IMG/VR virus record: IMGVR_UViG_3300030095_000993
Span: 1 to 43,278 of that record
Length of the DNA stretch: 43,278 bases
Source: a virus
Lineage: Duplodnaviria > Caudoviricetes
Reading direction: 5' to 3' (one strand)
A program made the translations under genes and the position numbers. This document shows positions 1 through 43,278 of this stretch, piece after piece. Positions within the stretch are counted from its first letter, which is position 1. The number at the start of each line of letters is the position of its first letter. The notes under the pieces are model-generated. The model was not told where the DNA came from. It was given only the letters and a program-made list of their open reading frames with translations, and did no database searches.

Positions 1-25
1 CTCGATAGTTGAGAGTCACTTCCAT
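1..25 (-). CDS. 5' part of the 20-aa YRG (DUF4278-like) peptide, cut by the window edge
   Basis: GGAGG-N7-ATG at 25 reads MEVTLNYR. The full copy is at 41994-42056. Confidence 0.7.
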
Positions 26-45
26 TGTAATACCTCCAATGTTAG

Positions 46-95
46 TGCGTTCCTTCGTACACTATGTACTACTTCCGAGCCTATGCTTGAACGAT
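46..95 (-). ncRNA. Glutamine riboswitch (glnA motif, class I), copy 1
   Basis: Minus strand reads AU-CGUUC-A-AGC(AUAG)GCU-CGGAAGUA-GUACA(UAG)UGUAC-GAAG-GAACG. This gives P1, P2 and P3 plus the GGAAGUA/GAA E-loop of the glnA consensus, directly upstream of a YRG peptide. Confidence 0.85.
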
Positions 96-104
96 CTTAA
101 TACC

Positions 105-132
105 AATATATAAATATTAATTTCATTGTCAA
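105..132 (-). promoter_or_regulatory. Sigma70-type promoter for the riboswitch/peptide
   Basis: TTGACA-N16-TATATT. The predicted start falls at the 5' end of the riboswitch, and both boxes are conserved in the second copy. Confidence 0.7.
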
Positions 133-293
133 GAACTTAAAGGAGTTATTCTAAACTGACCGATCATTAACTTTATGTTCGAATTTCCGTACAATTTCTG
201 ACACGCTAACTCTAATACTTTCCCTCGATGATACTCACTTACTTCAACTACCGCTTCATTCCCCTGCGTGTCAACAACTTTGTACATAGACAT
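129..293 (-). CDS. Small hypothetical protein, 54 aa (not in ORF track)
   Basis: GGAGG RBS; MSMYKVVDTQGNEAVVEVSEYHRGKVLELACQKLYGNSNIKLMIGQFRITPLSS. It is 40/54 identical to 42160-42324 with the frame preserved. Confidence 0.8.
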   Translation of the reverse strand: MSMYKVVDTQGNEAVVEVSEYHRGKVLELACQKLYGNSNIKLMIGQFRITPLSS

Positions 294-364
294 ACGTCCT
301 CCGTTAATGGTTAATAATAAAAATCACATTTGAAGGTAAAATTTAATACCTTCGCTTGTTTGAA

Positions 365-790
365 TTACTTGACTTGCGATGAGCCGAAGTAGAAACCTAC
401 TAAAGCTAACATGGTTTGTCGAACTTCAGGTAATAATACATAACCCTGTAGTTCTATCCAACCATTTCCTTTATCAAACATGCTGCCAAACAGAAACCCA
501 AATAGACCTCCAGGTTTGCCTGCCTCGATTGTGACTGGTTCGTTAAAGAAAGCTAATATAAATGGTGCAAAAATTACAGCAAACAATGTGCAAAGAGCAA
601 TAGTTCTACGAACGACTTGGCCTGCAACTCCATCACGCTTTGCAGCACGATCAGCAGAATCATCTGCTACACCTTGTTTTTTAATCATACCTTCAAGCAT
701 ATTAGCCTGTTGTTGTGCCTGAGAAGCTATGAGTTTCATAATAAACCCGGATAATGACCCGCCTAACATTGCCAATAACTCTACACTCAT
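365..790 (-). CDS. Membrane protein, possible holin (141 aa)
   Basis: Hydrophobic N-terminal, central and C-terminal segments ending LALVGFYFGSS, a pattern typical of 3TM holin-like proteins. Paralog at 42424-42852. Confidence 0.6.
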   Translation of the reverse strand: MSVELLAMLGGSLSGFIMKLIASQAQQQANMLEGMIKKQGVADDSADRAAKRDGVAGQVVRRTIALCTLFAVIFAPFILAFFNEPVTIEAGKPGGLFGFLFGSMFDKGNGWIELQGYVLLPEVRQTMLALVGFYFGSSQVK

Positions 791-987
791 TTTAACAACC
801 TTCCACCTAATAAACCTATACCCGCTAACACTATGCCTACAAACAACGCACGACCGATCATCAATGAAGTTGTATCTACAATTTTTAGTACCTGGCCGAG
901 TATAGGTAGATGTTTACTATCTATATACTTAGATGCGGTCTCTACCCACTCTTTTTCTTTTACACTAAAATCGCCATCTTGTTTCAT
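787..987 (-). CDS. Small membrane protein (66 aa)
   Basis: C-terminal hydrophobic helix. Translationally coupled to both neighbours (TAATG and ATGA overlaps). Confidence 0.7.
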   Translation of the reverse strand: MKQDGDFSVKEKEWVETASKYIDSKHLPILGQVLKIVDTTSLMIGRALFVGIVLAGIGLLGGRLLK

Positions 988-1292
988 TATAAAAACCTTT
1001 TCTTTATTACCAATGCGGCGACAGAAGCCATAAGAATAAAACTAATACTAGTAGGCTCAGGCACATTGCAATCATAATTTATTTCTTCGTTAAAAAATTC
1101 AAAAACTTCCTTATCCTGCTTCCCTTCGGTAAAAACATTGTGACCATAGACAGTATCCCAAGTATCCCAATACCAATCACAATCAGGTTTTCCGTTATTG
1201 CTTCCAAAATTATCTTTAAGTAAATCATATTGAGCTGGCGTCTCTTTCTTCGGCTTGTGCGTCTGGTGTTTGAGTGGATTGTTTAATGACAT
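987..1292 (-). CDS. PEP-CTERM sorting-signal protein (start uncertain)
   Basis: Ends VPEPTS, then a hydrophobic helix, then KKRFL. Its stop is coupled (TAATG) to the next gene. Confidence 0.65.
   Translation of the reverse strand: MSLNNPLKHQTHKPKKETPAQYDLLKDNFGSNNGKPDCDWYWDTWDTVYGHNVFTEGKQDKEVFEFFNEEINYDCNVPEPTSISFILMASVAALVIKKRFL
1079..1228 (-). CDS. Small single-TM protein, 49 aa (not in ORF track), overlapping the PEP-CTERM frame
   Basis: ATGA overlap with the stop of 1225-1749. MIYLKIILEAITENLIVIGIGILGILSMVTMFLPKGSRIRKFLNFLTKK has a TM helix and a basic tail. Confidence 0.6.
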   Translation of the reverse strand: MIYLKIILEAITENLIVIGIGILGILSMVTMFLPKGSRIRKFLNFLTKK

Positions 1293-1749
1293 CTTGTGCG
1301 GCCTTCTGTTCTGGTGTTAATGCATCGTATGCTTGTTGTCTCTTACGTTCTTCTCCAACCTTAACTCCCAAGAAAGATGTAGTGGTTGGTATAGCCACAC
1401 CCTCATATTTACTTCCAATAGGTGGTGTAATTGTACCTGTCTCCACCAACTCATTTACCAAAGGTTGTGCAACCTCGATTGCCTCAACCCAATTATCAGT
1501 TACTGCATCGGCCTGGAAGTAAACTCCACTACCCATAGCTATACAGCCACTCATCCCTATACTCTGAGCCTGTGCAACCACAGACTGTACTACCGTTTCT
1601 TTTACTACCGCTTCGGTGGCAATGTGGTCACGAACATCGAAAGACTTGCGAGTGCCTTCATCAGAGCCATAAACATCTCCCCTAGCACCCGACCTAGTGA
1701 TCGTGCCTTTGATAATAACTTCTTCGCCATCTGTAAAATGCTCACTCAT
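1225..1749 (-). CDS. Hypothetical protein (174 aa)
   Basis: Lies in the late operon, with TAATG coupling to the upstream gene. Confidence 0.7.
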   Translation of the reverse strand: MSEHFTDGEEVIIKGTITRSGARGDVYGSDEGTRKSFDVRDHIATEAVVKETVVQSVVAQAQSIGMSGCIAMGSGVYFQADAVTDNWVEAIEVAQPLVNELVETGTITPPIGSKYEGVAIPTTTSFLGVKVGEERKRQQAYDALTPEQKAAQDVIKQSTQTPDAQAEERDASSI

Positions 1750-1907
1750 TAATCCGTAACAACTTCAGAACCATCCCACTTAGCACCATCAGCTTCTAAC
1801 AGCTTGAGGTTTGCATAGGTCATAGAAGTATTAACTGATACTCCCTCTGTAACCTTTGCTGGGTTTAGCTTTACTTGTACGATGTCTGTGTCTTGTAGTT
1901 CTTCCAT
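1749..1907 (-). CDS. Small hypothetical protein (52 aa), possible tail-fibre accessory
   Basis: AAGGAG RBS before ATG 1907 (MEELQD...), directly after the tail-fibre stop. Confidence 0.6.
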   Translation of the reverse strand: MEELQDTDIVQVKLNPAKVTEGVSVNTSMTYANLKLLEADGAKWDGSEVVTD

Positions 1908-1917
1908 AACTATCTCC

Positions 1918-4014
1918 TTATAATTGTGTTTGTCCGTAAACGGCTTCTGCTGATGATCCAAAATTACTACCAGATTGATCGGATAATATAACGCCACCTT
2001 CAGGAATAATTAAACCACCAGACGAGGTTGCTAAATCTTTAAGCGACCCATCAATTTTTGTTCCACTCAAACCAATTTTTGAACCCTTTTGAGCTGTCTG
2101 TCCGTTTAATACTGCGTTTCCGTAGTCATTGTTAGCCGCAGCATATACATTTGAAGCCTCATCAGCAATAATACCTGTATAAAGGTCAGAGAAATAAGAG
2201 TTAGTAACGATACCAAACCCTCTTGAGAAACGAACACCCATTGGATTTGCATTAGTAGTTGCCGTTTCGTTTCCTTTAAATTGACAGTTATCTACATAAG
2301 TAGTTGAGTTTTTCGACACAATAATCTCCGAGTTATTATTAGTGCCTGTTATTTCAAACGCTAGGTCATTAACAAAGAAATCTGCAGAGTTATTAAAGGC
2401 TTGAATTAATCCTTGATACCCACCTGTTGAACCTGTAAGTTTAGTTCTAAAAGTTCCAGAACCAGTACCAGATTCATTTACGTTTGCACCTGCTGTAAAG
2501 TCATACGCTTGAAATACAATTTTACCACCAGTAAAAGCATTGATAGCAGTAGTAGCACTACCAAGATCGTATGTGTTTTGACTACCTGCCGCAGCTGCTG
2601 CAAATCTAAATGTAATTGCGTGTCCATTTAAATTTTTAGGTTGGTCTGCAATTAATGCTCTAATTTCAGCACCACTTGAACCCGCAGCAATTGTAACATT
2701 TTTGTTATATCTTAATATAGTCTCTTCAAGGATAAGACCATTTTTGTTAGTAATTAAACCACCTTGAGAAACTGAATAATCGGCACTAGAGCCTTCAATA
2801 ATACTAGTAGAATTTAATATACCAATGCCTACCTGTACCTGCATTCCAGTAACAGGTTGTGTTCCTGTCCAGGCAGCATCAAGTTGAGCCGCTGTAGCCA
2901 TATTACCTACAACAATACCTACACTTACATTGTTTACCCAAGAGTAACGAAACCAACTTGTTGCTCCTCTTTGTGACAACAAACCACGCATTGCTTGTTG
3001 ATGAGTAGAATAATTGCCTGTTAGTACAGAGTAATTAATGTCAACCCAAGCCGAACTTGCAACAACAACATATCCTTCGCCAGTTCCAGTAGTTTGTCTT
3101 AACTCTAAACCTTGAACATGAACCTCTGAGCATCTTCCAATTTCAAATATACGAGTAATACTTGTCCCTGAACTTTGAATTTTGTTTACTTTTGTATAAC
3201 TATTGTTATTTCTGTCGGTACCAAGTGCAGACGTAATTAAAAAGGTACCACCAGTAAAGTCCCCTATTTGAATATCGTCACTAATTGTTATGGTCTGTCC
3301 AGATTCGGTACCAAATACAAGGTTAATATCGTAACCATTTATATTTTTAGGTAGTGAATTAATAGCGGCTTGTATTGTATCTTGAGCATCATTGCTGTAG
3401 TCACTTGCATTAAACGTAGCACTTGTGTGACCAGTAACAACACATTGTGTAGTAGACTCTCCACCACTCTGAGTAATTGTAACTGTTGTGTTTGCTTGCA
3501 GTAAGTCAGCATTAATCTTGGTTAGGTTAGATGCAATGTTGGTTACATTGGTTGCAATATCTGTATCGTTAGATGCGATGTTAGTTGCATTGGTAGCAAT
3601 GTTGGTTACGTTAGTAGCAATGTCTGTATCGTTAGATGCGATGTTAGTTGCATTGGTAGCAATGTTGGTTACGTTAGTAGCAATGTCTGTATCATTAGAT
3701 GCGATGTTAGTTGCATTGGTAGCAATGTTGGTTACGTTAGTAGCAATGTCTGTATCATTAGATGCGATGTTAGTTGCGTTAGTAGCAATGTTAGTTACAT
3801 TTGTTGCGATATCTGTATCGTTAGATGCAATGTTAGTTGCATTGGTTGCAATGTTGGTTACATTGGTAGCAATGTCTGTATCATTAGATGCTATGTTAGT
3901 TGCATTAGAAGCAATAGCAGTTGTGTTGGTATTGATTTGATCAATCCCGGCATCTACTCTTGTTCTCCAGGTTAAGTTAGTTTGGCCATTGCTGTTAATT
4001 TTACTCAGAGTCAT
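1918..4014 (-). CDS. Tail fibre/spike: coiled-coil stalk plus two beta-helix-like domains
   Basis: N-terminal heptad repeats, then two related blocks (IQAAINSLPKNINGYDINLVF and IRALIADQPKNLNGHAITFRF) followed by G/S/N/T-rich beta sequence. Confidence 0.75.
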   Translation of the reverse strand: MTLSKINSNGQTNLTWRTRVDAGIDQINTNTTAIASNATNIASNDTDIATNVTNIATNATNIASNDTDIATNVTNIATNATNIASNDTDIATNVTNIATNATNIASNDTDIATNVTNIATNATNIASNDTDIATNVTNIATNATNIASNDTDIATNVTNIASNLTKINADLLQANTTVTITQSGGESTTQCVVTGHTSATFNASDYSNDAQDTIQAAINSLPKNINGYDINLVFGTESGQTITISDDIQIGDFTGGTFLITSALGTDRNNNSYTKVNKIQSSGTSITRIFEIGRCSEVHVQGLELRQTTGTGEGYVVVASSAWVDINYSVLTGNYSTHQQAMRGLLSQRGATSWFRYSWVNNVSVGIVVGNMATAAQLDAAWTGTQPVTGMQVQVGIGILNSTSIIEGSSADYSVSQGGLITNKNGLILEETILRYNKNVTIAAGSSGAEIRALIADQPKNLNGHAITFRFAAAAAGSQNTYDLGSATTAINAFTGGKIVFQAYDFTAGANVNESGTGSGTFRTKLTGSTGGYQGLIQAFNNSADFFVNDLAFEITGTNNNSEIIVSKNSTTYVDNCQFKGNETATTNANPMGVRFSRGFGIVTNSYFSDLYTGIIADEASNVYAAANNDYGNAVLNGQTAQKGSKIGLSGTKIDGSLKDLATSSGGLIIPEGGVILSDQSGSNFGSSAEAVYGQTQL
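3520..3897 (-). repeat. Six tandem 63-bp coding repeats (NIASNDTDIATNVTNIATNAT)
   Basis: A tctgtatc core recurs every 63 bp. Units 1-5 are identical in protein and differ only at synonymous positions. Confidence 0.95.
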
Positions 4015-4408
4015 TGTTGTATACCTCGCTATTTAATAAAGTTGTACGTTCTGCAATAGTTAACCAGTTGTCAATCGTGTATCCCTTAGTGTCGAGCCAC
4101 GTTTCCCAATCCTGCAAGTCGTCATAAGTTAAAGCAGGAGTGCGGTATGTCTCAGCTTGCATCGCCGCAAGACTAATAATTACCTTAGAGTTATCGATAG
4201 AGTAAATCTTACCCAACGTGTACTCGCCTACATTCTTCTGCTCTGGTTCTTCTTCTGTGCCTTTAGCTGACCAGTTAGCACCCTCTGGGATTGTCTCGTC
4301 TAGAAATGCTACAGGCACCTCCAAGTAAGCATACGGTACTCCGTTACTGTGAAGAAACTCGTCATACTTGTGCGGTTCAGTTACTATCTCATCCAAAATA
4401 TCTGTCAT
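4001..4408 (-). CDS. Hypothetical tail-associated protein (135 aa)
   Basis: Overlaps both flanking tail genes; acidic. Confidence 0.7.
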   Translation of the reverse strand: MTDILDEIVTEPHKYDEFLHSNGVPYAYLEVPVAFLDETIPEGANWSAKGTEEEPEQKNVGEYTLGKIYSIDNSKVIISLAAMQAETYRTPALTYDDLQDWETWLDTKGYTIDNWLTIAERTTLLNSEVYNNDSE

Positions 4409-7274
4409 TTTGTGTGTCCTCGTTAGAAGTTAAAGTTTCATCCTCATCGTACTGACCAATCTGAGTTATGTTACTACCTAATTCTTTAACCCAAGTGTTA
4501 TTGGTTCCGTTCGTATGAGAAAATAAATTGGTTGCTGAATACTCTCTATAGCTGTCAGCCCAGAATAACTCTGTACCTCCTGCACCTATTGTTGCTGTAG
4601 CGTTATTACCGTTGCTTGTTGAATCTGTAATAGTAGTGCCTTGACCTTCTGAGAAGTCGTACTGATACGCCGCACCACTTGGGATTGTTCCACTATAAAT
4701 ACCTTCGACCTCACTATCGCTTAGGACTCTTTCATAATAAATAAAGTCAAAGATAGGAACCTTGCCAAAACCAGAGCTAGCACCAGCAGCCACCCACCCG
4801 CCTACACCTGTTTCATATAAAGTTGCAGGAGCTGTTGCATTTGCATCAAAACTTTTATTTGTTGTTGTATTAATTACGCCTTCAATATCTGCGTGTAACT
4901 GATGATTTTCATTATCGACTCTAAAAATTACCCATAATGTTTTGCCTGCATAATCAGTAGCATAATTACTTGCCGTTTCGCTTTGTTCATACCCGCCTGC
5001 CACATAATTTCCATCTCTAAAAAACCAACTTCTTGTCGTCCCAGAAGACCCGTCTCTTGTAAATCCAATAGCTAAATTAGGAGTTCCGCTTCCAGTTGAT
5101 GTACCATATACTGCCCCTTCTTCGTTATCTGCTACTGAAAGTATAGCCGCAGGGAATTTAATTTTTGTTGCGATAGTTTTAGACTGAACAGTTGTTAATG
5201 ATGGTAGCGTCACAAAATCATCTACTCCATCTCCAGTTATTACACTTCGTGACTGCAACTTAACACCGCACTCAGAGTTGTTGTGAACGAACCCTAACGG
5301 GTTGCTTATCGATGTGTTACCTGTAGCGTAGTCTGCACTCACAAGCGAACCTGATGCGTCTGCTACACGTTGTCCCCAAAACTCTGCCAAACCACCCGCA
5401 CCAGTATTAACATTTGCTGTCCCTATAGAAGCCGTACCGTCATTGTTGTTAGTAGTTAGGTCTTGTATTGTGGTTGTACCGATGTCGCTTTGGAAGTCGT
5501 AGTTTGCAATTAAACTGTCATTTTCATAAACTTTAAAGTCCGAATACTCTGTATCTTGATTGTTAATATCAACACCGCCACTATTTAAAGCACCTATATA
5601 AATATTATCCGTTCCTGTGCCAGTTACATCGCCACCAGTATTACCTTTATTCACACCGTTCCAGTAAACATCTCCGTTTGGATACAATCTAATTGTCCCC
5701 AAAACCCCTTCTGGTGCTTCGCTTTCAGGGATTTGAATGAGTTGTGATCCTGCCCCAATAACAGCGTTTATCTTATTGGCACTTAAAAATTCAAAGTACA
5801 TACGATTGTTTGTATCTATAGCGGCACCACATCTTGTGCCATTAACAGTATAATTTGGTTTAAAGGTTGCTTCAAAGGATATGTTTTCGGTTAGGGGAAT
5901 ACCTGTATCTACATAATCATCCACACCATCAAACGTAGCAACCTGTTTTGTCTTGGTGTTGAGTGCGGGGACTCGCTTCGTTGTTATAGTACCAGTACCA
6001 TCGTTGGAATAGTAAACACCATTTACTTTATCATACAAACCATCTTCAGAGGGAACAAAGTCACGAATGACAGCAGTAGCACTTTCAAGCTTAACGTTAT
6101 GAATAATGCCGTTAAATGGGTGTTGTAAAGCTCCTCCATCCTGTCTGCCACCAATCCAAACATTATCGTTTGTGTGATTTCGACCTGAGGTTACAAAAGT
6201 AGACTGGACGACATCATTGATTTTTATTTCATTGTTATCGTAATCAACTTCAACTGTATACTTTACTCCTGCAACAAGAGTTGTAGAAGTAGTTCGGTTT
6301 GCTCCTGTGCTGTTATCTCTACTTTCTCCCTCAAATAAAGCAGTTCTCATTGAGCCGTCTGACATAAGTTCAAAGCACGCAGGTCTGCTAATGCGTAATC
6401 CTAATATAACTGCATCGCTTATTACGGTCGGTGTAAAAGTAACTGAATACTTTTTAACAAGCTGGTCGCTAACTCCAGTATTTACATAATCATCCGACCC
6501 ATCAAGTACAGCACCAGCATCAAACCCATACTCGTGATTCCAAGACTCGATGCCGTCAAGTGTAGAATGTGTTGCATTAATTATTGTACCGTTAGCTCCA
6601 TTACCGCTTACATCATAAGCTACAGAACCAGAGCCTTCTGCTAATGGTAAATGAATGTTTGCACCTACAGAAGAGTTTGATACAGAAACATTAGATATTT
6701 TGCCTTTCCAGCTTAGACCACCATTTCTGGCACCAATTTGAAATCCACCACTTCCTCCGTGACTACCTGCGGGTCTTATGTTTGAGTCTGTTTGTGTTGT
6801 TCCATCTGTTAGGTTTTCTAAAACAAAATTTGTTAACTGACCATTTGCATTATAAGTTATTGTGCTTTGATAAACCTTATTTAACTCTATAGCAAATATT
6901 TCTGCACTACTACTATTTACCTTTAAAAAATTGTTTTGCGTAAATAATCTATAAGCTGCAGAACCATTAGAATAAATAGCTTGCGTAGTTGCTACTTCCT
7001 GTTTAAAGGTTGCTGTAATAACACAAGAGCCAAAATTATTTCCTGCATCTGTTGTTAAATCTACACCACCCGATGAATCAACTTTTACATAATCACCAGA
7101 CCCATCAAAGTCGAGGCAGTTAACAGCGGTAAGCGTGGCATCCACACCCTTAGAGTTAGCAAGGGTTTTGCCATCTGCTGTGGGCCGTGTAAGCCACGAA
7201 ATAAGATGGTCTATAGTGGGCAATAACCCACCTGCCCGTGTAGCAAGCTGTCCTAAGTTTAACCAAAGAGACAT
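4389..7274 (-). CDS. Tail/receptor-binding protein with about four LamG (ConA-like) domains
   Basis: Four [F/L/G]DGxxD[Y/F]V starts, plus LamG-type motifs IGARNG, WIGGR, LAEGSGSVAYDVSGNG and FSEGQGTTITDS. Confidence 0.8.
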   Translation of the reverse strand: MSLWLNLGQLATRAGGLLPTIDHLISWLTRPTADGKTLANSKGVDATLTAVNCLDFDGSGDYVKVDSSGGVDLTTDAGNNFGSCVITATFKQEVATTQAIYSNGSAAYRLFTQNNFLKVNSSSAEIFAIELNKVYQSTITYNANGQLTNFVLENLTDGTTQTDSNIRPAGSHGGSGGFQIGARNGGLSWKGKISNVSVSNSSVGANIHLPLAEGSGSVAYDVSGNGANGTIINATHSTLDGIESWNHEYGFDAGAVLDGSDDYVNTGVSDQLVKKYSVTFTPTVISDAVILGLRISRPACFELMSDGSMRTALFEGESRDNSTGANRTTSTTLVAGVKYTVEVDYDNNEIKINDVVQSTFVTSGRNHTNDNVWIGGRQDGGALQHPFNGIIHNVKLESATAVIRDFVPSEDGLYDKVNGVYYSNDGTGTITTKRVPALNTKTKQVATFDGVDDYVDTGIPLTENISFEATFKPNYTVNGTRCGAAIDTNNRMYFEFLSANKINAVIGAGSQLIQIPESEAPEGVLGTIRLYPNGDVYWNGVNKGNTGGDVTGTGTDNIYIGALNSGGVDINNQDTEYSDFKVYENDSLIANYDFQSDIGTTTIQDLTTNNNDGTASIGTANVNTGAGGLAEFWGQRVADASGSLVSADYATGNTSISNPLGFVHNNSECGVKLQSRSVITGDGVDDFVTLPSLTTVQSKTIATKIKFPAAILSVADNEEGAVYGTSTGSGTPNLAIGFTRDGSSGTTRSWFFRDGNYVAGGYEQSETASNYATDYAGKTLWVIFRVDNENHQLHADIEGVINTTTNKSFDANATAPATLYETGVGGWVAAGASSGFGKVPIFDFIYYERVLSDSEVEGIYSGTIPSGAAYQYDFSEGQGTTITDSTSNGNNATATIGAGGTELFWADSYREYSATNLFSHTNGTNNTWVKELGSNITQIGQYDEDETLTSNEDTQNDRYFG

Positions 7275-7277
7275 AAC

Positions 7278-7580
7278 CTACGCCACATCTAAACTGCGAA
7301 CATTAATCTTTGCACTACCTCTAACATGAGTGTAGCTGCTAGACATAACGAAAGGGCGAGTTACCCCATATGGTGGAATAAAGTAAGCGTTAGACGCATC
7401 TGCTGACGGAACTCCCATTCCACTAGCTCCAAATGCGATCCATGCACCTGACCCTGTAACATCTGCTACCTCAATAATTCCTGATGCCGCAATTGCAGTT
7501 GTACCTGTTAGGCCACCGCTTAATCCTGCTACCTGAATTGTTGTTCCTTTTCCGCCAAATTGTTGTGCCGGGATTCCCAT
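7278..7580 (-). CDS. Small virion/tail protein (100 aa)
   Basis: AGGAG RBS; G/A/S-rich beta-type sequence; first gene after the promoter at 7607-7633. Confidence 0.65.
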   Translation of the reverse strand: MGIPAQQFGGKGTTIQVAGLSGGLTGTTAIAASGIIEVADVTGSGAWIAFGASGMGVPSADASNAYFIPPYGVTRPFVMSSSYTHVRGSAKINVRSLDVA

Positions 7581-7606
7581 ACTATTTCTCCTGTGTTGTC
7601 AATTTT

Positions 7607-7633
7607 ATTATAAAAAAAATACATTCTTGTCAA
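7607..7633 (-). promoter_or_regulatory. Sigma70-like promoter of the tail/lysis operon
   Basis: Intergenic TTGACA-N15-TATAAT. Both hexamers are perfect but the spacer is short. Confidence 0.55.
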
Positions 7634-7643
7634 GATTATACTC

Positions 7644-10600
7644 TTAATAAGTGACTCTTTTTCTGTTTTTACTCTTTTTCTTCTTTTTAGGCTTTCTAGT
7701 TTGCACTCCTAACCCAACAAACTCGCCTGAAAACTCAGTAGCAATCTCTTGGAATGAATGCTCTTCTTGTATTCCTTGATATAAATTAACCAATGATATT
7801 GGAAATGCTTTTTCTACTATGGTTGTTAGAGGTAATACATCTTGCCTGGTTACATATCGCTTACCAGTAAACAACTCAATAGTAGTCCCTATCCATGGTG
7901 ATGCTTTGTATTTAAAGAATGTGTTAAGAACTTGAGTAGATAAATCAACTTTTACTTCCTCGCCAGATATTCTTTTAATTGCAGAATCACCAAACTTAGA
8001 TAGTAAACGCATCATAGGCCCCATACCTGCAAAAAAGTCTAATCTTGTTCTGCCCATTTTAATTAATCCAAAGTCAGATTCTTCTGGGTCATCTCCGATC
8101 TCTGCACCTGCTAACACCGCAAGAGTCCCTACAATAGCCCATGTCGTTAATGCTGCTCCCCATTGTCTAGCAATTTCTTCTGCAACTATACGTTCTTCAC
8201 CTTTTAAAAATCCTTTACTTAGTTTAGCCCCACCCTCTAAGCCAACCATAAGTCGTGACATTGCAAATCGAGGCGAGAAGAAAAACGCTGATAGTGCTGT
8301 AGACGCTCCCTCTAATGCATATAAATCACCACGACCAGACGCTGTGTTAATGTAGTGAGCCATAGACTTTAACTCTAACTCAGTAGCATTAGGGTTAGCT
8401 TCTACAAATGCATCGAATGATGCGGCTCTCATAACGTTAAGCATTATAACCATGTGACGCTCTGATGCGCCCATTACAGCAGAAATAGGTCTACCAACAC
8501 CAGGTATTTTGTACACCTGTTCTAGTGCCGCAGAACTAAATGCTTCTTCTGAAGTTAACAACCCTGTATCAAGAGAAGAGAAAAATAGCCCTGCTCCTTG
8601 TCGTATAAGACTCATTTCATCATTATCAAGAATAGTCATTACTTGCGATGCAAACTGAGGGTCAAACATAGCTTTTGCAGACGTTCTAACAGCTTTAGCA
8701 AATTTTACAGGATGACGAACGCCTAATAAGAAAGCCTGTCTAAATACAGCAGACATATCAGCAGTAGCCATAAATGCACGAGGTAATGATATATAATCAG
8801 CAACACGCTCTAACGTAGTCTTAGGCTTTAAGTCGTTGATAGCTCTACGAATCAATCGTTCATTTTCTCTTTGTACAATAAGTAAATCTTTTAACTCTGG
8901 ATCAAGTATCTCTTTCTTTTCTTTAGGCGTTAAATATGTCGCAAAGTCTTTTTCTCGCACGATACGCTCTTGCTCTTCAATCTTAGCCAACACATTTGCT
9001 TTACGCTTCTCTTCAAATTTAATCTGTTGCATTTGCTGATACCACTCTTGCTGACGTATCTGCTCTTGTAACTCATTAATTGTTTCAGTGTATTCAGTTT
9101 CTGTTTTTATTTGAGGAGCATCTCTTTCAGGTAACCGGCCGGTTTCAAGTATCTCAGTCAGCTCTGCGATACGGTCTTGCTGTTTAAGAAGTCTTTGTTT
9201 TTCCTTAATACTAACCTGTACATCATTAAGTTTAGCTTGCTGTTTAGGCGCTACATTAGCTCGATACCAACCTGCAACCTGGCTAGTTAACTCATCTAGT
9301 CTAGCTTTCTGTTCTGCTTCTAGTCTTGCCTTACGAGCTTCGTCAGCCTTAATGCGTCTGGTTTCTTTTATTTGACCTTCAAGTAATGCTATCTCTGCAC
9401 GATACTGTTCTAGTCTTTGTGACTGAGGGTTACGTTTTGTTCTAGCAAACTTAGGTGGCTCACCATAATCAATAATAGTGCGAAGCAAAATCAACTTGTC
9501 TTGCGCCCGGAGTTCAGCACGTTTGGTAAACAGACGGTCTGCCATATCACTTATGCGCTCTGATTGTTTCTTACTAGGTTTTCTAACTGGTCGGTACAAA
9601 CCTTCTATCATCAACTCAATGTTGTTAATCTCTGCCAACATACGAGCAGCGGCAGCATCCTCTCTTGCGCTTTCTCTTGATGCTTTCTTTAGCTCTTCTA
9701 GTTTAGCTCTTAACGCTTGCACCTCAACAGACTTAGGGGCTTGCACACGATCTGGGTCAAACAAGTTATCCATTGCGTTGTTGATTTGTACAATAAGATC
9801 AGACTGTAAAGTTAAAGCCTTGAGTATTTTGCGAGCTTCAGTTTCTGTTTTAGGGATACGCTGTACTCGGCCCGATATAGCACCATATATGTCGTACTCT
9901 AACGTATCAGGTAACACGCCTTTGATTTCATTTACAACAGAATCAAGATCATTGTAACCTTCGTATACTAGAACTTTAGCCATTTCACGGATGTCAATTG
10001 CTAGAGATGGTGATATATTAAACAACTGGGTTTTACCAAATCCTTCAATATTGTAACCTTTATTTTTAAGACGCTTTATTAGCTTATCTTTTTGGTTTAA
10101 TGATTTTTTAGCAGCCTTAGTCCCTCGATCTGATTGGGCTTTTTTAATAAACAAGTTACCTGCTTTTATATCTGTGTCACGAACAGTTGTGTATTGCTTG
10201 TTTTGATAATCAATAATCTTAGATTGAGTTTTTTCCCACTTAGCTTGTGCGTCCGCTATGTTTTTTTGTTCTTCTGGAGTTAAGTCTCCTGAGTTACCTA
10301 AACGACTCTTAGCAGCAGAAGCTCGTCTTATACAGCTTGCTAGTGAGTAATCGTTGTTAAGTGCAATCCGTCTAGCATTTAAAGCACGGCCTGTAGCAGA
10401 ACCAGACTTAGCATCAGCTTTTACTAACAAACTCATTTCAGCTAACTTGTCCTCATACTTGCGAGATAGGTCAACCGATGTGTTTCCATATTGTGCGTTT
10501 TCCATTGCGTCACGAAGCTCTTCAATCTCATTACGCAACTGTGTAACACGATAAACAAACATTGCGTGTTGTTGGTCGCTTAGTATTAAATCTTCTTCAA

Positions 10601-13600
10601 GTGCCTGTAGAGCTAAGTTTTTAACATCGATAGGGTTGCAGTTCTTAGCGGCATTGGCTATTAATGTGGCAAACCGCTTGCCTCTAGGGCTAGATAAAAC
10701 TTCACCCATATTCATTAATAATATTTTTATTTCTTTCTTAGTTAACTTAGTAGCACCTTCAATCGTTTCATCAGGGAACAATTGATCTTCATCAACGAAC
10801 TCATCATAAAATTCATCTGGGTCATCTAAATCAACATCAACCTCATCATCAAAATCTTCTGGCTCTTCTGCTGCCTCACGCTCTCGTTCAAGTTGTTGAC
10901 GTTCAGCTGCTTCTCTTTCCTGTCTAGCAATCTCTATTTGACGCTCTAAGAAGTCATCTGGTAACTGTGCTTTACCAATCATAGGAGCAATAAATTCTCT
11001 AGTAATAACGCCTTGTATTCCGTTGCCAAGCATTGCTCGATTAAGTTGTACGTTATCAGACATAGTAGCGTCTGTAGGTAAATTCATATATGCTAAGTAC
11101 ATTTCGGTAGTACCACGCTTAACAAGAAACCCTATATTATCATACGCATCTTTTACTTGCTTAACAGTAGCTCCGTAGTATTTAGCGGTATACTTTAGTC
11201 CTTTTTCTTGTACCATTTTACGAACAGGAAGTGCAATACGCATAACCGCAGATGAGCCATACAAAGAGCCATCTTCTAACTTTTTCTTTTCTTTTATTCC
11301 GGCTTTTCGTTTCTTTTCATCATAAACAAAGTTAGCTGTTAACGCATGACCTGCTCCCCCCTGCGGCTTAAAGAAACCATCACCACCCGGTGCAATGTAT
11401 GCTACGTTAGGGTTAAAGTTGTGATCGTATATTCTTCCTAGAAGGTCTTGTACAATCTTCATATTTTTACCGCTTCTACCTTCAAACTGTATTGCTTCAT
11501 CTACAGGTGCTTCAGGTATAAACTTAGCTATAGCGGGATACCAGTCGCCATCTCTATGTTCTTTAGGCATATCTGGCAATGGTGTTTTAGATGCTCTAAC
11601 GATTAAACGTGTACGCATTGAGTTACCACCATAGTTCTGTGCGTCTGGTGTTGATTCTTCAACGTAGTAACCCGCTTTGCCTAGAGCTTTGCGAATAACG
11701 GCATACTGCGCTGAGTCTTGATATGCAGGTGCATTCTCAATAGTTATGTTATCTGGTTGTACCTCTGTAATAATCTTAGCTAGTTTACGAGCAATCTTCA
11801 TTTCTAGCTTAAAATCTTCTTCAGTTACTTTGCCTTTTTCTCTAGCAGCACTAAAAGCCTGGCAAGGCGGTGACATATGTATAAACTGCACACCTTTATC
11901 AATTAGCTCTTGGACTTTTAGTTTTAAAACATCTGTAGGTATTTCAGCAGTGCCATGAGTAAGGTTGTATGTATCAATAAGGCTTTGTTCAATTTCAGCA
12001 GTAGATACAACTTCAAATCCCATTGCATCTAGAAGGGCTAACTCTACTGTACCCAACCCAGAGAAGAATGTAGCAATCTTAATCTTTTTCTTAGGAGTGT
12101 CTTCTTCTGCTAACTGAAACTTGCCATCATCTCGCAAAATTCCTAATGCTTCTTTCTGTGCTTTTTTCTGTAAACGAAACTTAGGATGATCTAGCGTTAC
12201 TATTTCTGGGTTCTTAGCAAATACTAAACCACCAATCTGTACAACCTCTTCCGCACTAAGCACAGGCATGCCAACCTTATCGCCCTCTCTAACGTAGAAA
12301 AACGAACGTCTAAAGGGGTTAAATCCGACCTGAGTCCAGTCAGGATCATTCATTAATTGTTGACCTAACTCATAGTTTTCTTGATCTGTAGAGTCTACAT
12401 ACTCACCTCGAATCGTGGAAACAGGCCCCTTTTTATCTAAACCTACAGCAATTTTAGCTCCTCTTAATGTTGGGGCTAGCATTTCTACATTTTTGGCTCT
12501 AGCTGTTGCTTGGTATGAAATAACATCAGTACCTTTACCTTCATGAATTGTTACTACATATTTACCTACACGATTGCCTTGCTTGTCTTGTTTCATGTAA
12601 GCAGGAATATCTAACCGTAACTTTACTATATCACCTTCTTTTGGTCTTTTATTTACCTTAGGTGCTTGGTCTTTCTTTAAAACATCTTTCATCTGCTTGA
12701 TGGTTGGTAGTTCTGGCAGTATATCAAATCTACGAATGGGATCAAACTTCTGCTGTATCTCTACAAACTGCTCGTATGTAATCTCACCCGCAAAGTAACG
12801 CTTAATAGCTTGTACCACCTGAGGTATGCGATCAAAGTTAAGCATATAATCTGACGACAACTGAGCCTTGCCTTGAGTATGTACAGTAAACGGTTTAGAT
12901 ACTCCAGAAGAAGGTGGAAACAATTTCCCCTTGGCTTTTCCTGTAATTTGTTTCCCAGTATTAGGGTTAATAACTGCTGTATCCCACATATAACGATCTT
13001 TTAACATGTGTATAACAGGTTTGTCGCCATCTACAGACGCAACCGCAAACGGATAAGATGGGTGTGAGTCAGTTTTAATTAATTTAAGAGGGCCTTTTAT
13101 TTCTAAAACAGCATATAATTGACCTCCCTTTTGTCTATCGATAGCTAACTCGCTTTCAATAGCATTTTTAAGAACTGGTTCAGCAAGCATTTCTGACAAG
13201 TGACGAATACCTACTCTTCCGTAACCACCAGGTTTTTGAACAAGTTTAGCGGCAGATGCTTCTTTTCTAATTTCTGTGTTATATATTTTTATACTGCTGT
13301 AATATTTTAAAAGTTGTTTTGCGAATCTAGGTTTTTTTTCTGCTAACAATCCAACTTCATTAATTAAATCGTTAACAAACGCAGTTCTGGCTTTAAATGA
13401 AGATTCAGTAGCCCCTAATGCTTGTTGAATATAAAACATAGACAACTCTTGAGAAAAACCTTTAGGGGCAGTTTCTTTAATTTTAAGGGGCTTGGCTGCA
13501 CGTTTAACTATTGTTTCAAATTCTGACTGAGTAAATGAAAAATCTGGGTCGTTTGCCATATCAGAAAAAACATCTAATATTGCGTTTGATCCTACACTTG

Positions 13601-16600
13601 AGCCTAACACTTTAGTTCTTGGAGCAGATGTTAAACCCATAAGAATAATGCCACCATTTGCTCTTGCTACTTCGTTAAGATTAGTAACAAGCGATACAGC
13701 TCCTGATTGTGTGCTTGCCCAAAAATACCCTTGCTCATTAAATTTAAGAGGATAAAACACACCCCCTTTTCCTTTAACTAAAACTCTACCATTACGTTCG
13801 ATGCTACCAGAAAAAGCGGAGTCTGGCTGATGCAACATAATAGTCATGCCATTAAAGTTTCTAATGCTTCTGTCTCTTGTAATAAATCCTTTTGCCTCAA
13901 GCTCATCCCACTGTTGGCTATCCATATCGTAGTAGTAAGATAGGTTGCTATCTTCATCGTAGTAGCTTAATTGAAACTTATCTGCTCTAAAGCTAGTCTC
14001 GCCTTGAGATTCGTAGCCTTCTGGCATTTCGGCTGCCATTTCGTCTAATAGGGCTAAATCGTCCTCTAGGATGCGTTCTCCTGCAGTTGTCTTATAAGCT
14101 AATACTCGGAGCATCTCAATGGCTCTTCCTTCATCAGAGAAGGATACAATGCCTTTAAAGATAGTCGCTAGGAAGTCTTGTATCTGTGAACGCAAAGTAG
14201 GCTTTAATGCATCGTAGTTATTAAGAAGTATACTAGCAAGTTGAGCTATACCTTCTTCGTCTAATTCTTTAAGAACTCGCTCTGATGATGCAGCATCTCC
14301 TTCTTCAAGCAATCTAGCTGATAAATCAATGTACATTTGCTGAAACGCTTTAATCTCTGATTTTGTTTTTTCACTTAAAGAATGTTTGAGCATTTGATTT
14401 AAAATTCGATCTGCCGCAACTCTTATATTTTCAGTGTTCTTAAATTTTTGATGAAATACAGCGTGTACAACTTCGTGTGCTACAGTACCTTGTGTTGCAG
14501 AGTCACCATTAAGAAAAATAGTATTCTTCATATCATAGTAACCATTGCCAAATGCACCAGTGCGTTTTATAAAGTCATCGTTGTTATCTATTAAAACTAC
14601 TTCTACACCAGGGGCGACTACACCCAACGCTCGTTCTGTTCGCTCGACCATCTTTTTGCGTTCTTTTGCAAGCCTACGCTTTTTGTTTTTATTAACCTTA
14701 GGTTTACGTTCTTCAGTCTCTGCTGTTTGGTCTACATCATCTGTAGCTTCATTTACTTTTTGCTCTATAGGTGTTCCGTATTGTTCTATAGTTTGTTTAA
14801 CAGCAGCTTTACGAGCTTCTTCAATAGTTTGTCCTTCTGCAACCTCAAGAGAACCATCAAATTCACCATTTATAATATTATTAATAACAGTTTCTGTGTC
14901 TGCATTAATATCGTACTCTTGGTCAAGCTCTACACCCGCTACTGTAAAAGGTTTACGATCTACTTGCTCATCAGGCTCTTCTTCGTCAGGAAATTCTGTT
15001 TCTAGTGCTTCATCAACAACATCAAGTATCAGCTTGTTATAGTCACGCCTGGCTTCTGTGTTACCATATACAGCTTCAACAAAAAGGTCTTTTTCTGTTG
15101 CGTTGCGAATTAAATCACGAAGTTCTTGTTCGTTGTATATAGTAGCCATTTGGTCAAAGTCTGCATCTGTTAGAATTTCACCTCCCATTGTTATACGACC
15201 AGTTTCGTCATATATCTGCGCAGCTTTCTTTTCTTCTATCTTAGCTTTACTGGCTATATCTATAGTTTCATAAACACCATTAATTTCTTCAGTTATAGCT
15301 CTAAACTGTTCTGGGTCACCCGCGGCATCAGCCATTTTACGAGCGTACTCTCTTGCCATAGCCTTACTAAACCCGGAATCTATTAAACCTTGTTCTGTTT
15401 GTCTAACATAATTCCTAGCTTGTACTCCACGAATTGATACGCCTACAGGTGCTAAAATAGCAGATATACGAGCCGAACCCAATGCTGAATCATACAAGCC
15501 ATCGTTCCATGCTACCTTTTCTTTCTCTATACCAAAGTCTTTTGCTTTTTTAATAGCCGCATTAAATACTTGGTTGTATACAAGCTGTTGGCTTAACTCT
15601 TCACCAACATTAAATGCTGCCTCAGGAAAAACTTTTTTTATCTGACTTAACATTGTTCGGGTGTATTCACGCTGAATACTTTGCCCTTTTAGACCTGCTA
15701 ACTTTTTAAAACTTTTAGTCTGAAAGTATTCAATACCACCTGACACAGCGGCATATAAACTTGCGTATGTTTGGGCTAAGTCATATCGAGTAAGCAACTC
15801 GTTATACTCTTCATCGTTCCCGCTAAATTCTTTTCTTTTAGGTAACATTCTAGGAACATCAAAAATATCTTCAAATGCTTCTAGAGAATGTTTCTTTTCC
15901 TGTGCATACATAAAAGACATGCCTGCCCAAGCGGGCATAAATCCTCCCGCAAAGTTAGGAGCATTAGTTAAAAATGCCGCAAACATTGCTGATACTGATA
16001 AAGCGTCAGAGTCTCCTGCTCTCGCCCTAAGTTCTTCAATATCGCCTCTCATTTCTTCTGGCACAAGATTAATAAATTCATCTATCTTAGATCGTCTAAC
16101 TGAGTATTCTTCTTTAATTTCTTTTGCATACTCAGGCATAAGTGCGGTTTCAAGTCCTTCTTGTAAAAGACTAAACCCTCTTAAAAATTCTTCAGTAACC
16201 CCTTCTCCCGCTTCTAAAATAACACCTAATGTACCATTCAACCATTCTTTAGCTTCTAGGTTTTCGTAATCACCTGTGTAAAACTGTAACTCTTTTTCCT
16301 GTTTTTGCTTGATAGCGGTATAGTCAATATCTTCTGAATCAATCCCATAGGTTCTCCGTATTGCTCCATCAACTTCGCCATCGTTCATATCACGACCATA
16401 TTGCGCTCTAAAGCCATTACCATAACGCAATCGATAAAAGTCTCTAACTGCAACACGATCAGCCATAGCCATACCCATGTCACTGCTATATAGCTCTATA
16501 TCAGACCTGTCAGTTACTTGTCTAATAGGGTTAAAGCCTAAAGCCTTAAATGAGTCCGTATGAATAGTATCAGCAATACGAGGCTCAGTTCTTTTATTTT

Positions 16601-16607
16601 CAATCAT
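7644..16607 (-). CDS. Giant internal virion (gp16-position) polyvalent protein with zincin metallopeptidase and C5 cytosine DNA methyltransferase domains
   Basis: Third gene after tail tubular B. HEVVH at aa 711-715. MTase motifs FFSGLG, PPCQAFS, TIENAP, RxRLIV and LGNGI in aa ~1500-1877. Helical C-terminal third. Confidence 0.85.
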   Translation of the reverse strand: MIENKRTEPRIADTIHTDSFKALGFNPIRQVTDRSDIELYSSDMGMAMADRVAVRDFYRLRYGNGFRAQYGRDMNDGEVDGAIRRTYGIDSEDIDYTAIKQKQEKELQFYTGDYENLEAKEWLNGTLGVILEAGEGVTEEFLRGFSLLQEGLETALMPEYAKEIKEEYSVRRSKIDEFINLVPEEMRGDIEELRARAGDSDALSVSAMFAAFLTNAPNFAGGFMPAWAGMSFMYAQEKKHSLEAFEDIFDVPRMLPKRKEFSGNDEEYNELLTRYDLAQTYASLYAAVSGGIEYFQTKSFKKLAGLKGQSIQREYTRTMLSQIKKVFPEAAFNVGEELSQQLVYNQVFNAAIKKAKDFGIEKEKVAWNDGLYDSALGSARISAILAPVGVSIRGVQARNYVRQTEQGLIDSGFSKAMAREYARKMADAAGDPEQFRAITEEINGVYETIDIASKAKIEEKKAAQIYDETGRITMGGEILTDADFDQMATIYNEQELRDLIRNATEKDLFVEAVYGNTEARRDYNKLILDVVDEALETEFPDEEEPDEQVDRKPFTVAGVELDQEYDINADTETVINNIINGEFDGSLEVAEGQTIEEARKAAVKQTIEQYGTPIEQKVNEATDDVDQTAETEERKPKVNKNKKRRLAKERKKMVERTERALGVVAPGVEVVLIDNNDDFIKRTGAFGNGYYDMKNTIFLNGDSATQGTVAHEVVHAVFHQKFKNTENIRVAADRILNQMLKHSLSEKTKSEIKAFQQMYIDLSARLLEEGDAASSERVLKELDEEGIAQLASILLNNYDALKPTLRSQIQDFLATIFKGIVSFSDEGRAIEMLRVLAYKTTAGERILEDDLALLDEMAAEMPEGYESQGETSFRADKFQLSYYDEDSNLSYYYDMDSQQWDELEAKGFITRDRSIRNFNGMTIMLHQPDSAFSGSIERNGRVLVKGKGGVFYPLKFNEQGYFWASTQSGAVSLVTNLNEVARANGGIILMGLTSAPRTKVLGSSVGSNAILDVFSDMANDPDFSFTQSEFETIVKRAAKPLKIKETAPKGFSQELSMFYIQQALGATESSFKARTAFVNDLINEVGLLAEKKPRFAKQLLKYYSSIKIYNTEIRKEASAAKLVQKPGGYGRVGIRHLSEMLAEPVLKNAIESELAIDRQKGGQLYAVLEIKGPLKLIKTDSHPSYPFAVASVDGDKPVIHMLKDRYMWDTAVINPNTGKQITGKAKGKLFPPSSGVSKPFTVHTQGKAQLSSDYMLNFDRIPQVVQAIKRYFAGEITYEQFVEIQQKFDPIRRFDILPELPTIKQMKDVLKKDQAPKVNKRPKEGDIVKLRLDIPAYMKQDKQGNRVGKYVVTIHEGKGTDVISYQATARAKNVEMLAPTLRGAKIAVGLDKKGPVSTIRGEYVDSTDQENYELGQQLMNDPDWTQVGFNPFRRSFFYVREGDKVGMPVLSAEEVVQIGGLVFAKNPEIVTLDHPKFRLQKKAQKEALGILRDDGKFQLAEEDTPKKKIKIATFFSGLGTVELALLDAMGFEVVSTAEIEQSLIDTYNLTHGTAEIPTDVLKLKVQELIDKGVQFIHMSPPCQAFSAAREKGKVTEEDFKLEMKIARKLAKIITEVQPDNITIENAPAYQDSAQYAVIRKALGKAGYYVEESTPDAQNYGGNSMRTRLIVRASKTPLPDMPKEHRDGDWYPAIAKFIPEAPVDEAIQFEGRSGKNMKIVQDLLGRIYDHNFNPNVAYIAPGGDGFFKPQGGAGHALTANFVYDEKKRKAGIKEKKKLEDGSLYGSSAVMRIALPVRKMVQEKGLKYTAKYYGATVKQVKDAYDNIGFLVKRGTTEMYLAYMNLPTDATMSDNVQLNRAMLGNGIQGVITREFIAPMIGKAQLPDDFLERQIEIARQEREAAERQQLEREREAAEEPEDFDDEVDVDLDDPDEFYDEFVDEDQLFPDETIEGATKLTKKEIKILLMNMGEVLSSPRGKRFATLIANAAKNCNPIDVKNLALQALEEDLILSDQQHAMFVYRVTQLRNEIEELRDAMENAQYGNTSVDLSRKYEDKLAEMSLLVKADAKSGSATGRALNARRIALNNDYSLASCIRRASAAKSRLGNSGDLTPEEQKNIADAQAKWEKTQSKIIDYQNKQYTTVRDTDIKAGNLFIKKAQSDRGTKAAKKSLNQKDKLIKRLKNKGYNIEGFGKTQLFNISPSLAIDIREMAKVLVYEGYNDLDSVVNEIKGVLPDTLEYDIYGAISGRVQRIPKTETEARKILKALTLQSDLIVQINNAMDNLFDPDRVQAPKSVEVQALRAKLEELKKASRESAREDAAAARMLAEINNIELMIEGLYRPVRKPSKKQSERISDMADRLFTKRAELRAQDKLILLRTIIDYGEPPKFARTKRNPQSQRLEQYRAEIALLEGQIKETRRIKADEARKARLEAEQKARLDELTSQVAGWYRANVAPKQQAKLNDVQVSIKEKQRLLKQQDRIAELTEILETGRLPERDAPQIKTETEYTETINELQEQIRQQEWYQQMQQIKFEEKRKANVLAKIEEQERIVREKDFATYLTPKEKKEILDPELKDLLIVQRENERLIRRAINDLKPKTTLERVADYISLPRAFMATADMSAVFRQAFLLGVRHPVKFAKAVRTSAKAMFDPQFASQVMTILDNDEMSLIRQGAGLFFSSLDTGLLTSEEAFSSAALEQVYKIPGVGRPISAVMGASERHMVIMLNVMRAASFDAFVEANPNATELELKSMAHYINTASGRGDLYALEGASTALSAFFFSPRFAMSRLMVGLEGGAKLSKGFLKGEERIVAEEIARQWGAALTTWAIVGTLAVLAGAEIGDDPEESDFGLIKMGRTRLDFFAGMGPMMRLLSKFGDSAIKRISGEEVKVDLSTQVLNTFFKYKASPWIGTTIELFTGKRYVTRQDVLPLTTIVEKAFPISLVNLYQGIQEEHSFQEIATEFSGEFVGLGVQTRKPKKKKKSKNRKRVTY

Positions 16608-16608
16608 G

Positions 16609-18282
16609 TTATCCTTCGATTAAACCTTGACGAGTTAATTCTTCAACAGGGTCAATTCTGCGTATTCCGGGATCACCAGTTACAGGGTCTGGCGGCATAT
16701 AATATTCTTCAAATAATGTAGACCTTGACTGAGGACTTAGAATACCCATAGCTTTGTTATGGTATAAACGAGTTTTATATTCGAGATAGTCATCAAATTG
16801 AGTGTTAATAAAATCGTATACAGCACGTTCGTTCTTAGAGTTTCTTTTAAGATTTCCGTTAGCATCAAATTCCAAAGGTTTAATCCCGCCTAATTGTTCA
16901 AACATTTTACCTGCTTGCAAAATCTCATTTCTAGCTTGAACTTGTGGCATTCTTGAAGGGCCTCGTGCTTCAGTAACCTCTGGAACTGGTTTGTTCATTT
17001 GTCGTGCATTTTTAATATAGTTAAGAAAGTCATTCTTTCGTGTTACCAAGTCACGCTTTTTAAGGTCTGAAGGCATGTGAGTAGTAGCATCGTCATATTG
17101 TTTCCAATATATTTCCCACGCCCAAGCGTCATCCGAATCGTAAACGCCTTTTTCTTCATTGCGAACAAAAACATCAAACCCTTGTGGTGTTTTCATTCGG
17201 TCAACTAAAACCTCAATATAACTATTTTTAAACTGTTCATCCATATTGCTAGTTATAACATCTTCAAATATAGAATTAAATTCTTTAGCAGGGTTTTTAG
17301 TTTTTCCTAAAAATAAGTTTTCAATTCTTCTATCAAAACCCTCTAAGTCTTGTATTGACGCTTCTTCGTCATCTTCAAAATCTTTTCTTAAAGTTCTTAT
17401 TTGTTTGGCCTGCTCTTGAAGCATACCTCTTTTAAGATCTTTCGGAATGTCTAATGCATTAATTTGATCAGCGTCAAGCGCACCTGCACGTAGTAATGTC
17501 CTTGATTCATCAATAATTCTAGCAGTAGTGTCGTTATAATATTTTTGAGCGGCTTGGTTTGCCTTTTGAAGCACAACCCCTTGATCGTTTTCGCTCATTT
17601 GTTTAAATCTAGGGGTTTGCATTAAATCAATAACCTGTGACTCATCTGTTATAGCTTCTGCTTTTGATGTAAAATACGCCTTATTGCTTTCAGTTATAAA
17701 GTTATCAGCAGCAGTTTTTGTAATATAGCCATTAGTAACCATATCATTAATACGCTGAACGCCATCTTCGTATTTGTTTTCAGTCATAATCATAAGGCCA
17801 GCTTCTTGCTGTATGTTTGCCACATGATTTTCAGTAGCCTTCTTAACTCGATCAACACGCTCCATCTTAATCATGTTGCTAAAGTCCATATCAGCAGTCT
17901 CAATAATACGACCTGCAACACGCTTAGAATATCCTTGGTTTAAAAGACTGTTACGAAACTCATTAATCTTAGGCTGTAATACTTTTTCTTCGTAATTCTG
18001 ATAACCAATATTTGGGTCTTCAAGAGCCTTTTGTTTCTCTAATATCATATCGTTCTGAAACTCTACCATACGTCTATTAGCATCAGATATAGATGATTCA
18101 TCTTCTAATGTCTTAAACTTTTCAATACCCTTTTGAACACCTGCTCCAAGGTTTTCTACGCCTCCTGCAATGTCATTAGCAATTTGACCTATAGCTTGTA
18201 TCTCAGCAGATGCATCATACATTACGCCAGGTGCTTGATCACTTATTCCTACTTGTTGTTGATATAAAGGTATCTTTGGCAT
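16609..18282 (-). CDS. Internal virion protein (gp15 position)
   Basis: Synteny and helical composition. The MPKIPLY start at 18282 follows the upstream stop. Confidence 0.7.
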   Translation of the reverse strand: MPKIPLYQQQVGISDQAPGVMYDASAEIQAIGQIANDIAGGVENLGAGVQKGIEKFKTLEDESSISDANRRMVEFQNDMILEKQKALEDPNIGYQNYEEKVLQPKINEFRNSLLNQGYSKRVAGRIIETADMDFSNMIKMERVDRVKKATENHVANIQQEAGLMIMTENKYEDGVQRINDMVTNGYITKTAADNFITESNKAYFTSKAEAITDESQVIDLMQTPRFKQMSENDQGVVLQKANQAAQKYYNDTTARIIDESRTLLRAGALDADQINALDIPKDLKRGMLQEQAKQIRTLRKDFEDDEEASIQDLEGFDRRIENLFLGKTKNPAKEFNSIFEDVITSNMDEQFKNSYIEVLVDRMKTPQGFDVFVRNEEKGVYDSDDAWAWEIYWKQYDDATTHMPSDLKKRDLVTRKNDFLNYIKNARQMNKPVPEVTEARGPSRMPQVQARNEILQAGKMFEQLGGIKPLEFDANGNLKRNSKNERAVYDFINTQFDDYLEYKTRLYHNKAMGILSPQSRSTLFEEYYMPPDPVTGDPGIRRIDPVEELTRQGLIEG

Positions 18283-18283
18283 T

Positions 18284-18871
18284 TTATAGTCTTCCTTGCA
18301 TAAAATCACTTCTCCAAGCTAAGTTTGGAATAGGGGCAGGAACAATCTCAGCAAAAGGTGCTTCTGCTAGTAATGGGTTAAATTGAGCTGCAGGGTCAGT
18401 TGGAGTATACGCTGATGCTATTTTACCTACACCAGATAATATTCCTGACAACATAGTAGCTCTTGCTTTTTGTTTAGACAAGTAAACAGCGTTTTCCCCT
18501 TGGTATAAAGTCATTTCTTTTCCAGCTCTAGCGTGTTGAGCCTCAATCATTTTGTTTCTACGGAAGTTGTTTACATCTAATGACATCTCTTCAATTTGTT
18601 CTAACATTACTTCCAGTGGGGTATCTTCTGAAATTACTACGTTAGCTTTAGAAAAACCTGCTCTTTGTGTAGCCGCCATTCTTCGTTGACTTCTACGCAT
18701 TCGGTCTGTTTCAGCTCTTGACGCATACTCAATCGCTAATGCTTTGTTTTCCATTAACTTAGCGTTGTATTCTGCCTCCCGTTTCGATGCTTGACCCTGC
18801 GCTCTAGCTGCTCTAGCTTGAACGCCTGCACTAGCTATTCCTGTTATTGCTCCTACTATTGCCCCAAACAT
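18284..18871 (-). CDS. Internal virion protein (gp14 position)
   Basis: G/A-rich hydrophobic N-terminus and an A/Q/R-rich helix; follows tail tubular B. Confidence 0.7.
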   Translation of the reverse strand: MFGAIVGAITGIASAGVQARAARAQGQASKREAEYNAKLMENKALAIEYASRAETDRMRRSQRRMAATQRAGFSKANVVISEDTPLEVMLEQIEEMSLDVNNFRRNKMIEAQHARAGKEMTLYQGENAVYLSKQKARATMLSGILSGVGKIASAYTPTDPAAQFNPLLAEAPFAEIVPAPIPNLAWRSDFMQGRL

Positions 18872-21800
18872 TATCTTATACTCCCGGTGTCAACGTGTGG
18901 TGTCATAGAAAGAACAGTACACGGTTGTGGTTCATCGCTTACAACATATACAGTTTGTAAATACTCTGGTGCGTTAGACATATATGCTTCTGCTGTCTCG
19001 GAAACCATTTCTTCATTTTCTGGTTTTTTAAATTTAACTATTTGTAAATCAGAAGATAATTCGGTTTGCCCTACTTTTGCGGTAACTGTATCTTTAAAGC
19101 GTAACGTAGCTTTTGAAGCGTTTAGTTTAGAGCCACCTGTGCTTCCATTTCTACTTTGATAATTGAGGTACAATGGAGCAAGTGTTCCTGTATATAACTT
19201 GCCAATAACTAATCTAGCAAATGGCCCCAGTCTATCATTATTAACTTCTGTGTCTTCATTTATAACTGAATCATTTCTAATTGCGCTAAGAATATAAGCG
19301 GTAACTTTACTGCTGCCAGACGTAGTGTACGATTGATTGCTACCAGTTAAATCGGTTGTAATGGTGTCAGCATCTGTAATGCTTCCATCTTCTAAAAGAT
19401 ATTTTCCGTTAGGATCAGTAGAGCCTGTACTTAATCCAGACACATTAATTGTGTCACCAACAGCTAAACCATGAGGTTCACTAAAATTAAGAACTAAATG
19501 ACTAGCTTCTAATGACGCACTACTAATAACAAGTTCAGTCGCAGTGCCGATGTTTAAATCACCATCTGAATCTACTACACCAGATAAAGTAGTATTCCCA
19601 TTTGCAACAATTGTGTATGTTTCACCTATTCCGTAATTGTATCCAGATATAGTTCCTGTTGATACATTTGTAGCTACTTTATAATAATCTAATCCGTTGT
19701 ACTTAGTAGTATAGTTTGTTCCCCACTCTCTGTCATCGAGTTTGCAAATGTAACGAACCTCTACTCTATCATTATTAACTTCTGTGTCTTCATTTATAAC
19801 TAAATCATTTCTAATTCTGCTAACTGTTACTTTAATTGATACATAAACAGAGTCTGCGCTACTAGCATTTGGCAGCACCATAACACTTTCAAACGCACCA
19901 GTACACTTATGTCTATGCCAACCAATTACTTTTTGGTCACGCTCATATGTCATCCCCACGAGTTCGTCATTACTGTTGATAGTCCACACAATATTATCTG
20001 GTTGCTGCTGTAATGCTATAGTTTTAAACCCTGTTCCTGAAATATGCTCTGCGACAAGTGTTAAATCTGGTGCTACATAGTCTTGCGAGTTATCGTTAAA
20101 TATCCATTCCCGCAATTTTTTTCCCTGCCTCATAAAAAATAATACAGCAGAGTTTACGAGTAATCCTGCTATAGAGCTAGAACCGTATGTTGTTCTTCGC
20201 TTTAAATCAAACGATGTTGGCGTTACAGGTTTATTGTCAGATTCTGAACCTAAAGACCACTCGCTTCCTGATGTTCCAATAATCAACTGGCGGTGAGGCA
20301 CAAGCCATTGTATGCCATCAATAGTCCCAGAGTTAATTGTAAACCGAATGGGGTCTGTGTCTAAGGAACCTGGGTCAAAAGCAAAGAAATTATCTATTTC
20401 GCTCAACCATACTGTATTAGGTTGATTTGTAGTTCCTGCAAATACCAACCTGCCTTCAAAAAATGCTAATGAGTTAGGGTATCCTCTATAATCAGAAAAT
20501 GCTCCTTCTGCCCAATGCTCCATTTCTGGGTTAACTTCATACCACATACCCAAAGCAACTTGTTGTGCTAAAGTTGTACCAGGGTTATTACCTGTTGTTA
20601 ATATATTTTCGTAATATGTGGCCTTAGTAGAAAAATTATATTTTTTAATATTTCCTGCTGTATCAGCAACCCAATATAAATCTCCATCGTTAATTGAATC
20701 ATCATAAAATGACGCAGTAGGAGTTGTTGATGGAAACTCTGTGGTTAAAGAAAATGTTCCTGCTCCTACAAAGTCATCTGTTTTAAAATCAATTGCTTTA
20801 GTGTATTCATTTACAAAATAAACTCTATTTACAGAAGGGTCATCAATACCAACTGCATCTGTAAAATTATCAATATTATTTAGTGTTACTTTAGCAGTAT
20901 CAGTATTCGGAGAGTATGTTTCATCCCCGCCAGTTTTTGCGTATTTAATTGTAGTTCCAGTAACTTCTGTTACAGTATATGTTCCATCTGGATTAGTAGT
21001 TGTTGAACCATCACCTAAGCTCACAGTTATTGAATCGCCTACATTAAAAAATCTTGCTGTATTTCTATAGTTAGTATCACTATTCCAATATAACCCAGAA
21101 CCTAAATCTAATGTAATTTCACCATCATATAATGAAGCACTATCAACATAAAAAACAATATCTTTAGTTCCAACTGATACATTATTAGCTTTGCTTTCAC
21201 GGCTTAAAACAGTTTTATAATCGTAAGCGTAATTAGTTTCTTCAAGAGAACCAGCACTACTTAATCTAACCGTTTTAATTTGTTTTAAATGATAAGACGG
21301 GTCAGGCCCGTGAGGCGTTGTGCCGAACCTGCCATAAATTTTATATGAACAATAAAACTTACCGTCTTTAATTCCTATAGATTGAGGGACATGAGTAAGA
21401 GTGTTCATGGTCGCACTTGCCATAGGCGAAAAAGAAATCCCACTTTCTTGTATCGTTTTAAATAATGAAGCATTTGAACCATCTAAATTATACTTGTATA
21501 TTCTTAACTCTGGAGCTGCCGATAAACCACCCGCCCCTGAAATTGTTCTTTCTGAACCATACCCACCAAATACATACAAGTGATTTGAATAATAACCTAT
21601 GTCAATACCATCTTTAACTGATGTGTAAGTAGCAAACCCAGAAGCAGTCCATTGGTCGTATGGTGTAAAGTTGTCAGAACCATCTTTAGTAAAAACATGA
21701 ACTTTGAGCGCATTATCAATAGCAAAGTATTTTCCATCGCCCCATGTGCCACCACGAGTATTATCTAAGCCAGAGCAATCAGTAACCGAGGCAACATCAA

Positions 21801-23190
21801 ATGTTAAGTTAGCCGCACCGCCACCACCTAGAGCAGCGTCAGTAATAGTAAATGTATCGTTTACAGCGTAGCTTTTACCAGATGGAGCTATAACCGATAT
21901 GGTTGTGCCACCCCCGGAAGCTACTACTACTCTTATTCTAGCACCAGAACCAGAACCTGCGTTACTTATTCCATTTGTAGTTCCATCTACGAAATCATAA
22001 GTGCCAGCTGTTCTACTTGAATCATTACCGCTACTCTGGTCTACAGTTGCTAATACACCAATAATTCCGGACAAATCACGGCTTATACTTCCGTACTCTA
22101 AACCCGATGAAGATTTTACTTTATTGCCAGGGGTATACTCTTGATTAAAAGTCCAGTTGCTACTAAAGTCTCCTATAGAATGTTGAAAATTACTTATAAT
22201 ATTAGCTGTTACTTGTGTCGCACTAGTGTACGCAGTAATTTTAACTAAAGATGTTATATATGGATCTGTAGGAGTTAGATAATATTGAAATGAATTAGAA
22301 CTAGCTGAACCTTTTTCGTATTGAACACGAAGAAAAGTGTTTGAGCCTTCTTTACTAGGAGAACTAACCGAAAAGTTTTTAAGTTCAGTTGCTGTGGTTA
22401 TTGAGCTAGTGTCTGCTACAGTAATATATTCTTGAAAAGAAACGCCACCATCGAGGCTTCTATCAATGGTAACACGACCGCTCCAAGTAGAACCAGTTTC
22501 AAAATCCCAATTTGAGTTAGAAACATTTATTGAGTCTGAAACATGACTAGTAGTAACTTTTTTTTCTAAGTTTAAATTACTATTAGTTCTAGCTACTCTA
22601 AATTGAAAATAACCCCCGACGTGTTCTGGTTGGAATAAATTAATATTAGATGTAAGAATCGTTTCGCCTGTGGAAGCTGTTGTTGTAATAAAATGTGTTA
22701 CATCAGCATTCTCTTCCATCATGGGCGGAAAAGTCCACTCTAACTCACTAACAGACCAATTAGTATCGCTTAATCTTTTAATCTGCTGTGGAGGGTGGCT
22801 TTGATCTGTTATAAACAAAATATCAGCAGATTGTGCAAATTTTAAATCATTTAAATCATTAATTGTGTATGGCGTATCAAGTATGATTTGTGATTGTTGT
22901 GCTGTAACATGTGGAGAGTCATTTTTCCATACACGGACATACAGGTTACCAAACTCTAATAGGTAGTTTTCGCTAACACTAAATGTGAACGGTATAAGCC
23001 TAACTTTACCGCTATGAGAGTTTCCAAGATATTTAGTAGCAGGTCGTTTAGATGCTCCACCATAAGGAAGTGGAATAAAGTTTTCCATTTTTAAGCAGCT
23101 CTTGTTGTAAATACCATCTACATCTTCACGAGCATATAAGTATGGAGAAACCTCGCCACCATTAAAGTTATTTATTGTTAACTTTGCCAT
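18871..23190 (-). CDS. Tail tubular protein B (nozzle), enlarged by insertions
   Basis: Starts NNFNGGEVSP; contains GGASKRP, RLIPFTFS, LEFGNLYVRV, GYPNSLAFFEGRLVFAG, IIGTSGSEW and GWHRH, all typical of podovirus gp12-like proteins. Confidence 0.88.
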   Translation of the reverse strand: MAKLTINNFNGGEVSPYLYAREDVDGIYNKSCLKMENFIPLPYGGASKRPATKYLGNSHSGKVRLIPFTFSVSENYLLEFGNLYVRVWKNDSPHVTAQQSQIILDTPYTINDLNDLKFAQSADILFITDQSHPPQQIKRLSDTNWSVSELEWTFPPMMEENADVTHFITTTASTGETILTSNINLFQPEHVGGYFQFRVARTNSNLNLEKKVTTSHVSDSINVSNSNWDFETGSTWSGRVTIDRSLDGGVSFQEYITVADTSSITTATELKNFSVSSPSKEGSNTFLRVQYEKGSASSNSFQYYLTPTDPYITSLVKITAYTSATQVTANIISNFQHSIGDFSSNWTFNQEYTPGNKVKSSSGLEYGSISRDLSGIIGVLATVDQSSGNDSSRTAGTYDFVDGTTNGISNAGSGSGARIRVVVASGGGTTISVIAPSGKSYAVNDTFTITDAALGGGGAANLTFDVASVTDCSGLDNTRGGTWGDGKYFAIDNALKVHVFTKDGSDNFTPYDQWTASGFATYTSVKDGIDIGYYSNHLYVFGGYGSERTISGAGGLSAAPELRIYKYNLDGSNASLFKTIQESGISFSPMASATMNTLTHVPQSIGIKDGKFYCSYKIYGRFGTTPHGPDPSYHLKQIKTVRLSSAGSLEETNYAYDYKTVLSRESKANNVSVGTKDIVFYVDSASLYDGEITLDLGSGLYWNSDTNYRNTARFFNVGDSITVSLGDGSTTTNPDGTYTVTEVTGTTIKYAKTGGDETYSPNTDTAKVTLNNIDNFTDAVGIDDPSVNRVYFVNEYTKAIDFKTDDFVGAGTFSLTTEFPSTTPTASFYDDSINDGDLYWVADTAGNIKKYNFSTKATYYENILTTGNNPGTTLAQQVALGMWYEVNPEMEHWAEGAFSDYRGYPNSLAFFEGRLVFAGTTNQPNTVWLSEIDNFFAFDPGSLDTDPIRFTINSGTIDGIQWLVPHRQLIIGTSGSEWSLGSESDNKPVTPTSFDLKRRTTYGSSSIAGLLVNSAVLFFMRQGKKLREWIFNDNSQDYVAPDLTLVAEHISGTGFKTIALQQQPDNIVWTINSNDELVGMTYERDQKVIGWHRHKCTGAFESVMVLPNASSADSVYVSIKVTVSRIRNDLVINEDTEVNNDRVEVRYICKLDDREWGTNYTTKYNGLDYYKVATNVSTGTISGYNYGIGETYTIVANGNTTLSGVVDSDGDLNIGTATELVISSASLEASHLVLNFSEPHGLAVGDTINVSGLSTGSTDPNGKYLLEDGSITDADTITTDLTGSNQSYTTSGSSKVTAYILSAIRNDSVINEDTEVNNDRLGPFARLVIGKLYTGTLAPLYLNYQSRNGSTGGSKLNASKATLRFKDTVTAKVGQTELSSDLQIVKFKKPENEEMVSETAEAYMSNAPEYLQTVYVVSDEPQPCTVLSMTPHVDTGSIR
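19231..19816. repeat. 52-bp direct repeat pair (19231-19282 and 19765-19816)
   Basis: One mismatch; both copies encode IRND[L/S]VINEDTEVNNDR; offset 534 bp, in frame. Confidence 0.9.
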
Positions 23191-24131
23191 TATTCAAACG
23201 AGCCATATGAGGTTTGAGAAAAAGGAGGCCATGAGTTTGATAATGAACTTGGCGATATTACCGTAGCCTCTAGCCACTCACTATCAAGCGTAGGAGGGTC
23301 TTGTCTCTCAAATCCATTAACTCGTCTTGCTTCCGGGAGTACAACACTATTTATTTCTTCTAATAAACTAACTTCAAGGTCACGATCTCCTGTAATTGGA
23401 ACGGATAATTTCATCGCTAACATTGTGTAAAATGTTTTTGCAAACAAAGAATCCATATCAGCAGGCTCAGGGATTGCATCATAACATAAGAACAGTTTAG
23501 ATTCGTTTGTTAAAATTGAGTTTCCTTCACGATGCCAATCAACTCTTGGTTTAATATAATTATATACAGCAGAACTATCTGTAACGTAAAAAGAGCGTTC
23601 AGCATCTGCAGGTATTCTGTATGAGTAGTCGTATTCAAATTTTGGTTTTACTATAACCAGAGTGTAAACTCCTGCATATTGTGTCCACGGGTTGTGACCA
23701 GTATATGTAGCACCATCACCATAAGCGTTAGCAACATTATTGTTTCCGTTAGCTCCATACGTAATAGACCACTTGCCCGCAGTGTCATTAAATGCTAAAT
23801 TAATATAACCATTTTCACCACTTATGCCTGTAGTGTATACAGGTCTTCCATTAGAATCTGTAGATGTAGCAGTCAAGTTCCCACTAAATCCACCGTTTGT
23901 TAATGTTGTAGCACTAGGAGTTAAGTTGATTTCAAACGCACCAACTTGAGTTCGTTTTTTACAACAGTTCCAAGAGTGCATTCGTGCAAGCTCTTCAAGG
24001 GTTTGGTCGTAATGCAACCTGGCCTGTGTGCCTGCTAATGTTGCATCTGTGTCAAAGTTGGTAATTTGAAGACGGTCGCTACCAATTTTAGAAAGTGCTA
24101 GGTTTGTAAGTACGACTTTTGATAGAGCCAT
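23190..24131 (-). CDS. Tail tubular protein A (adaptor)
   Basis: N-terminus NLALSKIG...YDQTLEEL..HSWN, plus FEYDYSYRIPAD and MDSLF; synteny. Confidence 0.85.
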   Translation of the reverse strand: MALSKVVLTNLALSKIGSDRLQITNFDTDATLAGTQARLHYDQTLEELARMHSWNCCKKRTQVGAFEINLTPSATTLTNGGFSGNLTATSTDSNGRPVYTTGISGENGYINLAFNDTAGKWSITYGANGNNNVANAYGDGATYTGHNPWTQYAGVYTLVIVKPKFEYDYSYRIPADAERSFYVTDSSAVYNYIKPRVDWHREGNSILTNESKLFLCYDAIPEPADMDSLFAKTFYTMLAMKLSVPITGDRDLEVSLLEEINSVVLPEARRVNGFERQDPPTLDSEWLEATVISPSSLSNSWPPFSQTSYGSFE

Positions 24132-24145
24132 GTTATCTCCAAATT

Positions 24146-24175
24146 AAAAAAGGGTAAGGGGAGGTTGCCCTCCCC
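24146..24175 (-). terminator. Intrinsic terminator after the capsid genes
   Basis: GGGGAGG-GCAA-CCTCCCC hairpin followed by ttaccc and a T6 run. Confidence 0.7.
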
Positions 24176-24181
24176 AATGTG

Positions 24182-24532
24182 TTACTCGTTTGTTGCAATT
24201 AACAAGAAACCGCTAATAGCACCTGTCGAATCAGGATTAACAGTAATAACTTTACCACCAACATCTGCGTTGTTAATAGTAAGTGTATTATCTACCTGAT
24301 TAGCTTGAATGCTAGTAGAGCCATCTGCAGTCGTTCCAATATCAGAAGCACCTGCGCCATTAATCATAGATGCGATTAATTTAGCTTCTTGCGGAAGAAC
24401 GCCTGTAGCTTCATAAGAAGTACCTGCTGTTCCTGTAGCTTCTGTTACAGTAATAACTTGAACATTGCCACGATAATTAGACTTAGTAACTAAACCTGCG
24501 TCTAACGCTGTAATTTCGCTTGTTTTAGCCAT
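24182..24532 (-). CDS. Capsid-associated (cement/decoration-like) protein
   Basis: Small beta-rich protein between the major capsid gene and the terminator; AAGGAG RBS. Confidence 0.6.
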   Translation of the reverse strand: MAKTSEITALDAGLVTKSNYRGNVQVITVTEATGTAGTSYEATGVLPQEAKLIASMINGAGASDIGTTADGSTSIQANQVDNTLTINNADVGGKVITVNPDSTGAISGFLLIATNE

Positions 24533-24550
24533 TTTATATACTCCTTATGA

Positions 24551-25543
24551 TTAAGATTCTAGACAAGGAATGACAACAACTTTTTCTTCTTCCATGCGGA
24601 CAGCACCGAACTCTGCCTTCATGTAAGCGTAGTAGTTGAACGATTTATCAGCCCGTTCACTAATCTTAGAGGTTAGATCAGGGTTGATTTCCAACAATGC
24701 TGCATCAGGCATAAACGCATACGCAGTACGAGTATTTGTAGTGTTTGTGTTACTCCAAGTACCAGTAGTTGTGTTAATGTCGCTGTCATCAATATTGAAG
24801 TCAGCTTGAGTATACGCAGTATGCTTGTCCTCATCGAAGTAAGGAAGGATGTTGCTAATGCAGAACTTCGCACCCATGTAGTCGTAGATAGTTCCTACAG
24901 ACTGATCAACTGGACGTTGAGAAGTGTAGTCGAAGTTGATGAAGTTATCATCACGCATCATGTCTTTCCATTGCTTCCAAGAAACCTTGAAGATAGGAGC
25001 TTGTGAGTCAATGTCTACATTGTTGCTTCCGAATTTTTCTAAAGAAGCCAAAAACTTCTTATAAGAAAAACCTTCGGCAGTTCCTGTAGTAGTAGCGTCA
25101 ACGTCAACAAAGTTAGCGTCAGGCAAAGTTGTTCCTGTGTTGCCTTCAACTCCACCTTGAGCAGAACCCAAAAGAGCCTGGTCGAGGATGATGTCTTCCT
25201 GACGAAGAAACTTGTTCTTCATAACTTGAAGTTTAGCATTGCGAGGATCAACACCCATCTTAGAAACATCAGCCCAGTCCATGAACTGTCCATCTTGGTA
25301 TGAAACCCGAGATGTCCGTCTACGACTGTAATCAATGTCTGATACAGGTGAGTCACCGAAACGATTGGTTACCTTCTGAGGAAGACCACCACCAGTAGTA
25401 CGTTGATAAACGCCTTCTTTACGAAACAAGTCGCCTGTTGCGAGTTGAACGTAAGGACGAAGTTTACCGCCTTTGACTTCAACCGTCTCACGAATAGCCC
25501 GGTCAAAACCAATTACATAAGTATTAAGCAGATTTCCCGCCAT
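24551..25543 (-). CDS. Major capsid protein
   Basis: 330 aa after the scaffold; SKLR-like start (GGKLRPYV), NRFGDSP, and C-terminal ISERADKSF..FGAVRMEEEKVV. Confidence 0.88.
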   Translation of the reverse strand: MAGNLLNTYVIGFDRAIRETVEVKGGKLRPYVQLATGDLFRKEGVYQRTTGGGLPQKVTNRFGDSPVSDIDYSRRRTSRVSYQDGQFMDWADVSKMGVDPRNAKLQVMKNKFLRQEDIILDQALLGSAQGGVEGNTGTTLPDANFVDVDATTTGTAEGFSYKKFLASLEKFGSNNVDIDSQAPIFKVSWKQWKDMMRDDNFINFDYTSQRPVDQSVGTIYDYMGAKFCISNILPYFDEDKHTAYTQADFNIDDSDINTTTGTWSNTNTTNTRTAYAFMPDAALLEINPDLTSKISERADKSFNYYAYMKAEFGAVRMEEEKVVVIPCLES

Positions 25544-25589
25544 AATAATTCTCCGTTATGTTATTAATTAATTAGTTTTAGTCGGCCAT

Positions 25590-25668
25590 GAGTGTCCACA
25601 CCATGTGGGTCTAGCCTAATATTAGGTTCTCACCTTTGATTCTTCTTCAGGCTCTTGCGAGGTATCCG
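25590..25668 (-). promoter_or_regulatory. Structured leader of the capsid mRNA (putative)
   Basis: Two hairpins share a GG-AYAC/C internal loop and flank a CCTAATATTAGG palindrome. Confidence 0.45.
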
Positions 25669-25684
25669 TTTCAAATCTACACGC

Positions 25685-25713
25685 CTTATATAAAAAAGTT
25701 ACAATCTTGTCAA
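25685..25713 (-). promoter_or_regulatory. Sigma70-like promoter for the capsid gene
   Basis: Intergenic TTGACA-N17-TATAAG. Confidence 0.55.
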
Positions 25714-25720
25714 GTTAATA

Positions 25721-26560
25721 TTAATAATTACTATTCTGCAACTCAGCCTTCTTGCTAAGTAAATCTCCATACTGTTTTGTTAACTGTTGATAAGTTAAAT
25801 CATTAGTATTCTCGTGAGAGTACATTTTACTTTCTAACTCTATAAGCTGATCTTCAATTGTATGTGCATTGTCTAAATTTCGTTGCTCAATAATTTTGTC
25901 GTTATCAAGAAGAGGAACTACTTTTTCAAACCATGCTTTTACAAACTCAGGATTGTTAGCAATAATTGGGTCTTCTTTAAAATCACCCATGCCTAAATAA
26001 TCTAATGAATTAGCAACTTTAGCTAAGTTGTATTCGTACTGGTCGCCTTTCCATTCGCCACGAAGTTCAGATTCAGCCTCTTGCAAAGACTGTTCGTATG
26101 CACGATCATCATCGCCTATCGATTGACCAACTTTTTCTAGCTCCCAGTTTACTAGAGCTTGTGCCGCTTCTTTAGATAAACCATTCTCATAAGCAAATTG
26201 CTTAAAATCGTTTATTCTATTTTCATCGACTTCTATGCCTTCTGGAGCTTCGTATGCTATTTCATAATCATCAACAGATGACCCAATCCCCATGAGTTCA
26301 TTACGTTTTGAAACATCGTTGGCATCTTCAGATGTCCAGAACTCTTCTGCCTTTCGACCTGCTAAACTTTGTGCGTTAATAGCACCTTTTACTAGGTCAA
26401 CAGGATTGTCATATTTTGACCAGATAGAATGGTTTCCCAGTTCTTCTGGCAAGGACTCACGCCATGATTCATTAAACTTGCCTTCACTTGTGAGTATTTC
26501 TACAGGCTGTGTTGCAGTTTCCTCAACTGAGGGTGCTTCTACAGGTGTCTGTTCTTCCAT
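25721..26560 (-). CDS. Capsid scaffolding protein
   Basis: Acidic and helical, with WRESLPEEL, GLSKEAAQAL and LRGEWKG motifs; upstream of the capsid gene. Confidence 0.85.
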   Translation of the reverse strand: MEEQTPVEAPSVEETATQPVEILTSEGKFNESWRESLPEELGNHSIWSKYDNPVDLVKGAINAQSLAGRKAEEFWTSEDANDVSKRNELMGIGSSVDDYEIAYEAPEGIEVDENRINDFKQFAYENGLSKEAAQALVNWELEKVGQSIGDDDRAYEQSLQEAESELRGEWKGDQYEYNLAKVANSLDYLGMGDFKEDPIIANNPEFVKAWFEKVVPLLDNDKIIEQRNLDNAHTIEDQLIELESKMYSHENTNDLTYQQLTKQYGDLLSKKAELQNSNY

Positions 26561-26574
26561 TATTTTTCCTTCTG

Positions 26575-26724
26575 TTAGTATTTCTTTTTAGCCGTTTTGG
26601 CGGATTTCTTAAAATTTAATAAAGTAGGTGCGCCTTTCGTTCCGGGTTTACGCATCTTCTCACCTGATCCTGCTTTTATACGCTTACGTTTAGCGTGTAT
26701 ATTTGCATACAATCCTTTTTTCAT
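26575..26724 (-). CDS. Small basic protein, 49 aa (not in ORF track)
   Basis: MKKGLYANIHAKRKRIKAGSGEKMRKPGTKGAPTLLNFKKSAKTAKKKY fills the gap between two genes. Confidence 0.75.
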   Translation of the reverse strand: MKKGLYANIHAKRKRIKAGSGEKMRKPGTKGAPTLLNFKKSAKTAKKKY

Positions 26725-26725
26725 A

Positions 26726-27013
26726 CTAACATCTCCATCTTCGCCTTGCGGCTTTACCTCTTTTGCCAGTCCAACTTTTAGACCTAGCGCAAAATGATTT
26801 ACGTCTTTTAGCTGCTTTGCTACCAGGCTTTACTTTACCAGTAACAGCAGTTTTAAGTTTACTGCCTGGGTTAGCTCTACGATGAGCTGCAACCCCCTTA
26901 GCTGTCATACCCGCACCTTCTTTAGTAGACCGATAGTTACGGCCCTTACCTTTAGTTGTTTTAGGTATGGCTTTTTCTTTTTTTCTAGAAAGTAAAGTTC
27001 GCCTCTGGCTCAT
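26726..27013 (-). CDS. Highly basic protein (DUF6321-like)
   Basis: K/R-rich, with GMTAKG..NPGSKLK..RRKSFCARS..RRRWRC. Confidence 0.75.
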   Translation of the reverse strand: MSQRRTLLSRKKEKAIPKTTKGKGRNYRSTKEGAGMTAKGVAAHRRANPGSKLKTAVTGKVKPGSKAAKRRKSFCARSKSWTGKRGKAARRRWRC

Positions 27014-27575
27014 CTATACCTCCATATTCTTGCTGATAACTTACTTCTTCTAAATCCCACTCATCATTATCATTCATTAAACGCTCGTAATTATCTTCTG
27101 CTCGATAGCCTACTTGCCCAAAATACTTACTTTCGGTGAAGTCAGACTTTTCAGCATTTACAAACTTTAACTCACCTGCCGCTTTACGCATATAAATTTT
27201 CTTTAAAACAGGGTTTGTTTGCTCAGACGCTTTCTTTATATTTTTAATTAGGTTGGGAAACTTTGCAGTCCAGTTAACTCCCATATTAAATGTTAAATCA
27301 ATTAAGGCCGCTCTTTGTTGGGCTGTTAACGTATCAAACCCTTTAATTTCTTTAGCCCTTGCGTAATGTAATTTGAAATCTTTTTCAAAAAGTCCTTCAA
27401 GGTAGCTTTCATTTACACGATCTCCTTCTTTATATTTAGTTTTTTCTTGATCAGTTAGCCTGTGACCAGTACCCATGGTTAGGTATCCACGGCTATCTTT
27501 ATAAACATAGTTCCGATAACCTTCATGTTTCCGAACCATTGCTTTTACTTTTCTTATAAACTGTTCTTCATTCAT
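26985..27575 (-). CDS. Phage lysozyme (GH24, T4-type)
   Basis: HEGYRNYVYKDSRGYLTMGTGH matches the E-x8-D-x5-T triad; ALIDLTFNMG. Likely start MNEEQ at 27575. Confidence 0.85.
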   Translation of the reverse strand: MNEEQFIRKVKAMVRKHEGYRNYVYKDSRGYLTMGTGHRLTDQEKTKYKEGDRVNESYLEGLFEKDFKLHYARAKEIKGFDTLTAQQRAALIDLTFNMGVNWTAKFPNLIKNIKKASEQTNPVLKKIYMRKAAGELKFVNAEKSDFTESKYFGQVGYRAEDNYERLMNDNDEWDLEEVSYQQEYGGIDEPEANFTF

Positions 27576-27774
27576 CGTCTGATATAATCGCCTCGACATA
27601 TCTATACAAGTCTTGCATTCCGTTACGATAGGCGCAGTCAGCATGAGTAAGATCAGACCCCGCTTGAGCATCGATGTTGCAAAAATCTCTAAGATCATCT
27701 AATACCTCAGAACCTTCTGGCGTTTTAAACACACGTTTGTATGCTGATATTAAGTTAGATAGTTCGTGTGACAT
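27568..27774 (-). CDS. Portal-adjacent protein (Bbp19-like)
   Basis: YKRVFKTPEGSEVLDDL..AYRNG pattern, immediately after the portal. Confidence 0.75.
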   Translation of the reverse strand: MSHELSNLISAYKRVFKTPEGSEVLDDLRDFCNIDAQAGSDLTHADCAYRNGMQDLYRYVEAIISDDE

Positions 27775-29417
27775 TACTCTCCTAACTGTTGTGCAACAAT
27801 ACTACTTGGGTCAACTGCTCCGCTTAACTTCTGCGTTGCATCTGCAAGTGCAGGTAGCTGTTGGGCCGCTTGTTGTTCTGCCATTGCGGCAGCCTTAGCC
27901 TCACGCTCAACCTCTACATCTTCCGGGTCATTAAGAGCGTTCATGCTAGAACTGTTAGCATACCATATCTCACGGAATAACTTATCTGGGTCAACATTGT
28001 CTAACGACTGCAACATATTAGGATCAAGTTGCGCTAATTCACCAAACATACGCAAAGTAGTAACAGCCCCCATAGTCTCAAATGATTTCGTTGCCATTGA
28101 GAGTCGGCCAACATAATCAACCTCGTACTCTGGGTTGTCTGCTAACTCTGGAGGTATCGGGGGTAAAAGTTTCTTCTTAGCTAATATGTAATACACATGG
28201 TTCATTACAGGCGTAACATGTTCTTCGACATATCGAGCTACAAACGGAGCAAGCTGCATTAGGTCTGTAGTCATACGCTCTTGAACTTCTGTAGCCGTCA
28301 TGTTGCGATACGCATCTAAAGGTCTAAACAAATGGTTAAAGAACATGCGCTTGATTTGCTCGTCATGTAACTTAAACATTTCTAAAGCTATACCAGGATC
28401 ACCATTAGGAGCAAGGCGTTCTGGTTTGCCATTAGGGTTAGTAGCTCTCCACCGAATAAAAGAACCGGCACGGCTAGACATACCAGAAACGCTGTCGTCA
28501 TCTGGAATCAACCACTGAGGGTTAGCGTGTTGTTCAGCAGATGCGACCATTGATCGGTATATTACATTGGTACGCCTAGCTGTGCCTAAAACCATACTCA
28601 TAGGCGAACGACCATATATTTCTTCGTTGCCAACCATAAAGCGTGATACTTTATAAGGATTAAAATCAAAACCACTTTCTTTTACCATCGTTCCTGTGTC
28701 ACGGCATACATGGTAAGATGCAAATGGTAGTTCTGTAGCCTTTTTACCTTTAGGATTGTAGTCTTGTCGAGGCTGTACGCATTGAATAAATGTGTATTTT
28801 TTATCAGGGTTGTTTTGCATTAACCCTTCTATGTTTTGAAAGTCTGCCTCTTTTAATGCTTCTAAACCAAACTTCTGAATAGCTTGTCGTAAAGTTAACT
28901 TGTATTCACGAGCTACAGTGTCTACCTCTCCCAAATGGTTTTCTTCAATACGAATATTTGAAACAACAACATTTTTAAAACGAATAATGTTCTTATCATC
29001 TTCTTCTAGTGATAAGCAGTTAGTTCCAAAACAACCAAGTGATAGTAACGCTTGAAACGATTCTTGAGAAAAGTTAGAGCCAATTAAAACCTGGTGTATG
29101 ATTCGACTTACTTCCTCAAAGTAATTAGCTACGTTTTCGTTAGCCATCATCATAGGACTAGGGTGACGGTATTTAGCCCACACTGTGTTTGGCGGGAACA
29201 TATGAGAAAAGAACCCGGCGGCAAAGTTGTAGTTTGCCTCAATGCAAGTGTCAATTAAACGCTGTGGTGGCTTTTCTTGCCCACCGATACGAATGCGGTT
29301 GATGTTGTCATTAGTCTGGTAACACCAATCAGCGCACTCCTGCCATAGATTCATCCAATTGCCATGAACATTAGCATTCATAGCATCGTACTTTTTAATT
29401 ATAAATTTAGCGTCCAT
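27774..29417 (-). CDS. Portal (head-tail connector)
   Basis: 547 aa with FGTNCL, YGRSP, MTATEVQER and VDYVGRL. Confidence 0.92.
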   Translation of the reverse strand: MDAKFIIKKYDAMNANVHGNWMNLWQECADWCYQTNDNINRIRIGGQEKPPQRLIDTCIEANYNFAAGFFSHMFPPNTVWAKYRHPSPMMMANENVANYFEEVSRIIHQVLIGSNFSQESFQALLSLGCFGTNCLSLEEDDKNIIRFKNVVVSNIRIEENHLGEVDTVAREYKLTLRQAIQKFGLEALKEADFQNIEGLMQNNPDKKYTFIQCVQPRQDYNPKGKKATELPFASYHVCRDTGTMVKESGFDFNPYKVSRFMVGNEEIYGRSPMSMVLGTARRTNVIYRSMVASAEQHANPQWLIPDDDSVSGMSSRAGSFIRWRATNPNGKPERLAPNGDPGIALEMFKLHDEQIKRMFFNHLFRPLDAYRNMTATEVQERMTTDLMQLAPFVARYVEEHVTPVMNHVYYILAKKKLLPPIPPELADNPEYEVDYVGRLSMATKSFETMGAVTTLRMFGELAQLDPNMLQSLDNVDPDKLFREIWYANSSSMNALNDPEDVEVEREAKAAAMAEQQAAQQLPALADATQKLSGAVDPSSIVAQQLGE

Positions 29418-29605
29418 TAGCCTAAAGTCTGGTTGCCAGAGCCGCCAAGTGGTCTTTCTGTAAGAATAGTTGACTGGTATCCTTGGCGCTGTCCAGCAGC
29501 TTTCTTGGCCATTGTAACTTGAGCAGACACATCTCTACGTTGCACTGGTGGCGCAGGTGGTGGTGGTGGTGGAGGTGGTGGCGGCGGCTTTGGTGGTGAT
29601 CCCAT
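29417..29605 (-). CDS. Proline-rich small virion protein
   Basis: Poly-Pro N-terminus then GYQSTILT..TLG; typical pre-portal position. Confidence 0.7.
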   Translation of the reverse strand: MGSPPKPPPPPPPPPPPAPPVQRRDVSAQVTMAKKAAGQRQGYQSTILTERPLGGSGNQTLG

Positions 29606-29613
29606 TATATCTC

Positions 29614-29931
29614 CTAATAACGTCTTTTAATTTTATTAAATTCTATTAATCTGTAATTTTTATCAAATCGTTCAAAACAAATAAATTCTGTGGGTTCTAC
29701 TAAACTAAACAAAGATTTAGGGTTACCTGCGAGCAAATATACGAACCATGTATTCGGTTTGTCAAGATTATTGTAAGACTTTTTAAGTATATAGTCAGAA
29801 TGTATTTTATAACCACAAACAAACACATCATCATTTGAAATAATTATCCCATAAGTGCCACAATAATCTACTACTGTATAAAAGTCTTTAGGGTCATCGT
29901 ATAGCAACTTAGCTCGATCATATGGTCTCAT
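29614..29931 (-). CDS. Hypothetical protein (105 aa)
   Basis: ATGA-coupled to the terminase gene. Confidence 0.7.
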   Translation of the reverse strand: MRPYDRAKLLYDDPKDFYTVVDYCGTYGIIISNDDVFVCGYKIHSDYILKKSYNNLDKPNTWFVYLLAGNPKSLFSLVEPTEFICFERFDKNYRLIEFNKIKRRY

Positions 29932-31319
29932 ACAATAAAATCCAAATCTTCGTAGTATTCTTGTCTAGGTGGGCGATTGCTTTTAATTAAATACTCTTGC
30001 ACCATTCCGTTATGCATAGCCATAAACATCATTCTGGCTGCGTCTGCTCCGTGTGAGTATTCGTTGTGCAAGATTTTTCCAGTATTGGGATTCCATTGGT
30101 AGTTCTTGAGGCATTCAAGTAATCGAACACATCGTTCATTGATTCTTATATCAGGTAGGTTACGTCTGACAATTTCGATGTCATCACGGACTGAATTCGT
30201 TTTGGGAATCGGACGTACCTCAAAGCCAAACTCAGTACGGCAAAAGTCCAGAATGTTGTGGCCGGTAGTGTTATTTCTTTTCTTAGCGTCATGGGGCATG
30301 TAGTGTCCGGCATAGGTATATCCTTTTTCGTTTATTACATCTATGTAATGTTTTATGTCGTGTCCAGTGTTCTCATAGTAATCAATAATCGTAGCCTGTT
30401 TGTGTTGTATTTTTGCAAAAACAATAGCAGTAGGGTCGTCCATGCCTAAATCCCAAAAGGTGTATACAGGCATATTAGCAGGGTCAATGTCTCCTATCTT
30501 GCTATCAGCTTCTAGCTTGACCATCTCATATCCATACACAGAGTTAGCCACATCAGCAACAGCTTCATTCAAATACTCCTGCCTAGCTAGTGAGTACGAA
30601 ATCATCTTAGAGTCAACTCGGTCTTGTACGTTCATGTATGTTATCCCTGTCAAGGGATCAATTTTATTTTCTAGCTCTGGGTTTAGGTTCATTTCGTCCC
30701 CAACCCAACAGTATCTCTTAGTTTCTTGTGGTGTAAGCCACTCTGTAAACCAATCAGGGTGGTTCTTGTTGGCTTCATACATCTTGTAAAGCTGATTGCT
30801 TTTACCACGCATCGTACCGTTCATAAGAATCCAAGAGTTACCCTCGTCCAAAATAGGAGCAAGAAAGCCCGTTACCTCCTCTTTGTGCAACGAGAACTCA
30901 GATAATGCATACCCATAACCCCCCTGCCCTACGAAATCTAGGTTGTCTGTACCGCTAAAGTTAATCACCGAGCCGTTAATTAGACCTAGCTTCATGTCAG
31001 TGTTGTTCTTATATGCAACAATCTCAGGTGGGAATATCAAGTCTAGTAGATGCCCGGACTTGTCTCCTATGGTTACAATGTTATTCCAGATCGCACGTTC
31101 TGCCCACTTCCGTGTAGGAAACAAATAATAGTAAGAACCAACACGCTGTATAGCCCGTTTAGACAGGATACTAGCTGTAGTTACATCCTTACCGTGCCGT
31201 CTAGGCCAGCTAATAAGCAAGTTCCTAGCCCCCTGGTCTAAAGCCTTCCAACAGTTAGTCTGATAGAACCTTGGCTTCAGCTGCGGGAGCAATATTTTCC
31301 TCGATGTATGCGTTTGCAA
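29928..31319 (-). CDS. terL: Terminase large subunit
   Basis: Walker A WPRRHGKD, Walker B YALSEF, motif III NGTMRG, and nuclease motifs FWDLG, MPHDA and SHGADA. Confidence 0.92.
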   Translation of the reverse strand: MQTHTSRKILLPQLKPRFYQTNCWKALDQGARNLLISWPRRHGKDVTTASILSKRAIQRVGSYYYLFPTRKWAERAIWNNIVTIGDKSGHLLDLIFPPEIVAYKNNTDMKLGLINGSVINFSGTDNLDFVGQGGYGYALSEFSLHKEEVTGFLAPILDEGNSWILMNGTMRGKSNQLYKMYEANKNHPDWFTEWLTPQETKRYCWVGDEMNLNPELENKIDPLTGITYMNVQDRVDSKMISYSLARQEYLNEAVADVANSVYGYEMVKLEADSKIGDIDPANMPVYTFWDLGMDDPTAIVFAKIQHKQATIIDYYENTGHDIKHYIDVINEKGYTYAGHYMPHDAKKRNNTTGHNILDFCRTEFGFEVRPIPKTNSVRDDIEIVRRNLPDIRINERCVRLLECLKNYQWNPNTGKILHNEYSHGADAARMMFMAMHNGMVQEYLIKSNRPPRQEYYEDLDFIV

Positions 31320-31605
31320 AGTCGATCACCTGTATAATTATATTCTGTTTTTCCTGCTCTAAGCCTAAATACTTACCTAGCTTGTCAGAAGCCTGTGCGT
31401 TACCCCTGCCGCTTTCTGCTAACAAATGCTCAAAAACAATCTGCCGCATAGCCTCGGTATCAGTAAAGTCAACGCCATCTAAAGAACTCTTAATCTTAGA
31501 TGACTTCTCCTCTTTACGCTTGAACTCTGCTAACTCTTGGGCGTAAGCCCATAATTTTTTATTATCAGAGGCCCTCATGTCGTCAAATATCTGTTGAGCT
31601 GTCAT
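31255..31605 (-). CDS. Probable terminase small subunit
   Basis: Directly upstream of terL; helical; ASDKLGKYLGL. Confidence 0.55.
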   Translation of the reverse strand: MTAQQIFDDMRASDNKKLWAYAQELAEFKRKEEKSSKIKSSLDGVDFTDTEAMRQIVFEHLLAESGRGNAQASDKLGKYLGLEQEKQNIIIQVIDFANAYIEENIAPAAEAKVLSD

Positions 31606-31769
31606 TTAGCCTTTTTACTCCAATCTATCTCGTCATAGTTGGCCTGGTAAGCCTTCTTGTCGTACTTAGCGTAGTTAAAGTTCTCACCATCTCTACTTTT
31701 ACCCTTCTTCCAGTCACGCTCGTCCTGAGCCTCCTGCGTATATCTATGTGGCACATTACCCATCGGCAT
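31602..31769 (-). CDS. Small conserved phage protein (55 aa)
   Basis: GGAGGAG RBS; ends YQANYDEIDWSKK. Confidence 0.7.
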   Translation of the reverse strand: MPMGNVPHRYTQEAQDERDWKKGKSRDGENFNYAKYDKKAYQANYDEIDWSKKAK

Positions 31770-31899
31770 CGTCAATCTCCTCCGCATAACACATCATGCA
31801 TACCCACTCCTCAACATTATCACTCTCATCGAGCAACTCTAATATCGGGTTATCTATGCTGTCTACACAGCAACATCTATCACAACTCTTCTGCTTCAT
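31756..31899 (-). CDS. Zinc-ribbon protein, 47 aa (not in ORF track)
   Basis: MKQKSCDRCCC...WVCMMCYAEEIDDADG contains two CxxC pairs. Confidence 0.65.
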   Translation of the reverse strand: MKQKSCDRCCCVDSIDNPILELLDESDNVEEWVCMMCYAEEIDDADG

Positions 31900-32047
31900 T
31901 GCTTATATCTATCGTTTCATTGAATTCTATGCCACAATAGGCACAATATTTAGGATCATTAATACTATTAGGTAACTCATATACATAAAAAAAATTTTGA
32001 CAATTATAACACTCAACATAGGATAAATCAGTAATATTGGGTATCAT
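31880..32047 (-). CDS. Zinc-ribbon protein, 55 aa (not in ORF track)
   Basis: MIPNITDLSYVECYNCQNFFY...PKYCAYCG... contains two CxxC pairs. Confidence 0.7.
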   Translation of the reverse strand: MIPNITDLSYVECYNCQNFFYVYELPNSINDPKYCAYCGIEFNETIDISNEAEEL

Positions 32048-32055
32048 AATTTCTT

Positions 32056-32083
32056 ACAATATTGTTAATAGGGCTATTGTCAA
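32056..32083 (-). promoter_or_regulatory. Sigma70-like promoter heading the late arm
   Basis: TTGACA-N16-TATTGT, ending 8 nt before ATG 32047. Confidence 0.55.
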
Positions 32084-32470
32084 GTGCAAATTTTTAAAAA
32101 GTTTTGATGGGGTCAATAGCTAAAACTTTCGCAAACTTTAAAAGCCTTGGGTACCCTTTAAAAAACCCCCTGGCCTTTGTTAGTCTTTGCAAGAACATAA
32201 TTACTTCCTGGTGTTTTAATGTACGCATGATCTAGATAGGATTCGCAGCAGTACGTCAAGCGTATTTCGCATAAAGATTTCAGCTTGGCACACTTCTACC
32301 ACGCACACGCACGTATAAAGCTTCGATAAATCCTCTGCAGAAAGTCCAAACTCCCCTATATTTTTTTTGTTCATTTGGTGTATTTGGTTCTTTGTATCAC
32401 TCTATGTATTCTGATACTATTTAGGTTGTTCAGTAGATATGGTGTTTACTGCTAAATGAAAGAGGGACGC

Positions 32471-32650
32471 ATGGAAGATAAGACACAAGAAGAGAAGCAG
32501 CACGAGATTGATCCGGGACTTGCGATTGATAACATTGAGATCGCATTCTTTGCATCGATAGCTGATGAGGCAGGAACGATCTGCGTTGAGCATGAGGACG
32601 TTCGAGCAGTTCAAAATATAATCCGATATTATCTAACACAAAATAAATAA
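32471..32650 (+). CDS. Early hypothetical protein
   Basis: GAGGG RBS; first plus-strand ORF. Confidence 0.55.
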   Translation: MEDKTQEEKQHEIDPGLAIDNIEIAFFASIADEAGTICVEHEDVRAVQNIIRYYLTQNK

Positions 32651-32667
32651 TGAAAGAGGGACACAAA

Positions 32668-33078
32668 ATGGAAGTAAAAACAGTAGAACAAGGATTAAAA
32701 TTAATGGCGGAGATGGGATACAAGTATATTCCCTCTGGCTGCTGTCTGGAGGATAGATTGAAAAATGTAAAGAAAGGCGTAGGGTATTTTGAACACGTCG
32801 TATTGATAGAAGAAATGGAACCTTCGGTAGCACATCATTTCCCTTGTGCTATCCTTTTTAACGGAATGCCGTTCGATGATTTCATTCGAGAGCAGTCCAA
32901 AGAAGAAGCCGAATTGAGAGAGAAGAGTAAAGTTGATCACTATAGGATTCTAGAAGGCACAGGGAGAAAGCGAATGCATACGGGAACATATGAATGCGAA
33001 AGGGCATTCGATGTATACAACCATCAAAAGAAGCTTGGTCTTACAGTGTCGATTGAAAAAGCAATTCGACGGGATTAA
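32668..33078 (+). CDS. Early hypothetical protein
   Basis: Same AATGAAAGAGGGAC leader as the previous gene. The start could also be 32650. Confidence 0.7.
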   Translation: MEVKTVEQGLKLMAEMGYKYIPSGCCLEDRLKNVKKGVGYFEHVVLIEEMEPSVAHHFPCAILFNGMPFDDFIREQSKEEAELREKSKVDHYRILEGTGRKRMHTGTYECERAFDVYNHQKKLGLTVSIEKAIRRD

Positions 33079-33085
33079 TTCATAA

Positions 33086-33145
33086 ATCGAAACGGGGTTC
33101 GCCCCGTCTGTCTAGTGTGGTGGCTAGGCACTGATGAGATAACCA
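33086..33145 (+). ncRNA. Hammerhead ribozyme, type II
   Basis: AUC-GAAA-CGGGG(UUCG)CCCCG-UC^-UGUCUAGU(GUGGUG)GCUAGGCA-CUGAUGA-GAU-A-ACCA. Complete catalytic core, GUC triplet at 33106-33108, and loop-I UGGU can pair with the 3' ACCA. Confidence 0.92.
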
Positions 33146-33168
33146 AATCAAATAAAAAGGAGCATAAC

Positions 33169-33435
33169 ATGAGACGAGTAATACATGAGACGCATTATAA
33201 AGGTTGTACGCTGGACGATGTGAAGCAGGGTATAGCAGATGGTGCAATGCCACGGGCTAACGCACAGATAGTAGACGGACACGCAAAGATGGTTATATCT
33301 GATTATCTTGGTAGAGTAGAACACAATGAAAATGGTGAACGTGTTGAGTATACATATGACTTCGACTGGTCGCATACAGCAGAGATCAGAGATTACCTAA
33401 ACGAAGACTATGAGGGAGGATTCTATGTTGTATAA
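33169..33435 (+). CDS. Early hypothetical protein
   Basis: AAGGAG RBS before ATG 33169. Confidence 0.7.
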   Translation: MRRVIHETHYKGCTLDDVKQGIADGAMPRANAQIVDGHAKMVISDYLGRVEHNENGERVEYTYDFDWSHTAEIRDYLNEDYEGGFYVV

Positions 33436-33643
33436 CAATCCACAACCACCAATCGACCCACCAGAGGAGTATAGTCCATATTCTGAGGATGATTACACAC
33501 GATACACGATTACGATCGATGTTACACTTAACACACTTGAGTATGATGTTGAGACATACGTTAAATCGTTGATCAGAGAGAAGCTGACCGATGATGATCT
33601 TGGTGAGGAGTTGCACAGTATTAAATTCGAGGAGGTGAAATAA
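33425..33643 (+). CDS. Early acidic hypothetical protein
   Basis: GGAGG RBS; PQPPIDPPE N-terminus. Confidence 0.7.
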   Translation: MLYNNPQPPIDPPEEYSPYSEDDYTRYTITIDVTLNTLEYDVETYVKSLIREKLTDDDLGEELHSIKFEEVK

Positions 33644-34131
33644 TGAAGATCGTTAACGTAATATGGAACAGTAATGATGAACCAAATCAGGTTTGGAATT
33701 ACGCTGTTACTGAGTCGGAAGCAAAGACAGAGTGCGCTAGTTACAATCGTAAGATGCGAACCGGGAATTGGTTAAGTTACGAGGATGCAAACACTACTGA
33801 CGAATTTGTTGGTGGTGAATACAATCCTGCATATGTGCCGCAGATCGGCATTCAACTCGCTAATTACAAACAGCGCACCACGATGAATTACTTCGGTTCA
33901 TTTAACTATGGTGATCTAGTCGGTGAGGAGCAGTTGAAGCAGTTACGGAAACGTACAAGAGAGCACAACGCATACCAGAAACGCATCATGCGAAACCATG
34001 GTGTAGAGAATGGAACATACAAAAAGATCGGTGTGAAATATCGGAAGCGTAGATTGGATATTTACGTTTATGATTACGCACTACAAATGTTTGAAGATGA
34101 GAAAGGGAACTATGTATTCAACGAAGGATAA
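33643..34131 (+). CDS. Early hypothetical protein
   Basis: GGAGGTG RBS and TAATG coupling. Confidence 0.75.
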   Translation: MKIVNVIWNSNDEPNQVWNYAVTESEAKTECASYNRKMRTGNWLSYEDANTTDEFVGGEYNPAYVPQIGIQLANYKQRTTMNYFGSFNYGDLVGEEQLKQLRKRTREHNAYQKRIMRNHGVENGTYKKIGVKYRKRRLDIYVYDYALQMFEDEKGNYVFNEG

Positions 34132-34468
34132 ATCACCGCTAGAAGCGGTACAGGGTATGCTCGTGTGGGTGTACGATTGCAGTCTAGGCAATTCGAGTAA
34201 TGGCGGATTATCGTCGTACTGTCAGAGGCTAGAGATCGGCAAAGACATCGAGTTGGTGGAAGGTCATAGAGGTGGTTGCATCGCCAGACCGATTGGCGAC
34301 CCACCGAAGGGTCATGTAGGATGGATGGCAGGAGGATGCTACATATCAACATCCGATGGTCGGTTCAGTCGAGCAGTTGAGCATATATGTGGGCATCACT
34401 TTTATGGTGCAGTACCATTGCATGACCGCAGTGAGACTCAAGAATTGTACGATAGAATGTGGCATTAA
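34112..34468 (+). CDS. Conserved phage early protein
   Basis: SNGGLSS...MAGGCYISTSDGRFS...PLHDRSE motif string. Confidence 0.7.
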   Translation: MYSTKDKSPLEAVQGMLVWVYDCSLGNSSNGGLSSYCQRLEIGKDIELVEGHRGGCIARPIGDPPKGHVGWMAGGCYISTSDGRFSRAVEHICGHHFYGAVPLHDRSETQELYDRMWH

Positions 34469-34478
34469 GGAGATGAGT

Positions 34479-34643
34479 ATGGATAGCAAACAGAAGAAGA
34501 ATTACACCATCGCATCGGTGGATGTGATAAGCATTGCAATGGAGATGGTAATTAAATATCCAGATCAATCCGTTGGGATTATTAATCATATGAAGAAGCG
34601 CCTAGATGAGATTCTTTTTGAATACATGGAGGTAGAATCATGA
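34479..34643 (+). CDS. Early hypothetical protein
   Basis: AAGGAG RBS; ATGA overlap with the next gene. Confidence 0.6.
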   Translation: MDSKQKKNYTIASVDVISIAMEMVIKYPDQSVGIINHMKKRLDEILFEYMEVES

Positions 34644-34924
34644 GGTGGACGAATGACGTAGTCAGTCAGTGCTGCGGAGCAGTTGCCCACGAGATGGGTG
34701 ATACGCACGTTTGCGGTGAATGCAAAGAATGGTGCGAAGTGTACGATGAAGAGTATGAGATTGATCAACTCTGGGATTACATGGTCAACCATGAGATTGC
34801 GACGAAAGAAGAGTTAAAGTTGGTCGTGAAGATATTTGGCAACACGCTCGATAATCTTGAGAAGGTGCTGTACTGCCGCACGGGCTATCGTGAACTACAG
34901 CAGGCAGAGGAGGCTACAGCATGA
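34640..34924 (+). CDS. Cys-rich (Zn-binding) early protein
   Basis: SQCCGA...CGECKEWC; GGAGG RBS. Confidence 0.7.
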   Translation: MRWTNDVVSQCCGAVAHEMGDTHVCGECKEWCEVYDEEYEIDQLWDYMVNHEIATKEELKLVVKIFGNTLDNLEKVLYCRTGYRELQQAEEATA

Positions 34925-35082
34925 CGTACAACATCTACAAAGATAATCTTCAGCAGTGTGGATTCGTGCGTAAGACGATACGCAAAGTATCAGCGCCTGA
35001 TTGGAGGATGGTGGAGATGTTATCGTCCAAGTATCCGCTTCTACATGCTCGCTACATGCGGACGGACTATAGGGAGGATTAG
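34921..35082 (+). CDS. Small hypothetical protein, 53 aa (not in ORF track)
   Basis: GGAGG RBS and ATGA overlap; MTYNIYKDNLQQ...RTDYRED; ends before the terminator. Confidence 0.55.
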   Translation: MTYNIYKDNLQQCGFVRKTIRKVSAPDWRMVEMLSSKYPLLHARYMRTDYRED

Positions 35083-35102
35083 CAGACCATCCAGAGCATG
35101 CG

Positions 35103-35137
35103 ATCTCTGCCCTCTTCGGAGGGTGGGGATTTTTTTT
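35103..35137 (+). terminator. Intrinsic terminator of the early operon
   Basis: ATCTCTGCCCTC-TTCG-GAGGGTGGGGAT followed by a T run. Confidence 0.85.
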
Positions 35138-35356
35138 GGTTCAGGATTTTTAGTGGTCCGGGAATTTTGGCAGGCCCATTAAAGTCTTTAACTTTTTTAA
35201 CATTTTGACCCATTTGATTGGCGAGTTGTTTTCATTTTATGCGTATCATAATATGGTTGTAAAAGTGGCCAAGAAAGGCAAAATTTAGATCACATTTACT
35301 ATTTACACGCAATAGTTTGACAGCTACTATCTATATATAACAGTAAAGGAGGGCAT

Positions 35357-35533
35357 ATGCCACTAGAAATAAGTAGAACAAAAGAAGGTGGGTTCAACAT
35401 CTCAGGAATGTATTACTCACAAGAAGAAGCAGCAAAGATAAAGGACTTCATTGAGGTCGAGGAGTTCAATGATCATGTTCACGAGCTTGGTGAAGATGCA
35501 TACAGAGAAAAGTACAACGGAGAAGAGCCATGA
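35357..35533 (+). CDS. Small acidic protein, 58 aa (not in ORF track)
   Basis: AAGGAGG RBS; MPLEISRTKEGG...; ATGA overlap with the HIRAN gene; TTGACA at 35317. Confidence 0.7.
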   Translation: MPLEISRTKEGGFNISGMYYSQEEAAKIKDFIEVEEFNDHVHELGEDAYREKYNGEEP

Positions 35534-35919
35534 TAGGTACAACATTATCAGGTATTACATTCGTTAACTGGAATGAGGTAGATATAAATCTGCAAGACAA
35601 GGTAAATGTTCGTGAGCATAAAGAATACAGCGATAACGAGATTGCTTTGTCTGTTCATCTTGAGTCGGGTAAAAAGATAGGTTACATACCTCTTCTTAGT
35701 ACCATTGAAAAGTGGGGAAGAAAAGCGGCACAAGAAAATAACTCAGATGAGTGCAAGTACCTGCGTGATAAATATATAGGCACAAGTGCTGTTCGTGATA
35801 ACATTATTAATGACATGTATCGCAACAATATATCTGTTGAGGGTGTAGTGTCTCGTATTATTACAGATGACGTAACCGGTGATATAAAAAGCATCGGTGT
35901 GTCATTTGATTACATGTAG
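35530..35919 (+). CDS. HIRAN-domain protein
   Basis: LSGITF...ALSVHLESGKKIGYIP. Confidence 0.65.
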   Translation: MIGTTLSGITFVNWNEVDINLQDKVNVREHKEYSDNEIALSVHLESGKKIGYIPLLSTIEKWGRKAAQENNSDECKYLRDKYIGTSAVRDNIINDMYRNNISVEGVVSRIITDDVTGDIKSIGVSFDYM

Positions 35920-35926
35920 GAGTATT

Positions 35927-36154
35927 ATGAGAATATCAAATCAAACAATTAAATTACCAGGAAGCATACAGGTTACAGATGAGTATGCTTGTTCAGACAC
36001 ATTCCCTAATTCATATGATGCAGAAAATTATTATGAGTGGTGTGTGATAGAAGCAGAGCGTATGAAGAACTGTTTTGTCTACGAGGATACCATTGAGGTA
36101 GAGGGAGAGATTATACCAGTGTGTCATGTACGGAGATGTACTGATGTCAAATGA
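35927..36154 (+). CDS. Hypothetical protein
   Basis: AGGAG RBS before ATG 35927. Confidence 0.65.
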   Translation: MRISNQTIKLPGSIQVTDEYACSDTFPNSYDAENYYEWCVIEAERMKNCFVYEDTIEVEGEIIPVCHVRRCTDVK

Positions 36155-36770
36155 GGCCCATGCATTTATAGTTGAAGAGGCTGTTGAGCATGGCATCGAT
36201 AAGGCATTGTTAATGCAGCACATCAGATTCTGGTGCAATCAAAACGAGGGCAGGGAATCTCACACACATGAGGGTAAGACTTGGATGTACCAGTCTGCTT
36301 CTGATATGTGTCATCACTATCGTTATTGGTCGAGGCAGAAGATAAGTAGGCTGCTCCGGGATATGGAGGCTGATGGATTAATTGTGTCTGCTAACTATAA
36401 TTCTATAGGGTATGATCAGACTAAGTGGTATGCTCTGGCTGACAATCTCCAATGTTCAACTGTGAACAATCGAATGTCAAAAGGGGAGCAACCTATACCA
36501 GATACTAAGACAGATACTAAAACAGATACCTTATTTGAAGAGTGTTGGGCTATGTATCATCGTAAAGGTAGTAAGAAGCAATCTATGCGGTATTGGTCTA
36601 AGCTGTCGATGGACGATAAACTTTCGATACAGGCCTCGATTCTTCCCTACATTACTAGTCGGGATAGTATGAAGTATTGCCTGGACTTTCAGGGTTATAT
36701 CAATCCACGCAATAGACGATGGGAAGACGAGGTGTTTGTGAAACCAAAAGAGCAAAGGATGAGTATATGA
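36144..36770 (+). CDS. Replication initiator-like protein (wHTH)
   Basis: WMYQS..YWSRQKISRLLRDMEADGLI..NYN...DQTKWY N-domain and FEECWAMYHRK C-domain; upstream of DnaB. Confidence 0.7.
   Translation: MSNEAHAFIVEEAVEHGIDKALLMQHIRFWCNQNEGRESHTHEGKTWMYQSASDMCHHYRYWSRQKISRLLRDMEADGLIVSANYNSIGYDQTKWYALADNLQCSTVNNRMSKGEQPIPDTKTDTKTDTLFEECWAMYHRKGSKKQSMRYWSKLSMDDKLSIQASILPYITSRDSMKYCLDFQGYINPRNRRWEDEVFVKPKEQRMSI
36499..36530 (+). repeat. Short iteron-like repeats in the initiator gene
   Basis: CAGATAC three times with a 12-bp period. Confidence 0.45.
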
Positions 36771-38035
36771 AAACTTTACCTGTGTCAGACGAGTCAGAGA
36801 AGGGAGTGTTGGGTTCATGTTTATTAGACCCAAGTATTATAGGTAGAATTGATCTGCACGAGGAAGACTTCTATGATCCTCGTAATCAGAAGCTATGGGT
36901 ATCGCTGAAGGAACAGTATGCTCAAGGTAAAGCTATGGATGCTATTACGATTGGTGCATGGCTAAACGAGCATAACGAGCTAGAAGGTGTAGGTGGTTAT
37001 GACAGACTCATTGACCTTCAGGATGAAGCAGTCGTTTCTGCTCATTCTGAGCATTATACAGAGGGCGTGTTAAAAGCCTCTAGATTGCGTCAGGAGATCA
37101 AGGCATTACAAGATGGACTGGGTGTCGCCTATGATGGAGAAAGTGCCTCAGAGAGCGTTATAAGCGCCTTAATAAGGGCAAATGTCAGCGTTGAGAAAGG
37201 CCTCACCATAGAAGAGCATGGAGAGAAGTTTATTCAGGACTGTATCGATGCACAATGTGGTCACTTTGGATGGTGGTGTTCAGAGTGGACAGAGAAGCTA
37301 GGTAGACAGAAGAGTGAGTTGGTTTTATTACATGCTCCTCGATCAACTGGTAAGACTGCGATGATGCTACAATGGCAGATAGCCGCACATATGCGTGGAG
37401 ACAGAACCCCGCTTGCATCTATTGAAATGCTGAAGGGTGAGTTGCTACCTAGATACCTGGCTCATGTTGGGCAGATGGATACCTATCGCATGAAGGTAAG
37501 GCCAGTTGGTGCTACAGAAGATGAGGCAGATCGGGCAAGAAAGGCTTTGAAGACTGTAGCCTCGCTTGATCTATGCGTTCGTGATAAAGGTATGACCATT
37601 GAAGATATTCGTGGCTGGGCTGTGGCTGAATGGCGTAAAGGCGCACAGGCTATATTCATTGATAACTTGTTAAGCATATCTGATGGAGGAAAGAACTATG
37701 ATAGTAAGACTATTATGTATGATGATTTCATTCGTAAGTTCAGAGACTTGCGTGATGATTTACAGATACCTATTATTATCTTAGCACATCCGAATGCTAA
37801 TATGCAGATAGCATGGTCTAAGGATGTAGAGAACTTTGCTGATCAAATTATACTGTTAGCTAATGTTCCGTCTGAAGGTATAGATGTTAACGGAGAAACT
37901 GTTTACCAATTACCCTTGAGTGGCACACATGTTATTGCTAAGTTTCAAAAGAATAGACAAGGACTAAGCCCGGTGGCGAGCCTTGAGTTTGACGGAGTTA
38001 CACAAACATTTAAACACATACAATGGGAGACATAA
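36767..38035 (+). CDS. dnaB: Replicative DnaB-like helicase
   Basis: N-domain SEKGVLGSCLLD..EDFYDPRNQ, Walker A APRSTGKT, SIEM, Walker B IFIDNL, and KNRQG arginine finger. Confidence 0.88.
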   Translation: MKTLPVSDESEKGVLGSCLLDPSIIGRIDLHEEDFYDPRNQKLWVSLKEQYAQGKAMDAITIGAWLNEHNELEGVGGYDRLIDLQDEAVVSAHSEHYTEGVLKASRLRQEIKALQDGLGVAYDGESASESVISALIRANVSVEKGLTIEEHGEKFIQDCIDAQCGHFGWWCSEWTEKLGRQKSELVLLHAPRSTGKTAMMLQWQIAAHMRGDRTPLASIEMLKGELLPRYLAHVGQMDTYRMKVRPVGATEDEADRARKALKTVASLDLCVRDKGMTIEDIRGWAVAEWRKGAQAIFIDNLLSISDGGKNYDSKTIMYDDFIRKFRDLRDDLQIPIIILAHPNANMQIAWSKDVENFADQIILLANVPSEGIDVNGETVYQLPLSGTHVIAKFQKNRQGLSPVASLEFDGVTQTFKHIQWET

Positions 38036-39348
38036 TGTGGATATTACCAAAACAATTACACACCTTAGCCTCTGTTCTGGATACGGAGGAATCGGAGAAG
38101 GACTTAAATCAATTCTGCCAAGAGTGCGAGACATCGCTCATGTGGAGATCGAAGCCTTCGCTGTTGCGAACCTGGTTGCGAAGATGGAAAACGAATTACT
38201 GGATGAAGCTCCTATCTATACGGATGTTAAGACCTTCCCATACCAAGTATTTTGTGGATGCGTGGACATCCTTAGTGGTGGATTCCCATGCCAACCGTTT
38301 AGCTCCGCAGGAAATAGACAAGGTGTTGAAGACCCTCGTCACCTCTACCCCTACATCAGCAGAGGAATCAGTAAATGCAAACCTAGAATTGTTTTCCTCG
38401 AAAATGTTGAAGGAATCATCTCAAGCAAAACAGCAGACGGAGAATCAGTTCTCAAGTATGTCCTCAGCGACTTGGAAGAAATGGGTTACCGAGCAACGGC
38501 AGGAATATTCTCAGCGTCTGAAGTTGGCGCACCTCACCAGAGAAAACGAGTCTTCATCATGGGGTACTCCGAACACGAGGGACTACAAGGACACAATGAA
38601 CACAGTTCCTCCGAGTATAGGGAAAACGAGGGGTCTATCGTTGGGGCAGGGAGTGGCTGCGGAACTCCAGAAGAACTGGGCAACTCCGAGAGCGAGTGCA
38701 ACGGACTCAACGAGACCGAATGGGAAGGGGGGGATACCACTAGCACAACAAGCGAAGAACTGGAGGACACCAAGCGTTGCGGAAACGAAAAATCAATGCA
38801 ATTCTCAGCAGATTTATCTTCAAAATCAGGTGGGTGTAACGGAAAAGAAGGGCAAAAATTGGGCAACTCCCAACACAATGGACACGCTACCAGCACGGAG
38901 TCCAGAGAAGTTAGCGGAAGCCAAGAAGAAGGGTGGCTGCAAGAATCTACGGGAGGAAGTGATGAACTACCCGACACCCAGAACATCGGATGCGGAGGGC
39001 GGCCGGATAGAGACCTTCGTGGAGGACGGTTCGTTCAAGAGCAAGAGACACAAGAGCAATCAGACGTTCGGTGCGAAGCTGAGGGATGCGGTGGAGACTT
39101 TTCCAACACCAACAGCCAGGGATTGGAAGGGGTGCGGGAATGCAACACCTCGGAAAGATGGCAAACACCGAATGGACAACTTAGAAGCTATTGTGAAGCA
39201 TGGCCCGCAAGACCCAACGAACCACAGTACGAATGGGAAGAACCACGCACTAAACCCAAATTGGGTCGAGCAGCTAATGGGACTTCCAGTAGGGTGGACA
39301 GACTTAGGCTCTTGGGGAACGGAGTCGTGCCAGACACAGCAGCAGTAG
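38035..39348 (+). CDS. Overlapping-frame second polypeptide of the C5 MTase (motif IX plus repeated W-x-T-P modules)
   Basis: 437-codon frame nested on the MTase gene; TAATG coupling to dnaB; ends LNPNWVEQLMGLPVGWTD. Confidence 0.75.
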   Translation: MWILPKQLHTLASVLDTEESEKDLNQFCQECETSLMWRSKPSLLRTWLRRWKTNYWMKLLSIRMLRPSHTKYFVDAWTSLVVDSHANRLAPQEIDKVLKTLVTSTPTSAEESVNANLELFSSKMLKESSQAKQQTENQFSSMSSATWKKWVTEQRQEYSQRLKLAHLTRENESSSWGTPNTRDYKDTMNTVPPSIGKTRGLSLGQGVAAELQKNWATPRASATDSTRPNGKGGIPLAQQAKNWRTPSVAETKNQCNSQQIYLQNQVGVTEKKGKNWATPNTMDTLPARSPEKLAEAKKKGGCKNLREEVMNYPTPRTSDAEGGRIETFVEDGSFKSKRHKSNQTFGAKLRDAVETFPTPTARDWKGCGNATPRKDGKHRMDNLEAIVKHGPQDPTNHSTNGKNHALNPNWVEQLMGLPVGWTDLGSWGTESCQTQQQ

Positions 39349-39383
39349 CTTTCAAAACTCTTATAGGCAGACTTCTTGATTAG
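38037..39383 (+). CDS. DNA cytosine-5 methyltransferase, catalytic polypeptide
   Basis: Motifs I (LSLCSGYGG), IV (GFPCQPFS), VI (LENVEG), VIII (HQRKRVF) and X (LRLLGNGVVP). Probable GTG start after GGAGA. Confidence 0.9.
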   Translation: MDITKTITHLSLCSGYGGIGEGLKSILPRVRDIAHVEIEAFAVANLVAKMENELLDEAPIYTDVKTFPYQVFCGCVDILSGGFPCQPFSSAGNRQGVEDPRHLYPYISRGISKCKPRIVFLENVEGIISSKTADGESVLKYVLSDLEEMGYRATAGIFSASEVGAPHQRKRVFIMGYSEHEGLQGHNEHSSSEYRENEGSIVGAGSGCGTPEELGNSESECNGLNETEWEGGDTTSTTSEELEDTKRCGNEKSMQFSADLSSKSGGCNGKEGQKLGNSQHNGHATSTESREVSGSQEEGWLQESTGGSDELPDTQNIGCGGRPDRDLRGGRFVQEQETQEQSDVRCEAEGCGGDFSNTNSQGLEGVRECNTSERWQTPNGQLRSYCEAWPARPNEPQYEWEEPRTKPKLGRAANGTSSRVDRLRLLGNGVVPDTAAVAFKTLIGRLLD

Positions 39384-39537
39384 ATATATATACAGACAAA
39401 ATGGTGTTCGTAAAGTAAAAGAATTTCCGTATAAATATAAAGGAAAAGGCATTGACTATAAGCAACTCGACCCATACTATAAATGGTGTAAAGAGAATAA
39501 GACTGAACTTTTAAACTTAATAATAAATAATGACTAA
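39376..39537 (+). CDS. Small basic protein, 53 aa (TTG start; not in ORF track)
   Basis: An open frame fills the gap between the MTase and the SSB-like gene. Confidence 0.4.
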   Translation: MIRYIYRQNGVRKVKEFPYKYKGKGIDYKQLDPYYKWCKENKTELLNLIINND

Positions 39538-39556
39538 CTAACAAAAGGTAACTAAA

Positions 39557-40159
39557 ATGGCACTAACTACTATTGCAAGTAACAGCAAGATCATAACAGT
39601 AACCGAGGGTATGTTTACCCTTCGACTACCAGATAACTCAACACCAGAAGATGCACCTGCCGGGACTAAGTTCCGTAAACGCAAGTTGCAAGCAGGGCCT
39701 AATGAAGGTAAAGAAGTCTGCGAAGCATGTGCAGACGCATTGCCTGATAACATCATATCTAAAGCAGAGTTAGTTGATGGTTTTAAAAATCAAAACCTAC
39801 AGCTTACTTTAATTGATGAAAGTGACGATTCGTTCTTGCTGCAAATACCTGTAGGCAACAACCTATTCGGTGAGTTTGTAAAACGCATCCCAAATATTGA
39901 TCGAGAAAAAACTCTTTCTTTTATTATGGGTAAAGACAAAGCTAAGGGAAGAAGTTTCTTATGGCTGCAGCAAGATAACCAATCAGTTAAAATGGCATTT
40001 ACCAAAGATAACCCTAACGGTATGCCACCTTGGGAAGAAAAAACCGTTCAAGGTAAAAAACAATGGGACAGCACTGATCAGAATAATTTTCTGTATGACC
40101 TTGCTGTTAAATTTTGTGCTGAAGTGTCACCGCAGTATGAAGACGATGTTCCGTTTTAA
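39557..40159 (+). CDS. Probable single-stranded DNA-binding protein
   Basis: Acidic-aromatic tail YEDDVPF; replication context. Confidence 0.55.
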   Translation: MALTTIASNSKIITVTEGMFTLRLPDNSTPEDAPAGTKFRKRKLQAGPNEGKEVCEACADALPDNIISKAELVDGFKNQNLQLTLIDESDDSFLLQIPVGNNLFGEFVKRIPNIDREKTLSFIMGKDKAKGRSFLWLQQDNQSVKMAFTKDNPNGMPPWEEKTVQGKKQWDSTDQNNFLYDLAVKFCAEVSPQYEDDVPF

Positions 40160-40258
40160 TTTGCATTACTCCTCTACTCGTCTCTCAGAGGCATGTGCGT
40201 ATAGATAGGCGTTTTTCATGGGTGCGCTCACCACCTACTATCTAAGTGAGCAATTATT

Positions 40259-40684
40259 ATGCCTAAGCTCCCGCATAACAGAACCTGGTACACAAAGAAG
40301 CTAGTAGCCAAGGCCAAGGCTTGTGTAAAGATGCGTGACAACTACACCTGTCAGCACACTAGTCAGGTTGTATCTGGTAGTAACTGTCATGCAAGCCACG
40401 TTTTAAATGTGGGTACTCATAAGAACATGGAGCTAGACCCTACTAATATGAAGGTTCTGTCTTCTTACTCACATTTGCATTGGTGGCACAAAGATGTGCT
40501 ACACGCTACCGAATGGTTCAAAGCTAAGTTCCCGGAACGCTACGATTACCTTATGCGTATGTCTAAACTTGATTTTAAAATAACAACAGTACAAATGGCA
40601 GAGCTTCATGCAGATACAAAAGCAGACGGCTCGGATTATGGTGAAAAGTATTACAAACTAATTCAGGAGGTAATAAAATGTTAG
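40259..40684 (+). CDS. NinG/HNH-like nuclease
   Basis: VKMRDNYTCQ..CHASHV..N..L...HL pattern, with degenerate Zn ligands. Confidence 0.6.
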   Translation: MPKLPHNRTWYTKKLVAKAKACVKMRDNYTCQHTSQVVSGSNCHASHVLNVGTHKNMELDPTNMKVLSSYSHLHWWHKDVLHATEWFKAKFPERYDYLMRMSKLDFKITTVQMAELHADTKADGSDYGEKYYKLIQEVIKC

Positions 40685-40767
40685 AAGCAATGGGGGGAAT
40701 GGCAATGTCTTTTATATTAGTGCCATGTGTAATAGGAATGATATGGTTAAGTTTGGAGGGGAAATGA
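40678..40767 (+). CDS. Tiny membrane peptide (29 aa)
   Basis: AGGAGG RBS; MLEAMGGMAMSFILVPCVIGMIWLSLEGK. Confidence 0.5.
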   Translation: MLEAMGGMAMSFILVPCVIGMIWLSLEGK

Positions 40768-40871
40768 ACGATAATTTATTTTATGATGTTTTAATGTGCG
40801 CTTTAATAGGGTTATTGCTTGGTTGTTTGTATATGGGTATAATGGAGGCGATAGATGGCTTACAGCGTTGA
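40764..40871 (+). CDS. Tiny membrane peptide (35 aa)
   Basis: GGAGG RBS and ATGA overlap; hydrophobic core VLMCALIGLLLGCLYMGIM. Confidence 0.5.
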   Translation: MNDNLFYDVLMCALIGLLLGCLYMGIMEAIDGLQR

Positions 40872-41685
40872 AAAATGTTTAGAGATACGAGATCGTGTAG
40901 ATGAAATAGGTATCTACGAAACTGCGTTAGAGTATGGCATTAATACTGATAGCGTTAAAAGAGCATTACGTTACACTAAAGGGCATAAGGAGATTAATAA
41001 TAAGATTGCCGAAAGAAGAGATTGTAGAATTAACGGAGGCCATCGAGTCCTTTGTATAGGAGATTTACACGCACCCTTTGACCTTGACGAATACTTTGAC
41101 TTTGTATGCGAAATTAATGAACAGTATGAACCCACTCAAGTCGTGTTCATCGGTGATGTTATCGACAGCCACTATTCAAGCTACCACGAAACCGACCCCG
41201 ATGGTATGGGCGGCAGGGAAGAATTAGACCTGGCTATAGAAAGACTTAAGCGTTGGCATGATAAATTTTCAGATGCTTATGTAACTATTGGCAATCATGA
41301 TCGTATGGTAATGCGTAAGAGTCAGACTAGTCACATACCAAAGCGATGGATAAAATCTTATGCTGAAGTATTAGGCACACCCGGATGGTACTTTACTGAT
41401 CGGGTAGATATTGATGGCGTTCAGTACATACACGGAGAAGCGGGTACAGCCAGAACTAAATGTCGTGCTGATATGATGTCTACAGTACAAGGACACTTAC
41501 ACACACAAGCATATACTGATTGGCAAGTAGGTCGTAAGTTTAAAGTGTTTGGTATGCAAGTAGGATGCGGCATTGATTTTGACAGTTATGCTATGGCATA
41601 TGCCAGAGCAGGTAAAAAACCCGCTGTGGGATGCGGGATAATTATTAACGGTGAAGTAGCAATTAACAGGATGATGGAATTATGA
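40855..41685 (+). CDS. Calcineurin-like metallophosphoesterase with N-terminal HTH-like segment
   Basis: GDLH, GDVID, GNHD, HG and GHLH motifs. Confidence 0.88.
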   Translation: MAYSVEKCLEIRDRVDEIGIYETALEYGINTDSVKRALRYTKGHKEINNKIAERRDCRINGGHRVLCIGDLHAPFDLDEYFDFVCEINEQYEPTQVVFIGDVIDSHYSSYHETDPDGMGGREELDLAIERLKRWHDKFSDAYVTIGNHDRMVMRKSQTSHIPKRWIKSYAEVLGTPGWYFTDRVDIDGVQYIHGEAGTARTKCRADMMSTVQGHLHTQAYTDWQVGRKFKVFGMQVGCGIDFDSYAMAYARAGKKPAVGCGIIINGEVAINRMMEL

Positions 41686-41894
41686 GCATGGAAATAACAC
41701 TAGCAATTAAAAACGTATCTGTATCTATAAAAACAGATGGAGAAAATAGAGATGATGCTTTGGCATTATTTTTAACAGCATTAAGTTGGCACGAAGGTGA
41801 AGAAGTTATAGCTTATTTTCCTGACGATGATGACGACAACATTTATTGCGAAGGTATTGAGCCTTCAGAAGAGCGAGAGATCGAGGGTCTCTAG
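41682..41894 (+). CDS. Acidic hypothetical protein
   Basis: ATGA overlap; last plus-strand gene. Confidence 0.6.
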   Translation: MSMEITLAIKNVSVSIKTDGENRDDALALFLTALSWHEGEEVIAYFPDDDDDNIYCEGIEPSEEREIEGL

Positions 41895-41972
41895 TATTAA
41901 ATAACATAAAAAGAAAAGGAGAAAATAACCTTTCTAAAATTTAAAATAAACTATTGAAAACGCTGAATTAAG

Positions 41973-41996
41973 AGGGGCTTAATCGCCCCTTTTTTA
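41973..41996 (+). terminator. Terminator at the convergence of the two arms
   Basis: AGGGGC-TTAATC-GCCCCT followed by a T run; abuts the stop of the minus-strand peptide. Confidence 0.8.
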
Positions 41997-42056
41997 TTTG
42001 TCTAGCTTGATTACTTTAACGTAAGTCGAGCCTCGATAGTTGAGAGTCACTTCCAT
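41994..42056 (-). CDS. 20-aa YRG peptide (DUF4278-like)
   Basis: GGAGG RBS; MEVTLNYRGSTYVKVIKLDK with the LxYRGxxY motif; under the glutamine riboswitch. Confidence 0.8.
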   Translation of the reverse strand: MEVTLNYRGSTYVKVIKLDK

Positions 42057-42076
42057 TGTAATACCTCCAATGTTAG

Positions 42077-42126
42077 TGCGTTCCTTCGTACACTATGTAC
42101 TACTTCCGAGCCAAAGCTTGAACGAT
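42077..42126 (-). ncRNA. Glutamine riboswitch (glnA motif), copy 2
   Basis: Same as copy 1 except that the P2 loop is UUUG instead of AUAG. Confidence 0.85.
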
Positions 42127-42135
42127 CTTAATACC

Positions 42136-42163
42136 AATATATAAATACTAAACTCATTGTCAA
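42136..42163 (-). promoter_or_regulatory. Sigma70-type promoter, copy 2
   Basis: TTGACA-N16-TATATT; substitutions fall only in the spacer. Confidence 0.7.
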
Positions 42164-42324
42164 GAACTTAAAGGAGTTATTCTAAAATGCCCGATCATTT
42201 GCTCTATAGTTGATCTCCCATACATCTTCTGACAAGCTAATTCTAGAATCCTTCCTCGATGATACTGCTCTACTGTGACGATTGCTTCATTACCTTTGGG
42301 GTCAACAACTTTATACATAGACAT
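42160..42324 (-). CDS. Small hypothetical protein, 54 aa, homolog of 129-293
   Basis: MSMYKVVDPKGNEAIVTVEQYHRGRILELACQKMYGRSTIEQMIGHFRITPLSS. Confidence 0.8.
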   Translation of the reverse strand: MSMYKVVDPKGNEAIVTVEQYHRGRILELACQKMYGRSTIEQMIGHFRITPLSS

Positions 42325-42423
42325 ACGTCCTCCGTTAAGATTAAAAATAAAAGGGGGACATTTAGTAGTTTTAACGATGAGTCCCAGTCACCGCAACAAA
42401 GGGCAAGTATTACCCTAGGATTA

Positions 42424-42852
42424 CTACTTAACCTGTGACGACCCGAAGTAAAATCCGACAAGTGCTAGCATCGTCTGTCGAACTTCGGGTAATAAAACAT
42501 ATCCTTGCAACTCAATCCATCCGTTTCCATTATCGAACAACTGGCTTATACCCAGGAAACCTAACAAGCCTCCCTTTGAACCTGCCTCAATAGTAACTGG
42601 TTCGTTAAAGAACGCAAGAACAAATGGTGCAAATATTACTGCAAACAAAGTACACAACGCAATAGTTCTACGCACGACAGCACCTGCCACACCATCACGT
42701 TTAGCGGCTCGATCAGCAGACTCATCAGCGAGTTGCTGTTTCTTAATCATAGACTCTACCATATTGGTTTGAGCCTGTGCTTGTGCGGCTATCAGTTTCA
42801 TCACGAAACCAGACAAGCTGCCACCTAACATTGCTAGCAGTTCAACACTCAT
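42424..42852 (-). CDS. Membrane protein, possible holin; homolog of 365-790
   Basis: Near-identical protein with many synonymous changes. Confidence 0.65.
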   Translation of the reverse strand: MSVELLAMLGGSLSGFVMKLIAAQAQAQTNMVESMIKKQQLADESADRAAKRDGVAGAVVRRTIALCTLFAVIFAPFVLAFFNEPVTIEAGSKGGLLGFLGISQLFDNGNGWIELQGYVLLPEVRQTMLALVGFYFGSSQVK

Positions 42853-42962
42853 TAATAACCCTTTTTCTTTGTCATTTTCTTGCCAGTTTTCTTAGCCATT
42901 TCCTTAGCGGCGGCCATACCTTTTTTAGTATATTTAAACTTCTTCTTACCTACCATTGGCAT
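42852..42962 (-). CDS. Lys-rich peptide, 36 aa (not in ORF track)
   Basis: AAGGAG RBS and TAATG coupling; MPMVGKKKFKYTKKGMAAAKEMAKKTGKKMTKKKGY. Confidence 0.7.
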   Translation of the reverse strand: MPMVGKKKFKYTKKGMAAAKEMAKKTGKKMTKKKGY

Positions 42963-42972
42963 AACAATCTCC

Positions 42973-43257
42973 TTACCATTTAACTTTATCTGCCCAATAA
43001 GCAGCACTCATTTTTCCCTTAGAAATATTAGCTCGATGCCGAGCCTTGAATGATTTGCGTTTCATCTTCATACGCTTTGATTCACCTGCTTTAGGCTTAC
43101 CTGCTGTACTAGCACCTTGCTGTCCGAATCGAATAGTTTTAACTTTGTCTCCAACCTTAGCTACAACAATGTGCGACTTCTTAGGATGGTTGGGAGTGCG
43201 CTTTGGTTTATTGAACCCTGATACACCTGCTCTTTTTAATCGTGGGTCTTTAGCCAT
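42973..43257 (-). CDS. Highly basic conserved phage protein (94 aa)
   Basis: GAGG RBS; KTIRFGQQG...RKSFKARH..SAAYWADKVKW. Confidence 0.8.
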   Translation of the reverse strand: MAKDPRLKRAGVSGFNKPKRTPNHPKKSHIVVAKVGDKVKTIRFGQQGASTAGKPKAGESKRMKMKRKSFKARHRANISKGKMSAAYWADKVKW

Positions 43258-43278
43258 TATCTATACCTCGCTGTTTTT

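What the first reader, a model, noticed from the sequence alone, without database searches (positions are those of the whole stretch)
10023..14477. Candidate self-processing injected polyprotein: (G)K[F/A/T]QL linkers bracket each cargo domain downstream of an HExxH protease
Seen: in the 2987-aa protein, HEVVH (14463-14477, aa 711) is followed by five related motifs. They are DKFQL (KFQL at 13968-13979, aa 877), GKAQL (12858-12872, aa 1246), GKFQL (12111-12125, aa 1495), GKAQL (10962-10976, aa 1878) and GKTQL (10023-10037, aa 2191). The third and fourth flank the methyltransferase almost exactly, and their codons differ, so conservation is at the protein level. Established: phage and conjugative polyvalent proteins carry zincin MPTase domains proposed to release effectors, and gp16-position proteins are ejected into the cell. 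Inference: the motif is the cleavage site, making a plug-in cassette system that delivers several anti-host enzymes at DNA entry. This is my best candidate for an undescribed system here.
Basis: partly seen in the sequence, partly recalled or inferred. Interest (0 to 1): 0.88.

Follow-up and report, generated by a model that had tools for sequence, protein, structure and literature searches.

The report
Linker code in phage ejection polyprotein
A marine phage's giant 2,987-residue protein carries a zinc-protease-like domain followed by swappable modules, each opened by the same short Lys/Arg-x-Gln tag, which likely marks where the protein cuts itself into separate pieces when it is delivered into the host; no cut has been shown.

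Summary
Observation confirmed: all five motifs and HEVVH lie where stated. Within this one protein the repeat is only borderline after correcting for motif picking (21 of 300 shuffles). Homologues make it strong. [KR]xQ is kept at 40 of 46 equivalent joints in 10 relatives. In 148 held-out giant proteins with the same HExxH domain, R-x-Q follows the protease (64 of 137 vs 15 expected) and marks BLAST-defined module swaps (65 of 149 vs 12-18). A natural in-frame allele lacks exactly module 2 plus one motif. The two modelled modules fold as single domains that fill the intervals between motifs. Relatives without HExxH lack the tag at joint 5 (0 of 5 vs 6 of 6). Corrections: the family code is [RK]-x-Q, not KxQL; only one cargo is a recognisable enzyme (a C5 DNA methyltransferase, probably protective, not anti-host); segment 4 is conserved core; six joints are degenerate. 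Cleavage, packaging and injection are untested, and N4 vRNAP carries a similar domain uncut. Self-processing polyvalent proteins were proposed in 2017; I found no cut-site code in print. This scan noted similar zincin-plus-junction motifs on other DNA. Cultured Elemo phages make the test feasible.

The parts
7644..16607 (-). Giant 2987-aa protein in the gp16 (last ejection-protein) position; polyvalent-type protein
   Evidence: follows portal, scaffold-like gene, capsid, two tail genes, an internal virion protein (phrog_418, E 1e-14) and a 566-aa unknown
14688..16607 (-). N-terminal region aa 1-640, unknown function; holds no K-x-Q-L
   Evidence: no Pfam hit below E 0.16 and no PHROG hit
14043..14645 (-). 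Zincin-like MPTase domain aa ~655-855
   Evidence: HExxH in 148 of 148 new homologues; H711, E712, H715, E784 and E785 invariant; weak Pfam Astacin E 8.5e-4 and SprT 8.9e-3, phrog_87 metallo-protease 1.9e-3
14463..14477 (-). HEVVH zinc-binding motif, aa 711-715
14253..14258 (-). E784-E785, likely third zinc ligand
   Evidence: 100% conserved in 149 aligned domains; role inferred from the MPTase description in PMC5512222
13968..13982 (-). Motif 1 DKFQL (protease | module 1)
12873..13967 (-). Module 1 (365 aa): single confident domain, a common first cargo in the family; weak YTH/EVE (PUA-like) resemblance; hypervariable middle
   Evidence: AF2 pLDDT 88, pTM 0.87; VIA Z 6.5, rmsd 3.7, 138 aligned to YTHDF1, below the reliable range; 60 of 152 proteins carry it
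12858..12872 (-). Motif 2 GKAQL
12126..12857 (-). Module 2 (244 aa): mobile phage domain without a match among solved structures; lost in a natural allele, replaced in a relative
   Evidence: AF2 pTM 0.85; no PDB match; viral multidomain matches, TM up to 0.8
12111..12125 (-). Motif 3 GKFQL
10977..12110 (-). Module 3: C5 cytosine DNA methyltransferase with motif I (FxGxG), IV (PCQ), VI (ENA), VIII and X (GN) lookalikes
   Evidence: PF00145 E 9.8e-22; positions; motif numbering from my own knowledge
10962..10976 (-). Motif 4 GKAQL
10038..10961 (-). Segment 4: acidic linker plus a region co-inherited with the C-terminal core; not swappable cargo
   Evidence: present with the C-terminal region in all close relatives and in HExxH-less P0195-P0198
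10023..10037 (-). Motif 5 GKTQL
   Evidence: present in 6 of 6 HExxH-bearing and 0 of 5 HExxH-less aligned proteins
7647..10022 (-). Conserved C-terminal core (charged stretch, then a domain shared with other giant phage proteins)
   Evidence: 40 homologues; no Pfam or PHROG hit
12105..12849 (-). Stretch missing in a natural in-frame allele (745 nt replaced by 10; net 245 aa)
   Evidence: joint 12104-12850 in contigs of runs X11 and X6, two studies, 2 of 4 runs laid; protein P0002

Best explanation
This is a giant phage protein in the ejection-protein position, likely packaged and injected, in which a short [RK]-x-Q tag opens each swappable module behind a conserved HExxH domain, and that domain likely cuts at the tags to release the modules. 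Shown: the tags, their position at folded-domain borders, their conservation, cargo gain, loss and exchange at them, and their link to the HExxH domain. Inferred: packaging and ejection (gene position; depositors' 'structural protein' label in the Elemo relative); that the zincin is active; that the tag is its substrate. Timing is the weakest step. Most likely the protein leaves the capsid as one string and is cut after refolding in the cell, freeing a C5 methyltransferase (likely protecting incoming DNA from restriction) and two modules of unknown function. New cargo would only need a tag at its border to join the system.
For: Close clade: [KR]xQ at 40 of 46 equivalent joints in 10 relatives; P0006 (37% identical in the protease region) reads KFQL at all five. 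Held-out family: R.Q in the 45-aa linker after the protease in 64 of 137 vs 14.7 shuffled, max 22; 16 of 44 vs 4.0 after thinning to under 50% identity. After module 1: 22 of 36 vs 3.2, with many different next modules. At swap junctions defined by BLAST without using the motif: 65 of 149 vs 17.5 shuffled and 12.1 at random places; control patterns not enriched. Five of five ART-PolyVal cargo units are flanked by R-x-Q on both sides. No enrichment upstream of the protease (169 vs 186) against 522 vs 343 downstream; in 79 viral loci 208 vs 117 in the cargo region and 125 vs 128 in the N-terminal part. Each protein tends to reuse its own tripeptide: 60 vs 30.5 permuted, 0 of 2000. Natural in-frame loss of module 2 plus motif 3; replacement by an unrelated 163-aa module between GKAQL and GKQQL in P0194. 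Modules 1 and 2 fold as single domains spanning residues 2-362 of 365 and 12-237 of 244. The linker follows the carrier, not the cargo: module 2 is followed by [RKQ][FLY][SA] in 6 of 6 other HExxH carriers and by an aromatic-x-x-GG motif in 22 of 27 HExxH-less carriers, 11 of which are near-copies (patterns chosen after looking). Joint 5: tag in 6 of 6 HExxH-bearing, 0 of 5 HExxH-less proteins. The scaffold-like gene has no [RK]xQ and the capsid none near its N-terminus; five other Elemo proteins have no R.Q.
Against: No cleavage data exist for any member. N4 vRNAP carries an HExxH domain yet is packaged unprocessed, and ArdC and TraC1 are transferred full length (PMC5512222 section 8; PMC13434306 section 7). 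Six of 46 close-clade joints lack the Gln (GKFRT, GKKKK, GKFSL, GKFRR, GRTPT, GKARI), and about half of the family's junctions lack R.Q. A looser boundary test was weak (25 of 222 vs 12-13). The motif is only two fixed residues, low specificity for a protease. The HExxH-less comparison may be only one or two independent events, and those proteins keep their own conserved residues at joint 5. K versus R tags are clustered on a quick protease tree (8 changes vs 12.4 shuffled), but no protease residue tracked them. Other + strand ORFs of the 79 loci show a slight R.Q excess (291 vs 266).
Confidence: 0.58

Rival explanations
1. The tags are docking or handling signals, not cut sites: the HExxH domain or another virion protein binds them to pack, unfold or thread the beads-on-a-string protein, which stays whole.
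For: N4 vRNAP's HExxH domain packs against the polymerase in an uncut protein and its region is needed for encapsidation. Degenerate joints are tolerated. All co-occurrence data fit this equally well.
Against: The catalytic Glu and all zinc ligands are invariant across 149 domains at about 30% identity, more than binding alone needs.
Confidence: 0.17
2. The tags are cut, but by another protease (a host enzyme or a phage head protease), and the zincin has a different target such as a host protein.
For: A fixed P3 and P1 (as in A-x-E) is the style of head-maturation proteases (recalled; PMC10052503 seen only as a listing and abstract start). The gene at 25721-26560 hits phrog_458, labelled 'protease' (E 3e-11). 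PMC5512222 allows that MPTases act as effectors.
Against: That gene is acidic, lies between portal and capsid like a scaffold, and its best hit is an unknown family; it and the capsid N-terminus lack the tag. The tag occurs only downstream of the zincin and is absent at joint 5 in zincin-less relatives.
Confidence: 0.14
3. The tag is an evolutionary scar: modules are shuffled by recombination at short shared DNA, or descend with a common N-terminal cap, and the peptide has no function of its own.
For: Motif codons share 8-12 of 15 nt; swaps fall at the motif; RFQ/KFQ tends to precede module 1; related proteins inflate the self-recurrence count.
Against: Synonymous codons differ while K and Q stay fixed. 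The observed deletion breaks 8 nt after motif 2 and just after motif 3, not within the shared DNA. The tag precedes unrelated folds and changes with the carrier protein.
Confidence: 0.09
4. Chance repeat in a Lys/Gln-rich protein.
For: Look-elsewhere result 21 of 300 in the single protein.
Against: Held-out enrichment at three independent kinds of position.
Confidence: 0.02

Closest known systems
Phage-type polyvalent proteins with a zincin-like MPTase hub (Iyer et al. 2017, PMC5512222)
   Same: Giant multidomain phage protein with an HExxH...E MPTase; relatives carry ART-PolyVal, LPD23 and LPD38; self-processing before packaging or after injection was proposed there.
   Different: In what I saw of the paper (abstract, outline, section 8, 12 passages; 'linker' 0 occurrences; its supplements not seen) no cleavage motif is named. 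Here the joints carry a defined [RK]-x-Q tag, with natural gain, loss and swap at it. The methylase here is C5, while the paper says those of polyvalent proteins are mostly adenine methylases.
Coliphage N4 virion RNA polymerase gp50 (PMC13434306)
   Same: Giant ejected beads-on-a-string protein with an HExxH domain.
   Different: Packaged unprocessed; single fixed cargo (RNAP) upstream of the HExxH domain; no repeated tag mentioned in the passages and section 7 that I read.
T7 gp16-position ejection proteins (own knowledge)
   Same: Last and largest gene after tail genes and an internal virion protein in a podovirus-type head-tail block.
   Different: No sequence match to gp16 families and no transglycosylase domain found; about twice as long, modular.
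crAss-like cargo block with zincin gp65 (bioRxiv 10.1101/2020.03.07.982082, two passages read)
   Same: Virion cargo polyprotein with a zincin proposed to cleave or activate it.
   Different: RNAP-centred; cleavage left undetermined; no sites given in those passages.
Flavobacterium phage Elemo gp18 (YP_010109083.1, 3694 aa)
   Same: Cultured member of this family: same protease and module 1; RFQ 1683, RQQ 2079, RAQ 2223, RMQ 2302.
   Different: Annotated only as 'structural protein'; different later cargo; uses R rather than K.

Membership tests
Phage polyvalent proteins (Iyer 2017) | Several domains of disparate activity in one large polypeptide | tested here: met
   MPTase-like domain + C5 methyltransferase + two independently folding mobile modules; relatives with ART-PolyVal, LPD23, LPD38, DUF7178
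Phage polyvalent proteins (Iyer 2017) | Encoded by a phage, in the virion gene block | tested here: met
   80 viral loci
Phage polyvalent proteins (Iyer 2017) | Packaged and injected with the DNA | not testable with these tools
   position and the depositors' 'structural protein' label for Elemo gp18 only; the basis of that label was not seen
Zincin-like MPTase | HExxH helix plus a downstream conserved Glu | tested here: met
   invariant H711, E712, H715, E784, E785
Zincin-like MPTase | Three-stranded sheet plus helices fold | not tested
   both fold jobs went to the cargo modules; a PDB sequence search gave only M3 peptidases at E 0.2-1.7
Zincin-like MPTase | Zinc-dependent proteolysis | not testable with these tools
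   needs an assay
Self-processing polyprotein | Recurring site at domain borders, outside folded cores | tested here: met
   motifs themselves were not in the models; motif 5 was not modelled
Self-processing polyprotein | Cleavage at the site by the encoded protease | not testable with these tools
   no data
C5 cytosine DNA methyltransferase (module 3) | Motifs I, IV (catalytic PC), VI, VIII, X in order | tested here: met
   PF00145 E 9.8e-22; aa 1514, 1579, 1623, 1663, 1860
YTH/EVE (PUA-like) reader (module 1) | Structural match | tested here: inconclusive
   Z 6.5, 6.1 and 5.6 with rmsd 3.6-4.0 over 130-138 residues; no Foldseek hit at E <= 0.001
T7 gp16 family | Sequence homology or N-terminal lytic transglycosylase | tested here: inconclusive
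   no Pfam or PHROG hit; the N-terminal region was not folded

The most novel reading that the evidence does not exclude
A widespread family of phages uses a programmable, self-cutting delivery polyprotein: one ejected chain whose own zincin reads a two-residue [RK]-x-Q code and frees any domain inserted behind a tag, so that cargo (methylases, ADP-ribosyltransferases, modified-base readers, new folds) is gained and lost as cassettes even within one population, while protease and tag drift together between lineages.
Probability: 0.45. Interest if true: 0.8.

Novelty: new variant of a known kind. Interest (0 to 1): 0.63.

Why it matters
The function of the MPTase, the commonest domain of polyvalent proteins, was left open in the 2017 paper because no substrate was known, and I found no later answer in my searches. 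This family gives exact candidate sites, a catalytic residue to mutate, natural cassette variants and a cultured phage-host pair (Elemo phages on Flavobacterium sp. BAL314), so the question becomes directly testable. The tags also cut roughly 150 unannotated giant proteins into candidate effector domains, including one (module 2) with no match among solved structures.

Tried and rejected
Literal K.QL, KFQ and RFS as a family-wide motif: not enriched in 148 homologues. Generic HSP-start boundary test: weak, R.Q 25 of 222; [RK].Q 47 vs 35.6 shuffled, within range. Pfam, PHROG and ESM Atlas could not name modules 1, 2, 4, the N-terminal or the C-terminal region; Foldseek against PDB found nothing for modules 1 and 2, VIA nothing at Z >= 2 for module 2, which does not prove a new fold. 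PDB sequence search of the protease: nothing significant. No protease residue co-varying with K versus R tags among 7 hand-picked K proteins; the careful tree did not finish and only a quick tree was read. Single-protein search of viral contigs gave one locus. Nine literature searches showed no paper describing this tag; the library lacks most subscription journals, and supplements of PMC5512222 were not seen. The paper on the Elemo isolates was not held. Terminal repeats as proof of a complete genome: rejected, the ends share only an 87% 320-nt duplicate. Rows dropped before counts: 11 of 148 (7 without a recognised end box, 4 too short); 25 of 61 module-1 hits (21 incomplete or too near the end, 4 not held out); junction windows over 70 aa.
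Full report
Observation. The minus-strand ORF 7644-16607 encodes 2987 aa. HEVVH and the five motifs are at the stated coordinates. All five K-x-Q-L of the protein lie downstream of HExxH, and only one more occurs in the other frames of the window. With a fixed pattern the repeat is unlikely (K.QL 20 of 5000 shuffles, GK.QL 0 of 5000). Allowing for the pattern having been picked from the data, 21 of 300 global and 13 of 300 local shuffles give an equally good pattern. The single protein therefore does not settle the matter.

Context. The gene closes a podovirus-type block: terminase-like gene, portal (PF12236), scaffold-like gene, capsid (PF19821), two tail genes, an internal virion protein (phrog_418) and a 566-aa unknown. 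That this is the gp16 position rests on my knowledge of T7-like gene order; no homology to gp16 was found. The stretch is held by marine and aquatic viral metagenome runs: 20 of 24 listed rows, 9 studies, one of which includes possible source runs.

Close relatives. Ten relatives share protease, module 1, methyltransferase and C-terminal core. [KR]xQ is present at 40 of their 46 equivalent joints (positions set by hand). P0006, 37% identical in the protease region, reads KFQL at all five. The six misses keep G-[KR] but lose the Gln: one joint each in P0043, P0191 and P0194, three in P0193. P0002 lacks exactly 245 aa, namely module 2 from its fourth residue plus motif 3. The same joint is seen in contigs of two of four laid runs from two studies (12104 to 12850, 745 nt replaced by 10), and those runs also hold pieces of the long form. 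The break does not lie inside the motif DNA. P0194 has an unrelated 163-aa module between GKAQL and GKQQL in place of module 2; P0043, P0191 and P0193 have no module 2.

Wider family, held out. The protease domain found 220 representatives; the best 150 were returned, 148 of them new and mostly giant proteins. All 148 have HExxH, and E784-E785 are invariant. K.QL is not enriched among them (52 vs 61), but R-x-Q is. It lies in the 45-aa linker after the protease in 64 of 137 usable proteins (14.7 expected, max 22), and in 16 of 44 after thinning to under 50% identity (4.0 expected). After module 1 it occurs in 22 of 36 (3.2 expected), and what follows differs widely. At junctions where BLAST homology between two proteins ends and another module begins, defined without the motif, it occurs in 65 of 149 windows (17.5 shuffled, 12.1 at random places), while reversed or shifted patterns do not exceed their shuffles. 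A cruder test on all alignment starts was weak (25 of 222). There is no excess upstream of the protease. Each protein tends to reuse its own tripeptide (60 vs 30.5, 0 of 2000 permutations; kinship not removed). Of 33 giants scanned with Pfam, five carry ART-PolyVal, each unit flanked by R-x-Q on both sides; LPD23, LPD38 and DUF7178 also occur.

Domain borders. AlphaFold2 models of modules 1 and 2, cut at the motifs, are single confident domains (pTM 0.87 and 0.85) that fill the intervals; the motifs themselves were not in the models. Module 1 has a weak, repeated likeness to YTH/EVE readers of modified bases (best Z 6.5, rmsd 3.7, 138 residues), a lead only. Module 2 has no match in solved structures but recurs in other phage multidomain proteins. 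Module 3 is a C5 methyltransferase running from just after motif 3 to just before motif 4. Segment 4 travels with the C-terminal core and is not exchangeable cargo.

Link to the protease. At joint 5, 6 of 6 HExxH-bearing proteins have G-[KR]-x-Q and 0 of 5 HExxH-less relatives do; this may be one or two independent events. The same module 2 is followed by KFQ here, by [RKQ][FLY][SA] in 6 of 6 other HExxH carriers and by aromatic-x-x-GG in 22 of 27 HExxH-less carriers (loose patterns chosen after looking, 11 near-copies, proteins of 428-2000 aa only). The scaffold-like gene carries a PHROG label 'protease', but neither it nor the capsid N-terminus has the tag, which argues against a general head-maturation code without excluding it.

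Mechanism. Most likely the protein is packaged, threads out as a string of domains, and its zincin cuts at the tags, releasing the methyltransferase (likely protecting the entering DNA) and modules 1 and 2. Tags, borders, swaps and co-occurrence are shown; packaging, activity, the scissile bond and timing are inferred. The main evidence against is that N4 vRNAP, ArdC and TraC1 carry MPTases and stay whole, and that degenerate joints are tolerated. Rivals: non-cleaving docking signal (0.17), another protease (0.14), recombination scar (0.09), chance (0.02).

What is known. PMC5512222 (abstract, outline, section 8 and 12 passages read) defines polyvalent proteins and proposes autoproteolysis without naming a site in what I saw. 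PMC13434306 (passages and section 7) shows the N4 HExxH domain inside an uncut polymerase assembly. The phi14:2 preprint (two passages) leaves zincin cleavage open. Nine searches showed no paper on this tag. The only cultured relatives found are 68 records of Flavobacterium Elemo phages, whose 3694-aa protein has R-x-Q at its joints. Earlier notes of this scan describe the same theme, a zincin plus a junction motif of other spelling, on at least five other genomes, with no look-alike of this sequence; I did not check them and do not count them as support.

Verdict. A real, well-supported linker code in a known class of protein, with cleavage unproven: new variant of a known kind, interest 0.63.

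Noticed in passing
window ~13160-13610 (aa ~1001-1150, middle of module 1): Hypervariable: 34-56% identity per 50 aa to relatives that are 92-100% identical on both sides, which suggests allele exchange or diversifying selection on a host-facing surface. Module 2 aa 1351-1400 is similarly variable (54-58%).
   Followed up: no
P0011-P0026, P0031, P0033-P0034, P0036, P0039-P0042: HExxH-less phage multidomain proteins carrying module 2 repeat an aromatic-x-x-GG motif (1-10 copies) at module borders, a possible second linker code with an unknown protease.
   Followed up: partly
P0027-P0030, P0035, P0038: Other MPTase carriers use [RKQ]-[FLY]-[SA] at the borders of module 2.
   Followed up: partly
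P0193 joints: Three of four joints replace Gln (twice by Arg) while keeping G-[KR], a possible coordinated change of specificity.
   Followed up: no
P0195, P0196, P0198, P0203 joint 5: HExxH-less relatives keep a conserved R-[VL]-N-D-[IV]-T at the position of motif 5, not clearly repeated elsewhere in those proteins.
   Followed up: partly
window 1-322 and 42032-42352; ORFs 365-790 and 42424-42852: 87% identical 320-nt duplicate near both ends, each beside a phrog_38283 gene: a diverged duplication, not an exact terminal repeat.
   Followed up: no
window 37983-39383: Two long overlapping + strand frames (466 and 441 aa); the 441-aa one hits a DNA methyltransferase PHROG only in its C-terminal, TP-repeat part.
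   Followed up: no
window 3533-3915: 63-nt tandem repeats (21-aa units) in the 698-aa gene 1918-4014.
   Followed up: no
window 26985-27698: Phage lysozyme gene between portal and scaffold-like gene (PF00959).
   Followed up: no
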